Shown piece after piece: positions 1 to 60,629 of a DNA stretch of 60,629 nucleotides. The translations under genes were made by a program, and so were the position numbers. This DNA is from Arenicellales bacterium. Lineage in GTDB: Bacteria > Pseudomonadota > Gammaproteobacteria > Arenicellales > JAANXG01. A model generated the notes under the pieces. That model had not been told where the DNA came from. It saw only the letters and a list, made by a program, of their open reading frames with translations, and ran no database searches. Each line of letters opens with the position of its first letter. The first letter of the stretch is position 1. The stretch lies in NCBI GenBank assembly GCA_030066885.1, contig JASJAT010000051.1, positions 1 through 60,629 of the forward strand. The letters are read 5' to 3'.

Positions 1-25
1 GGTTCGAATCCTACACGGCCCACCA
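1..25 (+). tRNA. 3' end of a tRNA gene cut by the window edge (T-loop, acceptor 3' strand, CCA). Isotype cannot be determined.
   Basis: GGTTCGAATCC T-arm/loop consensus, then CCTAC, a 7-nt acceptor strand ACGGCCC, discriminator A and CCA. Confidence 0.6.
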
Positions 26-324
26 GAAGACAAAGGGTCCATTCTGGGCACATAGGTAACAGAGGACATAGGTAACACATTTGGAGCGAAGGGATGGTCT
101 CCCACGGGCTCCACACCCGCTTCTCATCTTGGCCAAAGAACCTAAATCATAATCCATGAATCTGACCAGCCAGACCTGCTCATTAATCGCACGCATACTA
201 CGACCTGGCGGGTAAATACGGTAATTAAGTTGATTTTAAGTCGTCCGATACAGATTCTGCTGCCCTGCATGACTTGGATAGTGCGGTCATGGGATGGAAA
301 TTTCTGCCAATCGATGCGCATCAA
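11..324 (-). pseudogene. Frameshifted C-terminal remnant of an IS481/IS3-type (integrase-core) transposase.
   Basis: Two adjacent minus-strand frames read ...GRLKINLITVFTRQVVV / RAINEQVWLVRFMDYDLG... This resembles the conserved C-terminal 'W-V-x-F-x-x-YDLG' tail of IS481-like transposases as I recall it. There is no catalytic DDE region and no start. The remnant abuts the tRNA 3' end. Confidence 0.3.
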
Positions 325-424
325 TATGGCGCTTCTACGATCAACTATCTGTCGGGTCTTGCATCAGTAAAGATGACGTTGCACATGGTGGACGTCATTT
401 CGAAGGAATTATTCCAACCGCGGA

Positions 425-922
425 TCAGAGGAGTCTGGATTTGTCCTTGTGGCCGGACCATTTCGGCAAGTCGTCGACGATATCTATCACCCGCATGCCG
501 TAGAAGATGTGACAGCTCGGTCTGAACGCCTCCGGCACCCGTGGGGGTACGCCGAAATCGAAAAGCGTTGGAAAAGCCAGCCACATGTTTCGGCCTTCAT
601 CTGCAATGAGCGTCCCACACAATGTGCAGGCCACCTTGCACGGCACGAGTCTTTCATGACGATGGAGTACGCTGTTGTAGAACCGTAAATAATCAACCCC
701 AGCTACGAACCTCACATCTTTTTTGTGAAAAATCGCCGCCCACTGCATGGGTGCGCCGTGCAGGACTCGGCAGTCGTTGCAATGACATATCTTGGCGTCG
801 ACCGGATCGGCACGGACTTCGTACCGCACTGCACCACAATGGCAGCGGGCCCGATACTTCGCCATGAAACTTTTGTCTTCTGGAGACGAATAGGCTGAAC
901 CAAAGTTCAACGAATATTTCAT
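425..922 (-). CDS. GFA/CENP-V family (glutathione-dependent formaldehyde-activating-like) zinc protein.
   Basis: Cys-rich motifs RCHCGAVRYEV ... CHCNDCRVLHGAP ... CTLCGT are typical of the GFA domain. The ATG at 922 overlaps the upstream TGA (ATGA), so it is preferred over the longer track start at 973. An ATG at 862 is also possible. Confidence 0.7.
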   Translation of the reverse strand: MKYSLNFGSAYSSPEDKSFMAKYRARCHCGAVRYEVRADPVDAKICHCNDCRVLHGAPMQWAAIFHKKDVRFVAGVDYLRFYNSVLHRHERLVPCKVACTLCGTLIADEGRNMWLAFPTLFDFGVPPRVPEAFRPSCHIFYGMRVIDIVDDLPKWSGHKDKSRLL

Positions 923-1584
923 ACCCAGAAACTCAACCCCAGCGTCAGGAATGCCAGCCCGGTGACTTGACATAGTCGACGTAAGCTCGGTTCACTGGGT
1001 GAACCGCTGACCAGAGTGGGCCGCAATCCGGCGCCAATTGCCAATTGCGCAAGCCCCCCCGCGATGAAATTGGTGCGAATATCTCGAAGGTCAAAGACGC
1101 GCGAAGGGACAAGCCATTGAATACACTCTTCCAAAGTGCCTATTATTGCGACCATCAATGTCGCTAAAAAGTAAATGCTGTAATCATGAATGCGGTGTAG
1201 TAAGGCACGGTAGACAAGAATGCTGAGAATAACGTATTCCACCAAATGAATAACGTCCGCCGGAACTTCGCGAAGCTGATAAGCCGTTGCAATAATAGTG
1301 ACGGTTACTCCAGTCAACCAAAAGTAAGAACGTAATGGAAGGCTGCGCCCCTTGAGGTTAATAAACACCAAGATCAACCCGATCACACCCGCCGTGGCTG
1401 CGATATGTAAGAAAAATTGAATACCAAGATTTTTCGCAATCCATTCAGCGACAGGGCGTGCAAATGGAATGGTTGAATAAATCATCAATGTCCATAGCAC
1501 AACGTACAGCCAAGACAGTCGTTCAGATTCTTTAGGCAGTTTGTCTAACATAAGTAGACTTTCTGATACTGATATGCCGGCCAC
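919..1584 (-). CDS. VanZ-like integral membrane protein.
   Basis: Multi-TM 221-aa ORF with HLVEYVILSILVYRAL and EECIQWLVPSRVFDLRDI segments resembling VanZ-family motifs. Its stop overlaps the start of the GFA gene. Confidence 0.45.
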   Translation of the reverse strand: MAGISVSESLLMLDKLPKESERLSWLYVVLWTLMIYSTIPFARPVAEWIAKNLGIQFFLHIAATAGVIGLILVFINLKGRSLPLRSYFWLTGVTVTIIATAYQLREVPADVIHLVEYVILSILVYRALLHRIHDYSIYFLATLMVAIIGTLEECIQWLVPSRVFDLRDIRTNFIAGGLAQLAIGAGLRPTLVSGSPSEPSLRRLCQVTGLAFLTLGLSFWV

Positions 1585-1685
1585 ATCTTATCGAATCTTA
1601 ATAATCGCCGATTCGATGGGCTTTAGCGAGGCTAAGGAGTATAATCTTTGCTTAGAGGTAGGAGGTATCTTTCTGTTAGATGGTT

Positions 1686-1724
1686 AAACCCCCGCTCAAC
1701 TTATGTTGTTCGGGGGTTTTTCTT
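1686..1724 (+). terminator. Orphan intrinsic-terminator-like hairpin.
   Basis: AAACCCCCG-N16-CGGGGGTTT followed by TTTTTCTT. No annotated plus-strand gene lies upstream. Confidence 0.35.
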
Positions 1725-2121
1725 GGGACGATCTCCACGTATTATTACTTTGGCACTACCGTTCTTGTACTCGGAATGATCCACCGACTAGCGACAAGGA
1801 CCACCGAGCCTGAGCAACCAACAAGAGCAATAAAAGCACCAAGGGAGGACGGTAGTTGCCATACCTTTTGTATTGAGATCCATCATCCCGCGTTCATATA
1901 CGGAACTCAGACAAAACATAGCCACCGATGATGTATCAAGGCTGATTCCCGCACTCAGCTTGAAAACTAAGCATATAAGACGGAGACTACGAAATTTCAA
2001 TTGGAATCGGTATTCGGTCACTGGCCGTTTGCCTGTACCAGATATCGGGAGACGCATAGTCAACAAGAATACTAATCCATCTCGCAAAGCCCCACTTTAT
2101 CAAGGTGAGTTCTACTAACCG

Positions 2122-3069
2122 ATGACATGTGATATCTCGGTCGTAGTTCCTCTCTATATGTGCAGTGAATCCGTGGAGGAGCTTTCGTTCCGCCTAAAAT
2201 CTGTGCTGTCTAATATCACTGAGGCTTATGAGATTATTCTCGTCAATGACGCCAGCCCACAGGATGACTGGGAGATCGTGCGACGACTTGCGAACGAAGA
2301 CACGAATATTGTGGGCGTCAACCTGTCTCGCAGATTCGGCCAGCATATGGCCATTACTGCGGGGTTGCACTATTGCCATGGTGCGTGGATCGTGGTCATG
2401 GACGGGGATTTACAGGACAAGCCGGAGTGTATCTCCAACCTGTATGCCAAAGCACTAGAAGGCTACGATGTCGTGTTTGGCCGCCGTGTGGAGAGGAAGG
2501 ACACTTTTTTAAAGAAACTCACCTCGAAGTGGTTCGTAAAACTCTTCAATTATCTGACGGAGTCAGAAAGTAGCGATACGCTGTCCAATTTTGGGATCTA
2601 CAGGAAGCAGCTGATTGACAATTATCTGCAGTTCGCTGAGCACTACCGGGTTTTCCCGCTATTGATAAAATGGCAGGGTTTCAACGTCACTTATATCAAC
2701 GTCGATCATGGCAAGCGCCCCCATGGTAAATCTGCTTACAACTATCTCATGCTATTCAATCTGGCACTGGACGTTATCGTCTCGCACAGCAACAAGCCGT
2801 TGAAGATGTCGATACAGTTCGGCTTTCTCCTTTCTCTCTTCTCCCTCACCTATCTCTGCTGGCTGGTAATCCGGACATTTATTTTCGACGTACCCCTGGG
2901 TTGGACCAGCATCATGACATCCATCTTCTTCGTCGGCGGGTTACTGTTTGCCAACATTGGATTGCTAGGGCTCTACATCGGTAAGATTTACGACGAAGCA
3001 AAAGGCAGGCCGCTGTTCCTGGTTAGGGAGGTTATAGGTGGTCAACCACGTGCTACATCCAATGACTGA
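2122..3069 (+). CDS. Family 2 glycosyltransferase, bactoprenol/undecaprenyl-phosphate sugar transferase type (GtrB/ArnC-like), with C-terminal TM helices.
   Basis: ISVVVPLY...ILVNDAS...NLSRRFGQHMAITAGL...VVMDGDLQD (DxD). Two C-terminal hydrophobic helices, as in GtrB/ArnC. Confidence 0.8.
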   Translation: MTCDISVVVPLYMCSESVEELSFRLKSVLSNITEAYEIILVNDASPQDDWEIVRRLANEDTNIVGVNLSRRFGQHMAITAGLHYCHGAWIVVMDGDLQDKPECISNLYAKALEGYDVVFGRRVERKDTFLKKLTSKWFVKLFNYLTESESSDTLSNFGIYRKQLIDNYLQFAEHYRVFPLLIKWQGFNVTYINVDHGKRPHGKSAYNYLMLFNLALDVIVSHSNKPLKMSIQFGFLLSLFSLTYLCWLVIRTFIFDVPLGWTSIMTSIFFVGGLLFANIGLLGLYIGKIYDEAKGRPLFLVREVIGGQPRATSND

Positions 3070-3820
3070 GAAACTAAGTCGATTGGATACCGAGCGATTC
3101 GGTTTCAACATCGCCAGGGTCGATGATTTCAGTAACGATATCGGTGCAAGAATAGAAGCGTTGAGAGCCCTAGAGGCCAAATTGATCATCACCAGAGTAG
3201 ATGCCACTGACCTTGCCTTGATCAACGCGCTTGAAAAATACGGGTTTTGCATCAAGGATATTCAGCAGACCTACAGTTTCGATTTCTCCAGGTCAGCGGT
3301 ACCCCCCCAAATCGACAATCTTCCATTTACTTTAAGGTTTGCCCGGGCCGAAGATGCGGATCAGATGGCTGCTGTTGCACAAAGTGCACTTCATACCCAT
3401 GGTCATTATTATGCGGACAAACGGCTTGATCCGGCTCTCTGTGGTGTCATATATGGGGACTGGGCGAGCAACAGTTGTTTGGATACCCAGGTTGCTGACA
3501 AAGTGATTGTTGCGGAGCGTGAGAGGCAAGTCATTGGTTTCCTGTCATTAAAACAATACGAGCGAGCCGATGAGCGTTATTGTGCCGGGGTGATCGGCGC
3601 GGTCGCCGTGGGCTATCACGGGATGGGCATTTTTAGGGCCATCAACATCGCCGCGCTGACCTGGGCCAATACCATGGCAGCGGATCGTGTCGAACATAAT
3701 GTGCTGGTGACGAATTACCCGATCAACCGCACCTTTGCCGGGCTGGGCTTCGTCGTTGTTAGGTCGGCGATCACCCTGCATGGGTGGCTCGATGAGATGA
3801 ACCTCGAGCAGGGTGCATAA
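3062..3820 (+). CDS. GNAT-family N-acetyltransferase (WecD/TDP-amino-sugar acetyltransferase-like).
   Basis: N-terminal SRLDTERFGFNIARV plus a C-terminal GNAT-like core (VIGFLSL...GYHGMGIFRAI...NRTFAGLGF). The ATG at 3062 overlaps the GT2 stop by 8 nt. Confidence 0.5.
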   Translation: MTEKLSRLDTERFGFNIARVDDFSNDIGARIEALRALEAKLIITRVDATDLALINALEKYGFCIKDIQQTYSFDFSRSAVPPQIDNLPFTLRFARAEDADQMAAVAQSALHTHGHYYADKRLDPALCGVIYGDWASNSCLDTQVADKVIVAERERQVIGFLSLKQYERADERYCAGVIGAVAVGYHGMGIFRAINIAALTWANTMAADRVEHNVLVTNYPINRTFAGLGFVVVRSAITLHGWLDEMNLEQGA

Positions 3821-3986
3821 CTTTAGAGTTACTTCGGGCACAAACGATGATATTAAGCGTCCAATTTGTGTACAATCCGGCACCTTTGACGCCTGGCCGC
3901 GATTTTTCTGTACATTTGACTTATCGATCAACGACTTAATACCGAGACTAGTTATATAGGGTCATACTTATCCCGGACCTCAGAGG

Positions 3987-4071
3987 GCGAAAGTGGCGGA
4001 ATTGGCAGACGCGCTGGTTTTAGGTACCAGTGGGGTAACCCGTGGGAGTTCGAGTCTCCCCTTTCGCACCA
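3987..4071 (+). tRNA. tRNA-Leu(TAG), long variable arm.
   Basis: Acceptor GCGAAAG/CTTTCGC, anticodon arm CTGGT-TTTAGGT-ACCAG, variable arm TGGGGTAACCCGT, T-arm GGGAG-TTCGAGT-CTCCC, A-CCA. Confidence 0.9.
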
Positions 4072-4113
4072 TCGCTGTAAACAAATATCATTCCAGACTA
4101 AATAGTGTCTATC

Positions 4114-5421
4114 ATGCAAGTATCCGTTGAAAACCTGGGGACTATCAGCCGCCGCTTAACGGTGGCGGTGCCGGCAGAACAGGTCGAGAAAGAAGTAGCC
4201 GAAAGGCTAAAGCGTCTTGCGAAAAGTGCACGACTACCAGGATTTAGGCCCGGCAAAGCACCGCTTAAGGTCATCGAAAGCAGATTTGGTGGTGATGTGC
4301 TAAATGAGGTTGCCAGCAGTCTGATAGAAAGCTCCTTGCGTGAAGCACTTACCCAGGAGAATTTAATACCGGCGGGTGGGCCTGAGGTGCAGCCCACCAA
4401 GTTGGAAAGAGGTGAAGACCTGGAATATGTCGCGAGTTTCGACATCTTTCCAAAGATCGACAAGCTTGATATTAGCGGCGTCGAAATGGAACGACCCGTC
4501 TACAACGTCGACGACACCGATATCGATGCAACTATAGAAACCATGCGCAAGCAAAGAGTGACTTGGCAGGCCGTGGACCGACCTGCTCAAGATAAAGATC
4601 AGGTAGTCATTAATTTTGTCGGTCACGTCGACGGTGAAGAGTTTGCCGGTAACAAAGCCGAAAACCTTCCCGTAGTTCTAGGTGAAAAAACCTTACTTGA
4701 CGAATTCGAGGAAGGCCTGCGCGGATGTAACGAAGGTGATCAAATCAGTTTAGACGTAAAATTTCCTGATGATTATCGCGGAAAGGATGTCGCAGGCAAA
4801 CTGGCGAAGTTCGATATTACGGTCCGCGCAGTGAACGAACCAGTTTTACCTGAGGTCGATGCCGAGTTCGCAAAATCCTTTGGGATTGAGGATGGCGATC
4901 TTCAAAAAATGCGAGAAGAAGTGGCCAATAACGTAAAACAGGAGATGGAGGAGCGGATACGCAGGGTTGTGCGTGAACGCGTCCTCAACGCGCTGATTGA
5001 GGTCAATGACATAGAACTGCCAACCAAACTGGTGGAAGCTGAAATCGATCATATGATTGAATCGAACAAAGCTATACTGGAAGGGCAGGGTATCGCGGTA
5101 AGAAATGTCGTTCCTGATCGCAGTCGTTTCCAGCAAGACGCCGAAAAAAGAGTTGCACTGGGTCTCATTATGCAGGCTATAGTGAGTGAACACGACTTGA
5201 AGCCGGACGCCGAACGAGTGCGCCAACGCGTCGAACTCCAATCGACCAGCTACGAAGACCCTAAGGCCTTTGTCCAGTGGTACTATTCTGATCGTCAACG
5301 GCTGGCGCAATTAGAGTCGATGATATTGGAGGAACAGGTCATAGAGAAAGTACTGGAAACTGCAGACGCAAAAGATAAAGAAATGAGTTTCCAGGAATTA
5401 ATGGAGTATCAAAGTAGTTAG
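4114..5421 (+). CDS. tig: Trigger factor.
   Basis: MQVSVENLGTISRRLTVAVPAEQVEKEV N-terminus is like E. coli TF. Full-length 435 aa, positioned upstream of clpP-clpX-lon. Confidence 0.93.
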   Translation: MQVSVENLGTISRRLTVAVPAEQVEKEVAERLKRLAKSARLPGFRPGKAPLKVIESRFGGDVLNEVASSLIESSLREALTQENLIPAGGPEVQPTKLERGEDLEYVASFDIFPKIDKLDISGVEMERPVYNVDDTDIDATIETMRKQRVTWQAVDRPAQDKDQVVINFVGHVDGEEFAGNKAENLPVVLGEKTLLDEFEEGLRGCNEGDQISLDVKFPDDYRGKDVAGKLAKFDITVRAVNEPVLPEVDAEFAKSFGIEDGDLQKMREEVANNVKQEMEERIRRVVRERVLNALIEVNDIELPTKLVEAEIDHMIESNKAILEGQGIAVRNVVPDRSRFQQDAEKRVALGLIMQAIVSEHDLKPDAERVRQRVELQSTSYEDPKAFVQWYYSDRQRLAQLESMILEEQVIEKVLETADAKDKEMSFQELMEYQSS

Positions 5422-5501
5422 CAATAATTGTTGACCAAGTTTCTCGGCCAAAATGGTAGAATGGGGTGATGATAAATATTAATCGTAAGAGCACGGAGTA
5501 T

Positions 5502-6128
5502 ATGAACGAAATACACGATAAGCCTTTAACAACCCCACGAGACATCGGCCTGATTCCGATGGTGGTCGAGACCACCGGTCGCGGTGAACGAGCCTTTGAC
5601 ATTTATTCTAGAATGCTCAAGGAGAGGGTCGTTTTTTTAGTCGGCGCGGTCGATGACCATATCGCAAATTTAATCGTGGCCCAGCTTTTGTTTCTTGAAT
5701 CGGAGAACCCGGATAAAGACATTCATTTGTATATAAATAGCCCCGGTGGCGCGGTAACTTCCGGGTTGGCTGTTTACGATACCATGCAGTTCATTAAGCC
5801 TGACGTCAGCACCGTAGTTGTCGGTCAAGCGGCCAGCATGGGGGCGTTGATACTTGCCGGGGGCGGCAAGGGCAAACGGCACGCCCTACCGCATGCGAGA
5901 ATAATGATTCACCAACCGTGGGGAGGGTTCCAGGGCCAAGCGACCGACATCGATATCCATGCTAAGGAGATTCTCAAGATTCGGGAACGTCTGAATCAGA
6001 TCTTGGTCTCACACACAGGGCAGGATATGGACACCATCTCAAGGGATACCGAACGGGACAATTTCATGGGTGGTGAAGAAGCTGTGGCGTACGGATTGAT
6101 CGATACGGTGATTGAAAAGAGAGAATAA
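5502..6128 (+). CDS. clpP: ATP-dependent Clp protease proteolytic subunit.
   Basis: GQAASMGA (catalytic Ser), IMIHQP (His) and ERDNFM motifs. SD ACGGAG lies before the ATG at 5502. The track start at 5466 is also possible. Confidence 0.93.
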
Positions 6129-6211
6129 AGGCTAAAATATAGAGTAAAGGGGTTGCAAAATAGCGCCTAAAATAGCATCTTTCAGGGTTAAACGGGGTCA
6201 AAAATCTATAT

Positions 6212-7495
6212 ATGGCAGAAGACAAACACGACGGTAAGAGCGAAAAACTCCTATATTGCTCGTTTTGTGGCAAGAGCCAGCATGAAGTTCGCAAACTGAT
6301 TGCTGGGCCTTCTGTATTTATATGTGACGAATGTGTCGAGCTATGTAATGACATTATTCGTGAGGAGGTTCAAGAAGGCGCTGAGCCTGCCGAGTCAAAG
6401 AGTAAGTTTCCAAAACCGGAAGATATTAGGAAGATCCTGGATGAATATGTCATTGGTCAGTCTGAGGCCAAAAAGATACTGTCGGTAGCCGTTTACAACC
6501 ATTACAAGCGGATTGAAAACGAAGATAAGGTCAACGATGTTGACATCTCAAAAAGCAACATTCTGTTGATCGGACCCACCGGTTCAGGCAAGACTTTATT
6601 GGCCGAGACCTTGGCACGCCAACTCAATGTACCCTTCACTATTGCCGACGCGACGACATTGACAGAAGCAGGGTATGTTGGTGAGGATGTCGAAAATATT
6701 ATTCAAAAGCTCCTGCAAAAATGTGACTACGATATTGACAAGGCACAAATCGGAATCGTCTACATTGACGAAATTGATAAGATTTCTCGGAAATCAGATA
6801 ACCCCTCCATTACCCGCGATGTATCAGGGGAGGGTGTACAGCAAGCGCTGTTAAAATTAATAGAAGGCACTATAGCATCGGTGCCTCCACAGGGTGGACG
6901 CAAACACCCGCAGCAGGAGTTTCTGCAAGTTGATACCCGTAACATACTGTTCATCTGTGGCGGGGCCTTTTCGGGTCTTGAACGCATCATTCAAGACCGA
7001 TCGGAAAAAAGCAGTATCGGTTTCGGCGCTGATATAAAGAGTAAATCTGACGGGCAAAATGTCGGCGAAGTCCTGCGTGATTTGGAACCCGAAGACTTAA
7101 TCGGATACGGCTTAATCCCAGAATTTGTCGGCCGTTTGCCGATCGTGGCGACCTTGGATGAACTCGACGAGGATGCATTGGTTTCTATTCTGACCGAACC
7201 TAAGAACGCTCTGGTCAAGCAATATCACAAGTTATTGAAGATCGAAGGTGTAGATTTGGAGATTCGTGATGACGCACTGCGAGCTGTTTCGACAAAAGCT
7301 ATGGATAGAAAGACCGGTGCGCGGGGGCTACGCTCGATTTTAGAGAACGCGTTATTGGATACCATGTATGAATTGCCATCTATGGAAGGTGTTAAAAAGG
7401 TAATTGTAGATGCAGGTGTCATCAAGGAAGGCGCCAGACCACTTTATATTTATGAGGAGTCGGAGCCCAAAACAGCGTCTACCACAACGCATTGA
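6212..7495 (+). CDS. clpX: ATP-dependent Clp protease ATP-binding subunit ClpX.
   Basis: Zinc-finger [26 protein letters not shown], Walker [18 protein letters not shown]. Confidence 0.96.
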
Positions 7496-7640
7496 TCGAC
7501 GCTTGACAAGGGATTTTTCCTGGGAGGGGGTGGTACACCGTTGTGAAAATGGGGTCAGTTCCGATCCGCGGCGGGTTAAACAATCATTAAGTGTGTGTGA
7601 GATTACTAAGCATGCTACCGAATGCTGGGAATCTACAGCA

Positions 7641-7669
7641 GTTGAATTTTTATCGATTGACCCCATACT
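7641..7669 (+). promoter_or_regulatory. Sigma-32 (heat-shock) type promoter for lon.
   Basis: GTTGAAT - 13 nt - CCCCATACT matches the E. coli consensus CTTGAAA-N13-17-CCCCATNT. It lies ~47 nt upstream of the lon ATG. Confidence 0.55.
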
Positions 7670-7715
7670 TATATTCAACTATCCCCTCTCCACTATAAAC
7701 TACTGTTGAGCACCC

Positions 7716-10139
7716 ATGGCACAAGGTCTTAATCCCGAAACTGAAGCTTCCGTACCCGTACTTCCCTTACGCGACGTCGTGGTGTTTCCACACATGGTCA
7801 TTCCACTATTTGTTGGTCGCAAAAAGTCCATCAAGGCTCTTGAGCGTTCCATGGAAATCGGGAAGCAGATTCTGTTAGTCGCCCAAAAGAGTGCGGCGGA
7901 GGATGATCCTGGTATTGACGATATCTACCAGGTTGGCACGGTTGCGAGTATTTTGCAGTTGCTTAAGCTGCCTGATGGTACCGTTAAAGTCCTTGTCGAG
8001 GGCGAGAACAGGGTAGCCATCGATCGCTATGTTGAAACAGATGATTGCTTCAGCGCCCTGGTCAGTCATATCGCCGACCCTCAGGTTGACGAGCGGGAAA
8101 TCGAGGTGCTGATGCGCACAGTCCTCAACGAGTTTGATCAGTATGTGAAGCTGAATAACAAAATTCCGCCTGAAATTCTGACCTCTTTAGCGGGCATTGA
8201 GGATCCGGCTCGATTAGCCGATACAATCGCTGCACATCTCAGCCTTAAGATCGAAGACAAGCAGCAGATACTGGAAATGGTCGATACCAAGGAACGGTTG
8301 GAACACATTTTAGGTGTTATGGAATCGGAGATCGACTTGTTACAAGTCGAAAAGCGTATTCGCGGGCGGGTCAAGAAGCAGATGGAGAAAAGCCAGCGTG
8401 AGTACTACCTCAACGAACAGATGAAAGCTATTCAGAAGGAACTGGGAGAAATCGAGGATGCTCCGAACGAACTCGAAGACCTGATGAAGAAGATCGTCGA
8501 GGCTGGCATGCCGAAAGAAGCTCGTGAGAAAGCAGAAGCAGAGCTTAAGAAATTAAAAATGATGTCACCAATGTCGGCGGAGGCCACAGTGGTGCGCAAC
8601 TACATTGACTGGCTGGTTCAGGTACCGTGGAAAAAGCGCAGTAGGGTTCGCAAGGATCTGAGCGCAGCCGAGCAGATACTAGAAGAAGATCATTATGGCT
8701 TGGAAAAAGTCAAAGAGCGGATCCTGGAGTATTTGGCAGTTCAACAACGGATGAAGAAAATCAAAGGTCCGATATTGTGTTTAGTCGGCCCGCCAGGTGT
8801 GGGAAAAACTTCTCTGGGTAAGTCTATCGCCCGCGCGACTAATCGTAAGTTCATTAGGATGTCGCTGGGTGGTGTGCGCGACGAGGCTGAGATACGAGGT
8901 CATCGAAGGACTTACATCGGATCATTGCCAGGAAAGATCGTGCAGAACGTGACCAAGGCTAAAATGCGTAATCCTCTTTTCATGCTAGATGAAGTAGACA
9001 AAATGTCGATGGATTTCCGCGGGGACCCCTCGTCTGCATTGTTAGAAGTACTTGATCCCGAACAGAATCACACCTTTGTGGATCACTACCTGGAAGTGGA
9101 CTACGATTTATCGGAGGTGATGTTCATCGCCACTGCAAATACACTCAATATTCCACCGCCGCTATTGGATCGAATGGAAGTTATTCGTATTTCCGGGTAC
9201 ACGGAAGATGAAAAGATCAACATCGCAACCAAATACCTCGTACCTAAGCAAATCAAGAGCAATGGATTGAAGGATGAGGAGATCTCGATTTCAAAGGGAG
9301 CACTGGTAAACATCGTACGATACTACACGCGCGAAGCGGGTGTGCGTGGGTTAGAACGGGAAATCGCCAAAATATGCCGAAAAGTTGCGAAAGAGCTTCT
9401 GCTGGACGAAAAGCGAACGTCCATCAAGATCAACCCGAAGAATATAGGTAGATACCTCGGTGTCCAACGCTTCCGGTATGGTAAAGCAGAGGAGCAAAAC
9501 CAAGTCGGACAAGTAACTGGCTTGGCTTGGACTGAGGTAGGTGGTGAGCTGCTCACCATTGAGTCCGTGATTTTAACCGGCAAAGGAAAACAAATATATA
9601 CGGGCAAGCTCGGTGACGTGATGCAGGAATCAATCCAAGCGGCTATGAGCGTAGTTCGAAGCAGAGCGGTAAGCTATGGTGTCGATCCGGAGTTTTTTCA
9701 AAAGCATGACTTCCACGTTCATGTTCCCGAAGGGGCCACACCGAAAGATGGGCCCAGTGCGGGTATCGGCATGTGTGTGGCACTGTTATCTATAATCACC
9801 GGGATACCGGTGCGATCTGATGTCGCGATGACCGGTGAGATAACGCTTCGTGGTGAGGTGCTGCCTATTGGCGGTTTAAAGGAGAAGTTATTGGCCGCTC
9901 ACCGTGGTGGCATTACAACAGTCATTATTCCTGATGAGAACGAGAAGGACCTAGCAGAGATCCCAAAAAACATTAAAGGTGATTTAAAGATAAAACCGGC
10001 AAAGTGGATTGATCAAGTTTTGGAAGTTGCTTTAGAGAAAATGCCGGAGCATGGTACGAAGAAAGAAAAAACTGAAAAACAAGAATCCTCTAAATCAAAG
10101 GAAGATGACGCATCGTCTGATTCAGTGATTACACATTAA
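7716..10139 (+). CDS. lon: Lon protease (LonA).
   Basis: N-terminal [20 protein letters not shown], Walker [10 protein letters not shown], catalytic PKDGPSAG...K. 807 aa. Confidence 0.97.
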
Positions 10140-10283
10140 TATATATGCCGTACCGAAGTTGCTCGTTAGAATTAAACAGCAGTTTGATTAGATTGATGTA
10201 GGTCATTGTTTTATTTTGAGAAAGAAAAATCTATCGCGAAAAGCGATTGAACAAATTCAGATTTTTTTTTCCGATAATGTTCC

Positions 10284-10311
10284 TTGACACCACTTTTCGC
10301 CCTGGTATAAG
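10284..10311 (+). promoter_or_regulatory. Sigma-70-like promoter upstream of hupB.
   Basis: TTGACA - 16 nt - TATAAG, about 108 nt upstream of the hupB GTG start. Confidence 0.45.
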
Positions 10312-10418
10312 GTGAACCACGGAGGAACGGTGCTCTAAGAGCACTAGTCAGTTGCCTTCTTCTTTTCCAAAAATAATTTTCACCGCTCCATTATTAATCA
10401 ACAAAGGGGACTATAACC

Positions 10419-10691
10419 GTGAACAAAGCGGAACTCATAGATACGGTCGCCAACAAGGCTGGCCTTTCCAAATCAGACGCTGCTAGTGCGGTGGACGCAG
10501 TTTTCAGCAGTATCACTAACACGTTAGCAAACGGTGATTCAGTAACATTGGTTGGGTTCGGCACCTTTGCGGTGACCGAGCGAGCTGCACGCACGGGCCG
10601 TAATCCGCGTACCGGTGAAGCGATCACCATTCCTGCGTCTAAGAGCTCGAAGTTCAAGGCTGGTAAAGCGTTAAAGGATGCCCTAAACTAG
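10419..10691 (+). CDS. hupB: DNA-binding protein HU-beta.
   Basis: [11 protein letters not shown]...[22 protein letters not shown]...IPASK is a canonical HU sequence. GTG start with a GGGGA SD. Confidence 0.95.
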
Positions 10692-10702
10692 CGCACCTTT
10701 TT

Positions 10703-10778
10703 GGGTGCTTAGCTCAGTTGGGAGAGCGTCGCCCTTACAAGGCGAAGGTCGGCGGTTCAAGCCCGTCAGCACCCACCA
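10703..10778 (+). tRNA. tRNA-Val(TAC).
   Basis: Acceptor GGGTGCT/AGCACCC, anticodon arm TCGCC-CTTACAA-GGCGA, T-loop TTCAAGC, A-CCA. 76 nt. Confidence 0.92.
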
Positions 10779-10796
10779 GCACGAGCGTGTCGACCA

Positions 10797-10873
10797 GGAG
10801 CGGTAGTTCAGTTGGTTAGAATACCGGCCTGTCACGCCGGGGGTCGCGGGTTCGAGTCCCGTCCGCTCCGCCA
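10797..10873 (+). tRNA. tRNA-Asp(GTC).
   Basis: Acceptor GGAGCGG/CCGCTCC, anticodon arm CCGGC-CTGTCAC-GCCGG, T-arm GCGGG-TTCGAGT-CCCGT, G-CCA. 77 nt. Confidence 0.92.
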
Positions 10874-10892
10874 CACGATAGTACGATAACAT

Positions 10893-10914
10893 AAGGGCGA
10901 GTTTTCTCGCCCTT
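10893..10914 (+). terminator. Hairpin terminator after the hupB-tRNA-Val-tRNA-Asp unit.
   Basis: AAGGGCGAG-TTTT-CTCGCCCTT followed by TCCATT (weak T tract). Confidence 0.45.
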
Positions 10915-10951
10915 TCCATTATGTCTTGCCGAAAAACTTTTTTTAGTACTG

Positions 10952-12862
10952 ATGCTCACTGAGATTAAAGACCGCGCCACCGGCTGGATTGCGTGGATCA
11001 TCGTTATCATCATTTCCATACCTTTCGCCCTCTGGGGTGTAAATGAGTACTTTGCTGGTGGTTCGTCACTAAACGTCGCGGTAGTCGACGGCCAAGAAAT
11101 AGACCAGCAAACTTACCGCTATGCACTCGAGGAACGCCGAAGCATGGCGCGTCGTTTGTTAGGGAACCAATTTGACCCGGACTCGACCAACACCATCGAA
11201 TTTAGAATGGCGGTTTTGGATGACCTAGTTCTGCGACAACTCTTGCAGGAGAACGCTGAGGATGCAGGTTTCAGGGTGAGTGATGAACAACTCGCAGCGT
11301 TTATAAGAACCACCCCACAATTCCAGCGCGAAGGTCAGTTCGATTCAGCGGCTTATCAACAAGCAGTGCAAGCACTGGGTTACACAAAGGTAGGGTTCGA
11401 GACTTACCTTCGTCAGCAGAACATGCTGCAACAAATGCAGGATGGACTCGAAAGATCATCATTCATTACGGCGCGAGATGAAGAGAGCTTGTTGACGTTG
11501 GCACAGGAAAGGCGAGTGTTTGACTACGCAATGATAGAGCCAGAGGCATTTGAATCAGAGATTAGTATCTCTGAAGAGGAAATTAAAAATTACTATAACG
11601 AAAACCCGGAGCTCTACCGCTCACCGGAGATGATCAAAGTTGAATACGTTCAATTGGCCGTTGCTGATCTCGCTGAAGATGTAGAGATTACAGAAGAGGA
11701 TATAAAACGTTACTACGAAGAGAACAAAGATCTTTACAAGACCCGCGAGCAACGCAAAGCCAGCCACATCCTTCTTAAATTAGATGAGGATGCAGATGAG
11801 GCGACTGCGCAAGAGGCGCTAAGAAAAGCGCAATCATTGGCGCAAAAAGCACGGGATGGAGAAGATTTCGCGGAACTTGCCAAGCAGCATTCCCAGGACC
11901 CCGGTTCCGCGGCGCTTGGTGGGGACCTTGGATTGGTCGAAGCCGGTGTCATGGTTAAACCATTTGAAGATAGGCTGTTTGACATGCGGGAAGGAGAGGT
12001 CAGTGATCCGGTGAAGACGCGTTATGGCTACCACATCATAAAGCTCACTGAATTGATTGCAGAACAAGGTCAAGATCTGTCTGAAGTTTATAATGAGATC
12101 GAGGATGAGGTACGCCAAAGGCTCGCGGAAGCGTCGTTTGTTGATCGTGCAGAGACCTTCAAGAACCTTGTATTCGAGCAACCGGAGTCGTTACAGCCGG
12201 TAGCCGAAGAACTTGAGCTGGATCTCGAGGCTTCTGAATGGTTCTCGCAGGGGTCGGGTACGGGAATCGCGGAAAGCGAGAAAGTAAGAGATAGTGCGTT
12301 TAGTGATGACGTCTATATTGAGAATCTGAATAGTGAAGCTATCGAACTTGACATCAACACACTGGTTGCTTTGCGAAAAATTGAAACACAGGAAGCTAGC
12401 CTAAAACCTCTCGATGAAGTGGCGAATCAAATAGAGCAGACTTTGAAACAACAAAAGGCACGAGAGCAATCCCAGAACAAAGGAAGCGAGCTCTTAGCCA
12501 AGTTGAACGAAAGCGGCGACTGGGATTCGTTACTGGCGGAGCACGGGCTCGAGTCGCAACAGGCCGCCCAATTCCGATTGGGGTCTGACTCAGATCTGCC
12601 TCTTCGGCTTTCCACCGAAGTATTTCGAGCCGCAACCGCTACTCAAGAACCGGTATATGGTGGTGTTGTTCTTGTTGACGGTAGTTACACGTTGTTTCGC
12701 CTCACCGAGGTTGAGAAGGGGGTTCCGGCTAACGCGGATGACAACACCAAACAAGCGGTGGCTCAGTCACTCACCAGCCGGCGTGGTGCAGACTATTTTT
12801 TAAGTTACCAGCGAGGATTGAGAGAGTCTGCGGATATCGAAATCTTCGAAGAAAACATGTAA
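10952..12862 (+). CDS. ppiD: Periplasmic chaperone / peptidyl-prolyl isomerase PpiD.
   Basis: N-terminal anchor WIAWIIVIIISIPFALWGV and a parvulin segment ASHILL...GGDLG...GYHIIKL. Conserved position after hupB. Confidence 0.9.
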   Translation: MLTEIKDRATGWIAWIIVIIISIPFALWGVNEYFAGGSSLNVAVVDGQEIDQQTYRYALEERRSMARRLLGNQFDPDSTNTIEFRMAVLDDLVLRQLLQENAEDAGFRVSDEQLAAFIRTTPQFQREGQFDSAAYQQAVQALGYTKVGFETYLRQQNMLQQMQDGLERSSFITARDEESLLTLAQERRVFDYAMIEPEAFESEISISEEEIKNYYNENPELYRSPEMIKVEYVQLAVADLAEDVEITEEDIKRYYEENKDLYKTREQRKASHILLKLDEDADEATAQEALRKAQSLAQKARDGEDFAELAKQHSQDPGSAALGGDLGLVEAGVMVKPFEDRLFDMREGEVSDPVKTRYGYHIIKLTELIAEQGQDLSEVYNEIEDEVRQRLAEASFVDRAETFKNLVFEQPESLQPVAEELELDLEASEWFSQGSGTGIAESEKVRDSAFSDDVYIENLNSEAIELDINTLVALRKIETQEASLKPLDEVANQIEQTLKQQKAREQSQNKGSELLAKLNESGDWDSLLAEHGLESQQAAQFRLGSDSDLPLRLSTEVFRAATATQEPVYGGVVLVDGSYTLFRLTEVEKGVPANADDNTKQAVAQSLTSRRGADYFLSYQRGLRESADIEIFEENM

Positions 12863-12865
12863 ATA

Positions 12866-12923
12866 AAAACCGGGGACAGTATACTTTTTAACAATACTTA
12901 AAAAGTATACTGTCCCCGGTTTT
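12866..12923. repeat. Perfect 25-bp inverted repeat (8-nt loop), acting as a bidirectional terminator between ppiD and fabI. It is the short copy of a repeat family also found at 53723-53843.
   Basis: AAAACCGGGGACAGTATACTTTTTA-ACAATACT-TAAAAAGTATACTGTCCCCGGTTTT. A/T runs on both flanks. Confidence 0.8.
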
Positions 12924-12934
12924 GTTAGGTTTAA

Positions 12935-13729
12935 CTACTCTTGTAGAAATCTTTCACTCATTCCCATCATGTTGAAACCGGCGTCGACGTACATGATCTC
13001 ACCCGTAATGCCGGACGCCAAATCAGAACAAAGGAATGCCGCCGCGTTACCGACTTCATCAATAGTTACCCCCCGGCCCAGTGGCACTACTTTTTCATAG
13101 TATTGCATCATCTTTTTGAATCCGCTAATGCCCGCGGCTGCCAAAGTCCGGATAGGGCCAGCGGAGACTGCATTGACCCGAATACCATCCGGCCCTAGAG
13201 ATTGTGCGAGGTAGCGAACATTTGCTTCCAAACTGGCCTTAGCCAATCCCATGACGTTATAGCCGGGCATGGCCCGAATCGATCCGATGTAGGTGAGCGT
13301 TAGCAGCGCTGCGTTGCGGCCAGACATCATACTGCGGCCAGCCTTAGCCAGGGCGGCGAAACTGTATGAGCTGATATCGTGCGCCAAGCGAAATCCTTCT
13401 CGCGTAACCGCATCCAGATAAATCCCTTCTAACTCCTCTCGGGGCGCAAAAGCGACGCAATGAACGATGCAATCTAAACCGTCCCAATGGCTATTCAGTT
13501 GGTTAAATACGTTATCGATCTGCTGGTCGCTTGCAACATCCATCGGCAGCACAATGTCCGAATCGACTTCGGAAGCGTATTTTTCGACACGAGGTTTGAG
13601 TTTGTCGGTTTGATAGGTAAATGCCAAATGAGCCCCCTCCCGATGCATCGCTTTGGCAATGCCCCAAGCAATAGAACGTTCACTTGCAACGCCTACTACT
13701 AAAGTACGTTTTCCCGTTAAGAATCCCAT
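12935..13729 (-). CDS. fabI: Enoyl-[acyl-carrier-protein] reductase (NADH) FabI.
   Basis: [25 protein letters not shown]..., [12 protein letters not shown] (Tyr-x6-Lys), [10 protein letters not shown]. Confidence 0.94.
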
Positions 13730-13752
13730 TGATTTTCTCGCTTAGAGTTATA

Positions 13753-15951
13753 ATGAATTTCATGAGTCGGATATCACACTTGTATAACATCCCCAAATTT
13801 CTGTCAAAGTTAACTCTCTTTAGCGCGATTTACTTATGCTCAGGATTTGATGGACAAGCAGCGTGGAATGATCCGTATCCGCCGGACGAAATTGGCACAA
13901 ACATTTTGTACTTGTCTTTTTCAGAACGACCGAAACATCTCGATCCGGCTCGAGCCTACAGTTCCGACGAGTACAGCTTTTTAGGTCAGATTTATGAACC
14001 TCCGTTACAGTATCATTTTCTGCGCCGACCTTATACGTTGGTCCCCTTAACAACGAATGGAACACCGATAATTCGCTACCTGGATGAAGATGAACGGGAG
14101 CTCAACAGCGATACATCGGTTGAAAGGATTGCCTTTACAGTTTATGAATTCTCCATTAAGCCGGGCATCGAGTTTCAGCCACATCCGGCACTGGCCAAAG
14201 ACGACAGTGGAGCCTATCGGTATCACAGCTTAGACGTCGATGAAATCAATAACGTTCACTCCCTCCGAGATTTTAGGTACACGGGCACTCGGGAGCTCAC
14301 CGCCGAGGACTACGTTTATCAAATCAAGAGGCTGGCGGATCCCAAACGGCATAGCCCTATCGCTGGCGTAATGGCGCAGTACATAGTGGGATTTTCCGAA
14401 CTTATTGATGCTCTCGAACGCGTGCACACAGGTAACACAAAAGGCTCCTTCGTCGATCTACGTGAGTACCCACTGAAGGGAGTGGAAACTACTGACCGCT
14501 ATACCTACCGGATCAAGATTAAAAACAAGTACCCACAGTTTTTGTATTGGCAAGCTATGCTGTTTTTTGCGCCGATGCCTTGGGAGGCTGAAAAGTTTTA
14601 TTCTCAATCGGGCCTGCAAAAAAGGAATATTACTTTGGATTGGTATCCGATCGGGACCGGCCCCTTTTTTCTAACAGAAAACAACCCGAACCTGCGCATG
14701 GTTCTAACGCGTAATCCCAATTTCCGCGGCGAAACCTACCCACAATATGGCGAGCCTGAGGATAAACAATCGGGATTGCTTAAAGACGCGGGTAAGACGT
14801 TACCCTTCATAGACAGAGCGGTGTATAGCCTTGAAAAGGAATCGATACCTAGATGGAACAAATTCCTGCAAGGATATTACGATAACTCAGGTATAACCTC
14901 GGATAGCTTCGACCAAGCTGTGCAATTCAACAGTCAGGGTGATGCCAGGTTGACTGAAGCGATGCAAGAGCGGGGCATAAAATTGTCCACTGCCATTCAA
15001 ACCAGCATTTACTATATGGGATTCAATATGTTGGATGAGGTTATCGGGGGCAACAGTGAGAAGTCGCGTAAGTTGCGCCAAGCTATATCAATAGCGATGG
15101 ATTTCGAAGAGTTCATCTCGATATTCACAAACGGAAGAGGCCTGCCCGCGCAAGGCCCTATTCCCCCTGGAATATTTGGTGCTCACAGGGATGCTATGGG
15201 TATAAATCCATACGTGTACGATTGGGTGGACGGCAAAGCGCGGCGGAAACCAATAGAAGTCGCACATCAGTTGATGCGTGATGCTGGCTACGAGAGTGGG
15301 GTTGATAAGGAAAGTGGTGAACCCCTGTCGCTACATTTTGAAGCCGTAGCTAGAGGACCCGATGACAAGGCCAGGTTGAATTGGATCAGAAAGCAGTTCG
15401 ATAAGCTAGGGATACAATTGATCGTTAGGGCGACTGACTACAACCGTTTCCGGGAAAAAATGTTAAAAGGTACGGGGGAGATATTTTTCTGGGGTTGGAA
15501 TGCTGATTACCCGGATCCGGAAAACTTTCTGTTTTTGCTATACGGACCGAACTCCAAAGCAATCCACAACGGGGAGAACGCAAGTAATTATCAAAGTTCC
15601 GAATTCGATGATTTGTTCGAGCAAATGAAGAACATGGAAAACACGCCACTGCGCCAATCACTGATTGATAGGATGGTGGAGATAGCGCGCCGGGATGCCC
15701 CATGGATATGGGGGTTTCATCCGATGAGCTTCTCGTTGCATCATTCTTGGTTCCACAACGTTAAGCCAAACCTCATGGCGAACAACCTGTTGAAATATCA
15801 TCGAATCGACCCGGTGCAACGACAGTCTTTAAGGGCGAGTTGGAACGATCCAGTGTGGTGGCCATTGGCGTTATTCGGTGGTTTGGTCGGCTTGAGTATC
15901 CTTCCGGCAATCGTTAGCTTTCGCCGCCGCGAACGCAAGGCTGCGCTGTGA
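13753..15951 (+). CDS. ABC transporter substrate-binding protein, family 5 (peptide/opine/nickel; YejA-like), with an extra C-terminal TM segment.
   Basis: Large SBP_bac_5-like body (FFLTENNPN..., GWNADYPDPENF). N-terminal signal/anchor, and a C-terminal WWPLALFGGLVGLSILPAIVSFRRRERK. Start at ATG 13753, because the track start overlaps fabI. Confidence 0.75.
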   Translation: MNFMSRISHLYNIPKFLSKLTLFSAIYLCSGFDGQAAWNDPYPPDEIGTNILYLSFSERPKHLDPARAYSSDEYSFLGQIYEPPLQYHFLRRPYTLVPLTTNGTPIIRYLDEDERELNSDTSVERIAFTVYEFSIKPGIEFQPHPALAKDDSGAYRYHSLDVDEINNVHSLRDFRYTGTRELTAEDYVYQIKRLADPKRHSPIAGVMAQYIVGFSELIDALERVHTGNTKGSFVDLREYPLKGVETTDRYTYRIKIKNKYPQFLYWQAMLFFAPMPWEAEKFYSQSGLQKRNITLDWYPIGTGPFFLTENNPNLRMVLTRNPNFRGETYPQYGEPEDKQSGLLKDAGKTLPFIDRAVYSLEKESIPRWNKFLQGYYDNSGITSDSFDQAVQFNSQGDARLTEAMQERGIKLSTAIQTSIYYMGFNMLDEVIGGNSEKSRKLRQAISIAMDFEEFISIFTNGRGLPAQGPIPPGIFGAHRDAMGINPYVYDWVDGKARRKPIEVAHQLMRDAGYESGVDKESGEPLSLHFEAVARGPDDKARLNWIRKQFDKLGIQLIVRATDYNRFREKMLKGTGEIFFWGWNADYPDPENFLFLLYGPNSKAIHNGENASNYQSSEFDDLFEQMKNMENTPLRQSLIDRMVEIARRDAPWIWGFHPMSFSLHHSWFHNVKPNLMANNLLKYHRIDPVQRQSLRASWNDPVWWPLALFGGLVGLSILPAIVSFRRRERKAAL

Positions 15952-16925
15952 CGGCGTATATTATCCGTCGTATCTTCTATGCGATTCCCATTCTCATCGG
16001 TGTTAACCTGATTACATTTGTACTGTTCTTTGTAGTCAATACGCCCGATGACATCGCCCGGTCGCAACTGGGCGACAGGCGCATAACCACCGAAGCAATC
16101 GAAAATTGGAAGCATATCCACGGCTACCATAAGCCGGTTGTTTACAACGGTACAGAAAAAGGGGCAAGGAAAATCACCGAAACGATTTTTTATGAAAAGT
16201 CCCTTAGGTTGTTTGCATTTGACTTCGGTCGCTCTGACAGTGGCCGTGACATTGGTCACGATATCAGTCAAAGAATGTGGCCAAGTTTGGCAATAGCCGT
16301 ACCTACCCTATTGGTGGGCATCCTGATAAACATTACCTTCGCCCTAACTATTGCCTTTTTTCGGGCAACTTATATTGATTTTTGGGGTGTTGTGCTATGT
16401 GTGATCCTGCTCTCCATATCTTCATTGTTTTACATCATTGGGGGGCAATTCTTGCTGAGCAAATTACTCCACCTCGTCCCCATCTCCGGATACGATACAG
16501 GGCTTAACGCCGTAAAGTTCCTAATACTGCCCGTGATTATCGGTGTGATTGGCGGTATAGGTGCAGGGACGCGTTGGTATCGTACGATTTTCCTGGAAGA
16601 AATAGAAAAAGACTATGTGCGGATGGCGCGTGCCAAGGGTCTGCCGGAAACACAGGTGTTGTTTGGACATGTTCTGCGCAATGCCATGATCCCCATTCTT
16701 ACTGGAATTGTCGTCCTCCTGCCGTTACTTTTTCTGGGCAGTTTGATAACCGAGTCTTTCTTCGCTATCCCTGGTCTCGGCAGCTATACCATTGAGGGTA
16801 TACAACGTCAGGATTTCGCTATTGTTCGGGCAATGGTTTTTCTTGGTTCTGTGTTGTACATCATCGGCTTATTGCTGACAGATATTTCTTATACCTTGGC
16901 AGATCCTAGGGTATCGCTCAAGTGA
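15948..16925 (+). CDS. ABC transporter permease (YejB/DppB-like).
   Basis: MTAYIIRRIFYAIPILIGVNLITFVLFF is a typical N-terminus. EAA-like loop YVRMARAKGLPETQVLFGHVLRNAMIPI. Confidence 0.88.
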   Translation: MTAYIIRRIFYAIPILIGVNLITFVLFFVVNTPDDIARSQLGDRRITTEAIENWKHIHGYHKPVVYNGTEKGARKITETIFYEKSLRLFAFDFGRSDSGRDIGHDISQRMWPSLAIAVPTLLVGILINITFALTIAFFRATYIDFWGVVLCVILLSISSLFYIIGGQFLLSKLLHLVPISGYDTGLNAVKFLILPVIIGVIGGIGAGTRWYRTIFLEEIEKDYVRMARAKGLPETQVLFGHVLRNAMIPILTGIVVLLPLLFLGSLITESFFAIPGLGSYTIEGIQRQDFAIVRAMVFLGSVLYIIGLLLTDISYTLADPRVSLK

Positions 16926-16953
16926 AAGCTTCAGCAGTTTTGATATCGATGCT

Positions 16954-18390
16954 TTGTCGCCACATACGAGCGGGCTGATAGTCGCGATGCTCGTTCTGTT
17001 CTGGACGGATATCTTGCTCTTTTCCCTGGTTGTTCTAGTAGTCGGGTTTGCAATATATGCGTCTCGTAAGGAGCACTTACGGGCACCGTGGCGGGAAGTC
17101 AGCCGTAGCGGTGTGGCAATGAGTGCACTGGTAGTGCTGTCTTTGTACCTGGTGATCGGGCTGCTGGATTCTGTACATTTTCGACCCCAGCTGGCGGACA
17201 GGGAAGACGCAGATGATGTGCGGTATTCCACTGAAGTTTTAAGCGCGTTCGACTGGTTGTTTGCCGACCTGCGCAAACGGAGCGAAAAAACGTACTCGGC
17301 ACCGTTCGCGATCCATTTGTATAACAAGGAGGTAGTTGAGTCGGAGCTGGGTGAGCGGCGGCAGGTTTACCCCCGCCTTAAATTCGGTGGAGCACATCTA
17401 CCCAATGCTCAAAAGAAAACTATAGATATCGCTCTTACCTCGGTGGTGGCTGGATTGAAGGCGTTGGCGTTGTGGGCTCTCATTGTTTTGGCAATTGCAA
17501 GACTATGGGCTTACCGCGAAAGTGTCGGGACGCGACAGGGTTTGCAGAAAATACTGCTTGGACACACTGTCGTCAGCTGGCGAGCGATACTGTTTAGTTT
17601 GTTCTTTGTGCTTCTTATTACATGGGTGGCTATCGATTTATCACAAAAATACCACGTCCTCGGTACGGATAAAGTTGGAGAAGATGTATTCTATCAAGCA
17701 CTCAAGAGTATTCGGACCGGATTAGTTATTGGAACACTGACCACGTTGGTGATGCTGCCGTTCGCGATCCTGTTCGGAATCATGGCCGGCTATTTCGGTG
17801 GATGGGTCGACGATTTCATTCAGTATTTTTACACAACGCTCAACTCTATCCCGAGCGTGCTGTTGATCGCCGCTGCTATTTTAATGTTGCAAGTGTACCT
17901 AGATAACCACGCTACTGAATTCTCGAGTGTATCGGAGCGGGCTGATTTAAGGTTGCTATTCCTCTGTCTGATCCTGGGGGTAACCAGTTGGACTGGTCTA
18001 TGCCGGTACTTGCGTGGAGAGTCACTTAAACTTCGAGAGATTGACTTTATTCAATCGGCTACAGCGCTGGGTGTAGGGCATTTTTCAATTATTGTTCGAC
18101 ATATTTTACCCAATGTAATGCATATCGTCTTGATTACTGTGGTGTTGGATTTTAGTGGGTTAGTACTTGCAGAGGCAGTGTTGTCTTATGTTCAAATCGG
18201 GGTCGATCCAACAACCAACAGTTGGGGCAACATGATCAACAGCGCACGTTTGGAAATGGCCCGCGATCCCATTGTTTGGTGGTCTTTAGCGGCAGCATTC
18301 ATTTTTATGTTTACGCTTGTGCTGGCAGCGAATCTATTCTCTGACGCTGTGAGGGATGCGTTTGATCCCCGTCTTCGAACCCGTTCATGA
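16954..18390 (+). CDS. ABC transporter permease (YejE/DppC-like) with a ~200-aa N-terminal membrane extension.
   Basis: C-terminal core DFIQSATALGVGHFSIIVRHILPNVM. Extra N-terminal TM helices. Confidence 0.85.
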   Translation: MSPHTSGLIVAMLVLFWTDILLFSLVVLVVGFAIYASRKEHLRAPWREVSRSGVAMSALVVLSLYLVIGLLDSVHFRPQLADREDADDVRYSTEVLSAFDWLFADLRKRSEKTYSAPFAIHLYNKEVVESELGERRQVYPRLKFGGAHLPNAQKKTIDIALTSVVAGLKALALWALIVLAIARLWAYRESVGTRQGLQKILLGHTVVSWRAILFSLFFVLLITWVAIDLSQKYHVLGTDKVGEDVFYQALKSIRTGLVIGTLTTLVMLPFAILFGIMAGYFGGWVDDFIQYFYTTLNSIPSVLLIAAAILMLQVYLDNHATEFSSVSERADLRLLFLCLILGVTSWTGLCRYLRGESLKLREIDFIQSATALGVGHFSIIVRHILPNVMHIVLITVVLDFSGLVLAEAVLSYVQIGVDPTTNSWGNMINSARLEMARDPIVWWSLAAAFIFMFTLVLAANLFSDAVRDAFDPRLRTRS

Positions 18391-20405
18391 ATAGTAAGAT
18401 TCTACAGGTGGAGGGACTTACCAGTTTCCTAGGCAGCAGAGAATACCCAATACGGGCAGTGGACGGAATCACCTTTGACATCAACCAAGGAGAAACTTTT
18501 GCCTTGGTAGGGGAGTCTGGCTGTGGTAAGTCCATGACTGCGCTTTCCTTAATGCGTTTGTTGCCTACATCTGGTCGAATCATCGCGGGTAGTGTGCGCT
18601 TCGGTGACCGGGATCTGCTCAGGCTGTCGGAGACTCAAATGCGGAGTATACGCGGAGCCGGAATATCGATGATCTTCCAGGAGCCCATGACATCACTTAA
18701 TCCTGTTTTGAGCGTAGGGCGACAAATTTTGGAATCCCTCGCGATTCATCAGACTTTACGCGGTAAAGCAGCCTGGGATAAGGCTGTCGATTTGCTCCGC
18801 GCGGTTGGGATTCCTAGGCCAGAACAAGTAATCGACAACTACCCCCATCAACTTTCCGGGGGTATGAAACAAAGGGTCGTCATTGCCATCGCATTGGCAA
18901 ACGAACCGAAACTGCTTATCGCAGATGAGCCTACGACTGCGCTTGATGTGACAATCCAAGCTCAAGTGCTCGACTTGATTCTAGAACTACAAAAAAAGCG
19001 GGGCATGGCGGTGATGCTGATAACGCATGACCTGGGCGTAGTCAATGAGCTCGCCGACAAAGTAGCTGTCATGTACGCAGGACAGATAGTGGAGGAAAAC
19101 GGCCGTGAAACCTTCTTTGCAGACCCAGCACACCCTTACAGTCAGAAGCTATTCGATTCTTTACCCGGTTTAAATAAGCGAAACGAGGAACTGGATGTCA
19201 TCCACGGTTTCGTACCGTCACTGCAATCAACGTTCGATGGATGTCGTTTTTTTTCACGCTGCCATCGGGCATTGACTTTGTGTGAAAAAAAGGTGCCTGT
19301 TTGGTCGCATCACAACGATGGCCGAGTCTTTTGTCATCTTTACTCGACTGAACAAAAAGACACGGGTCTTTCTAAACATCAAGTACATGGATCGAATAAC
19401 GAAAAGCTCTACGCAGACAACTATAACGATCGAAGTGCATTGCTAAGCGTTGATGGATTAAAGATCCATTTTCCCATCAAATCTGGGTTACTCAGGCGGA
19501 CTGTAGGATACGTGCGTGCTGTGGACGGGGTTACTATTGAAATACCTAAAGCTAAAACCTTGGCTCTCGTCGGCGAGTCCGGGTGTGGCAAGACCACGGT
19601 TGGCAAAGGAATCTTGCAGCTGATTAAGCCCACCTCTGGTAAGGTTATGTTCGAAGGCATGGAGCTCACCCGGATCAATAGCTTTCGGCTGCGGGAGAAA
19701 AGGTCGGACTTCCAAATAATTTTTCAAGACCCCTATTCTTCGATGAATCCACGCATGTTGGTGGGTGACATTATTGCTGAAGGATTGCGCCGCTATTCAG
19801 ACTCGAATGCTACATCCAGGCGTCGGCGGGTAAGGGAACTCCTGGAGAAGGTCGGCTTACCTGCAGATAGTATGGAACGTTACCCTCATGAGTTTTCAGG
19901 CGGACAGCGTCAACGCATATCCATAGCCAGGGCGTTGGCGGTTGATCCAAAGTTAATTGTGTGTGACGAACCAACTAGTGCGTTGGACGTATCCGTTCAG
20001 GCTCAGATACTGAATTTACTGAAGGACCTACAGAGCCACATGGGCATTTCTTATTTGTTTATTACGCATGATATATCCGTGGTCGCTTACTTAGCCCACG
20101 AGGTAGCGGTCATGTATCTCGGTCGTATTGTTGAGTATGGCCCAGTCGATCAAATCCTCTCCCAGCCCAAGCATCCTTACACCCAGGCGCTGCTGTCAGC
20201 CGTGCCGCAGCTCGATGTTCGCGGTCCGCGTCTATTCATTCGTTTAACGGGTGACATGCCTTCTCCTTCAGATCCTCCCTCCGGTTGTTTCTTCCATCCC
20301 AGGTGTAGTCAAGCGTTGGATACCTGTCGATCACAATACCCTCCGGTGACAAGGCTCTCTGACGGTCATTTAACCAATTGTCATCTGTATACCGCGGAGA
20401 GCTAG
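18387..20405 (+). CDS. Fused double ATPase of a peptide-type ABC transporter (YejF-like).
   Basis: Two Walker A motifs (GESGCGKS twice), two signature motifs (LSGGMKQR, FSGGQRQR) and two oligopeptide C-terminal Cys motifs. ATGA overlap with the permease. Confidence 0.92.
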   Translation: MNSKILQVEGLTSFLGSREYPIRAVDGITFDINQGETFALVGESGCGKSMTALSLMRLLPTSGRIIAGSVRFGDRDLLRLSETQMRSIRGAGISMIFQEPMTSLNPVLSVGRQILESLAIHQTLRGKAAWDKAVDLLRAVGIPRPEQVIDNYPHQLSGGMKQRVVIAIALANEPKLLIADEPTTALDVTIQAQVLDLILELQKKRGMAVMLITHDLGVVNELADKVAVMYAGQIVEENGRETFFADPAHPYSQKLFDSLPGLNKRNEELDVIHGFVPSLQSTFDGCRFFSRCHRALTLCEKKVPVWSHHNDGRVFCHLYSTEQKDTGLSKHQVHGSNNEKLYADNYNDRSALLSVDGLKIHFPIKSGLLRRTVGYVRAVDGVTIEIPKAKTLALVGESGCGKTTVGKGILQLIKPTSGKVMFEGMELTRINSFRLREKRSDFQIIFQDPYSSMNPRMLVGDIIAEGLRRYSDSNATSRRRRVRELLEKVGLPADSMERYPHEFSGGQRQRISIARALAVDPKLIVCDEPTSALDVSVQAQILNLLKDLQSHMGISYLFITHDISVVAYLAHEVAVMYLGRIVEYGPVDQILSQPKHPYTQALLSAVPQLDVRGPRLFIRLTGDMPSPSDPPSGCFFHPRCSQALDTCRSQYPPVTRLSDGHLTNCHLYTAES

Positions 20406-20411
20406 GCCAGC

Positions 20412-21137
20412 TTGATCGTCGTCCCTTTTGACAGCAAAGCATGCGTAGCTCCGGTCTTTCGAGAGCTTGTGGAACAGTTGTCCATTCCGAGCACCTCGGA
20501 AGTGGATTTTCCATACGATTGGGTTTTAACTGAGGACAACGACGTGGTTGTCTTAAAAGAATTGAGTCGACCCGATCTCAAACCTTTGTATGTAGATTTG
20601 ATCCCAACCCGTAGGCGCTATAAAAGTTTGCCAATTACTAAACGTGGATCATTGGCAAGGGCTCTTGGACGAAGCACTAAGACGGTGATTGATGCGACCG
20701 CGGGTTGGGGTCAAGACGCCATGTTGGCGTGGATGATGGGCTATCACGTGACCGCGATAGAAAGGTCCCCTGCGATTGGTGCATTGCTTTTAGATGGGTG
20801 GCGCCGATTCAAGCGATACGAACAGGCCAATAGGTATCCGACAGTTATTGTTGGTGACGCAAAATCATACTTGGTGAAACACTGTGCGGACTGCATTTAC
20901 CTCGACCCGATGTTTGTTTTCAGAAAGAAAAGATCGTCTTTGGCCAAAAGGCGCTTGCGGGTCTTAAGAGAGTTAGTCGGTGATGACGAGGATCGAGAAA
21001 TGTTGTTTGAAAGCGCCTGGGGCGCCGCTGATAAACGCGTGGTGACTAAACGTCCTACCCATGCAAAGCCGTGGTTTAGGCCTGATCAAACTTTCAGCGG
21101 CAAAATGATGTGCTATGACGTTTACTTGAAGAACTAG
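20412..21137 (+). CDS. rsmJ: 16S rRNA (guanine1516-N2)-methyltransferase RsmJ.
   Basis: VIDATAGWGQDAMLAWMMGYHVTAIERSPAIGALLLDG and YLDPMF...RVVTKRP align with E. coli RsmJ as recalled. TTG start. Confidence 0.85.
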   Translation: MIVVPFDSKACVAPVFRELVEQLSIPSTSEVDFPYDWVLTEDNDVVVLKELSRPDLKPLYVDLIPTRRRYKSLPITKRGSLARALGRSTKTVIDATAGWGQDAMLAWMMGYHVTAIERSPAIGALLLDGWRRFKRYEQANRYPTVIVGDAKSYLVKHCADCIYLDPMFVFRKKRSSLAKRRLRVLRELVGDDEDREMLFESAWGAADKRVVTKRPTHAKPWFRPDQTFSGKMMCYDVYLKN

Positions 21138-21853
21138 TGAATTGCTACTTCTGTGAAAATCTCGAGGAGACTCATGTCCGAGTGGCACTCGACGAGCATG
21201 AATCACACCACGCTATAGCGTCACGCCGTCAACGGATCGGTGACGAGATTGTCCTGATAAATGGTAAGGGTATGCGAGCCACGGGGGTTATAGATTCCAT
21301 CACCTCTACTGAAGTCAATGTGCAGATCAAATCTTGTTTGCAGATCGAGAGACAAAAACCTACGGTCATTTTAGCCAGTGCTCTGCCAAAAGGGGAAAGG
21401 CAGAAGATCATGCTGGATATGCTGTCTCAGTTGGGGGTAGACGAATTCGTTCCGCTTTATTGTGATCGCAGTGTGGTGAGACCGAGTGAAGCTAGCGTTG
21501 CCCGGTGGTCCCGGGTCTGCTTACAAGCGTGCAAACAAAGTCACAACCCCTTTTTACCTATTTTGAAACAACCCGAACACCCAGTAGGGTTCGCCGAGAG
21601 AATGGCGGAAACCAGGATCTTGGTCTGGGTTGCAGACCCGACAGGAAGCCCAATGAAGTGGCAAGGGTCAATGGAAACTGTGGCCCTTTGTATCGGACCG
21701 GAGGGAGGCTTTAGTGACAGGGAAAAGGAAGGTATGCTTAAAGCTGGAGTCCGGTTTTTCTGTCTTGGTAACAACATCTTGCGTGTAGAAACTGCCGCTG
21801 TGGTATCAATACAAACTACTCGTCAATGTTACCAATTTAATTTCTGCGGATAG
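21137..21853 (+). CDS. rsmE: 16S rRNA (uracil1498-N3)-methyltransferase RsmE.
   Basis: RRQRIGDEIVLINGKG..., C-terminal GPEGGFSDREKE...LGNNILRVETAA. Confidence 0.85.
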   Translation: MNCYFCENLEETHVRVALDEHESHHAIASRRQRIGDEIVLINGKGMRATGVIDSITSTEVNVQIKSCLQIERQKPTVILASALPKGERQKIMLDMLSQLGVDEFVPLYCDRSVVRPSEASVARWSRVCLQACKQSHNPFLPILKQPEHPVGFAERMAETRILVWVADPTGSPMKWQGSMETVALCIGPEGGFSDREKEGMLKAGVRFFCLGNNILRVETAAVVSIQTTRQCYQFNFCG

Positions 21854-21949
21854 TCCAAAAAGTAAATCCGTATCGACAGACCTGATTCGTTTATAATCGG
21901 CGAGCACAGCGACCTGTGTGTCTGTTTATATCCCAGAGGTAAATTAAGA

Positions 21950-22285
21950 ATGACTGATCTCAGTGCCAAAAAATGCGAGGCGTGTCGTGTTGATGCGCCT
22001 CGGGTTACAGAGGCTCAAATTGATGAGCTGCAGCAGCAAGTCCCGGAATGGAATCTGGTAGAAGTGGAGGGAGTAAAGCGACTAACCAGAACATACGGAT
22101 TTAAGGATTTCGCACAAGCGCTTGAGTTTAGTAACAAGGTGGGTACTATCGCAGAAGAAGAAAATCACCACCCGGCTATCTTGACGGAATGGGGGAAGGT
22201 TACAGTTACCTGGTGGACCCACAAGATAAAAGGCTTACACATGAATGACTTTGTCATGGCTGCAAAGACGGATGAACTCTTGTAG
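21950..22285 (+). CDS. phhB: Pterin-4-alpha-carbinolamine dehydratase.
   Basis: [39 protein letters not shown] is the canonical PCD motif. Confidence 0.9.
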
Positions 22286-22478
22286 CTGCCCCCAGTCACT
22301 TTTTACTTTTAACTGATTTACTGAATTGCTTCGCTTTGTGCTCTCATACGCTTCTGGTTTACAAGTATCTCAGCGCAACAACCAAATATTTCTTCGCGTG
22401 GTTTGCGCCTTTACGAGAGAAAAACTTGGCGGAAACAATGATCGGTTGGAAGAAATACAGGACGGCGCTACTTGCGGG

Positions 22479-23309
22479 CTAGTTCTGCAGATACCACACA
22501 AGTATGGTTAACGAGACCATGTGTACTATGCCGAGGGGGCCCGAGTGGGGAAAAGAACGATAACCAATCCATTTCGGATTCGCCTTATATATTACAAACG
22601 ATCTGGGCAATTCTACGGCTAAGATACCGGCGGCATGCAGTGTCACAGGCAGCCAGAGGGTTTGATCACTGGCTACGTATGCGCTGCCCAATACGACACC
22701 AACGAAAAAAAGGCCGATGGCAGGTTGCAAGGCGGGTTTTCTTTTCGAATCGCGTCGGCGTATGAAGTGAACGGAAGAAAATACTGCTGATGACAATGCA
22801 ATGGCTAGAACAGGTCCCCATGTTCCGCTCCACCAGTTCAAGAGTGCGTGCAGCAGTACACCCCGAAATACCGCTTCTTCCATGATTGCTAACGGGATCG
22901 GTGTTATAAAGCAACTAAGTACACGCCTAGTCGTCTTGCGGTTGGAATACAGAAAAGCGAACTCGGCGGCACCTGTTACGGCATATAGGGCGTAGATCAA
23001 TGCAAAACCCGCGATACAGGCCATCGCCAAGATGATCATAGAATCAATCGGCACTGGGGGTCGAAAAGCTTGGCGGTAGAAGTCGATCGGATTACTTCCG
23101 ATCAGGATTGGATAGCCGATGATGATGACCAACCAACTCAGCTGTACCATGACCTTCATTGGATAGACGACAGAGGGGTTGTCAGTTTGGTAGCGTAGAA
23201 GAGGCGCAAGCTTTTCACCATTTGTGATGAGTAATATGCTTTGTACGCCCCACAAAAAGACGAATCCACCCACTATTAGTACACAAATCGCAGCTATTGA
23301 GCTCATCAT
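22479..23309 (-). CDS. CPBP (CAAX) family intramembrane glutamic endopeptidase.
   Basis: EEAVFRGVLLHALL and SSAVFSSVHF motifs. Multi-TM. The ATG at 23309 forms an ATGA overlap with the upstream stop. Confidence 0.8.
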   Translation of the reverse strand: MMSSIAAICVLIVGGFVFLWGVQSILLITNGEKLAPLLRYQTDNPSVVYPMKVMVQLSWLVIIIGYPILIGSNPIDFYRQAFRPPVPIDSMIILAMACIAGFALIYALYAVTGAAEFAFLYSNRKTTRRVLSCFITPIPLAIMEEAVFRGVLLHALLNWWSGTWGPVLAIALSSAVFSSVHFIRRRDSKRKPALQPAIGLFFVGVVLGSAYVASDQTLWLPVTLHAAGILAVELPRSFVIYKANPKWIGYRSFPHSGPLGIVHMVSLTILVWYLQN

Positions 23310-24247
23310 TGAGTCGGTTTCACCGATTGTGTCCGCCACACTTTTGACCAGTGACGATCCAGCCAGAATTGCCAACTACTCGGGTATTGCCGCAGATGCT
23401 CCGCAAACGTATCGCACCAGTCTTGCATGCCGTCGATCATGGTTTGTTCCCTATCCCCGGTTCGAGCATATTCCTTTGGTTCGTGACAATGTATTACTAC
23501 GTGGTCTTTTTCCCATAGTAGAAAAGCATTCACGACTGGTGCTCCAGTGACCATAGCAAGACTGATTATGCCGGGACGTAAACTGATCGTCCTGCCCAGC
23601 AAACTAATCATCACGCCGTCACCGGATTGGGCCAGCAAATCGGGAGTAATAACCAGGATGTTGCCCTGCCGCAGACACCGAGTACAAACGCGCATGTCCG
23701 ACGCAACGTTTCCACGGCGTGGGCGAAAAATCACTCTGCATCCACCTGCGGTCCCATAGTATTGTTCTTTTACCCGCATGTGCGGCGCATATTTACTCTC
23801 ACGTACCAGTCCCACGGTAGGGTAGGTTCGCGCCATGATACCGGCGGTCATTTCGTGTGCGATCAAATGTGGCACTGAATAGATCACGCCTTTTCCACGA
23901 GACAGCGCCTCCTCAAGTATTTCAATGCTGTCGTCAAAAACCATCCAGTCAGTAATCCCAGATTCGACCAGGCCTCGATGGTAGGCCTGCATCGCGTACG
24001 CGGCCCAAGTGGCCAGTTTATTGAAATAATCGCTAGCCTCGTTAGGACGGACATTTCCTTTACCCAGTGCCAGCTCCATGTTTTTTTGGGCTTTTAGCTT
24101 GAGTGGTACTAGGGATTTGAGCACCGAGCTAATTGTTTTCGCGGTGCTACCTACCCGGCCGGCCGGAATCAATTTACCAAGGTCTAGTAAACGATGAATG
24201 GTCCCATACTTGAGCACCGTACCGATCTTTTTAAAGGGGCGAGCCAT
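23306..24247 (-). CDS. Lysophospholipid / lipid A biosynthesis acyltransferase family protein (LpxL/HtrB-like).
   Basis: KGVIYSVPHLIAHEMTAG (H-x4-E-type box) and ILVITPDL...GAPVV, consistent with the PF03279-type family. Substrate unknown. Confidence 0.6.
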   Translation of the reverse strand: MARPFKKIGTVLKYGTIHRLLDLGKLIPAGRVGSTAKTISSVLKSLVPLKLKAQKNMELALGKGNVRPNEASDYFNKLATWAAYAMQAYHRGLVESGITDWMVFDDSIEILEEALSRGKGVIYSVPHLIAHEMTAGIMARTYPTVGLVRESKYAPHMRVKEQYYGTAGGCRVIFRPRRGNVASDMRVCTRCLRQGNILVITPDLLAQSGDGVMISLLGRTISLRPGIISLAMVTGAPVVNAFLLWEKDHVVIHCHEPKEYARTGDREQTMIDGMQDWCDTFAEHLRQYPSSWQFWLDRHWSKVWRTQSVKPTQ

Positions 24248-24340
24248 GGAATTTAGCAGAAAGCTTAAAGTATAAAGTTTAAAAGCTGGAATCTTTTTCT
24301 TTTCACTTCAAACTTCTTTAACTTTTAACTTTTTACTAAC

Positions 24341-27130
24341 TCAGTGTAGTGCTTTAACTTTGTCTATCTGGGATCTTAGTTTGTCGAGCGTGGTTTCCAA
24401 CTCAACAGCGCGCGTGCGCTCCTTCTCTACAACTTCATTCGGTGCTTTTCTAACAAAGTTGGGATTGTCGAGCTTGGTTCTGATACGTTGCACCTCTTTT
24501 TGCGTTTTGTTTTGTTCACGTTCCAGCCTGGAAAGTTCGGCGTTCTTGTCAATCAAATCGCCCAGCGGTACTAAAACCTTCATATGCCCAACTAGAGCTG
24601 TCGCGGGAGAATCTGGAGCATTGTCATCACCTATAACGGAGACGCTGTCAAACTTTCCGAATCGGATGAGGTAGTCAAGGTTTCTCGCCAGGTAATCGGT
24701 GTCATCTTCATTGGTGTCTTGTAAGAACACGGTGACGTGTTTGTTGGGATCGATATTCATCTCACCCCTGATGTTGCGAACACTGCTGATAACGGCTTGT
24801 ACCCACTCCATCTCGTTCAGAGCTTGTGGGTCTACTTTATCTAGTTCTGCATTGGGGTAGGGTTGAGTCATGATGGTTGCGCCTTGTTTACCAGCTAGCG
24901 GCGCTAATTCGAGCCAGAGTGCCTCGGTTATAAAGGGCATGATCGGGTGAAGCAGTCTAAGCGAGGCCTCCATAACTCGCACCAGTGTACTGCGCGTCCC
25001 GCGCAGCTGACTGGGACTGGAGTCGCTATTGTTTAAGTCTACTTTGGCCAATTCCAGGTACCAACTACAATAGTCGTTCCATACGAATTGGTATAGACCT
25101 TGTGCCATATGATCGAAGCGGTAGCTTTCTATTGATTGTCGAGCCTGTTGTTCAACTTGTTGAAGGCGGGAGATGATCCAGCGGTCAGCGAGACCAAGTT
25201 CAATCTCATCGCTTTTTTGCCCACAATCCTTCCCTTCTGTGTTGATAAGGATAAAACGGACAGCGTTCCAAAGTTTATTGCAGAAATTTCTATAGCCACC
25301 GATGCGCCCCAAATCGAAGTTGATGTTTCGCCCCATCGATGCCAGCGAGGTAAAGGTGTAGCGCAGAGCGTCAGTACCAAAGGCAGGAATACCTTCAGGA
25401 TAGTCCGAACGCGTGGTTGCTTCGATTTTATGTGCCATCTGCGGCTGCATTAGTCCAGCCGTTCTCTTTGCGACGAGCGACTCTAAATCGATGCCATCTA
25501 TGAGATCCAGCGGATCCAACACATTACCTTTGGATTTCGACATCTTTTGCCCATGCGCGTCACGTACAAGGCCGTGAACGTATACTTCATGAAAAGGAAT
25601 GTCGCCCATGAACTTTAGCCCCATCATGATCATCCGGGCCACCCAGAAAAAGATAATATCGAAGCCTGTGACCAGGACATTGGTAGGGTAAAAAGTTTTT
25701 AGGTCCTTGGTATCTTCCGGCCATCCCAGCGTAGAAAACGGCCACAGCGCAGAAGAGAACCAGGTATCTAATACGTCGGGATCTTGAACGAGTTCCACAT
25801 TCTTACCATGTTTTTCCTTTGCTTGTGTTTGTGCCTCCTCAACATTTCTCGCAACAAAAATATCACCGTCCGCGTCATACCAGGCGGGGATACGATGTCC
25901 CCACCACAGTTGACGCGAAATACACCAATCTTGGATATTTCTCATCCACTCAAAATAGGTCAGTGCCCAGTTATCAGGTATGAACTTGATACGTCCTTGC
26001 TCGACAACTTCGATGGATTCCTTTGCTAAAGGCGCCGCCTTCACGAACCATTGATCTGTTAAATAAGGTTCCACGGCTTCACCCGTTCTGTCGCAACGTG
26101 GTACCGTCAACTTGTGATCTTCGATACTATGTAGCAAACCTTGCCGCTCCAAATCTTCGACAACCTTTTGCCTAGCTTCATAGCGATCTAAGCCATGGTA
26201 AGCAGTTCCCGGCAAATCCACCGCTGCGTCTGGTGTAAAAATATTCATCAACGGTAAACTATGACGTTGCCCAATCTCATAGTCGTTAAAATCATGCGCT
26301 GGTGTGATCTTGACGCAGCCTGAACCGAATTCGGGATCAACATAATCATCTGCAATAATCGGAATTTCCCGGTTGACTAAAGGCAGCAATACCGTTTCAC
26401 CGATCAGGCTTTGATAACGAGGGTCTTGGGGATGCACCGCAACGGCGGTGTCCCCGAGCATAGTTTCTGGGCGAGTGGTCGCCACAATCATATGTTTGTC
26501 TGGTTGCCCTTGGATTGGGTAGCGCAGGTTCCAAAGCTGTCCCGATTCTTCCTCTGCAATGACCTCGAGGTCGGAGACCGCGGTGTGTAATTTTGGGTCC
26601 CAGTTAACTAACCGCTTACCGCGGTATATCAATCCTTCTCTATAGAGTTGTATGAACACTTCCTGGACGGCGCGAGACAAACCTTCATCCATGGTGAATC
26701 TTTCGCGTTTCCAGTCCAAGGAAGCGCCCATGCGTCGCAACTGGCGGTTTATGGTGCCACCAGACTCTTTTTTCCATTCCCAAACACGATCAACAAACTT
26801 TTCACGTCCCAGATCGTGCCGACTTTGTTTGTTCTGTTCTAGCTGCCTCTCTACCACCATCTGTGTGGCGATTCCCGCATGATCCATACCTGCTTGCCAC
26901 AGAGTATTCCGGCCGGACATACGATGGAATCTGATCAAGATGTCCATGATAGTGTCCTGGAAAGCGTGCCCCATATGTAAGCTGCCAGTCACGTTGGGAG
27001 GTGGGATCATGATGCAATAAGGGTCGCCCTCACCGGATGGTGTAAAACAACCCTGGTTTTCCCAACGGTCATACAGCTGTCGTTCGATTGCCGCAGGTTC
27101 GTATGTTTTGTTTAGTTGTTTTAACTGCAT
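24341..27130 (-). CDS. valS: Valine-tRNA ligase.
   Basis: [14 protein letters not shown] (HIGH) and [10 protein letters not shown] (KMSKS). 929 aa with a C-terminal coiled coil. Confidence 0.97.
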
Positions 27131-27206
27131 CGTTTTTTCAGATTAGTTCAATCGAGGCAGCGCATTATACGCGAGCTCTTTGAAATCGGGAGATGCCGTT
27201 TTCGGC

Positions 27207-28019
27207 TTATTCAGTGTGGCTGGTGCTTTTGTTGCCCAATATATAAGTCAGGATTTGGCGTAGTCTTTCCTCTTGTTCGCCGTCCATTTGGGTCAAGCTG
27301 TTCTGTCGGAGCCGCTCTCTTAAATCGTTGACACAGACTTCCAGCAGCACTTCTCGATCCACTGTATCTGTTTTTGCTACGTTAGCCGCGGGTGTCACCG
27401 GTTCGAAGACAACATCAGTGAGCACGGGTATGGTGTCGATAACTGGTACCTCAACATCTTGATCAGCTAGATCTTCGCTATCAAGTTCTAATACCAAATC
27501 CTCAGTAACTGGAGGGTCGTCTTCTTGCCTAAACGGATCGATCCACGTTGACTCTTCTTTACTCTCATGGTTGTCAGGAGAGCCAAACGGTGTAAGGAGA
27601 CTCTCTTCAGCTTCCTGTTGTTCCTTGTCGACGCTCGTCGGAGGGTCGATGACATTAGGTGTGTTGTCAACCTCCGGCACTTGTGCACTTACGGCAGAAG
27701 TTGTTTCGTTGTCAGTTATTTTGGGGTTTACTGGATCTGCACTGGTGGCGTGTACACTTGATTCAGCAGTAATCGCAGTTGCTTTCTCGTTGGCAGGGGG
27801 TAGAGGGGGTTCGTCTGGCGGTGTTTGTTGGTTAGGTAAGTCGGGATTGGTTTCTGTTTGAGTCGTTTGTGGGTCGGGGGTATTTACTGTCGACTTGGGT
27901 TGCTTTGCCTTAGTTTGCTCAATTGATCCTTGGTCGTCTTCCAGCAGAACCTGTAGTGATCTTAGTGTTTCGGTCAGCGCGCTGTCCGGGTCTACCTTCT
28001 TTTTACGCCTGAACCACAT
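27207..28019 (-). CDS. Hypothetical acidic Pro/Thr/Glu-rich, probably disordered protein.
   Basis: The ATG at 28019 lies 1 nt after the holC stop. MWFRRKKK... is followed by low-complexity PDPQTTQTETNPDLPNQQTPPDEPPLPP and acidic tracts. No recognisable domain. Confidence 0.5.
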   Translation of the reverse strand: MWFRRKKKVDPDSALTETLRSLQVLLEDDQGSIEQTKAKQPKSTVNTPDPQTTQTETNPDLPNQQTPPDEPPLPPANEKATAITAESSVHATSADPVNPKITDNETTSAVSAQVPEVDNTPNVIDPPTSVDKEQQEAEESLLTPFGSPDNHESKEESTWIDPFRQEDDPPVTEDLVLELDSEDLADQDVEVPVIDTIPVLTDVVFEPVTPAANVAKTDTVDREVLLEVCVNDLRERLRQNSLTQMDGEQEERLRQILTYILGNKSTSHTE

Positions 28020-28020
28020 A

Positions 28021-28458
28021 TTAGATTCGTATGTCGTGGGTTTCCAATGTACAACCGTGCTCACGGTATAATCGAAATCGATCACGTGCTTTAGACTTAT
28101 CCTCAACAGTATCGTCGACAAACTCCGCAATTCGCGAATACTGAATAAAGTAGTCCGGCACTGTGTCTAAAAGGGAGATTAGCACGTTTTCTTGGTTATA
28201 CGTGGGTTCAAGATATCCGATGACGATAGGTGCATCCGGTCGTGTGGTTTCGTCGGTTAATGCATGGGGAACAAAACTGCTTTGGTCGAAAGTCCACATC
28301 AAGTCGTCCAAAGTCTCTGCTTGTGCCAAATCCCGGGCCTGTATTAACGCAGTATGACCTAAAGTATAGATTTTTTGACATAAACGACAAGCAGCACGCA
28401 GCTTACCGTCTGGTGTGTGACGATTGAGTAGATAAAAGTCAACGCGAGGCATAGCCAC
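28021..28458 (-). CDS. holC: DNA polymerase III subunit chi.
   Basis: MAMPRVDFYLL... is a chi-like N-terminus. 145 aa, in the conserved pepA-holC-valS position. Confidence 0.85.
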   Translation of the reverse strand: MAMPRVDFYLLNRHTPDGKLRAACRLCQKIYTLGHTALIQARDLAQAETLDDLMWTFDQSSFVPHALTDETTRPDAPIVIGYLEPTYNQENVLISLLDTVPDYFIQYSRIAEFVDDTVEDKSKARDRFRLYREHGCTLETHDIRI

Positions 28459-28462
28459 CTAA

Positions 28463-29956
28463 CTAGTGTTTGTCACTACGATCTATCAAAAACTGACTAA
28501 GTAGTGGCACAACCCTTCCGGTAGCCCCTTTGGCCTTGCCGCTGCGCCAGGCAGTACCGGCAATATCTAAATGAGCCCATTTATAATCCTCTGTGAAGCG
28601 TGAAAGGAAACATCCAGCCGTAATAGCACCAGCCGACGGTCCACCGATGTTCGCGATATCGGCAAAGTTACTATCCAGTTGAGACTGATAGTCTTCCCCC
28701 AACGGTAATTGCCAGGCTTTGTCCAGGCTTTTTTCACCCGCTTCGACCAGTTCATCAGCGAGCTGTTGGTTATTAGCCATCAGCCCGCTCGTATGATTAC
28801 CCAATGCGACGACGCAAGCCCCCGTTAAAGTGGCGATATCGATTACGACCGAAGGTTTGAAACGCTCGGCATAGGTCAATGCGTCACACAATATGAGACG
28901 GCCCTCGGCATCGGTATTAAGCACTTCAATGGTCTTTTTAGAAAGTGAAGTGACGATGTCGCCAGGTTTATTGGCAGCACCGTCAGGTAAATTTTCCGAG
29001 CTGGGGATTAAACCGATCACGTTCAGAGGGAGTTTCAGTTCGGCAGCTGCCACCAAGGCACCGAAGACACTAGCGGCGCCACACATGTCGTATTTCATCT
29101 CATCCATCTTGGCAGCGGGTTTGAGTGAAATACCGCCGGCGTCAAAAGTAAGTCCTTTGCCGACCAAAACTACTGGATGCCTGGTTCTGAGACCAGCACG
29201 ATACTCCATAACGATAAGTTTGGGTGGTTGCCGGCTGCCCCTTGAGACCGATAGCAGAGCGCCCATACCCAGCTTTTCCATCTGCGATTGACCTAGCACC
29301 CTGGTTTTTATCGGATACTTCTTTTGTAGGTTCCGTGCCTGCTGTGCTAAGTATGATGGGGTACAAACATTCCCCGGCAAATTACCCAGGTTTTTCGCCA
29401 AAGTAACACCTGTGTTGATGGCTTGGCCTTGCTTGATGCCTTGCCTTGTGTTTCTTAGCTGTGCCTGGGTTGATACGTTAAGAACCAAGTTGATCGATTG
29501 AGATTCATCTTTCTTGCTCTTCATGCTATCGAAGCGGTATACGGTATCGCCCATGGACTCAACCAGATGCCTCGCCTTCCCGGTATATTCGTGATCTTTG
29601 ACTTCGTCCGACAGCAACCAAAGACTCGCCGTATTCACATGTATCGCCTGTAGTTTTCGAATAACGGCAGCACAAGCTTCTCTAAATTTTTTAATATCCA
29701 GATCTTTGGGCTTGCCGTAACCAACTACAACGAGTTTTTCCGTTCTCAAACCGGGCACGTCATACAACACGATGGTTTCATTGTTTTCGACTTTGAAGTC
29801 GCCGTTCTTTATGCGTTTACTTATGGCGCCTTGAGTCAGATCGTCGACTTTCGCTGCTAACCCTTGTAGTGGCGTGGATTGGAAGGCACCGATAACCGTG
29901 CAGGAGGCTTGTTTGTCTTTGAGTTTGCTTAGTTTTACAGAGAATTTCACGTACAT
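28463..29956 (-). CDS. pepA: Leucyl aminopeptidase PepA.
   Basis: VGKGLTFDAGGISLKP, MKYDMCGAA and NTDAEGRLILCDAL are M17 signature motifs. Confidence 0.95.
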   Translation of the reverse strand: MYVKFSVKLSKLKDKQASCTVIGAFQSTPLQGLAAKVDDLTQGAISKRIKNGDFKVENNETIVLYDVPGLRTEKLVVVGYGKPKDLDIKKFREACAAVIRKLQAIHVNTASLWLLSDEVKDHEYTGKARHLVESMGDTVYRFDSMKSKKDESQSINLVLNVSTQAQLRNTRQGIKQGQAINTGVTLAKNLGNLPGNVCTPSYLAQQARNLQKKYPIKTRVLGQSQMEKLGMGALLSVSRGSRQPPKLIVMEYRAGLRTRHPVVLVGKGLTFDAGGISLKPAAKMDEMKYDMCGAASVFGALVAAAELKLPLNVIGLIPSSENLPDGAANKPGDIVTSLSKKTIEVLNTDAEGRLILCDALTYAERFKPSVVIDIATLTGACVVALGNHTSGLMANNQQLADELVEAGEKSLDKAWQLPLGEDYQSQLDSNFADIANIGGPSAGAITAGCFLSRFTEDYKWAHLDIAGTAWRSGKAKGATGRVVPLLSQFLIDRSDKH

Positions 29957-30074
29957 CCCCGTTTTCATTTGATTTAACGTGGTTTAAAGTTGCACCTGCT
30001 TGAATTTTGGATACAGGCTTCGAAGATTGTCCTTTTTTATAATAACTTTTGTCAAAACTACCAAATAGTTACTT

Positions 30075-31190
30075 GTGATAGTCAATCGTGCACTAGTACA
30101 GGAAGTACTGCAAACCAGCATGGCCGTAACGTTGGTGATAGTCAGCATCTTTGTCGTAGTACGCTCGCTTGGCTTTCTGCAACAGGCGGTACAAGGTTAT
30201 GTCCCAGTCGAAGCGGTCTTGATCCTGGTGGTGTTGAAGATGGTGGCTTACATGGACGTTATCATTCCACTAATGATGTACATTGCCATACTCATGGTTC
30301 TCGGTAGGTGGAATAGGGACAATGAAATGGTTGTCTTGGCGGCATGCGGAATCAGCCCGCTTAACTTGCTCAAACCATTGTTGGTGTTAATACTCATCGT
30401 AGGGGGTGTGGTCGCTCTATTTTCGTTTTACTTAACCCCGCTAGCCATACAAAAAGGCTACGAAGTGGAGCAGGATTACCACAGTCGAAGCGAGATCACC
30501 GGCATCATACCCGGAAAGTTTATGGAAACTAAAAAGGGGCGGGGAATGTATTTTGTCGAGCGCTTTGATCGCGAAGCAGATCGGTATGAAAACATCTTCG
30601 TCTATAGATCCTCGTTTGGCAAAGAAGGCGTTGTCGTTTCAAAGTATGCGTTTAAAAGGACCGATGAGCTGACAGGAGATCAGTTTCTGGTCTTGAATAA
30701 TGGCACCCGCTACGAAGGCAATCCAGGACAGACCGATTATCGTATTATGGATTTTGAGACGTACGCCTTGCGTATCGAACCTAAAACGTACGTTCCTACC
30801 GCGGGCCCCATTAAAGGTTGGCCGACGGCTAAAATCTATGGCGACCGCCATCCCGCTGTAGCAAGCGAATTACATTGGCGTATCGCAAAAGTCGTTATTG
30901 TGCCTGTTTTAGCGGTATTTGCCCTGGCCTTCAGTTTCGTCAATCCTCGGCAGGGCCGACTGCCCAGTATGATCATGGCCTTTTTAGCTTACTTTCTGTA
31001 TACCAATACACTTGGATTTTCCGTTGCTTTGCTCAGTAAGGGCAGGATAGACCCTGCCGTGGGGTTATGGTGGGTGCATGGTATTTTTGTTGTTATCGCT
31101 GCAATGTTTTTATACCGGCGCCAGCGCAACCTTTCACTGATACCCTTTCCCAGGGTGCGGTTGCCTCGGCTTAGGTGGCGGCCAGCTTGA
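30075..31190 (+). CDS. lptF: LPS export ABC transporter permease LptF.
   Basis: Start is (GTG) MIVNRALVQEVLQTSMAVTLV. Six-TM YjgP/YjgQ architecture, divergent from pepA as in E. coli. Confidence 0.88.
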   Translation: MIVNRALVQEVLQTSMAVTLVIVSIFVVVRSLGFLQQAVQGYVPVEAVLILVVLKMVAYMDVIIPLMMYIAILMVLGRWNRDNEMVVLAACGISPLNLLKPLLVLILIVGGVVALFSFYLTPLAIQKGYEVEQDYHSRSEITGIIPGKFMETKKGRGMYFVERFDREADRYENIFVYRSSFGKEGVVVSKYAFKRTDELTGDQFLVLNNGTRYEGNPGQTDYRIMDFETYALRIEPKTYVPTAGPIKGWPTAKIYGDRHPAVASELHWRIAKVVIVPVLAVFALAFSFVNPRQGRLPSMIMAFLAYFLYTNTLGFSVALLSKGRIDPAVGLWWVHGIFVVIAAMFLYRRQRNLSLIPFPRVRLPRLRWRPA

Positions 31191-31192
31191 GC

Positions 31193-32263
31193 ATGCGTAT
31201 TCTCGATCTATACATAGCCAAACATATCCTTTATCAAACGCTGATTACTGTAGCGGTACTCGTTGGATTGTTCACATTTGTCGCGTTTGTTGATCAGTTG
31301 TCCGATATCGGTACTGGTCGATATGGCGTTTTGGACGCCATACGTTTCATCATCTTGTCCGTCCCCCGTATTCTGTATGAAATTTTCCCTATGTCCGCAC
31401 TGCTTGGATCGATTATGGGAATGTCAGCACTGGCGGTAGATTCAGAATTGACGGTCATGAGAGCAGCCGGTGTCTCCGTGGCCCGCCTTGCCGGTTCGGT
31501 ACTTAAAGTTGGGGCGCTTTTGGCTTTAATCGCGGTTATCTTGGGTGAGTTTGTCACACCTTTTTCGGAAACGATGGCACAAAGGGGGCGTGCCCAGGCG
31601 TTACAGGAGAACATCAATCAGCAGTCGGACTTTGGGTTGTGGATGCGTGACCACAAGACCTATGTCAATGTGGGTGAGGTACTGCCGGATTTATCACTGC
31701 TCAAGGTCAAGGTGTTCGAGTTTGACGACAATGGCCGTCTACGCTCCCTGGTAGCTGCTGACAATGGCACCTATCTAGAAGAATCGCAGAGATGGCGCCT
31801 CGAGGGAATAAAGCAAACCCTCATCGATAGAGACAAGGCAGAATCTAAAGCCGCTCGCGCTGCTTACTGGCGTACCGACGTGACCACAGACATATTATCC
31901 GTGTTCTTGATTCGCTCCGATCAATTGTCGGCTTGGCAACTGTTTAAATATATTGACCACCTGCAAGAAAACGGGCAAGAAACGGAGGCTTACGAGCTGG
32001 CATTTTGGACTAAGATTGTCACCCCCTTAGCCACCGCGGTGATGGTTATACTGGCTATACCCTTCGTATTTCGGAGCGTGCGCAGCGGTGGGTTCGGACG
32101 CAGTCTATTTATAGGAATCATGTTGGGATTGGCGTTTTTTGTTTTAGATAAGGGATTCGGACTACTTGTACAGATTTTTGACGTCTGGCCGCTGATCGGC
32201 GCCCTGTTTCCGACCTTGTTGTTCGCGCTGGTTGGTTTTTATTTTATTACTCGCGTTCAGTAA
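31193..32263 (+). CDS. lptG: LPS export ABC transporter permease LptG.
   Basis: MRILDLYIAKHILYQTLITVAVLVGLF. YjgP/YjgQ family, immediately after lptF. Confidence 0.88.
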   Translation: MRILDLYIAKHILYQTLITVAVLVGLFTFVAFVDQLSDIGTGRYGVLDAIRFIILSVPRILYEIFPMSALLGSIMGMSALAVDSELTVMRAAGVSVARLAGSVLKVGALLALIAVILGEFVTPFSETMAQRGRAQALQENINQQSDFGLWMRDHKTYVNVGEVLPDLSLLKVKVFEFDDNGRLRSLVAADNGTYLEESQRWRLEGIKQTLIDRDKAESKAARAAYWRTDVTTDILSVFLIRSDQLSAWQLFKYIDHLQENGQETEAYELAFWTKIVTPLATAVMVILAIPFVFRSVRSGGFGRSLFIGIMLGLAFFVLDKGFGLLVQIFDVWPLIGALFPTLLFALVGFYFITRVQ

Positions 32264-32284
32264 CTCTATACACGGGCTGGGGTA

Positions 32285-32752
32285 CTATCGTTTGGGCTTG
32301 AGCGCAAGGGTTGTGTTGGACAATCGGTCGTGCCAAGCCCTTCTCTCTGCATCGATGAGGACCCACAGAAAACCCAGGCCGAACACCAGCCAAGAAAGTA
32401 TTGCGCTGAAGAAACGGATCACAGCGGAATCCCAGGTTATCGGTGACCCGTCAGATTTAGTGACTTGGAGCCGCCAGGCCCGCATGCCGAGTGTTTGCCC
32501 GCCATGTACCCAGAACCATGCAAAGAAAAACAGACAAACTAAGAGTAAATAAGCCTGAACCAGTAGTCGAACCCACCAAACATCGTTGATATCTTGCACG
32601 ATCAGGGGCAAGGGCAGGCTGGCTACAAACAAGACCCCGATCAGCAGTAGAGCGTCATAGAATACAGCCGCGAGCCTGCGCAACAGGCTGGGTGCGCCGG
32701 TGAGATCAAGCTTTGATTCGGTCGGTTGCATGGTATTGCATTGTCTATACAA
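32285..32752 (-). CDS. RDD family membrane protein.
   Basis: RRLAAVFYDALLLIGVLF ... GQTLGMRAWRLQV ... AWHDRLSNT are RDD-domain hallmarks. Confidence 0.75.
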   Translation of the reverse strand: MYRQCNTMQPTESKLDLTGAPSLLRRLAAVFYDALLLIGVLFVASLPLPLIVQDINDVWWVRLLVQAYLLLVCLFFFAWFWVHGGQTLGMRAWRLQVTKSDGSPITWDSAVIRFFSAILSWLVFGLGFLWVLIDAERRAWHDRLSNTTLALKPKR

Positions 32753-32975
32753 GTGATTTACGGCTGATGGTCCTTATGATCACGTGGGCCCAAAGTTTTA
32801 CACATTTTGGTCAAATCGTAATAAGCAGGCGGGTTTTGACCTTCCAAGTCTAATTGCGTGTTAAAGGTTTATTTCTTAACTGCTTGTTTTTACGCAAAAT
32901 AATAATGTTGCATATTTTTTAATCAAATTGGTCCAAGTTCAGTAATTTTCGGTAAATCAAGCCGCAAAGATGCGT

Positions 32976-33010
32976 TTATCAACAGAGTTATCCACAGATT
33001 TTGTGGATAA
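32976..33010. promoter_or_regulatory. Cluster of three DnaA-box-like 9-mers: one 8/9 match plus two perfect boxes in inverted orientation.
   Basis: TTATCAACA-gag-TTATCCACA-gattt-TGTGGATAA. The consensus is TTATCCACA. The cluster lies in a 354-bp AT-rich intergenic region upstream of gcdH. Confidence 0.5.
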
Positions 33011-33106
33011 GCGATTGACTATTAACAAGTCCAGCAGAGAACGATTAACTTGGGTTGACTAAATCTTTAGAATGGGAAGCAACCCGAACATCATAAAGTA
33101 GAGTCT

Positions 33107-34327
33107 ATGACTGCTCCAGTGAAACACAATGTAATTGATCATGCACCTTCCGCCGAAGGATCGATCCCATGGCAAGACCCATTTCTCTTAAACGAACAAC
33201 TTACTGAAGATGAACGCCTGATAGCGGATGCAGCCGACGCATACAGCCAGGAGCAGCTGTTGCCGCGTATAACAGAGGCCTACCGCAATGAGCATTTCGA
33301 CCGTGAAATACTATCTGAGATGGGCGAGAGGGGGTTTCTGGGCGTGAATCTGCCCGAACCCTACGGCAGCAATGCCAACTATGTGTCCTATGGGCTGCTT
33401 GCCCGTGCAATAGAGAAGGTAGATTCGGGCTATCGCTCGGCGATGAGTGTGCAATCCAGCTTGGTGATGTACCCGATTTACACTTATGGCAGTCGTGAGC
33501 AGCGTGAAAAATACTTACCCAAACTCGCGAGTGGGGAATGGGTAGGGTGCTTTGGATTGACCGAACCGGATCACGGTTCCGACCCCGGTGGTATGAAATC
33601 ACGGGCTCGGAAGGCAGACGGAGGATACACCTTGTCGGGAACCAAGACCTGGATTACTAACGCGCCTATTGCCGATGTCTTGGTGGTTTGGGCAAAAGAC
33701 GAGCAAGATGTAATTCGCGGGTTTATTTTAGAAAGGGAAATGCAAGGACTCTCGACACCGAAAATCGAAGGAAAGTTTTCACTGCGTGCATCTGTTACGG
33801 GCCAGGTTGCTATGGACAATGTCTTTGTTCCGATAGAAAACCTGCTCCCAAACGTCGGCGGTTTAAAAGGTCCTTTCGGCTGTTTGAATCGGGCTCGTTT
33901 TGGAATATCTTGGGGCAGCATGGGTGCGGCGGAGTTTTGTTGGCACGCTGCTCGTCAGTACACTCTGGAACGGAACCAATTCGGCAGACCGCTAGCGGCC
34001 AATCAGTTGATACAAAAAAAACTGGCGGATATGCAGACCGAGATTGCGTTGGGGTTACAAGGCGCTTTGCGTTTAGGCCGCATGATTGACCGTGGACAGG
34101 CGGCGCCGGAATTGGTATCTCTGATGAAACGGAACAACTGTGGAAAAGCCCTGGATATCGCCAGAATGGCTCGGGACATGCACGGAGGAAACGGAATTGC
34201 CGACGAGTATCACGTGATACGACACGTAATGAACTTGGAGACGGTGAATACCTATGAAGGGACTCATGATATTCACGCTTTAATTTTGGGTCGTGCCCAA
34301 ACAGGAATTCAGGCGTTCACATCTTAA
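33107..34327 (+). CDS. gcdH: Glutaryl-CoA dehydrogenase.
   Basis: Acyl-CoA dehydrogenase fold with a GCDH-like N-terminus ([20 protein letters not shown]...[21 protein letters not shown]), and C-terminal [14 protein letters not shown]. Confidence 0.85.
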
Positions 34328-34351
34328 AACGTCGCTGTTACCGTTGTATTG

Positions 34352-34435
34352 TTCTCTCGCAAAGCCCGCCAAGAAAAGAAAAGGTAGTATGTTTCGCACA
34401 AAAACCTCTGCGGTCTTGGCGTCTTAGCGAGAATT
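34352..34435 (+). terminator. Long imperfect inverted repeat downstream of gcdH (possible terminator or structured RNA).
   Basis: TTCTCTCGCAAAGCCCGCCAAG ... CTTGGCGTCTTAGCGAGAATT, followed by TTTCT. The loop is ~41 nt. Confidence 0.3.
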
Positions 34436-34506
34436 TTCTCCACGTTATTCTGGATTACCTCGGCTTACGCGGTTTTGCAGTGGCTGTGGCACCGGTGGGG
34501 ACGCCG

Positions 34507-35778
34507 TTAATACAGTCGCAAAAATAAGCCAGAGCGCATCTTTGGGTCGAAATAAGTTGACTTCGGCGGCATTACTTCTCCGCTATCGGCTACCCGCATG
34601 AGCTCACCGATTGAAGTCGGATAACAAGCGAAACCAACCGCCCAACCCTCTTCACATTTTTGTTCTAAACCGGGCAGCCCCTTATCTCCAGGAATGTACT
34701 CGAGACGGTCATCTGTTCGAACGTCGGTAATGCCTAATACAGGATCCAGGATCCTATCATGGAGTATGGTTACATCCAGTGACTGTAGTGGATGTTGATG
34801 TGGAGCGGGAACTGATTCCAGGATCAGTCTATACCAATCGCCGTGGAGACACATACCAAATTCATGCTGCCGCGTCGGTAAGGCATATTCGCGTTCTGTT
34901 TTCTCGACTAAAAAGCTTTCCCTGATCCGGTCTAGATACCGATCAGGGCTCATTCCGCTGATATCCCTAACACATCTATTGAACGGTAGGATACGAAGCT
35001 GATTCGCAGAGAATAGTGCCACCAAAACATGGTTGAAATTGTCATGTTCAGAAAAACCGGGGTTACGTGCACGGCACTTTTCCGCAAATCGTGAACCTGC
35101 GGCAAAGCGATGATGGCCGTCCGTTAAATAGGTTTTCTCCACCGTCAGGAAGAGTTTCTCAAACTGTTGTATCGATTGTTTATCGTCGACTTTCCACAGG
35201 GTTTGCACAACGTTGTCGTATGCAGAAAACTGAAACAACGGCGATCTAGTGCGAGTGATTGAGTCTATCAAACCGCTGATGTGGAGATTTTCTTCATAGG
35301 CTAAGCAAACCGGGCTGGATGACGCACCGACGACATCCAGATAACCGGTCAGCAGATCTTCTTTATCTGCACGGGTGTTTTCGTGCTTTAAGACGATCCC
35401 GGTGTCATAGTGATCGATGGGAATTTCACAAACCACTGCGGTCTGTTGATGATCATCAACCGCGAGCCTATAAAGGAATATGGCAGGCTGCTCTAGTGGC
35501 TCGAAATCCCCTCTATCCAGCATCCGTTTCAAGTTGGATGCATTGGTTTGCAGAACCTGCGCTTGGCTCGGTCGGCAATCCGCGGGATATTCATCTACAG
35601 AATGCATCGCGTTGATGTAATTGAGCGGGTGTTCAATACCAAACAGGTGACGCTCTTCGGATGTCAATGAATCATATGCAGGTGATACGACCTCCTTTAA
35701 GCAATCGGGTTTAACTAAAAATCCGTCGAAAGCCCTTATTGTGATCATCGGTTCTACACTCTTTGGGCTAGTCTGCAT
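34507..35778 (-). CDS. DUF1015 family protein.
   Basis: IRAFDG... N-terminus and the central YLTDGHHRFAAG motif are characteristic of DUF1015. Start at ATG 35778 or 35748. Confidence 0.7.
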   Translation of the reverse strand: MQTSPKSVEPMITIRAFDGFLVKPDCLKEVVSPAYDSLTSEERHLFGIEHPLNYINAMHSVDEYPADCRPSQAQVLQTNASNLKRMLDRGDFEPLEQPAIFLYRLAVDDHQQTAVVCEIPIDHYDTGIVLKHENTRADKEDLLTGYLDVVGASSSPVCLAYEENLHISGLIDSITRTRSPLFQFSAYDNVVQTLWKVDDKQSIQQFEKLFLTVEKTYLTDGHHRFAAGSRFAEKCRARNPGFSEHDNFNHVLVALFSANQLRILPFNRCVRDISGMSPDRYLDRIRESFLVEKTEREYALPTRQHEFGMCLHGDWYRLILESVPAPHQHPLQSLDVTILHDRILDPVLGITDVRTDDRLEYIPGDKGLPGLEQKCEEGWAVGFACYPTSIGELMRVADSGEVMPPKSTYFDPKMRSGLFLRLY

Positions 35779-35794
35779 ATCACACCGAGGTCGC

Positions 35795-36880
35795 CTAGCC
35801 GTTCGCATCCCGAAATTCTGTCATGAAATCTACCAGCGCTTTCACACTCTCGACTGGCAGCGCGTTATAGATGCTGGCACGACAACCACCAACGCTCCTG
35901 TGTCCTTTTAGGTTCACCAAATCCGCTTGTTCTGCTTCGGCCAGGAACTTTTTTTCAAGTTCTTCCGAGGACAAACGAAACACTACATTCATGTGTGATC
36001 TGTACTCGGGCTCAATCGGGCTGGAGTAGTATCCGTCACTCTTATCGATTACTCCATACACCATGGCAGCCTTGTCCGCCGCCTCTTTTTCGATCACTGA
36101 AAGACCACCTTTTGCCTTCATCCATTTCAGTACCTTGCCGACCAGGTAGATGGTGAATACGGGCGGTGTGTTGAACAGCGAATCTTTGTCCAAGTGAATG
36201 TCGTAGCGTAAGTATCGAGCCAAGTCTTTATTGGAATCATCTAAAATGGATTTCCGGATGAATACGATCGCCATACCGGCCGGGCCGAGATTCTTCTGCA
36301 CCCCACCGTACACGAGATCGAACTTGTCCCACGGGATAGCTCTCGACATGTAGTCCGACGACATGTCCGCGATCAATGGAACTCCAACGTCCGGCCAATC
36401 TACCATGCGAACACCGCCAATCGTCTCGTTGGAGGTGACGTGAAGATAACGGGTATTTGGCTCGATGTTGATCTCATCCACTTGAGGCATGCGAGCAAAG
36501 TTAATATCCGCTCCGTCCCAGGCAACGTATATATCACCGTGCGGTGTCGCGTCGGTAATTGCGCCCTTCCCCCATGCGCCTGAGTTAACATACCCACCAC
36601 TTTGCCCTGTCCTTAAAAGATTGAGCGGTACCATGGCAAATTGAAGGGTAGCGCCACCTTGGATAAACATTACGCCAAAATCATCGGGTACTTCAAACAC
36701 TTCAAGTGCAAGACCCATCGCTTCCTGATGAACCTGGTCATAGGCCTTAGCCCGGTGACTCATTTCGATCAAGGACATTCCTTCGTCCCTATAGTTGACA
36801 AATTCATCCCGGACTTCCTCGAGTACTGACAAGGGCAGGGTACAAGGACCTGCGCAGAAGTTGTGCACACGCTTAGTCAT
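35795..36880 (-). CDS. serC: Phosphoserine aminotransferase.
   Basis: HNFCAGPCTLP N-terminus, FIQGGATLQF, GGVQKNLGPAG (PLP Lys), HRSVGGCRASIYNA. Confidence 0.92.
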   Translation of the reverse strand: MTKRVHNFCAGPCTLPLSVLEEVRDEFVNYRDEGMSLIEMSHRAKAYDQVHQEAMGLALEVFEVPDDFGVMFIQGGATLQFAMVPLNLLRTGQSGGYVNSGAWGKGAITDATPHGDIYVAWDGADINFARMPQVDEINIEPNTRYLHVTSNETIGGVRMVDWPDVGVPLIADMSSDYMSRAIPWDKFDLVYGGVQKNLGPAGMAIVFIRKSILDDSNKDLARYLRYDIHLDKDSLFNTPPVFTIYLVGKVLKWMKAKGGLSVIEKEAADKAAMVYGVIDKSDGYYSSPIEPEYRSHMNVVFRLSSEELEKKFLAEAEQADLVNLKGHRSVGGCRASIYNALPVESVKALVDFMTEFRDANG

Positions 36881-36902
36881 ATTGCGCCTCAAAGTGTGAT
36901 GA

Positions 36903-37871
36903 TCAGAATTTCATATTGACACAATGCATAATATGGCCTCGCTGGAACGCTTCGATGATGTCGATCACACCTTCAGCTACAGCGTTTTGGGCCTGTTCAG
37001 TAGATGCGCCTATATGATGGGTACCATATACGTTGGGGTGTTGTGCCAGTTCGGACACAAAGTTTGCTTGTGTAGCAGCCGGTTCGTCCATGTATACGTC
37101 GAGTCCGGCCCGAATCCCTTTTTCATCCATTGCTTTTATTAGGGCGGGTTCATCAATGAGATCGCCTCTTGAGGTGTTGAGCAAGATCGTTCCAGGCCGC
37201 ATTGCAGCCAACAATTCTTCATTAACCAGTTTCTTGGTTTCCTCACTGGCAGGTGTGTGGAACGATAATACATCGCAATTGGCTGCTACAGCATGCAAAT
37301 CCTCTAGCTCGGTAGCCCCCAGCTCTGTCAATCTGTTCGAGACTTCCGGGGCGCGTTCCGGCTTGCGAATAATAAAAAGTTTCATGCCAAATGCTGCAGC
37401 CCGCTCTGCCACAGCCATGCCAATGGCACCGAGCCCAATTACTCCAATAGAACGACCGAATAGCCCCTTTGCCTCTGAAAACCGTTTTTTGTCCCATTTG
37501 GCTTGACGAATCTGGCTAACGTTGTCCGGGATGTTTCGATCTATCGCGATGAGTAGCCCCATGGCGAGTTCCGCCACAGCGATAGCGTTCTTGCCGGGGA
37601 CGTTGCACACGTAGACCTTTGCCACGGCTGCCGTGTCCTTGTCTATGGTGTTCGTGCCCGCTCCAGCTCGAATAATCATTTTTAGATTGCCAGCATTTTT
37701 TATAGTTTCTTTTTCCACCCGGGTACTGCGGACGACGAGAATCTCCGATTCTTTCGCTGCCCGCGGCAGGTCCACCGCAGTCAAGTTCGGTTCAAGCGTG
37801 CAAGCGTGGCCTGCATTTTCCAGTTGTTTCAAAAACGCTTGTGGGAACTTGTCGGCAAACAGTATTTTCAT
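36903..37871 (-). CDS. serA: D-isomer-specific 2-hydroxyacid dehydrogenase, probably short-form D-3-phosphoglycerate dehydrogenase.
   Basis: NAD motif GVIGLGAIGMAVAERA and catalytic region NTSRGDLID...THHIGAST. Adjacent to serC. Confidence 0.6.
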   Translation of the reverse strand: MKILFADKFPQAFLKQLENAGHACTLEPNLTAVDLPRAAKESEILVVRSTRVEKETIKNAGNLKMIIRAGAGTNTIDKDTAAVAKVYVCNVPGKNAIAVAELAMGLLIAIDRNIPDNVSQIRQAKWDKKRFSEAKGLFGRSIGVIGLGAIGMAVAERAAAFGMKLFIIRKPERAPEVSNRLTELGATELEDLHAVAANCDVLSFHTPASEETKKLVNEELLAAMRPGTILLNTSRGDLIDEPALIKAMDEKGIRAGLDVYMDEPAATQANFVSELAQHPNVYGTHHIGASTEQAQNAVAEGVIDIIEAFQRGHIMHCVNMKF

Positions 37872-38137
37872 TTCAAACAATCAAGGTCAGCAGAAACCGG
37901 TTGAAAAAGCATCTCCCCAAAAGGTGTATGCGTAGAAAAATAATTGATCGGGCCCTGGCCAGCGAGCCGACAAACGCCACATACCGTTCATTGAACGACT
38001 CTAAGCTGTATTCCAGAGAAGAATCGACTAGACCGGATCAGGCGCAATCTGTAACTAAACGAATTACAGTGACATGGTACACTTCCGATCTATCTCGTAC
38101 CCTTTCACCCCAGGCTCGTTAAGTAGGAGTGTATTTA

Positions 38138-38809
38138 ATGAAAAAACTACTTCTAACCTTGTTCTTGATATGCGGATCTGGCTTAGTTTTATTAAGCAAA
38201 GCCGATGACGCCGCTAAATCGCGTGAATTAGTGGAGAAGGCTAATTTCGCGGTCAAAGCCTTCGCTGAAGACTCCAAAATGTCTTATCTGCATGAGAATC
38301 TCGGCAACGCTGAAGGCGTGTTGGTTATCCCAGCCCTGATTAAAGGCGCATTTATCGTCGGGGGATCCGGTGGCAGTGGTGTACTGCTGGCCAAGGGTGA
38401 AGGCAACCAATGGAGCTATCCAGCGTTTTACACTATGGGTACTGGCAGTATCGGTTTTCAAATTGGCGGTGAGGTGGCAGAGATAATACTCATGGTGATG
38501 ACTAAGGGAGGAATGGACAGTCTACTGGCTTCTTCGTTCAAGTTGGGTACCGACGCTAGCGTGGCGGCTGGACCGGTTGGGGTAGGTGGTAAAGCCCAGG
38601 CAGTAGATATACTCGCATTCTCAAGGACCAAAGGTGCTTTCGCCGGAGTCAGTCTGGAAGGCGCGGTGATCAAGGTGCGGCCGGAATATAACTCAGCATA
38701 CTATGGTAAAGAAGTTCGAACGACGGACGTATTCATTACCAAGACTGTGTCTAATCCACATGCGGACGAACTGCGAAATTCCTTAGCTTCGATAGTTAAG
38801 GCACAGTAG
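38138..38809 (+). CDS. Secreted SYLF (Ysc84/DUF500) lipid-binding domain protein.
   Basis: Signal peptide MKKLLLTLFLICGSGLVLLSKA. GSIGFQIGGEVAEIILMVM...KLGTDASVAAGPVG is typical of the SYLF domain. Confidence 0.75.
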   Translation: MKKLLLTLFLICGSGLVLLSKADDAAKSRELVEKANFAVKAFAEDSKMSYLHENLGNAEGVLVIPALIKGAFIVGGSGGSGVLLAKGEGNQWSYPAFYTMGTGSIGFQIGGEVAEIILMVMTKGGMDSLLASSFKLGTDASVAAGPVGVGGKAQAVDILAFSRTKGAFAGVSLEGAVIKVRPEYNSAYYGKEVRTTDVFITKTVSNPHADELRNSLASIVKAQ

Positions 38810-38841
38810 GAGGGTTGCACTCGCTGCGATTGATTAGAAAA

Positions 38842-38867
38842 GGCAGGCTAGTTTCGCAAGGCCTGCC
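38842..38867. terminator. Hairpin at the convergent SYLF / fadN-like junction.
   Basis: GGCAGGC-N12-GCCTGCC spanning the stop codon of the minus-strand gene. Confidence 0.35.
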
Positions 38868-41142
38868 CCCGGTCCAACATGTGGATAATTCTTGCATGTG
38901 TGGCTTCGGTCTTCGCGAGCCTTACGAACGCCATGCGTTCCGCATCATACAACTCGTTTTCCGAGATTTCTGTTGGTGGCCTATCGCCCCCGGTGACAAT
39001 GCGAGCGATTTCCGTGCCTACGACTACGTCGTGAGCTGTTAGTTGACATTTCGAATGTTGGTCTTGCAAGAAATCTTGCATTTGTTCAAAAGCGCCTCGA
39101 CCGACCCAGTGAAAAGTGGGCTTCTCAGGTGGATTGTAGTCGTCGGCGAGGTTGCGGATTAAATCAAGCGACGCCTGAACAAGCCGATCTCGATTGATGA
39201 CTTGCCGATCAACGTTCGGTCTGAAATAGGCTAATTCGGCAGCGAGCTTTGGTGATGTGCCGGTTCGGCCATAGCCGATATTCATAAAGGATTTTTGAGC
39301 AGCCTCGTTCCAATCTCCTAATCTATGATGCCAGCGGAAAAGGGTATCTTTGACTCCACCGCCGGCAGGCACGAGTCCGACCAGGCTCTCAACCAACCCA
39401 AGTACGACGTTAGTGTGGGTCACAACCACATCGCAATGCGCCGCCACTTCATAACCGCCGCCAATAGTCAGCCCCGACGGGGCAGCGATGACGGGTACGG
39501 CACAATATTTCAATGCTTTGACCGCACGTTGAAAATCTACCAAGAAACTGTCGATACCGTCCCAATTACGATCCTCGATCATTGCTCGAAACCGATGCAG
39601 ATTAACTCCGGCGGAGAAATGTAAACCATCGTTGTGGACGATGATTCCATTTAAATCGTCACCGGCCCGAAGCGCTGCTTCTTCGACAATAGCCATGGAA
39701 TCCCCGTCCAAAGCATTGGCCTTGCTGTGGAACTCAATAAGACCGACACCTTCACTTAATTTATACAAACTGGCGGAAGCGTTCCGACTCAGTGGTTGCA
39801 GAGTTCGGCGAGTCTCGTTGAAGCGAACAATACCTGGTGCTCGCCGCACGGTCTGGTAACCAGTATCAACATAGCGTGTCTGCAACTGACCTTGCTCAAC
39901 ACGGTAGCAAGGAAGGTGGTCGGAACCTGCTAAATAGGGCGGCACCGGAATACCTTCATCTTTCAAAAGATGAATGAAGCGAGAAATCCCAATGGCATCG
40001 ATCATTTCAAACGGACCTTGAGCCCAGTTGTATCCAAGCTTCATAGCGTCGTCGATAGGGACTGGATGATCAGTCACTTCCGGTAGCAAGCCGGCGGAGT
40101 AGGCCAGCACGCGACCCAAAACCCGACGACAAAACTGATGTTGAGGTGTGTCCCCCTCGGTCAATAAAACCAGATTCTGCATGTCGTCTGCGACTAAGCT
40201 AGGTGGGGTATATCGATATGGTCGCCACTGACCTGTAGCGAGGTCTATGGATTCACGCCGGCTGTCGACTCGGCGATAGAAACCGCCGTGTCCTTTCAGT
40301 CCGGTATAGCCCTCGCTGATCAGTTTATTCACCAAGTGATTTTCGTTGCTGACCTGTTGGAAAGGATCGGTGTCAGGCAATATGTTTTTAAGGCTTTTCA
40401 CCACATCTGCCATCAGGTCCAAACCAATTAGGTCATAAAGCCCGAAAACACCAGTCTTCGGAATCCCCATGGGCCGACCCATGAGTGCGTCTGCCTCTTC
40501 TATGTTAAGCCCGCAGTGCACTGTCTCGTCGATGCCTACCTGCAGGGCAAACACCCCCACTCGATTCGCAAGAAAGCCGGGCGTGTCTCGGCAATCGACA
40601 ATACCTTTTCCCATTTTTTCTTCATTAAATCGTCGCAGCGTTTCCATTACCGCTGGAGTCGTTTCATCACCTTTTACAAGTTCCAACAAACGCATGTAAC
40701 GAACTGGGTTGAAAAAGTGTGTAATAGCGAAATGTTGTCGAAACGAAGCTGGCATGTCCTGGGTCAGCAAAGTCATAGGTATAGTAGATGTATTAGACGA
40801 TACAATTGCGTCGGGTTTTCTATAGCGATTGATCTGCTGATACAGCTCACGCTTGAGTTCCAATCGCTCAACAATGGCTTCGATGATCCAATCGCAACTC
40901 GAAATTCGATTCAAATCATCATCGATATTGCCGATGGTAATGTTTGTCAGTACATCAGGATGAACGAGCAGGGGTGGATCGCTATCCTGTAAGCGTTTAA
41001 TCGCTCGCTCCGCCACGGCATTGGGCTGGACACCCGTTTGTTTGATGTCCAGCAGCAACACTTCCACATCGGCGTTCGCCAATTGTCCCGCTATGCCGGT
41101 GCCCATAGTGCCCGCACCGAGGACGGCAACTTTTGATATCAC
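38848..41142 (-). CDS. Bifunctional 3-hydroxyacyl-CoA dehydrogenase / enoyl-CoA hydratase, FadN-type domain order (HADH N-terminal, crotonase C-terminal).
   Basis: VAVLGAGTMGTGIAGQLA Rossmann motif at the N-terminus, and a crotonase-like C-terminal half (VIAAPSGLTIGGGYEVAAHCD). The GTG at 41142 with an AGAGG SD 8 nt upstream is preferred over the track start at 41259, which overlaps the upstream gene. Confidence 0.8.
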   Translation of the reverse strand: MISKVAVLGAGTMGTGIAGQLANADVEVLLLDIKQTGVQPNAVAERAIKRLQDSDPPLLVHPDVLTNITIGNIDDDLNRISSCDWIIEAIVERLELKRELYQQINRYRKPDAIVSSNTSTIPMTLLTQDMPASFRQHFAITHFFNPVRYMRLLELVKGDETTPAVMETLRRFNEEKMGKGIVDCRDTPGFLANRVGVFALQVGIDETVHCGLNIEEADALMGRPMGIPKTGVFGLYDLIGLDLMADVVKSLKNILPDTDPFQQVSNENHLVNKLISEGYTGLKGHGGFYRRVDSRRESIDLATGQWRPYRYTPPSLVADDMQNLVLLTEGDTPQHQFCRRVLGRVLAYSAGLLPEVTDHPVPIDDAMKLGYNWAQGPFEMIDAIGISRFIHLLKDEGIPVPPYLAGSDHLPCYRVEQGQLQTRYVDTGYQTVRRAPGIVRFNETRRTLQPLSRNASASLYKLSEGVGLIEFHSKANALDGDSMAIVEEAALRAGDDLNGIIVHNDGLHFSAGVNLHRFRAMIEDRNWDGIDSFLVDFQRAVKALKYCAVPVIAAPSGLTIGGGYEVAAHCDVVVTHTNVVLGLVESLVGLVPAGGGVKDTLFRWHHRLGDWNEAAQKSFMNIGYGRTGTSPKLAAELAYFRPNVDRQVINRDRLVQASLDLIRNLADDYNPPEKPTFHWVGRGAFEQMQDFLQDQHSKCQLTAHDVVVGTEIARIVTGGDRPPTEISENELYDAERMAFVRLAKTEATHARIIHMLDRGQALRN

Positions 41143-41242
41143 GGTGTATACCTCTGATTTTCCGTATTGTCTCGTTATCTCACGTTGTAAAACGACTAAG
41201 AAAGTAGTCCCGCTGTCCGGCCAGGTTGGTATTGCACTCGGG

Positions 41243-42001
41243 CTAACTTGCAGGTACAAGCAAGACGTTTAAAATCTCGAAACGCAATCGAATCTCATTA
41301 CCCTCTATAGACAAATCATACGCTCTCAATACTTGTTCGGGAGTTGCTTCGATTAGTTTGCCGTAAGAGCTATTTAAATTTCGATCGAACCAAATCGAAG
41401 AACGGAAAGAATCTTTCAGAATAAAACCATGTTGCTCAAAGACTTGTAGCAAGTCGTTAGTCGTGGCCATCCGCACATGACCATCATTCTTTAAGCTCTG
41501 GAATTTGTTGATAAAATCTACGCTGTCGACTTCACTTCGGACTGCGTCAGAGAAAACGAACTTTCCCGGCTCACGTAGAGTCCGGTGTATCTCCGAAAGG
41601 GTTGTTAGTGGCAATGGTAAATGGTGGAAGGCGTACCGGCAAAATACCCCATCAAACAAGCCATCTGCAAAAGGCAATGTTATTCCATCAAATGTCTGGA
41701 ACTGGAGATTCGATAATCCTTGATCTGAAGCTACTTCCGTATCCCTGCGTATCGCTTTTTCTGCTACGTCCACGCCGATCACTTTGGATGATGTATATTG
41801 TTTCGCGAGCGCCATGGCTACGTAGCCTGCGCCGGTGCCTATATCTAAAAATACCTGGTTATGTCCCTTGGGCACGTACGATAATAGGCGACTTAGCTGT
41901 ATCTGGTCTGCGTGTGTTACCCGGTAGGCGTCAGTATGCAGCTCAGCATCAAAAGCACGGGCAGCTTGCGCAATGAGTTCCTTGACTTGCTTCTTTTCCA
42001 A
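41243..42001 (-). CDS. Class I SAM-dependent methyltransferase (Methyltransf_11/UbiE-like).
   Basis: VFLDIGTGAGYVAMALA (motif I), VIGVDVAE, FDGVFCRYAFHH. Confidence 0.75.
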   Translation of the reverse strand: MEKKQVKELIAQAARAFDAELHTDAYRVTHADQIQLSRLLSYVPKGHNQVFLDIGTGAGYVAMALAKQYTSSKVIGVDVAEKAIRRDTEVASDQGLSNLQFQTFDGITLPFADGLFDGVFCRYAFHHLPLPLTTLSEIHRTLREPGKFVFSDAVRSEVDSVDFINKFQSLKNDGHVRMATTNDLLQVFEQHGFILKDSFRSSIWFDRNLNSSYGKLIEATPEQVLRAYDLSIEGNEIRLRFEILNVLLVPAS

Positions 42002-42103
42002 AGTTGGATGTCAGGTGGTTTGTTGAGAATCAAAATAGAGGATAAGGGCCGCTCCTGGCAGCATAAATTGAGCATCCCTGCGGCTGAGTATATTCTTGTG
42101 CCC

Positions 42104-42532
42104 TTACCCGCTGATGTAGTGCTCGAGTTGTTCGATGGTGAACTTCTGCTCGGCAATAATCGTCTTTACCAAATCTCCGATAGAGATCATGCCCACAACT
42201 TGCTTTCCCTCCATGACGGGGAGGTGACGTATGTGCTTCTTTGTCATGAGCGCCATGCATTCTTCAACATTTTGTTCGGGCCGGGCAAATAGAACATCTT
42301 TTGTCATGATATCCACCACAGGGGTCTTTTTAGATGACTTGCCCTTGAGAATGACCTTCCGTGCGTAGTCCCGTTCCGAGAGGATACCGACTAGGCTTCC
42401 GCCTTCCATAACGAGAAGCGCGCCGATCCCTTTCTCAGCCATAAGCTTGATGGCATCATAGACAAAATCATTGGGTCCAATAGACCAGATGTGCCGCTCT
42501 TTGGAGTCTAAAAGCTTTGCGACTGCTGTCAT
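42104..42532 (-). CDS. CBS domain pair protein.
   Basis: 142 aa with two CBS repeats (IGALLVMEGGSLVGILSERD; IRHLPVMEGKQVVGMISIGD). Confidence 0.8.
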   Translation of the reverse strand: MTAVAKLLDSKERHIWSIGPNDFVYDAIKLMAEKGIGALLVMEGGSLVGILSERDYARKVILKGKSSKKTPVVDIMTKDVLFARPEQNVEECMALMTKKHIRHLPVMEGKQVVGMISIGDLVKTIIAEQKFTIEQLEHYISG

Positions 42533-42828
42533 TACCGATCTCCCGACAGAACTCCCTCTTACCTAAGAGCATAGGGAAAAGGTAAATTTAAAGTCAAGGG
42601 GTTGTAACTAAACAGGTGTGGATGAAACGGTCTATTATTTGCTATTGTTCAAACATAATGAGCCTATTAATTCAGGAATTTCCCTTTAGTGCCAGACTTT
42701 CATTGGGACACCAAAGTGGGCTAACGGGAGAAAGGCAATTAATGGAGATAGAGAGCATAACGGCTCCCCCACCACTACATTACCGGTATTAGTATCCGTT
42801 CCTGAATGGTGAGGTAAAAAGCACACAA

Positions 42829-43248
42829 ATGAATGTCTCTTCACCCCCACGGGTAAAATTTTCTAGTTTTGAGTTTGCCCGTTTTCACAAAGGCCGCTGT
42901 AGAGCCAGCGTTGGTCTTGAAAAACCCGATGGTGTTCTCATTGAAGAGACTGTAGAAGCGGTAGCTGCCGCGGAATCTACTTCGGAATTACGCTGCGCGG
43001 CACAGGCGACTTTGGAGGCGCTTGGCAAATCTGTAGGAGACATTTGCACCTTCGAACTACTGGGCGTCAAGGCTATCAAAGCCTTCGACACCACTGTGAT
43101 TATCGTAGCGCTGACCGTGCAACACGACGAACAAGTCCATCGCCTGGTCGGGTCTTATCTAGCTGAAGAGAATCCGGAAAGGGGGGCAGCGCTAGCGGTT
43201 TTAAATGCTACTAACAGGTTTTTAGAGAACCCAGCGTTTCACCGTTAG
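42829..43248 (+). CDS. Hypothetical protein (139 aa).
   Basis: Clean ORF with no competing frame. No family recognised, and no clear SD. Confidence 0.4.
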   Translation: MNVSSPPRVKFSSFEFARFHKGRCRASVGLEKPDGVLIEETVEAVAAAESTSELRCAAQATLEALGKSVGDICTFELLGVKAIKAFDTTVIIVALTVQHDEQVHRLVGSYLAEENPERGAALAVLNATNRFLENPAFHR

Positions 43249-43254
43249 CATCCA

Positions 43255-43434
43255 TTAAGTCTGAGAAGAAGAACGATTCAGCATTCGGTGAGTAGTGTCT
43301 TTGTCCGCACGTCGCTTGCCGACGATGAGAATGACGACCACACATAAGATCGGACCCACTATAACCACATAGAGAATCGGGCCCACAATCCATAGGCCGT
43401 CACCTTGAAAAAAGGCGCTAATAGCTTCAGTCAT
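43255..43434 (-). CDS. Small single-pass membrane protein, paralog A (59 aa; below the ORF-track cutoff).
   Basis: My translation is MTEAISAFFQGDGLWIVGPILYVVIVGPILCVVVILIVGKRRADKDTTHRMLNRSSSQT. GGAG lies upstream of the ATG. It shares the N-terminal motif with the four neighbouring mini-ORFs. Confidence 0.55.
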   Translation of the reverse strand: MTEAISAFFQGDGLWIVGPILYVVIVGPILCVVVILIVGKRRADKDTTHRMLNRSSSQT

Positions 43435-43602
43435 AGCGGTGGCTCCAAGAAAGATGGGTTTGGGTGCCTGCTTATCTATTAAAGCTTAGACCATCAACAT
43501 TAAATCGGACAGCGTGGGGGACACCCGCGAATGAGAGTCTTTGTGTGCCCAACATGGACACGACTATCTCAGCGATAGCGGTGGTGCAGGTAATACGCTG
43601 GA

Positions 43603-43767
43603 CTAAAGTCTTTTTGTCGTGATGCCTTTGGAAAGCCGGCGTTCAGATGTCGCCTGCCGAACTTTATCTTCGTAACGACTTGCGATTAGAGCGACGGCGA
43701 CATAGAAAGCGAATCCCACGATCCAGAGGCCATTGCTTTGAAAGAAATGAGAAACGGGTTCGAGCAT
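43603..43767 (-). CDS. Small single-pass membrane protein, paralog B (54 aa from the internal ATG of the 81-aa track ORF).
   Basis: MLEPVSHFFQSNGLWIVGFAFYVAVALIASRYEDK... matches the paralog A motif FFQxxGLWIVG. No obvious SD. Confidence 0.5.
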   Translation of the reverse strand: MLEPVSHFFQSNGLWIVGFAFYVAVALIASRYEDKVRQATSERRLSKGITTKRL

Positions 43768-43862
43768 GTTGGTCTTTTTATAAAAATCTAAACTTCGTAT
43801 CGGTTCTGAATATTCAACAGTGCCCCAAATGTTGAACACACAAATCAACTGAGTCCATCGAT

Positions 43863-44057
43863 TTACTTTCGTGTTGAGAAAGAATCGAGGTCCTCATAGT
43901 ATTCTGCACATCCATCGTAGTACTCCGATGTGTCGCTATCCCCTTTACCTGTACTTTTCTCTTTAAGCTTGTTTACGATCAACACTACAACCACAAGCAG
44001 AGTGAACACGACCCAAAAAGCGTCGCTTACGAAAAACCCTTTAATCACGTCAAACAT
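43863..44057 (-). CDS. Small single-pass membrane protein, paralog C (64 aa).
   Basis: MFDVIKGFFVSDAFWVVFTLLVVVVLIVNKLKEK..., with an acidic Tyr-rich tail. AGGGGG SD. Confidence 0.55.
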   Translation of the reverse strand: MFDVIKGFFVSDAFWVVFTLLVVVVLIVNKLKEKSTGKGDSDTSEYYDGCAEYYEDLDSFSTRK

Positions 44058-44196
44058 GATAACCCCCTATATTGCCAAAGCCCTCCGCCACCCCGAATGA
44101 CCTGTCCCGGACAAGGGGCTGACGGGCAGCACCAGACGGGGCAGGGGAAGGAACTGAGTAAACTAGGATCGACGCGCCTAGCAACAGGGAAACCGG

Positions 44197-44394
44197 CTAA
44201 CGCGCGTAAGGGCCGAGGGCGTCGAGCACCTCTTCCGCATAGATCCCTAGTTTGTCCCCATGTTCCTCTTTAAGACGCTGCTTTGTCTGCTCAATGCCAA
44301 CTTGCAACCAGGTCTCGAGATCGTCTAGCCGTGTATTCAAAGACCCAGCATCTTCTAAGCCGCTGCTCTGCGTACCTTTTTTCACTTCATACAT
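44197..44394 (-). CDS. Small soluble helical hypothetical protein (65 aa) embedded in the mini-protein array.
   Basis: ORF preceded by a GGGGGG SD and the same 14-nt leader block (ACCTGTGGGGGGTC) as paralog E1. Confidence 0.45.
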   Translation of the reverse strand: MYEVKKGTQSSGLEDAGSLNTRLDDLETWLQVGIEQTKQRLKEEHGDKLGIYAEEVLDALGPYAR

Positions 44395-44472
44395 CTTGAA
44401 TGACCCCCCACAGGTCTAGAATATATCTGTTTACAGTATAGACTATGATCGCTAAGTTGAACGGTGTGGTTT

Positions 44473-44601
44473 TTAGCGTCCCTCTGTCCCGGTAGGGTTT
44501 TTATCTTTGCGCGTGACAGCGAACAAGATTACGATCACGCACAAAACCGATCCCGCCATGACGAAGTACAAAACAGGACCAACTAACCACAGCCCGCTCA
44601 C
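44473..44601 (-). CDS. Small membrane protein, paralog E2 (42 aa from GTG). Possibly N-terminally decayed.
   Basis: (V)SGLWLVGPVLYFVMAGSVLCVIVILFAVTRKDKNPTGTEGR is closest to paralog A. It lacks the MxExIxxFF head, an ATG and an SD. Confidence 0.35.
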   Translation of the reverse strand: MSGLWLVGPVLYFVMAGSVLCVIVILFAVTRKDKNPTGTEGR

Positions 44602-44618
44602 AACTGCAGGCGTGGAGC

Positions 44619-44780
44619 CTATTCCGTACTAAGTAACTCCAGGTCTTCGCGATAAAGCTTCCATTTCGCCAGATGTGTTGCGAGATTATTTACCGCCACG
44701 CTTATCGCGGTTAAAAGGGAAACATAGACCAAAATAAAAAAACCATTGGCCTGCACAAAGGCATGGATTGATTCAAACAT
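44619..44780 (-). CDS. Small single-pass membrane protein, paralog E1 (53 aa; below the ORF-track cutoff).
   Basis: My translation is MFESIHAFVQANGFFILVYVSLLTAISVAVNNLATHLAKWKLYREDLELLSTE. GGGGGG SD. Confidence 0.5.
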   Translation of the reverse strand: MFESIHAFVQANGFFILVYVSLLTAISVAVNNLATHLAKWKLYREDLELLSTE

Positions 44781-44861
44781 CGTATAGACCCCCCACAGGT
44801 ATTACGTGCTTATCTGTTAGTGTAGACCAAAATATGGAGGTTTTTGGGTTTGATTAGTAAA

Positions 44862-44885
44862 GGGGGGCATCGGATTATGCCCCCC
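44862..44885 (-). terminator. Strong GC hairpin between the PilZ gene and the mini-protein array.
   Basis: GGGGGGCAT-CGGATT-ATGCCCCCC. On the minus strand it is followed by TTTACTAAT (short T run). Confidence 0.35.
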
Positions 44886-45103
44886 AGCGTGCAGTGTGCT
44901 AGTTCGGGACAATCATATTACCTCAACTGCCTGATGTTAGGGTGGCATCTCATCAGGTAGTCAAGGCTCCCGACGACTGGTGTCGGAGAAGATCATTAGT
45001 ATTACTTATAGCCAGAGACGATGACGTAAAGGTAATAAATAGTATTTATTATTCATTTACAGTCTTTGTGGTGATAAAGCCTTATGCAAGCGGATATCTT
45101 CGA

Positions 45104-45403
45104 TCAGCTCGAATGTAAAATACGGCATGCGTAACTGAATAAGCCCCAGGATCGATGCTTACCGTAGCGCATCACCTTTGCTTTAATTTTTAAAGGTTCA
45201 TCCATGGTATTGTCGGGTGGCATCGCTATTTCCACTTCTTGATCCATGGCCAGTTTCCGTCTGGTCATAAGATACATCCCCGTGTAGTTTATATTTTCCA
45301 GGTGCGCGTTTTCGTAACAGTCGGTGTCGTCAATATAAAGGTGGACACGAGTACGTAGCTCGCAACGAAGCGTTTGCCGCCGTTCGATTGTTAATTTATC
45401 CAT
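45104..45403 (-). CDS. PilZ domain protein (putative c-di-GMP receptor).
   Basis: RRQTLR (RxxxR) followed ~25 aa later by NINYTGMYL (D/N-x-S-x-x-G-like). ~99 aa from the ATG at 45403. Confidence 0.65.
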   Translation of the reverse strand: MDKLTIERRQTLRCELRTRVHLYIDDTDCYENAHLENINYTGMYLMTRRKLAMDQEVEIAMPPDNTMDEPLKIKAKVMRYGKHRSWGLFSYACRILHSS

Positions 45404-45763
45404 CTCTATGCCCCATTTCTGTGCATAGCGATCATCGTGCTCTCCAACCTCAACGAGACACTCATACCACACCCCCGGGTATTTTTGTCGTAACGTTAAT
45501 CTACCCAGAGATCGTCCCTGCAGTCAACGATTTGCCATGGTGTACGGTTTGATGTAACCGCATCCCAACTTGGCGGTATTTTTTGGTCATAAGATTTATC
45601 GGCTTGAAATCAATACGTTAGACCCTTCGAATGGGGATCCTCATGGTAGGGCAAGAGGTAAACGATTCGTTGATATCCCAGTGAATCGTTGCGCGATTGC
45701 GATCCGCCGTCCTTGTGTTTTACTTGCAATACGCCCAACATAACTGCGTACCCCTGTAATCGA

Positions 45764-45991
45764 ATGATGAGTATTATCAATAGAAGATCTGGTATAGATC
45801 GTCGCCACGGATTCGATCGAAGACGGATCCACGACCTAGCCTATTTTGAGCGAGGTGGTGTTGAGCGACGAAGCGGTAAAGAAAGACGTAAAACACCTGA
45901 ACTGCGGGCAGGGTGGATCCGGGTCAGCCCTTGGAGCAGTGTGAAGCAAGACATTATTTTAGAACCGGAGGAGTTTTTTCCCGTGCCCTAA
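45764..45991 (+). CDS. Arg-rich mini-protein with reiterated (S)GxDRR/ERR motifs (75 aa).
   Basis: MMSIINRRSGIDRRHGFDRRRIHDLAYFERGGVERRSGKERRKTPELRAGW... No family recognised. Divergent from the PilZ gene. Confidence 0.4.
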   Translation: MMSIINRRSGIDRRHGFDRRRIHDLAYFERGGVERRSGKERRKTPELRAGWIRVSPWSSVKQDIILEPEEFFPVP

Positions 45992-46020
45992 CGAGCACCG
46001 GAATGGACCCCGGAAGTATT

Positions 46021-46309
46021 TGGCGCCCTCGGCAGGATTCGAACCTGCGACCTATCGCTTCTTACCACTTTAGCTTTCGCTAGTCATTGCTCGTTCGTGG
46101 TCTGGACTTTACCTTCACCCTAAGCAACGCTATTAGGTGCTGCCCGTCAAGTCTCTACACCTTCCTGCTTATTCAGGCTTGGCTCGGTATTGCCACCGTC
46201 GTTACACGCTGAGGTTTCACCGAATTTGAGCAGATTCACGCAAGAAGTTTCCTTCTTTGTGCCCATTTCAAATAGGAGGCGATTGCTCTATCCCCTGAGC
46301 TACGAGGGC
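46021..46309 (-). tRNA. tRNA-Arg(CCT) gene interrupted by a group I intron. Exons are 46309-46274 and 46060-46021.
   Basis: 5' exon is GCCCTCG-TA-GCTC-AGGGGATA-GAGC-A-ATCGC-CT-CCT. 3' exon is AA-GCGAT-AGGTC-GCAGG-TTCGAAT-CCTGC-CGAGGGC-G-CCA. Joined, they give a perfect 76-nt cloverleaf with all stems Watson-Crick. Confidence 0.85.
46061..46273 (-). ncRNA. Group I intron (IC3-like, tRNA-type), 213 nt, inserted after U36 of the anticodon.
   Basis: P1 places a U-G wobble at the 5' splice site (CCU|AU...AUGGG), and the terminal G precedes the 3' exon. There is a GAAA-capped hairpin AAGAAGGAAACUUCUU. Core strings CAAAUUCGGUGAAACCU, CCGAGCCAAGC, GAAGGUGUAGAGACUUGACGG and AGCGAAAGCU closely match the Azoarcus tRNA-Ile and Anabaena tRNA-Leu introns as I remember them. 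Confidence 0.8.
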
Positions 46310-46320
46310 GTTAAAGAAGA

Positions 46321-48864
46321 TTATATCAGCTCGGTCACGCTACTGTTGCCGGTACCGACTATGGGGATGCCAGTCAATTTCGAGGTGACCAAGGTGATGG
46401 CCCTAAGGTCTTCCGGTTCGATGTTGTACAGGACAGTTTTACCAGTGCAGCGGGCCATCATGGAAGCTTCACCGATATTGGCTTTGATCAGATTGATAAC
46501 AGCCGTACTTCTATCGTCTTCGTTTAAGTCGCTATTGAACACCAAACTTTCATTTTGAATTTCGCCGCCAGCTGCAATTCCAATGGCAGTACCTTGAACG
46601 ACTGCAACTGTGCCCAGCCCCAATATTTTGGCAGCGTCGGTGCCGGATCGAATACCTCCAAACCAGACCAGATCAATCTCCTCCTCTCTGTCCAGCTTCC
46701 TCAGTAGAGCGATCGCATCCCGTAACAAAGAAAAATCAGGCGCACCTTTCAGCTCCGCCCAAGGAGTGGTGATTGATCCGGAGCCATCCAGTAGCAACAC
46801 ATCAAGTGCTTGATCGAGTCCGTTTTGAACTGCCTTAGGTACGTCCATTGGATCAGAAACATAAATTCCTACGAGTTGACCACTATACGGACGTGCGGCA
46901 TTTATACTGGCCGGCAGATCGTGGGCAGAGTACAAAACGACCTCGGCCTTATGGCTGGGTGGAGTTGCTCGAGTAAGCAGTTGCCACCAGCGCCCATCAT
47001 CGGATAGGGGTTGTTGCCCAACGTAGGGGCTGTCCACCACCTTGAGTCCTTCGGCGACCGCCTGCCTGACTTCCACCGGTGTGCTGTCAAAACCCGTAAC
47101 CAGGAGAGGGTGTGAAATAGGTAGCCCTCGACCAACTTCAGTATCTACTTTGCATGCTTCCCGATAAGGATCAATTACCAAGCGAGACAGGTTCGCCGGT
47201 AGGAAAACAATGTCATCTAGACTGGCCGGTTTGTTATCAGGCACGGGATTTTCTCGAACTTCTAGCAAACAAGATAACATGGCGTGGTTTTTAGCTGCAT
47301 CAAGTGGATTAGTACGCGCCATTGAAAAAATGTGTTCGCGTTGTTGCACCGAGTAATCGGCAGAACCAGTTTCGGCGTCACACCGATAGCATCGAGCGGC
47401 TTCCTTAAGGGCAGTTTCACGACTGTAGGTTTCTTCGATCTCCGGGAACTGGATCGGATTGTCACCCAGCCCGAAGAATTTCGGATGTTGTTCCGGCAAT
47501 AATTCCCATTGCAAGTCCTGCGCCACTGGTACTCGGCGGGTGCGATAAGGGGTACGGTAAGGTAAAGGATGGTCATTACCTTCGAGGTAATGCTTGATAT
47601 AGTACGCTGCACGCTGCCCGTGGTGCATCGCCATCACAATGGTTGAACCTCCAAATGCTCCGTCACCTGCCGCGAATACTTTCGGATCTTTAGTGCGCAT
47701 GGTTTCCCATTCCGTTTTGACTCGATCCTTCAGCATCATGCCAAGATGATCTAACTCGTCGTTTTCGCCTTGTTGTCCGACCGCAGCGATCACCATGCCA
47801 CACCCGATTGAATGTTCACTTCCAGCGATCGGCACGGGCCGGCGACGTCCGTCTTCATCAGGTTCACCCAGATCAGTTCGCACGCACTTCAGCGACAATC
47901 CCTTGCCGTTTGCCTCAACCGCCACTTGCTGCGTGTTGTATAAGAATTCAATGCCTTCATCGACGGCACCCTTAAGTTCAATGGCACGCGCGGGTATTTC
48001 TTTCGGGCCTCTTCGATAAACCACAATAACGTGCTCACAATCGGGCAGGCGTTTGGCCACACGGCAGGCATCCATAGCGACGTCGCCACCCCCGACGACC
48101 ACCACGGTATGAGGTAGTTGTGGACGCTCACCGGCATTCACCCGACGAAGAAATCCCACCCCATCGACAACACGCTCGTCCTGTTCGCCCGGGACACCCA
48201 TTGCCTTACCCCACCAGGCGCCTATACAGAGTAAAACGGCGTCGTGCCTTTCCTTTAGTTCGTTGAGTTTGATATCCCGGCCTAAGGCTGTATTTAAATG
48301 TATGTCCAAGCCGGGACATTTCTGGTGTAAACGATCGATATCTTCGTCGATTATGCCCGGCGGCAAACGAAAGGCCGGTATGCCCCAGACCATCATGCCA
48401 CCTGGCCGGTCGGACATTTCATACACATCGACTTTGAAACCCGCTGTACTGAGGTCGTGGGCTGCAACTAGACCGGCCGGACCGGCACCAACAATGCCCA
48501 CCGACTGTTTACGTGTAACGGGACACGCATCCGGGGTCCAGGTCGCACCGAGTTTGTCCATGACATAACGCTTGAGATTACGGATCTGAACTGGACCGTC
48601 GCTGTCCGTTCGACGGCACGCCGGTTCGCAAGGTGCATCACATACCCGTCCACAAATGGAACTGAAAGGGTTGGTTGCAGTAATCGCTTCAAAAGCCTGT
48701 TCAAACTTTTGTTCCCAGATATAAGCAATATAGGAAGGGGCATCTGTTCCCACTGGACAGGCGACCTGACACGGTGCCGGCACGTAGTGACCCTGCCCCG
48801 TATCATCGACATACTCGCTCGGTGCATCCGGCATCAAGATTCTATTGATGTCATAGACTGCCAT
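46321..48864 (-). CDS. GltD-like NAD(P)H-dependent Fe-S flavoprotein fused to a degenerate GltB-FMN-type TIM-barrel domain (847 aa).
   Basis: N-terminal half has Cys clusters (PCQVACPVGTD..., CGRVCDAPCEPAC), two dinucleotide folds (VGIVGAGPAGL; VVVVGGGDVAMD) and FAAGD. The C-terminal 299 aa parallel MgsC-type FMN domains (LDDIVFLPANLSRLVI..., LLLDGSGS, FGGIRSGTDAAKILGLG) but lack their conserved catalytic strings. Confidence 0.75.
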   Translation of the reverse strand: MAVYDINRILMPDAPSEYVDDTGQGHYVPAPCQVACPVGTDAPSYIAYIWEQKFEQAFEAITATNPFSSICGRVCDAPCEPACRRTDSDGPVQIRNLKRYVMDKLGATWTPDACPVTRKQSVGIVGAGPAGLVAAHDLSTAGFKVDVYEMSDRPGGMMVWGIPAFRLPPGIIDEDIDRLHQKCPGLDIHLNTALGRDIKLNELKERHDAVLLCIGAWWGKAMGVPGEQDERVVDGVGFLRRVNAGERPQLPHTVVVVGGGDVAMDACRVAKRLPDCEHVIVVYRRGPKEIPARAIELKGAVDEGIEFLYNTQQVAVEANGKGLSLKCVRTDLGEPDEDGRRRPVPIAGSEHSIGCGMVIAAVGQQGENDELDHLGMMLKDRVKTEWETMRTKDPKVFAAGDGAFGGSTIVMAMHHGQRAAYYIKHYLEGNDHPLPYRTPYRTRRVPVAQDLQWELLPEQHPKFFGLGDNPIQFPEIEETYSRETALKEAARCYRCDAETGSADYSVQQREHIFSMARTNPLDAAKNHAMLSCLLEVRENPVPDNKPASLDDIVFLPANLSRLVIDPYREACKVDTEVGRGLPISHPLLVTGFDSTPVEVRQAVAEGLKVVDSPYVGQQPLSDDGRWWQLLTRATPPSHKAEVVLYSAHDLPASINAARPYSGQLVGIYVSDPMDVPKAVQNGLDQALDVLLLDGSGSITTPWAELKGAPDFSLLRDAIALLRKLDREEEIDLVWFGGIRSGTDAAKILGLGTVAVVQGTAIGIAAGGEIQNESLVFNSDLNEDDRSTAVINLIKANIGEASMMARCTGKTVLYNIEPEDLRAITLVTSKLTGIPIVGTGNSSVTELI

Positions 48865-50816
48865 TAGCTTGCCAGCACTTCAGACTGTGATTCGCTTCCT
48901 ACTGGACGATAGGGCAGTCCGGTGATAGCAGCTGCTTCCGGCGTCAGTGCAACCAGGTCACCACGATTGAGCTGTCTTACATCGTCGTAACCTAAGGCGT
49001 GTGTGATCGCCGCAATCTGCCAGCGTACAGACTCAAAGAAACGGTGGATGTTTTGTGCTTCGATTTCTGGTTTATAACGCTTTTCGTGGTTGGGATCCTG
49101 GGTGGCTATCCCGGTAACACATTGACCTACGTGGCACTGCATGCACGCAATACAGCCTCCGGCGATGATGACCGAGGTGCCAAAACCGATTGCGTCCGCC
49201 CCGAGGCAAAGCCCCTTGATTGCATCGACACCGTCCCGCATGCCGCCCATTAGCACAATCTGCGTATCCTGACGGCGTCCAATTTCCGCCAAAGCTTCCT
49301 CGGCTTCAATAATCGCCGCCAATGTTGGAATACCAACAAAATCGATGACTTCCGAACTGCCGGCCCCGGTCGAGCCCTGCATTCCGTCTAGCTCTATAAA
49401 ATCGAATCCATCCTTGACCGCGATCTTAATATCGTCGCGTACCCGTCCGGCGCCCAACTTTACGCTCACCGGAAGACGATAACCGGTGGCTTCGCGGAAC
49501 TCTTCAACTTTAATGACGAGATCATCAGCACCCAGGATATCCGGATGGCGAGACGGTGACCGGAGGTCGATACCGGCCGGGATACCTCGAATATCGGCCA
49601 GCTCTTTGGTGACTTTCTTGGCCATCAGTTGCCCCCCTAGCCCGGGTTTCGCACCTTGTGAAATATATATCTCGAGCCCATCGGCCCGTTTCATATCATG
49701 GATATTCCATCCCAGCCTGCCGCCCAGGCACTGGAAAATAAGTTGTTTGGCAGCGCTCCGTTGAGCATCGCTCATACCCCCTTCGCCGGTGTTTTCAGCG
49801 ATGTCCGACATCGCCGAAGCCAGGCCTATGGCGTGCTTGGTAGACCGGCTGAGCGCACCATAGCTCATCGGCGATACCATTACCGGCATGCTGAGTTTAA
49901 GTGGGTTGGCGCCGTTCAGCCCGCCAATCTCGGTGTACATGTGGACCTTCGATATCACATCGGCTGAATCGTTTATTCTGGATAGGTCTTTCGCGAACGC
50001 TAGGTCGGACAGATGGGGGAGTGCACGGGCAGTACCGTAGCCACGAATGCGGTAACGGCCGCTTTGGGATTTTATGTGTATGTCTTCTTGTACTTTGGGA
50101 TTCCAGTAAGGGGAAGCACCAGAAAAAGTAAAGAACGGAATACTGCGCATCTGTCTTTCCGGTGATCCGTAACGCAATTTTTGGCCTGCGTTGACGATCT
50201 TCTGAAAATTGCCTTTAAACGGGATTTCGTAGCGGTCGAGAAATTCACGCACGCTATCGTGCTCGGCCTCGGTCATGTCCGTCAGCTTGGCATCGGAACC
50301 GAGGTCCTGAACTTTTCCGCCAACAAAGATTTCACCGCCTGTCATATCCTCCCCGACACGCTCCCCGGAATCGCCAAGGATTATGATTCTGCCGCCATAC
50401 AGCATATAGCCGGCCATGAAGTTCGCGTTACCTGCACACAATAAAGTCCCCGCCTTCATAACCTGTCCTGCGCGCGACCCCATATTGCCCTTTATGATGA
50501 TCTCGGCCCCACGGATACCGATGGCGGGAATAGCCCCGGCGTTGCCACCGACGACGACCGTCCCGCTGTAAATGTTATCTCCCAACCCCCACCCAACGTT
50601 GTTGTCGATATAGAAAGTCGCCTGATCGGTGAGACCCGCACAGAAATAACCTGCGGATCCTTTTACGTGAACGCTTATGGGCGAGGTCAACCCGACACCG
50701 ATATGGTGCCGGGCATCGGGGTTGATTACTTCTACGTCTTCGCCTGCTTCGCCATAGTTACGGATTTGTTCGTTGGCATCGCGGACGGGTATTTGCGCTA
50801 GATCGATCGTGACCAC
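48864..50816 (-). CDS. Fusion of a GXGXG (GltB C-terminal beta-helix) domain and an FMN-binding glutamate-synthase-type domain (650 aa).
   Basis: N-terminus has the reiterated G-x-G pattern (GSAGYFCAG...GGNAGAIPAIG...GNMGSRAG...GDSGERVG). C-terminus has SPMSYGALS, GEGG, ISQGAKPGLGG, LDGMQGSTGAG, GGMRDG and CIACMQCHVGQCVTG. TAATG overlap with the downstream gene. Confidence 0.85.
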   Translation of the reverse strand: MVTIDLAQIPVRDANEQIRNYGEAGEDVEVINPDARHHIGVGLTSPISVHVKGSAGYFCAGLTDQATFYIDNNVGWGLGDNIYSGTVVVGGNAGAIPAIGIRGAEIIIKGNMGSRAGQVMKAGTLLCAGNANFMAGYMLYGGRIIILGDSGERVGEDMTGGEIFVGGKVQDLGSDAKLTDMTEAEHDSVREFLDRYEIPFKGNFQKIVNAGQKLRYGSPERQMRSIPFFTFSGASPYWNPKVQEDIHIKSQSGRYRIRGYGTARALPHLSDLAFAKDLSRINDSADVISKVHMYTEIGGLNGANPLKLSMPVMVSPMSYGALSRSTKHAIGLASAMSDIAENTGEGGMSDAQRSAAKQLIFQCLGGRLGWNIHDMKRADGLEIYISQGAKPGLGGQLMAKKVTKELADIRGIPAGIDLRSPSRHPDILGADDLVIKVEEFREATGYRLPVSVKLGAGRVRDDIKIAVKDGFDFIELDGMQGSTGAGSSEVIDFVGIPTLAAIIEAEEALAEIGRRQDTQIVLMGGMRDGVDAIKGLCLGADAIGFGTSVIIAGGCIACMQCHVGQCVTGIATQDPNHEKRYKPEIEAQNIHRFFESVRWQIAAITHALGYDDVRQLNRGDLVALTPEAAAITGLPYRPVGSESQSEVLAS

Positions 50817-51709
50817 GTGGCATAAGTTCCCGGTAAGGGTTCTTTAGTCTGCAGTGCTTGACCTGGAAACAATCTGTTGAGCGACACCTCTTCAGAAGCG
50901 ACCGCTACCAAGTCCTCGTTCTCGTACATCACCATGGGTTTAGCCGCTAATCGATCTTTGGCATAACCGATTTCATTCGCAGTAGACACCAAGAAAGAAA
51001 AAGTTCCATCGAGATCGTCTATGGATGTTCGCAAGGCTGCCTTCAATGTTATCCCTTGTGACAGCTTATCGGCGAGATACACTGCGATGAGTTCACTGTC
51101 GTTGTCGGTGGTGAACTCAAAGCCTCGCCGTTCCAATCTTCGCCGCATCTTCCAGTAATTGGTGATCTGTCCATTGTGCACAATAGCGATGTCGGCAAAC
51201 CCTGTTGCCCAGAATGGATGGGATGCCTCCGGCTTTACATCGGATTCCGTGGCCAGACGAACATGGCCGAGCCCGTGACTGCCTTGAAATTTGTTGACTT
51301 CATACCGCTTGTCGACATCGTCAGCACTTCCGACGTCCTTTACGATTTCTAAACTGGCACCAATAGATATTACTTTTGCGGCGTGTTCGATAGCGTAGGA
51401 GAACTTTTGTAAGTTGCCGGTGAAATCAACAATCGCCCGGTAGTTGTTACCGATTACTTCTTCTTCAACTATGGTCGCGTGGTGTTCGGCTAGGGCTTGG
51501 CGAATGCGTTGGATCGAATCATCGGTTTCTTCGTCTTCCCCCACGAAAAATCTCAGCCGGAGCTGACCGGTGTGGGCTGCTTCATATAGTGCAAATCCAG
51601 TGGAATCCGGTCCGCGATGCTGACAACCATCGAGCATATTGATCAACGCCTTTCCGGTTGTGAGCTCTGGTGTGTCGTGTTTGAAGAGAATTCCTGCGAT
51701 ACCACACAT
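50798..51709 (-). CDS. Class II (Ntn) glutamine amidotransferase, GltB N-terminal-domain-like.
   Basis: MCGIAG N-terminal nucleophile Cys, HRGPDSTGFAL, GHVRLATES, VHNGQITNY. Paralog of the plus-strand gene at 57739. Confidence 0.88.
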   Translation of the reverse strand: MCGIAGILFKHDTPELTTGKALINMLDGCQHRGPDSTGFALYEAAHTGQLRLRFFVGEDEETDDSIQRIRQALAEHHATIVEEEVIGNNYRAIVDFTGNLQKFSYAIEHAAKVISIGASLEIVKDVGSADDVDKRYEVNKFQGSHGLGHVRLATESDVKPEASHPFWATGFADIAIVHNGQITNYWKMRRRLERRGFEFTTDNDSELIAVYLADKLSQGITLKAALRTSIDDLDGTFSFLVSTANEIGYAKDRLAAKPMVMYENEDLVAVASEEVSLNRLFPGQALQTKEPLPGTYATWSRSI

Positions 51710-52048
51710 ACCGTTTATACGACCACTGCTCGTTTTTTAGGTGTCACAAATATAGTGTACCTAAGCCGGCAGAATCAACAACGGCGCTAACTCGGCTGAA
51801 AGTATGCGGCGCTTCGCTAAAAATCGGTAAAAACTCGTACTTTTATACAGATCAAATAAAGACTAATATGCGCAACTGCAAAACTGAACCGCAATGGATG
51901 GGCACACAGAGCGAGTTCAGAAACAAACTCTCTATACGCGCATCACGCGGTTTCTACTTGCGACGGGGATCACCTCATGATGAGGTGGTCGTTGAAGTAA
52001 TGCTTTTAAAAAGTCAATTAGAACCCTTTTTTGGGGAGGAGGTTCCAA

Positions 52049-53410
52049 GTGGATAACGAACTAGCTGCGCTAGGCATTATCTTCACCGAGTTCTACTACT
52101 GGCTGACCGTAGTGATCATGTTTTTCATTCACGTCGGTTTCTGTATGTACGAGGTCGGCGTATCAAGGCACAAGAACCACATGCATACACTGATGAAGAA
52201 CACCATGCTGATTCCTCTGGTGACGGTGACATTCTTCTATTTTGGCTGGTATATCTACTTTGCCTGGCCAAACGGACCATTCATTAACGGCCCCGTGGTC
52301 GAAGCGCCCAATGCTGTGCCTTGGAGTCAAGTCATGGGGCCCAGTATGGGTGGCCAAGATGACCTTCACGCCGGTTGGGCCCGGATCAATGGCGTGTTCT
52401 GGGCAGCCTTCTTATTGTTTTCCTGGACAGCGGCATCCATTGTGTCCGGTTCAGTCATAGAGCGCATTAGATCGGCTGGGTTCTGGATCTTGGCCGTCGC
52501 CATCGGTTCCGTGTTTTGGATTATCGACGCGGCATGGGGTTGGCATGCTGGCGGCTGGATGGTTGCGCTATGGGGTTACCATGATGCCTATGCCAGTGGA
52601 GTCATCCACGCCATCGCTGGGGGCTTCGGACTGGGTGTATTGTTGGTGCTGGGGCCGCGAATTGGTAAGTTTGCACCCGACGGCACACCTCGTACCATTC
52701 ATCCGCGTAATCCTTGGTTGGTGACTATCGGATTGTTCCTGATATATACCGGATTCTGGGGATTCTACGTGGCGTGCAATGTGCCCATGTGGGATGTTCA
52801 AGAAGGAGACGGTGTGTTCTTTTCCGCCACCAACATCTATCTTGGGCCCACTACGTTGAGTGCCATCACGGTGAACTTCCTGATGTCTCTATCCGGCGGT
52901 TTGCTGATGGGTTATCTGATTTCAAAGGGCGATGCTTTTTGGACCTACTCATCGGGGCTGGCCGGGATTATTGCCGCGTCCGCAGGAAACGATCTATATC
53001 ACCCAATTCAAGCGATGATCATCGCCGCGGTTGGTGTTGTCTTCATGTATAAGGTCCATCACTGGGCCGAGCGCACATTGAAAGTGGATGATGCCGTTGG
53101 CGCGGTGGCTGTTCACGGTTACGCTGGTTTCTTCGGTGTGGTTATTGCCGGATTCGTGCTTTGGGGTTATCCGTCATCACCAGACGACTCCTTTGCGGCG
53201 ATCAATCCACTCGGTCAATTCGCGGGTGCCATCGTCATGTTCTTCGTTTTAGGGTTCATTCCTGGCTGGGTTCTGGCCAAGATTTTGAACGGTGCGGGCA
53301 TGTTGCGCATACCGAAAGAAATCGAGTTGATGGGTTTAGATGCGGCTGCAGCGCAAGACATTGCAGATGATGAGGCAGCCATCATCAAGGCCGAGAAAGA
53401 AGCTGTTTGA
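52049..53410 (+). CDS. amt: Ammonium (or methylammonium) transporter, Amt family, divergent type.
   Basis: ~11 TM helices, with HAIAGGFGLGVLLVLGPRIGKF and DDAVGAVAVHGYAGFFG Amt-like segments. The GTG at 52049 is preceded by GGAGGAGG. The track TTG at 52031 is less likely. Confidence 0.8.
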   Translation: MDNELAALGIIFTEFYYWLTVVIMFFIHVGFCMYEVGVSRHKNHMHTLMKNTMLIPLVTVTFFYFGWYIYFAWPNGPFINGPVVEAPNAVPWSQVMGPSMGGQDDLHAGWARINGVFWAAFLLFSWTAASIVSGSVIERIRSAGFWILAVAIGSVFWIIDAAWGWHAGGWMVALWGYHDAYASGVIHAIAGGFGLGVLLVLGPRIGKFAPDGTPRTIHPRNPWLVTIGLFLIYTGFWGFYVACNVPMWDVQEGDGVFFSATNIYLGPTTLSAITVNFLMSLSGGLLMGYLISKGDAFWTYSSGLAGIIAASAGNDLYHPIQAMIIAAVGVVFMYKVHHWAERTLKVDDAVGAVAVHGYAGFFGVVIAGFVLWGYPSSPDDSFAAINPLGQFAGAIVMFFVLGFIPGWVLAKILNGAGMLRIPKEIELMGLDAAAAQDIADDEAAIIKAEKEAV

Positions 53411-53435
53411 GAACTGACTAAGAGAGGTATAGAAA

Positions 53436-53663
53436 ATGGCAACAGTAACAAGCTGGACCGGCAATATTGCTGATATCGGACCCATCTATCCCATGGTTGG
53501 AACCGAGGGACTCTTGTTTATCATCGGATTGGTTACATGGATCATTTGGCACATCATTCAAACCAAGATGGAAAACAAAACTTACGAGGATGAAATCAAG
53601 CGCTTCGGCGACACCGATAGCTTGAAGAAGATGATAGGGATGGAAGATCCTCGAAACCCTTAG
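53436..53663 (+). CDS. Small membrane protein (75 aa) apparently co-transcribed with amt.
   Basis: One TM helix (LLFIIGLVTWIIWHII). GAGAGG SD 25 nt after the amt stop. A terminator follows. Confidence 0.5.
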   Translation: MATVTSWTGNIADIGPIYPMVGTEGLLFIIGLVTWIIWHIIQTKMENKTYEDEIKRFGDTDSLKKMIGMEDPRNP

Positions 53664-53687
53664 TTCTTTTGCTTCCTTAAGCTGAAA

Positions 53688-53713
53688 CCCCGCACCAAGC
53701 AATTGGTGCGGGG
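53688..53713 (+). terminator. Hairpin terminator of the amt operon.
   Basis: CCCCGCACC-AAGCAATT-GGTGCGGGG. Confidence 0.55.
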
Positions 53714-53722
53714 ACAGTTTAT

Positions 53723-53843
53723 GGGGACAGAATACTTTTTAACTGAGCATACGATTAGAGGGAGTGGTACCGGCGATTCGTCAGCGTGTCTCCCCTTTAT
53801 GGAATAAAATACTTAGGTTAAAAAGTATACTGTCCCCGGTTTA
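53723..53843. repeat. MITE/REP-like element. Its ~21-25-bp terminal inverted repeats are identical or near-identical to the 12866-12923 palindrome arms, flanking ~74 bp of unique sequence.
   Basis: Left end is GGGGACAGAATACTTTTTAAC. Right end is GTTAAAAAGTATACTGTCCCCGGTTT. It lies between the convergent amt operon and the gntR gene. Confidence 0.65.
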
Positions 53844-53846
53844 AGG

Positions 53847-54563
53847 TCACTGTCCCAGTAAATCCGCTTTAGCCAACGCCAGGTGTTCGCGGATGGCCTT
53901 TTCCGCTTCATCGACATCACGGCGGGAAATCGCGGTGAACAGGTTGCGGTGTTGCTGATTGTATTGTCTTATCTTATGGGGGGTTAGAACTTTATCCTTC
54001 CGCGCCACCCACTGCGCATGGCCGCGTACTTCATTGATATGTCGATACAACCACAGCATCAAAGGGTTGCGAGCACTTTCCGCTAATGACATATGAAAGC
54101 GTTCATCGTGGGTGGAAAAGGTCTCAGGATCGGTAGTCTCCTTTTCCACACGGAGCAGCGCCTCTTCCATTCGTTCCATGTCCTGAGCGTTGGCATTTAC
54201 TACGGCCAACCTGGCCATAGCTGGTTCGACTGCGATACGCACATCGATTAACTCTAGCGGCGAGGTAAGTTCGGTGATGTCTTCGTGGTCCGCGTAGCCG
54301 CGGTAACATACGAAGCTACCGCTACCCGCTCGACGCGTGACCAGATTCATCTGTTCCAATTGACGTAACGCGGATCGGATGGTGCCTCTAGCTACACCGA
54401 ACTGTTTCGCCAGTTGTCGTTCCGAGGGCATACGTTCGCGGTAAGTGAACAGGCCATCAACAATGGCGCCGCGCAATCTGGTCGCGACCGCGTTAGCTCC
54501 GCCCACTATACCGTCGGGTAAATTTTCAATCGCGGGATTTATCCTTTCTACGCTTGTCGCCAT
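53847..54563 (-). CDS. GntR family transcriptional regulator, FadR/FCD subfamily.
   Basis: HTH SERQLAKQFGVARGTIRSALRQLEQMNLV and a helical FCD-like C-terminus. The start is set at the ATG at 54563. Confidence 0.82.
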   Translation of the reverse strand: MATSVERINPAIENLPDGIVGGANAVATRLRGAIVDGLFTYRERMPSERQLAKQFGVARGTIRSALRQLEQMNLVTRRAGSGSFVCYRGYADHEDITELTSPLELIDVRIAVEPAMARLAVVNANAQDMERMEEALLRVEKETTDPETFSTHDERFHMSLAESARNPLMLWLYRHINEVRGHAQWVARKDKVLTPHKIRQYNQQHRNLFTAISRRDVDEAEKAIREHLALAKADLLGQ

Positions 54564-54799
54564 GCGTTCATCTTCTGGTTCTAAATTGGTATAATTTGAG
54601 CAAACTATACACCGCCAGTTTTCAGGACGCAATTGTTGAGACAAATGAACTTAGATTGCCCATAACGCACTGTATTATAAGTAGATAATCTCCATTGTTC
54701 GACGTAAATTCGAACCTCCAAACAATCCTGTACTTTCTACCCGAAACGTGTACCATATACTGCGAAACATTCGATTACTGGTATAAAAGTGGTGTAAGC

Positions 54800-56137
54800 A
54801 TGGCCATTCCAACACATGTGTCCTTCCTCATTATCGGCGCTGGTATTCACGGACTCAGCACGGCATATCATTTAGCGCGTGAGCTTAAAAGGACGGGCCG
54901 AGGTGATGGTCAAGATATCTTGGTCATCGATAAGACCTCGATTGCAGCGGGTGCGTCGGGCATCGCATGCGGGGTAATCAGAAACAACTATTACCAACCT
55001 GCCATGCGTGAATTGATGGCGCACAGTGTGAGCATTTGGGAAAGTGACCGTGAAACCTACGCTTATCATCCTGTCGGTTATATGCAGATCAGCCCGGAGT
55101 GCATGCGAGGCGACGTGGCGACTATTGCACAACAGCAAAAAGAGATCGGCTATGAGTCTGTTTTTGTTGAAGGCAAAAAGGACTCCGACAAGTACATGAA
55201 ATCGATCTTTGAGGATTGGCAGGCACAGAACATCACCTCCGTGTTGCACGAAAAGCGCGGTGGTTATGCCAACAACACTAAAAGTTTGTATGGTCTCGCC
55301 GACAAAACGGAAGCTGAGGGTGTGCGTATATTAACCGGTTTGAAGGTAATCGGATTCGAGCGTAATGGCCAAGGTGTAAGTGCAGTGAAGACGGAAAGGG
55401 GTGATATCAAGTGCGATCTGGTCGTGGTGGCCGTCGGCCCATGGGCAAAGACCGTCTGGGATATGTTAGAGCTGCCAAAGGCCGTTGCAATCAAAGGTAG
55501 GGACGGGGTCATGCATGATGATATTCCGATGTGGGTCTACTGGTCACTTCAGGAGGGTACGTTAGGGGTGGATCCGGACATGCAAAAAACCAACTCGGGC
55601 GAGTTTCCACCTGTTGTCCACGTGGATAGCGATGCGCCGCTTTACTCAGATGAAGATGGATCGTTGATTACCGACCAGATGTGGGGAATTTACTACAAAC
55701 CGGATTTTAACTTCGGTGGTATTCAGGGCGGGGCAGCCCCGATAAAAGTGAAGACCGAACCCGACAAGGTTGCGGTGGATCCTTACGGTCCCGATTCTCC
55801 GGAGTTTGTCGTCGGTCCGGAATTCGCGCACATGTGGTGCTCCGCCTTGGCGCACTGTCAAAAGCGTTTCGAGAAAAAAATGGACAGCTACAAGAACGAA
55901 CCTTCTGGTGGGATCGGGGCGTTCACTCCAGACAGCTTTCCAGTTTTCGATATGTTTTACGGTAACGTTTATTTGATTGCGGATTCCAATCATGGTTACA
56001 AGATGATTGGCGTCGGCGAGTTAGTGGCAAAAGAAATCTGTGGCACCAGCAGTAGTTTACTGGAACCGTTTCGTTTTACGCGTTATGCGGAAGGTAAGCT
56101 ACATCCGGTTTCGAATAGTCCATTTCCATGGAGTTAA
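54800..56137 (+). CDS. FAD-dependent oxidoreductase, sarcosine oxidase beta (SoxB)/MgdA-like.
   Basis: FLIIGAGIHGLSTAYHLA dinucleotide motif followed by AAGASGIACGVIRNNY, resembling the SoxB N-terminus. 445 aa from the ATG at 54800. Confidence 0.7.
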   Translation: MAIPTHVSFLIIGAGIHGLSTAYHLARELKRTGRGDGQDILVIDKTSIAAGASGIACGVIRNNYYQPAMRELMAHSVSIWESDRETYAYHPVGYMQISPECMRGDVATIAQQQKEIGYESVFVEGKKDSDKYMKSIFEDWQAQNITSVLHEKRGGYANNTKSLYGLADKTEAEGVRILTGLKVIGFERNGQGVSAVKTERGDIKCDLVVVAVGPWAKTVWDMLELPKAVAIKGRDGVMHDDIPMWVYWSLQEGTLGVDPDMQKTNSGEFPPVVHVDSDAPLYSDEDGSLITDQMWGIYYKPDFNFGGIQGGAAPIKVKTEPDKVAVDPYGPDSPEFVVGPEFAHMWCSALAHCQKRFEKKMDSYKNEPSGGIGAFTPDSFPVFDMFYGNVYLIADSNHGYKMIGVGELVAKEICGTSSSLLEPFRFTRYAEGKLHPVSNSPFPWS

Positions 56138-56170
56138 ATGAAAACGACATAACCCTAAAGGGAGGAGAAA

Positions 56171-57640
56171 ATGACAGATCTTGAGTCTTACGTAAACGCG
56201 CCAGGCCGTGCCGAATTAGTCAAGCAAGTTCGGGAAAAAATAAACGAATTGGGCGTGACTTATATTTACTACCAGTTTATTTCTGTAACAGGCCGCATAG
56301 TAGGTAAAGGCATCCCGGCTGACCACTGGGAGCGCACCGCGGAACGAGGTTTCCAACTGGTTTACGGTTCTACCGCGAATCTTTTTATCGACCGGCATGG
56401 GGACTATATCGGTTACGGTCCGGAAGCCGCGGAGCTCGTTGGCATCCCCGATCCGGAAACCTTTTGCCAATTACCTTGGGATAAGCGTGTTGGACGAGTC
56501 TATTGCGTATGTTTTCGCAATCGCGAAGAGCGTGAAAATCCGGGTGGACATCTCACTTCCGATTGCCGCGGTAACCTGAAGCGATTTGACCGGGAGTTCA
56601 AACAGAAATACAACGGATTACACCTGCGTGCAGGTACCGAACCGGAGATGATGTGGCTAAAGCGGGGTGAAGACGGAAAACCGGCCGGCGGCTTTTCCAA
56701 TCCTTACTGTTATCACATCGATCAATTTGAATCTTTACGACCGGTATTCATGCAGGTCATTGAATACGCCAATGCAATGGGGCTGGATATGATTCAAGGT
56801 GATCATGAAGATGCGCCTGGTCAACTGGAACTTAACTGGTGGTTCGATGACGTAGTGCGCAATGCGGATCGTTTATCCACCTACCGTCAAATCTGTGCCC
56901 AGGTCGCCCGGGAGAACAATCTGATAGCCTGTTTTATGTCAAAGCCTTTTATGGGTGTATCTGCATCTGGCTGTCATACCAACATTTCACTGTGGCGCGG
57001 TGGCGAGGAGCGATTGAATACTCTTCATCAGGACCCGCTACCGGGTATGCCGCACAACTTTACTTACCTTGATGGGGGAGAAAACACTTTTATGCCGGAT
57101 ACGGACGACCCGCAACTGCCTGGTAAGGTCGGTTTACAAGCCATTGGCGGCATCATGGCCCACTTAGGCGCACTGACGGCCATCGGTTGCTCTACTGTTA
57201 ATTCTTATCGCCGACTATGGGACACGGGTTTTTGGGCACCTGTATTTGCAGACTGGGGTTATCAGAACCGCACTACCGGCATGCGCGTGTCCGCACCAGG
57301 ACGATTCGAGTACAGGGCGGTGGATTCCATGGTCAACCCCTATTTGATGGGCGCCGCATTGCTCAAAGCTTTTGAGGACGGGATCGATAATGATTTGGAT
57401 CCAGGTAAGCCGGAGGAGCGCAACATCTACCAAGCCATGGAGGCCGGCAAGCAAGTGAAAAAACTGCCTATGTCCCTCGGTGAAGCTTTAGATAGATTGG
57501 CCAACGATGAAGTCATTAAATCGTCTATGCCCGATGAAATGTATAAGGTTTACCACTGGTATAAGAATGATGAGTTTGAAAAGTTCATGGCAACGGTGAC
57601 CGAGTGGGATTTGGAAACCTATATAGATTGCTTGCCATGA
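56171..57640 (+). CDS. gmaS: Glutamine synthetase family protein, candidate gamma-glutamylmethylamide (gamma-glutamyl-amine) synthetase.
   Basis: GS catalytic-domain strings EPEMMW, GDHEDAPGQLELNW and SGCHTNISLW. It lies directly upstream of the GATase/GXGXG/FMN trio, the glnT-glxBCD = gmaS-mgsABC arrangement. The substrate is inferred from context only. Confidence 0.6.
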   Translation: MTDLESYVNAPGRAELVKQVREKINELGVTYIYYQFISVTGRIVGKGIPADHWERTAERGFQLVYGSTANLFIDRHGDYIGYGPEAAELVGIPDPETFCQLPWDKRVGRVYCVCFRNREERENPGGHLTSDCRGNLKRFDREFKQKYNGLHLRAGTEPEMMWLKRGEDGKPAGGFSNPYCYHIDQFESLRPVFMQVIEYANAMGLDMIQGDHEDAPGQLELNWWFDDVVRNADRLSTYRQICAQVARENNLIACFMSKPFMGVSASGCHTNISLWRGGEERLNTLHQDPLPGMPHNFTYLDGGENTFMPDTDDPQLPGKVGLQAIGGIMAHLGALTAIGCSTVNSYRRLWDTGFWAPVFADWGYQNRTTGMRVSAPGRFEYRAVDSMVNPYLMGAALLKAFEDGIDNDLDPGKPEERNIYQAMEAGKQVKKLPMSLGEALDRLANDEVIKSSMPDEMYKVYHWYKNDEFEKFMATVTEWDLETYIDCLP

Positions 57641-57738
57641 CGTCGTGTACTGAGTGTTTGCAGGACGTCTGTATGGATCAGAGGCAGAGCGCGATACGCT
57701 TTCGGTTGCAACTTTAGGTATGTTGGAGGACAAAGAGC

Positions 57739-58674
57739 ATGTGTGGTATTGCTGGATTGATTCATCGAGGTGAGACTTCGGACATAGGATCCGAACTGAC
57801 TTCGATGTTACAAGCTTTGAAGCACCGCGGCCCGGACTCCACGGGTTTTGCACTTTACGGAGAACCTACGGCCAGTCAATACGTGATTCGATTTAAAGTG
57901 GCGGAACAGGAAGACATGCGCAAGGGATTTCGGATACACGAGGAAGTGAAACATCGTAAACAACAGGTCGATGGTCGTATGGAAGAACTCGGTGTGAGCA
58001 TTATCGCGCAAGAGCAGGTAACCGAGTACGCACATCGATACCATTTCAGCTACGGCGGTGATATGAAACGTTTGGCCGACTACATCGAGGACATTGAAGG
58101 TGCCGAGATTCTGTCTATTGGTAGTGCACTGGAACTTATCAAGGATCTGGGCGACGCCAATACCGTTTCTGATCAATATGGGTTAGATGGCTTCAACGGA
58201 ACACATGCGATAGGTCATACCCGTATGGCGACGGAATCCGATGTGGATATACGCTCGGCACACCCGTACTGGGCGTATCCGTTCAACGATGTTGCTGTAG
58301 TGCACAACGGCCAGCTGACTAATTATTGGAACTCCCGCCGTGAATTGGAGCGGCGTGGCCATCGTTTCATGTCTAATTGCGATTCTGAATTGATCGCGGT
58401 GTATTTAGCCGACCGTATGGATCGGGGTGAGGATCTACAGGAATCCATGCATCGTTCTATAAACGAATTGGATGGTGTTTTTACCTACGTAGTTGCTACT
58501 GGTGACAAGTTGGGGATGGCCAAGGATGTGATGGCAGCAAAACCGATGGTGTTATATGAGAGCGACGATTTTGTTGCCCTGGCATCCGAGGAAGTCGCCA
58601 TCCGCAGCATATTTCCCAATGAGATTGATACCTACGACCCATATGAGGGGGAGGTTCGGGTATGGCAGAGCTGA
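57739..58674 (+). CDS. mgsA: Class II glutamine amidotransferase-like subunit (MgsA/GlxB-like).
   Basis: MCGIAG, HRGPDSTGFAL, GHTRMATES, VHNGQLTNY. Confidence 0.7.
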   Translation: MCGIAGLIHRGETSDIGSELTSMLQALKHRGPDSTGFALYGEPTASQYVIRFKVAEQEDMRKGFRIHEEVKHRKQQVDGRMEELGVSIIAQEQVTEYAHRYHFSYGGDMKRLADYIEDIEGAEILSIGSALELIKDLGDANTVSDQYGLDGFNGTHAIGHTRMATESDVDIRSAHPYWAYPFNDVAVVHNGQLTNYWNSRRELERRGHRFMSNCDSELIAVYLADRMDRGEDLQESMHRSINELDGVFTYVVATGDKLGMAKDVMAAKPMVLYESDDFVALASEEVAIRSIFPNEIDTYDPYEGEVRVWQS

Positions 58675-59504
58675 AGCAAAAAGACTCCCATGCTATGGGA
58701 CTACACGAAGAGCAGTTGGTCGGTCGGACGCAACAGATATTCTTTTCGGCCGAAGAAGAAGAGGGTTTTACCTACCCGGGGGCATTTGAAGTGGATTTTG
58801 ACAGGTCGACTGCATTCGATGCTGCCAATATGGAGATAAAAGACATCAACCTTCGGATACGACAGTTGATGAGCGAAGGTTATGGTGACATTACTGTACA
58901 GAACCCGGGCGCTAAACATTCCCTCGGCGTAGGTATTCTCAATCGATTGAAACTGACTTTTGATGGCAGTCTGGGTTATTTCGGTGTTGGTTTGATCGAC
59001 GGGCCCAATGTCCGGATAACAGGGCGTGTCGGTTGGTCGTGTGCCGAAAACATGATGGCAGGCACGGTGGTAGTAGAAAAGAATGCGGGATCGACCTTCG
59101 GTGCTGCCTTGCGTGGCGGTGATCTGGTTTGTAAGGGTGACGTGGGTAGCCGAACCGGAATTGATCAAAAAGGTGGCACTATAATTGTCGGTGGCCGCAC
59201 CGGTGCCTTTAGTGGTTTTATGATGCAACGCGGCCGCATGATCATACTCGGTGATGCTGGAATCAACCTCGGCGATTCCATGTACGACGGCACGATATAT
59301 GTGGCTGGCAAGATCGCAGGTCTGGGTGTCGATGCGGTAGAAGGAGAGATGACAGAGCTCGATACGAGATGGTTGCAGAGTAAGTTGACTCTGTACGGAC
59401 TTGAATCCCCCAACGGCGTGGCAAACATGACCAAGATTGTCGCTGGAAAGCAATTGTGGAACTACGACAACCTCGAGCCCACGGAAAAGAAACTGGTCTT
59501 GTAA
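58662..59504 (+). CDS. mgsB: GXGXG-motif subunit (MgsB/GlxC-like).
   Basis: GSLGYFGVG...GRVGWSCAE...KNAGSTFGA...GDVGSRTG...GRTGAFSG...GDAGINLG beta-helix repeats. Confidence 0.7.
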   Translation: MAELKQKDSHAMGLHEEQLVGRTQQIFFSAEEEEGFTYPGAFEVDFDRSTAFDAANMEIKDINLRIRQLMSEGYGDITVQNPGAKHSLGVGILNRLKLTFDGSLGYFGVGLIDGPNVRITGRVGWSCAENMMAGTVVVEKNAGSTFGAALRGGDLVCKGDVGSRTGIDQKGGTIIVGGRTGAFSGFMMQRGRMIILGDAGINLGDSMYDGTIYVAGKIAGLGVDAVEGEMTELDTRWLQSKLTLYGLESPNGVANMTKIVAGKQLWNYDNLEPTEKKLVL

Positions 59505-59520
59505 AGGCGAGGCATTAGCT

Positions 59521-60629
59521 ATGAACGAAATGACTAAACCCAAACTCAAGCGCGATACCAGTCGCTTGGGTAGCAGTTACATTTTTCCACCCGAAGTGAT
59601 CGATGACATCCACATCAAGGCGGAACTTGGGCGTTATCGAATGCGGGGTTTTTCGATATTTAAGAAGATCCCAAGCTGGGACGACTTAACTTTTCTACCG
59701 GGTACATTGACTCGATTTGTTATCGAAGGATATAGAGAGAAGTGTGTCACTAAAACAATAATTGGCCCGCGTGCCAAACGACCCCTAGAATTGGACATCC
59801 CGGTATACATTACCGGTATGAGTTTTGGTGCGTTGTCTTACGAAGCGAAGACTGCCTTGGCTCGAGGTGCGACGATGGCGGGTACTGCTACCTGTTCTGG
59901 GGAAGGCGGTATGATCCCGGATGAGCGGCGATATTCGAGTAAATGGTTTTATCAGTGTATTCAATCTCGTTACGGGTTTAATCCGCATCACCTGCGGCTG
60001 GCCGATGGATGCGAGTTTTTTATCGGACAGGGATGTAAGGTCGGTCTAGGCGGTCATTTGATGGGTCAGAAGGTAACCGATCAAGTGGCGGAAATGCGCT
60101 CACTCCCTGCCGGGATTGATCAACGATCACCGGCCCGCCATCCAGACTGGTTAGGCCCGGACGACCTCGCGTTAAAAGTCCAGGAGATTCGTGAGGCGAC
60201 TAACTGGGAAATACCGATTCAGTTAAAACTGGGTGCCGCGCGTGTATACGACGACGTCCGTATGGCGGCGAAAACAGATCCTGATTCAATTTACATCGAC
60301 GGTATGGAGGGAAGTACAGGGGCCGGGCCTCACCTTGCGACTGAGGATACGGGTGTACCGGGGATCGCAGCTATACGACAGGCACGTAAAGCGCTGGATG
60401 ACGTGGGTAAGAGCGGCGAAATTTCGCTGGTGTACGCCGGGGGGATCCGTAACGGTGGTGATCTGGCCAAGGCGTTGGCGCTGGGTGCCGATGCGGTAGC
60501 CATCGGCCATTCCGCCATGATGGCACTGAACTGCAACAAGGACATACCCGAGGCCAATTTTCAAGAGGAGATCGGTGTAGAGCCGGGCTACTGCTACCAT
60601 TGTCATACCGGTCGTTGCCCGGTCGGTGT
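59521..60629 (+). CDS. mgsC: FMN-binding glutamate-synthase-family subunit (MgsC/GlxD-like). The 3' end is cut by the window, and the ORF is not in the track because it has no stop.
   Basis: My translation from the ATG at 59521 is MNEMTKPKLKRD...FLPGTLTRFVIEGYRE...ITGMSFGALS...GEGGM...IGQGCKVGLGG...IDGMEGSTGAGP...YAGGIRNGGDLAKALALGADAV...CYHCHTGRCPVG. The frame stays open to position 60629. Confidence 0.75.
   Translation, partial: MNEMTKPKLKRDTSRLGSSYIFPPEVIDDIHIKAELGRYRMRGFSIFKKIPSWDDLTFLPGTLTRFVIEGYREKCVTKTIIGPRAKRPLELDIPVYITGMSFGALSYEAKTALARGATMAGTATCSGEGGMIPDERRYSSKWFYQCIQSRYGFNPHHLRLADGCEFFIGQGCKVGLGGHLMGQKVTDQVAEMRSLPAGIDQRSPARHPDWLGPDDLALKVQEIREATNWEIPIQLKLGAARVYDDVRMAAKTDPDSIYIDGMEGSTGAGPHLATEDTGVPGIAAIRQARKALDDVGKSGEISLVYAGGIRNGGDLAKALALGADAVAIGHSAMMALNCNKDIPEANFQEEIGVEPGYCYHCHTGRCPVG

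Follow-up and report, generated by a model that had tools for sequence, protein, structure and literature searches.

What do the six small minus-strand open reading frames (ORFs) at positions 43255-44780 of the 60,629-nt stretch of DNA analyzed here (the window) encode: nothing at all, ordinary membrane proteins, toxins, or regulators? The original prediction described five tandem paralogous genes for single-pass mini-membrane proteins, interleaved with a 65-aa soluble helical ORF. All six ORFs were indeed found (Table 1), the soluble one lying among the others as described, and the five membrane-peptide genes were confirmed by BLASTP, a family HMM, and hydrophobicity.

Table 1. Features of the small-ORF array and of the region upstream of it, in the direction of the minus strand
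Feature	Position	Strand	Description
Stand-alone PilZ-domain gene	45104..45403	(-)	99 aa from ATG; ORF reaches back to GTG at 45472
Perfect 9-bp G6/C6 hairpin	44862..44885	(-)	GGGGGGCAU-aauccg-AUGCCCCCC, between PilZ and copy5
copy5 promoter-like box and 5' leader	44781..44828	(-)	GGTCTACACT-N19-CCTGTGGGGGGTC-N7-ATG
copy5	44619..44780	(-)	53-aa single-pass membrane protein, tail ...WKLYREDLELLSTE
Headless copy	44473..44601	(-)	42-aa membrane peptide, GTG start, copy1-like, without the N-terminal head
Second promoter-like box and leader	44395..44444	(-)	before the soluble ORF; AGTCTATACT-N20-CCTGTGGGGGGTC-N8-ATG
Soluble ORF	44197..44394	(-)	65-aa helical protein, conserved partner of the copy5-type gene
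About 80-nt GC-rich hairpin element	44075..44155	(-)	lies between the soluble ORF and copy3; 5' arm rich in C, 3' arm rich in G
copy3	43863..44057	(-)	64-aa single-pass membrane protein, invariant acidic/aromatic tail SEYYDGCAEYYEDLDSFSTRK
copy2	43603..43767	(-)	54-aa single-pass membrane protein, basic tail; ATG inside a longer TTG ORF
Third promoter-like box	43473..43492	(-)	upstream of copy1; GGTCTAAGCT...AGATA
copy1	43255..43434	(-)	59-aa membrane protein, longer hydrophobic segment with an internal IVGPIL duplication

The similarity among the membrane-peptide ORFs resides in their proteins. In BLASTP, copy1 was 56% identical to the headless copy (E=6e-13) and also hit copy2 (E=3e-8), while copy3 was related to copy1 and to copy2 with E=1e-5 each. 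When all six-frame ORFs of the whole window were searched with the family HMM, only the five array ORFs were picked; the headless copy, which starts 17 nt past the stop codon of copy5, nonetheless scored E=2e-4 when it was left out of the HMM. Judged from these comparisons, the five ORFs are paralogues beyond chance.

Conservation of the reading frames in related genomes, together with dN/dS, had been set beforehand as the check on whether the ORFs are genes. All six retain frame and order in the related contig L001, and copy5, the soluble ORF, and copies 3, 2, and 1 do so in L003, where the headless copy is absent; four shorter contigs (L002, L004, L005, and L006) hold the downstream part of the array. 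Across the six ORFs, dN/dS was well below 1 (0.05-0.28, with dS of 0.5-1.7), the substitutions fell mostly at third codon positions, and the frames were intact in up to six contigs. By gene, dN/dS was 0.21-0.28 for copy5 (orthologues in L001 and L003), 0.095 for the headless copy (whose L001 orthologue has an ATG start), 0.05-0.10 for the soluble ORF, 0.10-0.14 for copy3, 0.05-0.10 for copy2, and 0.06-0.13 for copy1. The six ORFs are thus almost certainly real genes under purifying selection, and five of them constitute a new family of small membrane proteins. Three of the ORFs fall short of 60 aa, and gene finders missed them in some contigs, but a non-coding DNA repeat or a set of spurious ORFs has a negligible chance of explaining the array, given the dN/dS values, the intact frames, the restriction of repeated DNA in the array to a 14-nt leader motif, and the recovery of distant orthologues by the protein HMM.

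The array had also been placed in an accessory patch, which we did not find: the composition check of the region showed nothing atypical, and the region is syntenic with L001, a contig of 42 kb. An integron, a MITE, or a mobile cassette was rejected as the source of the array, since no attC-like element is repeated, the invariant hairpin element occurs once in the window, and relatives share the gene order. Phage origin was likewise rejected because the leader pattern is absent from the IMG/VR viral contigs; furthermore, PHROGs and PADLOC gave no match and hence no phage or defense signal.

The family is narrow. Only eight clusters were recovered from 1.84 billion representative proteins in an exhaustive HMM search, to which a broadened profile added two proteins; copy1 has eight orthologue clusters in the ENA metagenomes. 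Distant copy5 orthologues are found in L012, L007, L013, and L014 and as P0024/P0025, and an orthologue of copy2 with 52% identity lies at 9552-9716 of L011 (MAG Ww576), 275 nt upstream of a PilZ paralogue. In the loci that we call type B (L012, L007, L013, and L014), a protein of 69-100 aa is encoded directly 3' of the copy5-like gene, and the soluble ORF of the window is homologous to its C-terminal half (BLASTP E=2e-6). Family members had no match in Pfam, NCBIfam, PADLOC, or PHROGs, the soluble ORF had none in Pfam, and the leader pattern was not found in the JGI metagenome contigs. Also, two of the five peptides, copy2 and the headless copy, seem to lack entries in the searched protein databases, having been passed over by gene callers. 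The family loci all belong to a limited number of related uncultured gammaproteobacteria and, as far as sequence comparison tells, the family is previously undescribed, lineage-restricted, and very narrowly distributed. In the original prediction, the head motif had been vaguely likened to DUF3149 (PF11346), a family of proteobacterial proteins of about 50 aa in which a short head leads into a single hydrophobic helix. The profile, however, matched neither the six window peptides nor 22 family members in hmmscan even at E<=10, and what remained below threshold was noise driven by the transmembrane segment.

In each of the five peptides, one stretch of 19 residues is strongly hydrophobic (Kyte-Doolittle 1.8-3.3), and there are 0-1 Lys/Arg residues in the N-terminal flank versus 3-5 in the first 15 residues past the helix, a positive-inside pattern. 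A single-pass topology with the N terminus outside and the C terminus inside is hence predicted for all five. In the AlphaFold2 model of copy1, one helix runs from residue 2 to residue 56 (mean pLDDT 79.5). Among the orthologues of copy3, the tail motif is invariant and the linker is variable, and this motif, YEDLDSFST, resembles YEDFDSLTT in the copy5-like proteins of type B.

Upstream of the array, the PilZ gene was where it had been predicted to be (Pfam PF07238, residues 7-95, 24.1 bits against a cut-off of 22.5, E=4.7e-5). Its dN/dS was 0.037 against L001. As read from the sequence, the RxxxR motif is present as RRQTLR, and the counterpart of (D/N)xSxxG is NINYTG, with Asn for Ser and the canonical spacing. 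The subfamily is very narrow (1 of 185,579 species genomes) and was not found in the JGI metagenome contigs. PMC11250160 describes PilZ proteins with a single domain as adaptors that act in trans, and the neighbor of the array resembles the stand-alone adaptors reviewed there (such as MapZ/PA4608 and HapZ) in being a single-domain PilZ of about 100 aa with RxxxR. It differs from them in belonging to so narrow a subfamily, in having no sequence match in the PDB, and in its altered second c-di-GMP motif. A PilZ protein of about 100 aa is also encoded beside family members in three differently arranged types of locus, namely the window, type A (L011), and type B (all four contigs), and one MAG has two PilZ paralogues, each with an adjacent family member.

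Taken together, we tentatively propose, with a probability of roughly 0.4, that the array peptides are membrane-anchored adaptors or regulators and not toxins. Each peptide would expose a short acidic amphipathic head outside, cross the membrane with one helix, and extend a charged tail into the cytoplasm, and the family expanded through gene duplication in this gammaproteobacterial lineage. The common head and helix might serve membrane insertion or contact with a shared membrane partner, while the diverged but individually conserved tails, notably the acidic motif of the YEDLDSFST type, might bind soluble partners. The 65-aa helical protein, which is co-conserved, and the adjacent stand-alone PilZ protein are candidates for the latter; with PilZ as the partner, the module would be tied to c-di-GMP signaling, and a membrane-tethering mode would be added to the known c-di-GMP adaptor signaling. 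We infer the interaction with PilZ or the soluble protein, the c-di-GMP dependence, and a regulatory role of the leader and hairpin described below. The altered second motif of PilZ counts against this reading, as do the lack of an obvious operon with PilZ and the solo family members.

Small enterobacterial membrane regulators resemble the array peptides, and one of them offers a precedent for such a function. MgrB, AcrZ, MgtS, SafA, and BcsF are bitopic proteins of 30-65 aa that act by binding a larger partner, and BcsF is the membrane anchor of the c-di-GMP sensor BcsE; a tiny single-pass protein can therefore tether a c-di-GMP-binding protein to the membrane. The array nevertheless differs from these regulators in that it has no homology to them, contains five paralogues with a common head motif, and has partners that are only candidates.

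A somewhat unlikely alternative, in our view, is that the array encodes small membrane proteins of an ordinary, lineage-specific kind, for instance membrane stabilizers induced by stress or accessory subunits of a membrane complex, with no functional tie to PilZ and an adjacency that is inherited synteny. This explanation would be consistent with the solo family members, which have no PilZ nearby and lie in unrelated contexts, in L015 (8-kb flanks; between genes for a DUF3617 protein and a sulfotransferase) and in L009 (between a retropepsin-like protease gene and djlA). An operon link to PilZ is also lacking: PilZ and the peptides are never in an obvious operon, being separated by gaps of about 275-325 nt or by an antisense gene. 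Indeed, because all the loci come from a few related uncultured bacteria, the shared neighborhood may in part reflect common descent. The adjacency to PilZ, however, outlasts the rearrangement of order and orientation among the locus types and the duplication of PilZ within one genome, which speaks for the adaptor or regulator reading.

Control elements around the genes bear on the same question. Several family members, those in distant genomes included, are preceded by a common leader, GTCTAnnCT-N15-24-CCTGTGGGGGGTC-N5-8-ATG. The copy5 box and leader are 85-100% identical across the window, L001, and L003; a leader of the copy5 type also precedes the copy5-like genes in the type B contigs and L009, and the copy2-like gene in L011 has the same leader without the exact GTCTA box. 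The pattern GTCTANNCT-N3-6-AGATA occurs three times in 60 kb, every time within the array, versus 0.02 expected. We rejected a sigma-E-type reading of the GTCTA box, as its spacing to any AAC motif, read from the sequence, is unfit. The array may be organized into up to three similar promoter/leader units: copy5 (with the headless copy), the soluble ORF and copy3 (with copy2), and copy1. Of the earlier claim that each gene carries its own Shine-Dalgarno sequence and leader, the part concerning the leader holds for several members, but copy2 and the headless copy have no recognizable Shine-Dalgarno sequence.

The hairpin element of about 80 nt is 97-100% identical in six contigs despite a dS of 0.5-1.1 at synonymous sites, and type B loci have a homologue of it in the equivalent place. 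That the leader and hairpin are dedicated and so highly conserved favors specific regulation over a bulk structural role, and the G-rich leader together with the invariant element might exert post-transcriptional control. A known riboswitch or sRNA was rejected for the element: it had no Rfam match at the gathering score, nor at E<=10 when 43000-46300 was scanned, its folding energy was no better than that of shuffles, and no compensatory changes or covariation were seen. In type B loci, the 3' element pairs with the Shine-Dalgarno sequence of the copy5-like gene over 12 contiguous bp (ACCUGUGGGGGG:UCCCCCGCAGGU) and with its start codon, giving duplexes of -33 to -39 kcal/mol (z = -2.7 to -4.7) that were matched by 0-6 of 500 shuffles. 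In the window, the leader-element duplexes had z>0 and their complementarity was not above that of shuffles, and a locus-wide scan for complementarity of the leaders to anything else did no better. A 16-nt inverted repeat flanking copy2 was also discarded, since chance can account for it and none of L001, L003, L004, and L006 conserves it.

These pairings are pertinent to the type I toxins, with which the array was compared in the original prediction. Under this explanation, which we consider unlikely, the peptides would depolarize the membrane and be held in check by an RNA structure or an RNA antitoxin, in a multi-copy locus like ldr, hok, ibs/sib, or zor/orz. The likeness in architecture stood up: as at hok/sok, ldr/rdl, ibs/sib, zor/orz, tisB/istR, and aapA/isoA, the products do not exceed about 60 aa, combine one hydrophobic helix with a charged C-terminal tail, and are encoded in tandem paralogous copies with their own conserved 5' leaders, an architecture that equally fits pore-forming toxins. 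Gene content is variable as well, the headless copy being missing from L003. The hok fbi/tac and aapA1 systems are 5'-3' fold-back locks, and the type B element, complementary to both the Shine-Dalgarno sequence and the AUG, resembles such a long-distance lock; because of this hok-like complementarity in type B loci, toxin-style RNA control could apply to the family. In contrast, neither homology to toxins nor a complementary RNA partner in the window was found: no toxin family (Hok, Ldr, Ibs, TisB, ShoB, Zor, Fst, TxpA, and others) matched in Pfam or NCBIfam at E<=10, the window leaders pair only at the level of shuffled sequences, and the window has no conspicuous antisense promoter/terminator pair. 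Type I toxins are not usually co-conserved with a soluble protein and PilZ, as these peptides are. Furthermore, orthologues in a fixed order, purifying selection, and long conserved acidic tails (at least 30 residues) suggest adaptor or regulator peptides more than toxins.

A further possibility, which we regard as improbable, is a new post-transcriptionally gated membrane-peptide system with no described counterpart, in which the leader and the 3' hairpin RNA would gate translation, the hairpin masking the Shine-Dalgarno sequence and start codon in the relatives, and the tails would recruit PilZ to the membrane, forming a c-di-GMP-responsive switch or a PilZ-linked set of toxin-like effectors. 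If the fold-back control in the relatives is true, a new family of peptides would join those under hok-like mRNA locking.

Annotation systematically overlooks small membrane proteins, and the array provides a clean, selection-supported case of a new small-protein family. Its function is made testable by the conserved short tail motifs, the dedicated leader with the invariant RNA-like element, and the recurrent adjacency to PilZ. Finally, the window and L001 share the perfect 9-bp hairpin between PilZ and copy5, along with some 20 conserved nt upstream of it, and this hairpin may be the terminator of PilZ or part of the upstream control region of copy5. Runs of G6 are concentrated in the array, which holds 5 of the 14 in the window.

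The six small ORFs that the original prediction placed head-to-tail on the minus strand were recovered at exactly the same coordinates (see the table), and the head motif M-x-(E/D)-x-(I/V)-x-x-F-x-x-x-(D/N)-(G/A) was aligned in all four headed copies. Pairwise BLASTP supports the five membrane ORFs as paralogues (copy1 vs the headless copy, E=6e-13; copy1 vs copy2, E=3e-8; copy1 vs copy3 and copy2 vs copy3, E=1e-5 each), and when every six-frame ORF of the 60-kb window was scanned with a family HMM, these five alone were recovered. No nucleotide-level repeat was found among the paralogues except a 14-nt leader motif, and the similarity is therefore at the protein level; the GC content of the array was nothing unusual. 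Furthermore, the window is syntenic with L001, an ENA metagenome contig of 42 kb: three glutamate-synthase-like genes and a tRNA are followed by the RRSG-repeat ORF and PilZ, then by the six small ORFs in unchanged order, and lastly by the convergent gene for a 139-aa protein, a CBS gene and a methyltransferase. Shorter related contigs (L002-L006) carry portions of the array. When the window ORFs were compared with these orthologues by the Nei-Gojobori method, dN/dS was low throughout (0.03-0.11 for the neighbouring PilZ, 139-aa and CBS genes) at dS of 0.5-1.7, and third codon positions held most of the differences. The headless copy is absent from L003 and starts with ATG in L001. With frames kept in relatives, the low dN/dS and the third-position bias therefore bear out the coding status originally proposed.

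Coordinates of the array and associated features (dN/dS against orthologues in related contigs)
Feature	Contig	Position	Strand	Remark	dN/dS
copy5	window	44780-44619	-	53 aa	0.21-0.28
headless copy	window	44601-44473	-	42 aa, GTG start	0.095
soluble ORF	window	44394-44197	-	65 aa	0.05-0.10
copy3	window	44057-43863	-	64 aa	0.10-0.14
copy2	window	43767-43603	-	54 aa	0.05-0.10
copy1	window	43434-43255	-	59 aa	0.06-0.13
139-aa gene	window	42829-43248	+	convergent with copy1	~0.03
G6/C6 hairpin	window	44862-44885	-	between PilZ and copy5	
inverted repeat	window	43540-43555 / 43829-43844		16 nt, brackets copy2	
RRSG-repeat ORF	window	45689-45991	+	~75-100 aa	
RRSG-repeat relatives	L001; L011	6533-6811; 18027-18137	-; 		
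tRNA-Arg(CCU)	window	46021-46309	-	exons 46309-46274, 46060-46021	
tRNA-Arg(CCU)	L001	5673 to about 6010	+		
type B helical gene	L007; L012; L013; L014	744-965; 7926-8144; 6816-7052; 782-1000	-	72-78 aa	
type B ~80-nt element	L007; L012; L013; L014	612-690; 7846-7925; 6706-6785; 700-779			
solo member P0048	L015	8001-8162		53 aa	
solo member	L009	945-1124		59 aa	

A single hydrophobic 19-mer is present in each membrane peptide, with an acidic N-flank (0-1 K/R) and 3-5 K/R in the first 15 post-helix residues, from which the positive-inside rule predicts an N-out/C-in topology. An AlphaFold2 model of copy1 (family alignment as input) is a single continuous helix over residues 2-56 (pLDDT 79.5, exceeding 90 across the membrane portion); copy1, with an internal IVGPIL duplication, and the headless copy have a longer helix in common. 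The tails are divergent among paralogues vs conserved inside each orthologue group: SEYYDGCAEYYEDLDSFSTRK in the copy3 tail is invariant in >10 orthologues, with a hypervariable linker, and the related YEDFDSLTT forms the C-terminal end of distant copy5-like proteins. Conserved acidic/aromatic motifs as short as these suggest partner binding.

The family matched no entry in Pfam, NCBIfam, PADLOC or PHROG, and the proposed likeness to DUF3149 was not upheld, its profile giving no match even at E<=10. A profile search of 5.8 billion proteins returned only copy 1, 3 and 5 orthologues, all from ENA metagenomes; an HMM search run exhaustively over 1.84 billion representatives gave 8 clusters, and a broadened profile added two proteins. 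Neither the leader DNA pattern (JGI metagenome contigs, IMG/VR) nor the PilZ subfamily (JGI metagenome contigs) was matched, and this subfamily occurs in one of 185,579 species genomes, namely the MAG “Gammaproteobacteria bacterium Ww576” (GCA_024638505.1), with two loci. The small bitopic membrane proteins of the array belong to a new family of narrow distribution. Duplication has enlarged this family, it is conserved together with a small, soluble helical protein, and it has dedicated conserved cis-elements. Tandem paralogue arrays of small single-pass membrane proteins are a known kind of object; this family and its cis-elements are undescribed.

Family members adjoin a stand-alone, ~100-aa PilZ gene (PF07238, above threshold) in three arrangements: the window type (PilZ > copy5 > (headless) > soluble > copy3 > copy2 > copy1; window and L001, with L003-L006 having the array on contigs that end short of PilZ), type A (dodecin > copy2-like > PilZ; L011 of Ww576) and type B (copy5-like > soluble-like < 72-aa helical gene, then > PilZ; L012 of Ww576, L007/8, L013 and L014), the last adjoining pdxJ-recO-era-rnc-lepB-lepA. 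Having both types A and B, Ww576 has two PilZ paralogues, each beside a family member. A soluble-protein homologue always follows the copy5-type gene (type B homologue vs the window ORF, BLASTP E=2e-6), and the conserved antisense helical gene of type B, between the soluble-like gene and PilZ, has no significant Pfam match and no counterpart in the window. We consider membrane-anchored adaptors or regulators the most likely function, with a probability of about 0.4. BcsF, which tethers BcsE, is a precedent for such an adaptor. Soluble partners would be bound by the cytoplasmic tails, with the 65-aa protein and the adjacent PilZ as the obvious candidates; this fits the adaptor role known for single-domain PilZ proteins (PMC11250160). 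That these are small membrane proteins with no relation to PilZ is somewhat unlikely. This reading is still plausible, because a few related uncultured bacteria supplied all the data and solo copies exist outside any PilZ context: P0048 at a third Ww576 locus (JAHEKE010000011), between DUF3617 and sulfotransferase genes, and a member on the GC-richer L009, which has the whole conserved leader and is flanked by djlA and the gene of a retropepsin-like protease.

As for the cis-elements, a promoter-like box (RGTCTAnRCT), ~17-20 nt, CCTGTGGGGGGTC and 5-8 nt ahead of the ATG make up a unit found upstream of copy5, of the soluble ORF, of the copy5-like genes of type B and of the L009 gene; the L011 copy2-like gene keeps the G-rich leader without the exact box, and copy1 has the promoter-like box only. 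All three GTCTANNCT-N3-6-AGATA sites in 60 kb lie inside the array (0.02 expected). The window has fewer G6/C6 runs than expected (14 vs ~26), but 5 of the 14 are clustered in the 1.7-kb array (43181-44885). A perfect G6/C6 hairpin (GGGGGGCAU/AUGCCCCCC), conserved with L001, lies 68 nt upstream of the copy5 G6 Shine-Dalgarno and could offer alternative anti-SD/SD pairing if PilZ transcripts read through. A 16-nt inverted repeat around copy2 (88% complementary) was set aside, since a repeat of this kind is expected by chance in 2.7 kb and L001, L003, L004 and L006 do not conserve it.

Furthermore, a ~80-nt GC-rich element 3' of the soluble ORF is 97-100% identical in six contigs, in contrast to synonymous sites that are half-saturated or worse. 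It matched no Rfam family; its fold was no better than shuffles and compensatory changes were absent, so that its structural role is only putative. In type B, the same element follows the soluble-like gene; its outer stems are invariant, whereas the apical 30 nt differ. This apical part is complementary to the copy5-like leader ~500 nt upstream: 12 contiguous pairs over the SD (ACCUGUGGGGGG:UCCCCCGCAGGU) and 6 further pairs over GAUGUU, including the start codon (-33 to -39 kcal/mol; z = -2.7 to -4.7; equalled by 0-6 of 500 dinucleotide shuffles). The pairing is reminiscent of hok-like fold-back locking, or of an sRNA derived from the 3' UTR. Such SD/AUG masking and the peptide architecture would suit type I toxins, the likeness first suggested, but we regard toxins as improbable, as the window gives no support (all leader-element duplexes z>0; locus-wide complementarity scans no better than shuffled controls) and stable orthology with long conserved acidic tails sits uneasily with them.

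Beside the array, the RRSG-repeat ORF, divergent from PilZ, carries RRSGxDRR / ERRSGxERR repeats (...INRRSGIDRRHGFDRRRIHDLAYFERGGVERRSGKERRK...), has no Pfam match, and is 84% identical to its L001 relative and weakly related to that in L011. The tRNA-Arg(CCU) gene, directly downstream of an 847-aa glutamate-synthase-like ORF and conserved in L001, has a 213-nt group I intron in its anticodon loop (Rfam Intron_gpI, full-length, 47.5 bits, E=3e-10, just missing the gathering score of 50); ARAGORN did not call the interrupted gene and read the spliced 76-mer as tRNA-Arg(cct). In Agrobacterium, too, a group I intron interrupts this tRNA gene; in a gammaproteobacterium its presence seems unusual. 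On the other side, the very strongly conserved 139-aa protein (93-96% identity) has no match in Pfam, PADLOC or PHROG, and the stop codons of its gene and copy1 are 6 nt apart, so that their transcripts must overlap.

Follow-up and report, generated by a model that had tools for sequence, protein, structure and literature searches.

A tRNA-Arg(CCU) gene containing an ORF-less group I intron of the 'Arg.5Ug' class in a gammaproteobacterium-like genomic context

The window, by which we mean the whole 60,629-nt stretch of DNA that was analysed, very probably carries a functional tRNA-Arg(CCU) gene into which a group I intron of the IC3 'Arg.5Ug' class, 213 nt long and ORF-less, is inserted between U36 and A37. 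The two halves of the gene can be read directly in the sequence and, once joined, form a clean 76-nt tRNA-Arg(CCU) on the minus strand. The gene is made up of the following parts:

46309-46274, minus strand: 5' exon GCCCTCGTAGCTCAGGGGATAGAGCAATCGCCTCCT, 36 nt, with the acceptor 5' strand, the D arm, the anticodon stem 5' strand and the anticodon CCU
46273-46061, minus strand: ORF-less group I intron (IC3, 'Arg.5Ug' class), 213 nt, beginning ATTTGAAATGGG and ending GGTAAG
46060-46021, minus strand: 3' exon AAGCGATAGG...GAGGGCGCCA, 40 nt, as called by ARAGORN, with A37, A38, the anticodon stem 3' strand, the variable loop, the T arm, the acceptor 3' strand and an encoded CCA

The 5' exon was called by ARAGORN on both the spliced and the genomic sequence. 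The spliced 76-mer was reported as tRNA-Arg(cct), with a regular cloverleaf of 7/4/5/5-bp stems and an encoded CCA, and the genomic stretch, with introns allowed, as tRNA-Arg(cct) i(37,213). These calls agree base for base with the preliminary description of two tRNA halves lying 213 nt apart on the minus strand and joining to a 76-nt tRNA-Arg(CCU). Insertion of the intron right after U36, the final base of the 5' exon and the -1 nucleotide of the 5' splice site, had also been proposed there; it is confirmed by ARAGORN and by the intron boundaries of relatives, among which introns starting with G, U or C make the boundary after U36 unambiguous. The labels 'Arg(acg)' and 'Leu(aag)' that ARAGORN gave to some relatives were rejected as products of misplaced intron boundaries, all of these genes reading ...GCCUCCU up to the splice site, i.e. 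tRNA-Arg(CCU). Across 32 homologous genes the acceptor and anticodon stems pair across the intron with compensatory changes, and the T stem and acceptor stem covary. The arginine identity element C35 is present, and a second, A20, would be present as well if the 8-nt D loop AGGGGAUA is numbered as we have done. ARAGORN at its default settings called no gene at the locus and an Rfam scan at the gathering threshold was silent there, as the preliminary description had expected of standard callers; we do not count these silent scans as negative, because a permissive Rfam scan and intron-aware ARAGORN found the gene.

Identification of the intron was based on two covariance models. A custom core model, built solely from 13 published bacterial tRNA-intron sequences, gave a single match on both strands of the 60.6-kb window, at 46104..46234 on the minus strand (119.2 bits, E 3.5e-26), covering model positions 1-136 of 136. 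Such a match is far beyond chance, and the sequence identifies the intron as a true group I (IC3) ribozyme gene. The preliminary description had named a search with Rfam RF00028 (Intron_gpI) as the main structural test. That search returned a full-length match (model 1-253 of 253, E 4.1e-11), but its score of 47.5 bits falls 2.5 bits under the curated gathering score of 50; the seven relatives that gave an RF00028 match likewise all score below 50 (34-48 bits). The motifs present are the GAAA-capped P2, CAAATTCGGTGAAACCT, CCGAGCCAAGC, GAAGGTGTAGAGACTTGACGG, GGTAAAGTCCA and AGCGAAAGCT, each 0-2 bases off the published Azoarcus tRNA-Ile intron (seed Aol6.Ile2.5Ug), so that the near-identity of the core to this intron, proposed in the preliminary description, holds. 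A homing endonuclease within the intron was ruled out, the longest sense-strand ORF being 39 aa. A phage origin of this copy was also ruled out, since no phage or IMG/VR match is a tRNA-Arg(CCU) intron; what was found there consists of cores of a related type within other tRNAs or of partial similarities only.

The secondary structure proposed for the intron was compared across the 32 homologous genes, in which the proposed pairs form in 98.4% of cells, as against 30-41% in slid controls, and compensatory changes are seen in 37 of 80 pairs, as against at most 14 in the controls. The elements of the structure are:

46262..46276, minus strand: P1 hairpin, in which exon CCU and intron AUU pair with intron AAUGGG (the internal guide), with a UGA loop
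46237..46261, minus strand: P2 stem-loop, with a GAAA tetraloop cap, a CAC/GUG base and an AAGAAG/CUUCUU stem
46228..46233, minus strand: P3 5' strand CUGCUC, partner of 46140..46145
46164..46224, minus strand: P4-P5-P6 domain, defined by pairing within the family and the published seeds
46149..46155, minus strand: P7 5' strand (G, bulged A, GACUU), part of GUAGAGACUU, partner of 46104..46109
46140..46145, minus strand: P3 3' strand GGGCAG, partner of the P3 5' strand
46116..46139, minus strand: P8 stem-loop, with a CACC..GGUG base and a variable distal stem
46104..46109, minus strand: P7 3' strand AAGUCC, placed by its pairing with the P7 5' strand
46064..46101, minus strand: P9 domain, with outer stem ACCAC/GUGGU, P9a and the P9b hairpin UAGC-GAAA-GCUA
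46061, minus strand: terminal guanosine (omega G), gene position 249, the final intron nucleotide at the 3' splice site

In P1 the pairing of exon CCU with intron GGG had been described earlier and stands: its C-G, C-G and U-G pairs, the last being the splice-site wobble U36-G46, are invariant in 32/32 homologues, and double-sided changes occur at the two pairs on the intron side, in 7 and 13 sequences respectively. The GAAA-capped P2 hairpin is likewise present, with double-sided changes in six of its nine pairs and a loop that is invariant or nearly so among the 32 homologues. The core that the preliminary description required to be foldable does fold when the published seeds and the window are taken together: P3 is paired in 100% of cells with covariation at 4/6 pairs, P7 in 100% with covariation at 3/6, and the two helices together make up the core pseudoknot. 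By analogy with the literature on the Azoarcus structure, P7 would carry the guanosine-binding site. In the same alignment of seeds and window, covariation is also seen in P4 (UUCGGUG/UACCGAG; 95.9% paired) and P6 (CCUG/CAGG; 94.6% paired), and P8 is fully paired with covariation at three of four pairs. P5 (CC..GG with a distal stem) is supported by pairing in the 32 homologues, and the J6/6a segment reads GCCAAGC. Among these homologues the P9 domain has double-sided changes in 9 of 12 pairs and an invariant P9b GAAA tetraloop; the omega G, the last intron base as first proposed, is kept in all 32 while the two bases before it vary. No P10 pairing of the guide to the 3' exon is evident; introns of tRNA genes may rely instead on the anticodon stem to keep the exons joined (Zaug et al. 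1993, as cited in PMC3984707).

The 'Arg.5Ug' class was defined by Williams (2020; bioRxiv 10.1101/2020.01.27.920355), and the intron shares its defining traits: a tRNA-Arg host, an insertion that splits the anticodon loop between nt 36 and nt 37, a U as the -1 nucleotide and a G as the omega nucleotide. Its periphery is that of IC3, with short P2 and P9 carrying GNRA tetraloops, no ORF, and no P2.1 or P5abc extension, for which the 213-nt length leaves no room; for the IC3 label we rely on Williams (2020) and GISSD rather than on a run of a subgroup classifier. Among 15 published seeds the best global match is Bbo3.Arg.5Ug, at 83% of aligned columns or 73% when counted over the length of the longer sequence, but seed identity alone cannot separate classes because the whole set of IC3 tRNA seeds is similar to the window's intron (62-73%), and the class assignment rests on host gene and insertion site. 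The element is thus of a type already described, the classical Arg.5Ug, of which the present copy is a further member, and it reveals no new mechanism.

The tRNA-Arg(CCU) intron was originally discovered in Agrobacterium tumefaciens (Reinhold-Hurek & Shub 1992; Paquin et al. 1999, as cited in PMC7717549), and its counterpart in Bartonella bacilliformis, BbgpI, splices both in vivo and in vitro (PMC7717549). Alphaproteobacterial Arg.5Ug introns and that of the window have in common the tRNA-Arg(CCU) host gene, insertion after U36, the U-G wobble, the terminal G, the CCU/GGG pairing in P1, the IC3 core and the lack of an ORF. They differ in the peripheral helices P2, P5, P6, P8 and P9a, and at the end of P7, where the window has a U-A pair (ACUU/AAGU) and the two published Arg.5Ug seeds have G-C (ACUG/CAGU); in addition, the window's host is gammaproteobacterium-like and its exons belong to a separate gamma type. 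The tRNA-Ile(CAU) intron of Azoarcus sp. BH72 / A. olearius (IC3, 'Ile2.5Ug') is the crystallised model ribozyme. Like the window's intron it follows nt 36 of the anticodon loop and has GAAA-capped P2 and P9; P3, P4, P6, P7 and P8 of the two align in register, and the core strings CAAAUUCGG(U/C)GAAACCU, CCGAGCCAAGC and GAAGGUGUAGAGACU(U/A)GACGG are near-identical. It lies, however, in another tRNA, its guide pairing is CAU/GUG rather than CCU/GGG, and its P9 is a shorter, single hairpin. Its P5 has the canonical 11-nt receptor CCUAAG...UAUGG, whereas in the window's family this position is taken by CCUCAG...GGUGG, which in our reading may dock the L9 tetraloop. The cyanobacterial and plastid tRNA-Leu(UAA) ('Leu.3Ug') and tRNA-fMet ('fMet.2Ug') introns, whose seeds contribute to the 119-bit custom model, share the IC3 subgroup and the conserved core but occupy other tRNAs at other anticodon-loop positions (after nt 34 or nt 33). 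A precedent for gammaproteobacterial tRNA group I introns is provided by the Beggiatoaceae, in which putative introns of this kind were described in tRNA-Arg(UCU) and tRNA-Leu(UAA), tRNAs that were also missing from automatic annotation (MacGregor et al. 2013, as cited in PMC4853749). The arginine isoacceptor there is UCU and not CCU, the cited account gives neither structure nor subgroup, and the likeness is one of description.

Directly upstream of the tRNA gene lies a nitrogen-assimilation-type operon with GATase, Glu_synthase and a gltD-like protein of 847 aa. The upstream ORF ends at 46321 and the tRNA starts at 46309, so that the spacer after the stop codon is 11 nt, one less than the 12 nt given in the preliminary description. 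No promoter- or terminator-like site was seen beside the gene, a lone promoter-like site well downstream being within chance expectation, and with so short a spacer it is plausible that the tRNA is co-transcribed with the upstream gene. We hypothesize that the gene would be transcribed, possibly by read-through from this glutamate-synthase-like operon, and that the intron RNA would fold into P1-P9 with exon CCU paired to the GGG guide in P1. A free guanosine nucleotide in P7 would then attack the phosphate after U36, at the U-G wobble, and the freed U36 3'-OH would attack after the terminal G, joining the exons into a 76-nt tRNA that RNase P and the usual enzymes would mature and that would read AGG codons. 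By analogy with the Agrobacterium, Azoarcus and Bartonella homologues, this copy presumably self-splices and its tRNA is used; another AGG reader, either an uninterrupted tRNA-Arg(CCU) or a tRNA-Arg(UCU), may be present elsewhere in the genome, beyond the window.

An alternative, which we consider unlikely, is that the ribozyme is real but needs a protein cofactor or particular cellular conditions, so that the supply of tRNA-Arg(CCU) would be conditional and not constitutive. Many group I introns do need protein help in vivo (discussion in PMC7717549; PMC3984707), the gene lies directly behind a nitrogen-assimilation-type operon, and regulation would have an effect because AGG is not rare, making up 11% of arginine codons in the long ORFs of the window. 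However, the small IC3 tRNA introns of Azoarcus and Bartonella self-splice efficiently without protein, according to the accounts in PMC7717549 and PMC13168695, and the tRNA of relatives lies in unrelated neighbourhoods, which leaves no conserved operon linkage. It is also possible to imagine a decaying relic, in which the intron is catalytically dead, the split gene is a pseudo-tRNA and AGG is read by another tRNA elsewhere. This would fit with the low identity of the peripheral helices to any relative (just 71-79%), with the Rfam score under the cut-off and with the analogy on which splicing of this copy is argued; intron-less alleles of nearly the same tRNA occur, so the intron is dispensable. 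Yet all core positions that are invariant in the 32 homologues and the published seeds are intact in the window, every helix pairs in this copy, the changes by which it departs from relatives fall within stems and have compensating partners, its exons are completely conserved in two other genomes and AGG is a frequent codon here. We therefore regard a relic as very improbable, and favour a functional, interrupted tRNA gene.

A gammaproteobacterial context for this gene, as first proposed from synteny, is reasonable. The genes tig, clpX, lon, ppiD, valS and pepA were identified in the window, clpX-lon is colinear with E. coli (68.5% nucleotide identity), and the exons share 100% identity with their counterparts in L004 and L030, two MAGs labelled Gammaproteobacteria, 98.7% with those of Arenicellales (L010 and L014) and only 73-79% with alphaproteobacterial exons. 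An exact-match scan of genomes with a 29-nt core, which gives counts that are lower bounds, recovered the same core in the same tRNA-Arg(CCU) at the same site in at least 23 species-representative genomes labelled Gammaproteobacteria or gamma families, so that the earlier view of such a copy as uncommon in this class was overstated. Both tRNA and insertion site agree in 33 of the 34 genome matches; the same core also recovered alphaproteobacterial members (L001, L009 and L019). Intron-less alleles of nearly the same tRNA, a survey for which had been suggested in the preliminary description, were found in 52 metagenome contigs. None of the window's flanking proteins was found in the flanks of L001-L034, nor was a tRNA neighbourhood shared with L043-L094 found; because neighbourhoods differ among relatives, linkage of the tRNA to the gltD-like gene is not conserved. 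An assembly or binning artefact, in which a tRNA-intron segment from another organism such as an alphaproteobacterium was joined to a gammaproteobacterial contig, might be suspected from the flanks without synteny to any related locus, from the probable metagenome-type assembly and from the fact that no fetched genome with the intron exceeds about 87% identity over the whole gene, but is extremely improbable given the gammaproteobacterial type of the exons, the location of the gene 11 nt from the upstream ORF within continuous sequence that has no composition break, and the independent presence of the arrangement in 23 gamma-labelled genomes.

One idea, for which we see very little likelihood, is that the intron is no neutral passenger and the ribozyme is a post-transcriptional gate on translation: with operon read-through, and with splicing that depends on a free guanosine nucleotide and on correct folding, the amount of AGG-decoding tRNA would follow the nitrogen or nucleotide status of the cell. 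More likely than such a gate is a long-established intron lineage, passed on mostly by vertical descent across several orders of marine Gammaproteobacteria, which would have gone unremarked because the Rfam cut-off and default tRNA finders both miss the intron. Alphaproteobacteria are the textbook hosts of the tRNA-Arg(CCU) intron, and its host range is now widened to a broad set of Gammaproteobacteria. For annotation, the consequence is that default tRNA and Rfam runs miss both the intron and the tRNA, much as tRNAscan-SE 2.0 missed the Bartonella homologue until the intron was removed (PMC7717549). Genomes of these lineages will accordingly seem to be without an AGG-specific tRNA-Arg, and inferences on tRNA complement and codon usage may be distorted for marine Arenicellales, Acidiferrobacteraceae, SUP05 and related MAGs. 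With both intron-bearing and intron-less alleles of almost the same tRNA in existence, there is useful material for studying how ORF-less group I introns are gained, lost and kept.

A tRNA-Arg(CCU) gene is interrupted at the locus, between nucleotides 36 and 37, by an ORF-less IC3 group I intron, and minus-strand 45900-46450 matches exactly the split exons and intron of the preliminary description. The parts of the sequence, located by script, are as follows.

46309..46274, minus strand: 5' exon, 36 nt
46273..46061, minus strand: intron, 213 nt
46060..46021, minus strand: 3' exon, 40 nt, encoded CCA included

ARAGORN reads the joined exons, a 76-mer, as tRNA-Arg(cct) with a regular cloverleaf and, once introns are permitted, calls tRNA-Arg(cct) i(37,213) on the genomic stretch. 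As had been predicted, standard callers miss the gene: default ARAGORN on the whole window returns just three other tRNAs (Leu, Val and Asp), and Rfam at gathering thresholds returns the same three, with the split gene absent. The intron and the 3' exon both begin with A, so the splice boundary is ambiguous by one base in the window alone; those relatives whose introns begin with G, U or C place it after U36. The longest sense-strand ORF inside the intron is 39 aa.

In a permissive Rfam scan of 45950-46400, the full RF00028 (Intron_gpI) model (positions 1-253) matched at 47.5 bits (E 4.1e-11), 2.5 bits below the curated gathering score of 50. When eight related loci were scanned, seven matched at 34-48 bits, all below 50, and the eighth, in Roseospirillum parvum (L019), gave no match at E 0.001 or better; the whole intron family is therefore sub-threshold in Rfam, and the RF00028 cut-off constitutes a systematic annotation blind spot for it. 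The L019 intron is 288 nt long, with long P5 and P6 insertions. The low scores agree with a remark by Williams (bioRxiv 10.1101/2020.01.27.920355) that the Rfam seed then lacked bacterial sequences. An independent covariance model was built from 13 published bacterial tRNA-intron seeds in the Williams supplementary alignment, trimmed to the P3-P8/P7' core and aligned, with the window and its relatives excluded. Searched against both strands of the whole window, this core model gave one real match, at 46104..46234 on the minus strand (119.2 bits, E 3.5e-26, model positions 1-136 of 136), the next best having an E of 2.8. The search regarded beforehand as decisive was thus positive.

Comparative evidence for the structure came from a family alignment of 32 complete genes, in which P7 was added to the RNAalifold consensus as a pseudoknot before pairs were counted. 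All four tRNA stems (acceptor, D, anticodon and T) closed across the intron in the RNAalifold consensus, which also contained intron helices P1, P2, P3, P4, P5, P6, P8, P9, P9a and P9b. Standard pairs occupied 98.4 % of cells, against 30-41 % when partners were slid by one to three columns; double-sided changes were seen in 37 of 80 pairs (7-14 in slid controls), and the covariation score was 0.275 (at most 0.06 in slid controls). None of 500 shuffles reached the observed pairing, double-change or covariation values. Several features proved invariant throughout the 32 genes: the U36-G wobble and two C-G pairs by which exon CCU pairs with guide GGG in P1, the terminal G, and the GAAA tetraloops capping P2 and P9b, although the stems below them covary. 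The invariant positions are exactly the features required by group I chemistry. P3 and P7 also showed no variation within this set, in part because the search seed covers both, and an alignment of the window with the published seeds was therefore used to test them. In that alignment all cells were paired in P3 (four of six pairs covarying), in P7 including its bulged A (three of six) and in P8, with 94.6 % paired in P6 and 95.9 % in P4; P5 is supported by the family pair count.

The Williams preprint recognizes Leu.3Ug, Arg.5Ug, fMet.2Ug and Ile2.5Ug as the classical tRNA intron types of bacteria, all four of them IC3. By host gene, insertion site, U(-1)/omega-G and sequence the window element is an Arg.5Ug intron, its nearest published seed being Bbo3.Arg.5Ug. 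The similarity to the Azoarcus intron noted in the preliminary description holds on comparison, the core strings differing by 0-2 bases from the published sequence. The two introns differ in guide sequence, in P9, which is longer and branched in the window intron, and in P5, where CCUCAG...GGUGG is conserved in the window family (46196-46214, minus strand, with equivalent positions in the related loci L002-L034) at the place occupied in Azoarcus by CCUAAG...UAUGG, the canonical 11-nt GAAA-tetraloop receptor. From its position, the family motif is a candidate variant receptor that would bind the invariant GAAA loop of L9.

An exact scan for the 29-nt core GAAGGTGTAGAGACTTGACGGGCAGCACC in one genome per GTDB species found 34 loci, a lower bound since an exact 29-mer was required. 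Intron-aware ARAGORN and inspection placed the element in tRNA-Arg(CCU), immediately after CCU, in 33 of the 34, two of these being partial at a contig end; ARAGORN labels of Arg-acg and Leu-aag in a few relatives were rejected as misplaced intron boundaries. At the remaining locus, in an alphaproteobacterial Magnetospira sp. MAG (L025, JANQGL010000202.1, 1511-1539 region), a homologous intron lies in tRNA-Leu(UAA), split as ...GGACUU/intron/AAAAUCC between U34 and A35, a site classically tied to cyanobacteria and plastids. Gammaproteobacteria or gamma families account for 23 of the 34 labels (Arenicellales including Poriferihabitaceae, Acidiferrobacteraceae and Candidatus Thioglobus), seven are labelled 'Proteobacteria' only, yet have gamma-type exons, and four are Alphaproteobacteria. 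Rarity was therefore overestimated in the preliminary description, the element being common in several marine gammaproteobacterial orders. Exon and intron distances correlate strongly over all gene pairs (Spearman 0.85; the pairs are non-independent, making a P value meaningless), which fits an intron mostly travelling with its host gene.

The intron is nevertheless optional within the window's tRNA lineage, since near-identical uninterrupted tRNA-Arg(CCU) genes occur in metagenomes. A scan for the spliced junction found intron-less alleles, with the same anticodon arm, on 52 metagenome contigs. The nearest (L047, L088 and L078, the last a 2.67-Mb contig, WLWD01000008.1) match the window's spliced tRNA at all but 2 of its 76 positions and are candidates for close intron-less relatives; all three share its short D loop, GGGGAUAG.

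The same core is also present in eight large, putatively viral IMG/VR contigs (L035-L042, 65-543 kb; e.g. L035:10500-10528 and L039:2476-2504). There it interrupts other tRNA genes, with Leu-UAA, Lys-UUU-like and Gln types suggested by ARAGORN -i at putative splice sites, and clusters of intact tRNAs adjoin the interrupted genes. A 2014 review (PMC3984707) placed every phage group I intron then known in protein genes, despite the many phage tRNA genes.

A gammaproteobacterial host is well supported by gene content (tig, clpX, lon, ppiD, valS and pepA), by the clpX-lon segment, which is colinear with that of E. coli at 68.5 % nucleotide identity, and by the tRNA exons, which match two MAGs labelled Gammaproteobacteria (L004, L030) at 100 % and Arenicellales L010 and L014 at 98.7 %, against just 73-79 % for alphaproteobacterial exons; the context originally proposed thus stands. 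The enterobacterial gene order is tig-clpP-clpX-lon-hupB-ppiD, which window 3987-12862 (tRNA-Leu, tig, clpX, lon, tRNA-Val, tRNA-Asp, ppiD) resembles except for the two tRNA genes between lon and ppiD. Among the genomes fetched, no gene more than about 87 % identical to the window's split tRNA gene was found, and none of the related loci shares its neighbourhood; exact-sequence look-ups with the products of two window ORFs returned no record. Upstream of the tRNA, on the same strand, lie three ORFs.

50798-51709, minus strand: class-II glutamine amidotransferase ORF
48864-50816, minus strand: Glu_synthase/GXGXG protein ORF
46321-48864, minus strand: 847-aa 'gltD-like' ORF, directly upstream of the tRNA

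The N-terminal half of the 847-aa product (residues ~30-500) matches glutamate-synthase small-subunit-type families, Fer4_20 and Pyr_redox_2, with below-cut-off matches to NCBIfam PRK12771/PRK12814; no Pfam or NCBIfam family was matched by its C-terminal ~350 aa. The three ORFs have the look of a split glutamate synthase operon of the archaeal type, plus this C-terminal extension. As the tRNA starts 11 nt past the stop codon of this ORF and no promoter-like or terminator-like site was found alongside, co-transcription is plausible.

What the analysis establishes is the anatomy of the gene, its conservation and its place in the intron family. Splicing of the window intron would be expected to follow the standard group I pathway, with the Azoarcus intron (PMC13168695) as structural model and catalysis by this copy predicted from its homologues. 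P1 would present the U-G wobble, exogenous guanosine bound at P7 would cleave after U36, the terminal G would take its place in the binding site, and the exon 3'-OH would attack the 3' splice site, the exons presumably being held together by the tRNA's own anticodon stem. AGG use suggests a real demand for the product: the codon occurs 94 times among the 14,632 codons of 31 long window ORFs and makes up 11 % of their Arg codons, figures that are approximate as the ORFs were called mechanically.

The Arg.5Ug class was described first from Agrobacterium and then from other Alphaproteobacteria (Paquin et al., 1999, cited in PMC7717549). We found no explicit account of the class in Gammaproteobacteria in the searchable literature, a negative that is qualified by the introns in tRNA-Arg(UCU) and tRNA-Leu(UAA) reported from Beggiatoaceae (PMC4853749) and by the Williams survey, which covers thousands of tRNA introns, tallied at phylum level. 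The finding is real and its original interpretation correct, and the element belongs to an already known intron type; its practical value lies in a systematically unannotated tRNA, and the documented host range of the intron class is modestly widened.

Follow-up and report, generated by a model that had tools for sequence, protein, structure and literature searches.

Organization of the locus

The stretch of DNA analyzed here (hereafter the window) comprises 60,629 nucleotides of an Arenicellales bacterium (JASJAT010000051.1). It contains a trio of minus-strand ORFs, at 51709-50798, 50816-48864 and 48864-46321, which encode proteins of 303, 650 and 847 aa (P0001, P0002 and P0003; subunits 1, 2 and 3). 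The first two overlap by 19 nt (GTGGTCACGATCGATCTAG), and the last two by 1 nt (TAATG), such that the ATG of subunit 3 overlaps the stop codon of subunit 2. A preliminary description had proposed three translationally coupled genes with these sizes and overlaps, encoding an Ntn amidotransferase, a GXGXG plus FMN/Fe-S protein and a GltD-like reductase; ORF calls confirm the former and Pfam searches the latter. The genes are real and under purifying selection. Full-length orthologues are found in a relative (G008), with dN of 0.07-0.15 and saturated dS, and Cys1, the oxyanion and Asp motifs, the Fe-S motif and the catalytic loop are conserved in nearly all trio orthologues. These dN/dS data and the conservation of motifs rule out pseudogenes or chance ORFs. 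Sequencing runs containing the locus were exclusively marine or sediment metagenome DNA, and no RNA runs with the locus were found.

Subunit 1 (50798..51709, minus strand) is a class-II (Ntn) amidotransferase that begins MCGIAG, supplying Cys1, and matches Pfam GATase_6/7 (E 3e-19). Its other motifs include the Arg in GHVRLATES (148-156), the Asn-Gly in VHNGQITN (177-184) and the Asp in NDSELIA (203-209).

Subunit 2 (48864..50816, minus strand) starts with GTG and carries a GXGXG β-helix (residues 33-172, E 4e-14) N-terminal to an FMN/Fe-S synthase domain (Glu_synthase, residues 304-610, E 1e-91; 48987..49907, minus strand), an order that is the reverse of that in GltB. By analogy with GltB, the helix would be structural. 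The synthase domain retains the Glu of GEGG (343-348), the loop QGAKPGLGGQ (386-397) and the Arg of ADIRG (407-411), and alignment to 1LLW/1OFD shows that the equivalents of Synechocystis GltS residues E903, Q969, K972, Q978 and R992 are all kept. The E975 of the GltB type is replaced by Leu. At the Q978 position, the trio has Gln, as in GltB, while MgsC has His. Because the residues that bind 2-oxoglutarate and glutamate are identical in GltB, Mgs and the trio, they cannot discriminate ammonia from methylamine. The Fe-S motif CIACMQCHVGQC (555-566) has four Cys versus three in GltB; all Cys of the GltB [3Fe-4S] pattern C-x5-C-x4-C are present, and an extra one is inserted to give C-x2-C-x2-C-x4-C. 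Of 49 orthologous ORFs, 41 keep this four-Cys motif, which is common to the Mgs clades, and both it and the PGLGG / SP.RHPD loop are alike in the trio and Mgs.

The N-terminal part of subunit 3 (residues 1 to ~500; 47365..48864, minus strand) is a GltD-like NAD(P)H reductase. It matches Fer4_20 and Pyr_redox_2 over residues 30-416 (E 2e-24 and 3e-28), with six invariant Cys at positions 32, 36, 71, 75, 79 and 83, an FAD fold (GIVGAGPAGL) and an NAD(P)H fold (VVGGGDVAMDA...VYRRG). It has, in other words, the Cys-rich Fer4_20 region and the two Rossmann folds by which a GltD-like module is recognized. The top Foldseek matches of the predicted fold are NfnABC, NfnB, GltD and dihydropyrimidine dehydrogenase (DPD), with E values of 1e-33 to 1e-23. 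One caveat here is that the AlphaFold2 model of subunit 3 is of moderate quality (pLDDT 65, with the linker and both termini <50), and hence we used it solely for the GltD-like fold and the confident β/α C-terminal domain.

That C-terminal part (residues ~500-847; 46321..47364, minus strand), which goes beyond the preliminary description, consists of a linker with an invariant CYRCD followed by a degenerate MgsC-like barrel. The last ~350 aa align with Glu_synthase-type barrels (hhalign 98.5%, E 3.6e-15) and retain the FMN-phosphate-type motif FGGIRSGTDAAK and an MMARCTGKT...EPEDL tail, the tail resembling MgsC in profile comparison. Lost are GEGG, the QGAKPG loop and all Fe-S cysteines. We set aside the idea that the barrel is the equivalent of Glu_syn_central, since profile comparison identifies it as a derivative of the FMN domain (MgsC-like). 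Judging from its sequence, the degenerate barrel most likely serves in structural docking. There are also two sizes of longer protein, 1486 and 1031 aa, that end in this domain.

Relationship to glutamate synthase and MgsABC

The trio subunits are 43, 38 and 41% identical to the MgsA-, MgsB- and MgsC-like proteins encoded in the same window (43% being subunit 1 versus MgsA-like), compared to 29-37% for the genome's own GltBs. In a tree of FMN domains, the 12 trio sequences all group together (SH-aLRT 100), and trio and MgsC share a 96% SH-aLRT clade, separate from 13 canonical GltBs (GltB clade 100%). The trio is very slowly evolving and sits as a sister clade on a long stem, not nested in MgsC. 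On these comparisons with Mgs and canonical GltB sequences, the closest relatives of the trio are MgsABC, and probably not a separate archaeal-type glutamate synthase (GOGAT). The latter consists of three unfused genes (GltB1, GltB2 and GltB3) with no known GltD-type partner in the operon, and its FMN subunit usually has a ferredoxin domain. Large-subunit domains lie on separate polypeptides in both systems, but the GXGXG-FMN fusion of the trio departs from the archaeal type.

The trio has the same five kinds of module as GltBD (EC 1.4.1.13; Azospirillum brasilense, PDB 1EA0/2VDC/6S6S; B. subtilis, 7MFM). Cys1 and the 2-oxoglutarate-site residues are conserved in both, and by analogy the same electron path would be expected: NAD(P)H-FAD-[4Fe-4S]-Fe-S-FMN. 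GltB, however, is a single subunit of ~1500 aa (GATase - central - FMN - GXGXG), whereas the trio is permuted and split over three genes, with no Pfam match to Glu_syn_central at E <= 0.01. It also differs from GltBD in the four-Cys motif, the Leu at E975, its position outside the GltB clade and its coexistence with canonical GltB in the genomes tested. With MgsABC (= GlxBCD; EC 2.1.1.21; Methyloversatilis universalis, Methylobacterium extorquens), the trio shares subunit subfamilies. In the trio, though, a single 650-aa protein combines the B and C parts, and there is an additional 847-aa subunit, the GltD-like reductase with its degenerate second barrel, whereas MgsABC has no reductase subunit. 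Domain order, the FMN-domain tree and the presence of the reductase thus uphold the earlier view that the locus is neither classical gltBD nor reductase-less MgsABC.

Genomes carrying the trio also have conventional glutamate synthase. Two complete canonical gltBD operons are present in this genome, and a ~1500-aa GltB is encoded in 12 of 12 other trio genomes tested. Given this, the trio is not the housekeeping GOGAT, and its being the sole GOGAT is ruled out in the genomes tested.

Genomic surroundings and distribution

A 321-nt spacer (51710..52030) separates the trio from a divergent amt gene (Ammonium_transp; 52031..53410, plus strand), the sole amt found in the assembly. The spacer contains one sigma-70-like match (51778-51749, minus strand), a number no higher than expected by chance. 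Sigma-54/NtrC control was considered and rejected: no TGGCAC-N5-TTGCW-like site occurs in 51710-52030, and matches across the window are at chance level. The divergent amt is real here, as first described, but is not a general feature, adjoining the trio in only 3 of 80 loci, all from the closest relatives. An Amt 61% identical to that of the window adjoins gmaS-mgdA in a Planctomycetaceae genome, and the Amt may import methylammonium.

Beyond amt (53847..60627) lie a gntR/FCD gene (minus strand) and genes for a DAO-family FAD oxidoreductase and a divergent GS-like ligase (293 bits versus the TIGR03105 cut-off of 470 bits), followed by the MgsA-, MgsB- and MgsC-like genes, which begin at 57739, 6 kb from the trio; the contig ends within the last of these. 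The syntenic relative G008 continues the row with soxB-soxD-soxA-soxG (mgdABCD-like), eamA and a bona fide GlnT/GmaS gene. As MgsABC-like genes are already present in this genome and in G008, the trio is at least partly redundant there.

Trios of the same sizes and overlaps were found in at least 406 species genomes from six phyla, nearly all of them MAGs. The genes always occur as a set, joined by coupled or overlapping junctions, and a reductase of the 847-aa type is always included. The fusions noted at the outset as unusual are therefore real but not peculiar to this genome; they are the strictly conserved, defining architecture of the family in hundreds of species. The trio is rare outside uncultured marine lineages: none was seen in a search of 400 random Pseudomonadota genomes, and no cultured host was found.

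Current automatic annotation labels the family gltB/gltD-like "glutamate synthase" or "FAD-dependent oxidoreductase", and no curated family names it. PRK11750 is matched at 161 bits, below its cut-off of 1047, the best-scoring GltD models likewise fall short of theirs, and a literature search found no paper describing the architecture. Ordinary, widely annotated architectures of a characterized enzyme would have counted against the preliminary description. The first half applies, the architectures being widespread and routinely annotated by automatic means, but they are not those of any characterized enzyme.

Association with the N-methylglutamate pathway

Methylated amines are a major pool of nitrogen and C1 units in the ocean, and bacteria process methylamine mainly through the N-methylglutamate pathway, the genes of which have been defined previously (PMC5023235). 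We surveyed genes within 6 kb of 80 trio loci. Of these, 21 have a bona fide type III GS/GmaS (TIGR03105, 675 bits versus a cut-off of 470), which in 17 loci directly follows the trio; three loci have the row trio-glnT-folD-...-soxB-like. The remaining 59 have no gene of the pathway within 6 kb. Other neighbors vary and include a LarA-like gene, transporters and an HTH-cupin regulator.

At the genome level, TIGR03105 proteins occur in 11 of 13 trio genomes versus 44 of 401 (11%) random Pseudomonadota (Fisher p 6e-9), a comparison in which the control is not habitat-matched and the 13 genomes are not independent. The row soxB-soxD-soxA-soxG-glnT occurs in two Latescibacterota, one of them a complete chromosome, and in one Gemmatimonadaceae genome, and a Planctomycetaceae genome has soxB-glnT-amt at a contig start. 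In these four genomes, from three phyla, gmaS, mgd genes and the trio are present with no MgsC-type gene, the full mgdABCD set being found in three. GmaS/GlnT, mgdABCD-like genes and folD are genomic partners of both MgsABC and the trio. Among 44 random GlnT-positive genomes, 37 have an MgsC-type gene, which adjoins glnT wherever coordinates were compared; the other 7 have a stand-alone glnT and no mgd genes.

A proposed activity and its alternatives

N-methylglutamate synthase (NMGS), the central enzyme of the pathway, has been proposed to act in a GOGAT-like manner on γ-glutamylmethylamide (GMA) and 2-oxoglutarate, with a redox partner "remaining to be identified"; its mechanism and reductant are still unsettled (PMC6237917). 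We lean, by a small measure, toward the trio being an NAD(P)H-driven γ-glutamylmethylamide:2-oxoglutarate methylaminotransferase, a substrate assignment that comes from gene context only. The subunits would form one enzyme complex of the glutamate-synthase superfamily, descended from MgsABC/GlxBCD by gain of a dedicated electron-input subunit; we count the complete set of reductase-driven GOGAT-type modules, with intact active sites, in favor of a single complex. NAD(P)H would reduce the FAD of the GltD-like module in subunit 3, a module seen in both sequence and predicted fold. By analogy with GltBD, electrons would pass through the Fe-S clusters of subunit 3 and so reach the four-Cys cluster and the FMN of subunit 2. 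Subunit 1, the Cys1 amidotransferase, would hydrolyze a γ-glutamyl amide, in light of gene context most likely GMA produced by GmaS, and the freed amine would be channeled to the FMN site, there to condense with 2-oxoglutarate into an imine that is then reduced. The predicted reaction is GMA + 2-oxoglutarate + NAD(P)H -> N-methylglutamate + glutamate. In combination with GmaS and N-methylglutamate dehydrogenase, it would carry methylamine nitrogen to glutamate without free ammonia.

The preliminary description had left two alternatives, a genuine NAD(P)H-GOGAT or a reductive amine-transfer enzyme. The evidence favors the latter, which gene context narrows to the N-methylglutamate pathway. The former is nevertheless the main rival, in the form of a second, glutamine-dependent NAD(P)H-GOGAT isoenzyme that converts glutamine and 2-oxoglutarate to two glutamates; it could, for example, re-assimilate ammonia from the N-methylglutamate pathway or work alongside Amt under nitrogen limitation. 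Every GOGAT module and catalytic residue is present, including the GltB-like Gln at Q978; in this genome as in the three closest relatives, amt and the trio are divergently arranged; and most loci lack nearby pathway genes. In addition, the downstream ligase family is formally a "type III glutamate-ammonia ligase". Glutamine synthetase activity has been reported for some members of TIGR03105, which counts against our preferred reading. We nonetheless consider an isoenzyme rather unlikely, given the canonical GltB in every trio genome tested, the derivation of the trio parts from Mgs and not GltB, and the trio/amt spacer with no sigma-54/NtrC-type promoter found. An isoenzyme would also leave the four gmaS + mgd genomes that have no MgsC-type gene without any N-methylglutamate synthase.

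Less probable still is that the trio performs the same chemistry on a different or broader amine, as a reductive γ-glutamyl-alkylamide (or free alkylamine):2-oxoglutarate aminotransferase. Its substrates might include, for example, ethylamine, ethanolamine or polyamine-derived amides, with other N-alkyl-glutamates as products. The varied neighbors (an ABC transporter with an SBP_bac_8 binding protein, a PLP enzyme, LarA-like and MFS proteins) are compatible with this idea, as is the island in the window, with its second, divergent GS-like ligase and lone DAO-family oxidase. However, the partners that recur across phyla, GlnT/GmaS, soxBDAG-like (mgdABCD) and folD, are the signature of the one-carbon N-methylglutamate route.

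In DPD and the Nfn/Stn large subunits, a GltD-like FAD/2x[4Fe-4S] module passes NAD(P)H electrons to a partner, much as envisaged for the trio, and in DPD an FMN TIM barrel follows this module in the same chain. Subunit 3 parallels that order and keeps the FMN-phosphate-type motif (GGxRSGTD), but it is very improbable that it acts alone as a DPD-like reductase, its module feeding the same-chain barrel and its link to the other genes incidental: the barrel looks catalytically dead given the losses described above, the three genes stay together across phyla, and the C-terminal domain also closes the 1486- and 1031-aa proteins. Subunit 3 further differs from DPD in that its barrel is derived from Glu_synthase/MgsC and is not DHODH-like, and in having no C-terminal 8Fe ferredoxin domain.

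Collectively, sequence comparisons indicate that the trio is a hitherto unstudied relative of glutamate synthase, with N-methylglutamate-synthase-type parts and a dedicated subunit for NAD(P)H reduction. Its probable role, in hundreds of marine bacteria that are mostly uncultured, is the reductive transfer of methylamine nitrogen to 2-oxoglutarate, the substrate again being read from gene context only. It is a fair conjecture, though one we hold a little less firmly than the activity itself, that a "methylamine GS-GOGAT cycle" operates in many uncultured bacteria from the sea and from sediments, belonging to six or more phyla. GmaS would capture methylamine with ATP, the trio would transfer it reductively onto 2-oxoglutarate, and N-methylglutamate dehydrogenase would give the C1 unit to folate, leaving glutamate. 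The trio also offers a clean case of subunit fusion, and of a catalytic barrel that was duplicated and decayed into what is probably a scaffold. Its automatic annotation as "glutamate synthase" may distort inferences on nitrogen assimilation from metagenomes. If our reading is correct, γ-glutamylmethylamide:2-oxoglutarate aminotransferase (reducing) would be a new enzyme activity, the trio would give a clue to the type of electron donor serving N-methylglutamate synthases, and the four-Cys cluster common to MgsC and the trio would be the electron entry point. A conserved version of Mgs with a built-in NAD(P)H reductase makes the question of mechanism and reductant directly testable.

Results

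The trio consists of three open reading frames on the minus strand, encoding subunit 1 (P0001; 50798–51709; 303 aa, beginning MCGIAG), subunit 2 (P0002; 48864–50816; 650 aa, with a GTG start) and subunit 3 (P0003; 46321–48864; 847 aa), at the same positions as in the preliminary description. The first two genes overlap by 19 nt (GTGGTCACGATCGATCTAG), and the second and third are joined at TAATG. Mapping with Pfam found all of the domains previously described: GATase_6/7 in subunit 1; GXGXG (residues 33–172) followed by Glu_synthase (304–610, E = 1e-91) in subunit 2, the opposite of the order in GltB; and Fer4_20 plus Pyr_redox_2 (residues 30–416) in subunit 3, the GltD-like fold of which was matched by Foldseek to NfnABC, GltD and DPD. 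None of the three proteins matches any NCBIfam model at its cut-off.

The fusions, previously described as unusual, belong to a conserved family. A search with two peptide patterns drawn from subunit 3's C-terminal part identified at least 406 species genomes; the best 80 of these are MAGs of Alpha- and Gammaproteobacteria, Planctomycetota, Latescibacterota, Gemmatimonadaceae and Acidimicrobiia. All of the best 120 matches in a protein search were full-length homologues of subunit 3 (63–89% identity), and contigs of Planctomycetaceae and other MAGs carry trios of equal sizes (about 300, 651 and 845 aa) with coupled junctions. The family of the C-terminal domain is narrow: of 1.8 billion representatives clustered at 50% identity, it accounts for 359 clusters. 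The trio occurs in none of 400 random Pseudomonadota genomes. Some longer proteins (P0127, 1486 aa; P0131, 1031 aa; and one at locus L018, 3670–7083) end in this domain; some lineages may have subunit 2 fused to subunit 3. The trio genes are under purifying selection (dN 0.07–0.15 with dS saturated, relative to the syntenic genome G008), and their active-site motifs are retained in orthologues.

The amidotransferase, GXGXG and FMN modules are closer to N-methylglutamate synthase (NMGS, MgsABC) than to GltB. Identity to the Mgs-like proteins of the window is 43% for subunit 1 (MgsA), 38% for the GXGXG part of subunit 2 (MgsB) and 41% for its FMN part (MgsC), compared to 29–37% for the trio versus the GltBs of the same genome. 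The FMN-domain phylogeny suggested in the preliminary description was run by maximum likelihood on 39 domains, including 12 trio sequences, 13 canonical GltBs, MgsC and a 542-aa Glu_synthase type. All trio sequences fall together (SH-aLRT 100), in a clade with a long stem and very short internal branches across phyla. This clade is nested with that of MgsC in a 96% clade, apart from the canonical GltBs; the 542-aa type is likewise separate and belongs to another clade. These data suggest that the trio is descended from Mgs.

The Fe–S motif of subunit 2 has four cysteines (C-x2-C-x2-C-x4-C, residues 555–566; 49119–49154), as do the Mgs clades, with an insert, whereas the pattern is C-x5-C-x4-C in canonical GltB and in the 542-aa type. 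The cluster of Mgs-type enzymes may be [4Fe–4S] rather than [3Fe–4S]. PGLGG (PGEGG in GltB), SP.RHPD and the fourth cysteine are common to the trio and Mgs clades. In group consensus sequences aligned to 1LLW, the glutamate/2-oxoglutarate site (E903, Q969, K972 and R992, Synechocystis numbering) is common to all groups, and the active-site residues do not discriminate between ammonia and methylamine.

The last ~350 residues of subunit 3 are a degenerate Glu_synthase-type barrel, for which hhalign gave a match (98.5%, E = 3.6e-15) to the latter half of the FMN-domain profile. It retains FGGIRSGTDAAK and an MgsC-like tail (MMARCTGKT...EPEDL). The glutamate of GEGG has been lost, as have the QGAKPG loop and the cysteines of the Fe–S motif. 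Four cysteines outside the GltD module, C492 and C495 (CYRCD), C571 (YREAC) and C806 (ARCTGKT), are invariant in a comparison of 25 homologues (residues 492–810; 46435–47391, minus strand). MgsC has cysteines at the equivalent YREKC and ARACGKT positions, while the FMN domain of subunit 2 lacks both. The extra cysteines may contribute to a metal or Fe–S site split between the paralogous barrels.

To survey neighbors, we clustered the ORFs of 80 trio loci. The commonest neighbor, directly downstream and co-directional at 17 loci, is a 435-aa protein. Against TIGR03105, the model of the type III GS family that includes GmaS (PMC5023235, PMC6237917), it scores 675 bits, above the cut-off of 470. 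By tblastn, a ligase of this family lies within 6 kb of the trio in 21 of the 80 loci, and three loci share the row trio-glnT-folD-orf-DAO-soxB-like-soxD-like; at most loci, pathway neighbors are missing within 6 kb. In 12 alphaproteobacterial loci (including L019, L022, L025, L037 and L041), the trio is followed co-directionally by a LarA-like gene of about 428 aa (Lar_N plus LarA_C), after which an MFS transporter gene and one similar to FAD-type glycerol-3-phosphate dehydrogenase often come.

TIGR03105 is matched above cut-off in 11/13 trio genomes versus 44/401 random Pseudomonadota (Fisher P = 6e-9), a background not matched to the trio genomes for habitat. The two exceptions are the source assembly, which is 89% complete, and its fragmented relative. 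Four genomes from three phyla contain gmaS, mgd genes and the trio with no MgsC-type gene. In two of them, a complete Latescibacterota chromosome and a Gemmatimonadaceae MAG, the row soxB-soxD-soxA-soxG-glnT (mgdABCD-like genes plus glnT) is ~4 kb away from the trio, and a second Latescibacterota genome has this row at a distant site; in a Planctomycetaceae genome, soxB-glnT-amt is at a contig start, the rest of any mgd row being beyond view. Among the random GlnT-positive genomes, 37/44 have an MgsC-type gene, adjoining glnT wherever coordinates were compared; in the other 7, which lack MgsC, glnT stands alone and mgd genes are absent. In the genomes examined, gmaS linked to mgd genes therefore comes with an Mgs-type enzyme, and in the four MgsC-less lineages the trio is the sole candidate for it.

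In the window, an amt gene (52031–53410, plus strand) diverges from the trio and is the only one found in the assembly. A 61% identical Amt adjoins gmaS-mgdA in the Planctomycetaceae genome (L131, 3182–4495), which hints at a methylammonium-importing subfamily. Beginning 6 kb from the trio are a GS-like ligase gene (56171–57640, plus strand) and then MgsA-, MgsB- and MgsC-like genes. The ligase scores 293 bits on TIGR03105, against a cut-off of 470, and is 27–28% identical to bona fide GlnT/GmaS. G008 is syntenic with the window (79–94% amino acid identity) and continues beyond its end with mgsC-soxBDAG-eamA-glnT; the island is therefore cut by the contig end. As G008 has both the divergent ligase and, after mgdABCD-eamA, a true GlnT, the island carries two different gamma-glutamyl ligases. 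On the other side of the trio, 11 nt downstream of the subunit 3 stop and on the same strand, a tRNA-like gene with halves split by about 210 nt was seen by eye (46021–46309). It was called by neither ARAGORN nor an Rfam gathering search, and no terminator-like site was found between it and the trio.

Discussion

The trio has the modules and intact catalytic motifs of a GOGAT-type enzyme with its own reductase. We propose that NAD(P)H would supply electrons to the subunit 2 FMN, and that the amine would be channeled from the Cys1 site. The amide donor would be gamma-glutamylmethylamide (GMA), yielding N-methylglutamate and glutamate. For NMGS, a GOGAT-like reaction on GMA has already been proposed, with its reductant not yet identified (PMC6237917).

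A serious rival is that the trio is a glutamine-dependent GOGAT isoenzyme. The active-site residues, which do not tell the two amines apart, are compatible with this reading; in view of the grouping with MgsC and the four MgsC-less genomes, we regard it as less likely than action on GMA. A housekeeping GOGAT is ruled out by two complete canonical gltB-gltD operons in this genome (contigs C151, 419–6337, and C44, 2930–9014), found on checking for gltBD as had been suggested, and by a ~1500-aa GltB in all 12 other trio genomes examined. The genome also encodes the 542-aa Glu_synthase-domain protein (contig C27) and the MgsC-like protein of the window.

A division of labor is possible, in which MgsABC would serve the use of methylamine as a carbon or energy source and the trio, positioned next to the assembly's only amt, would serve nitrogen assimilation.
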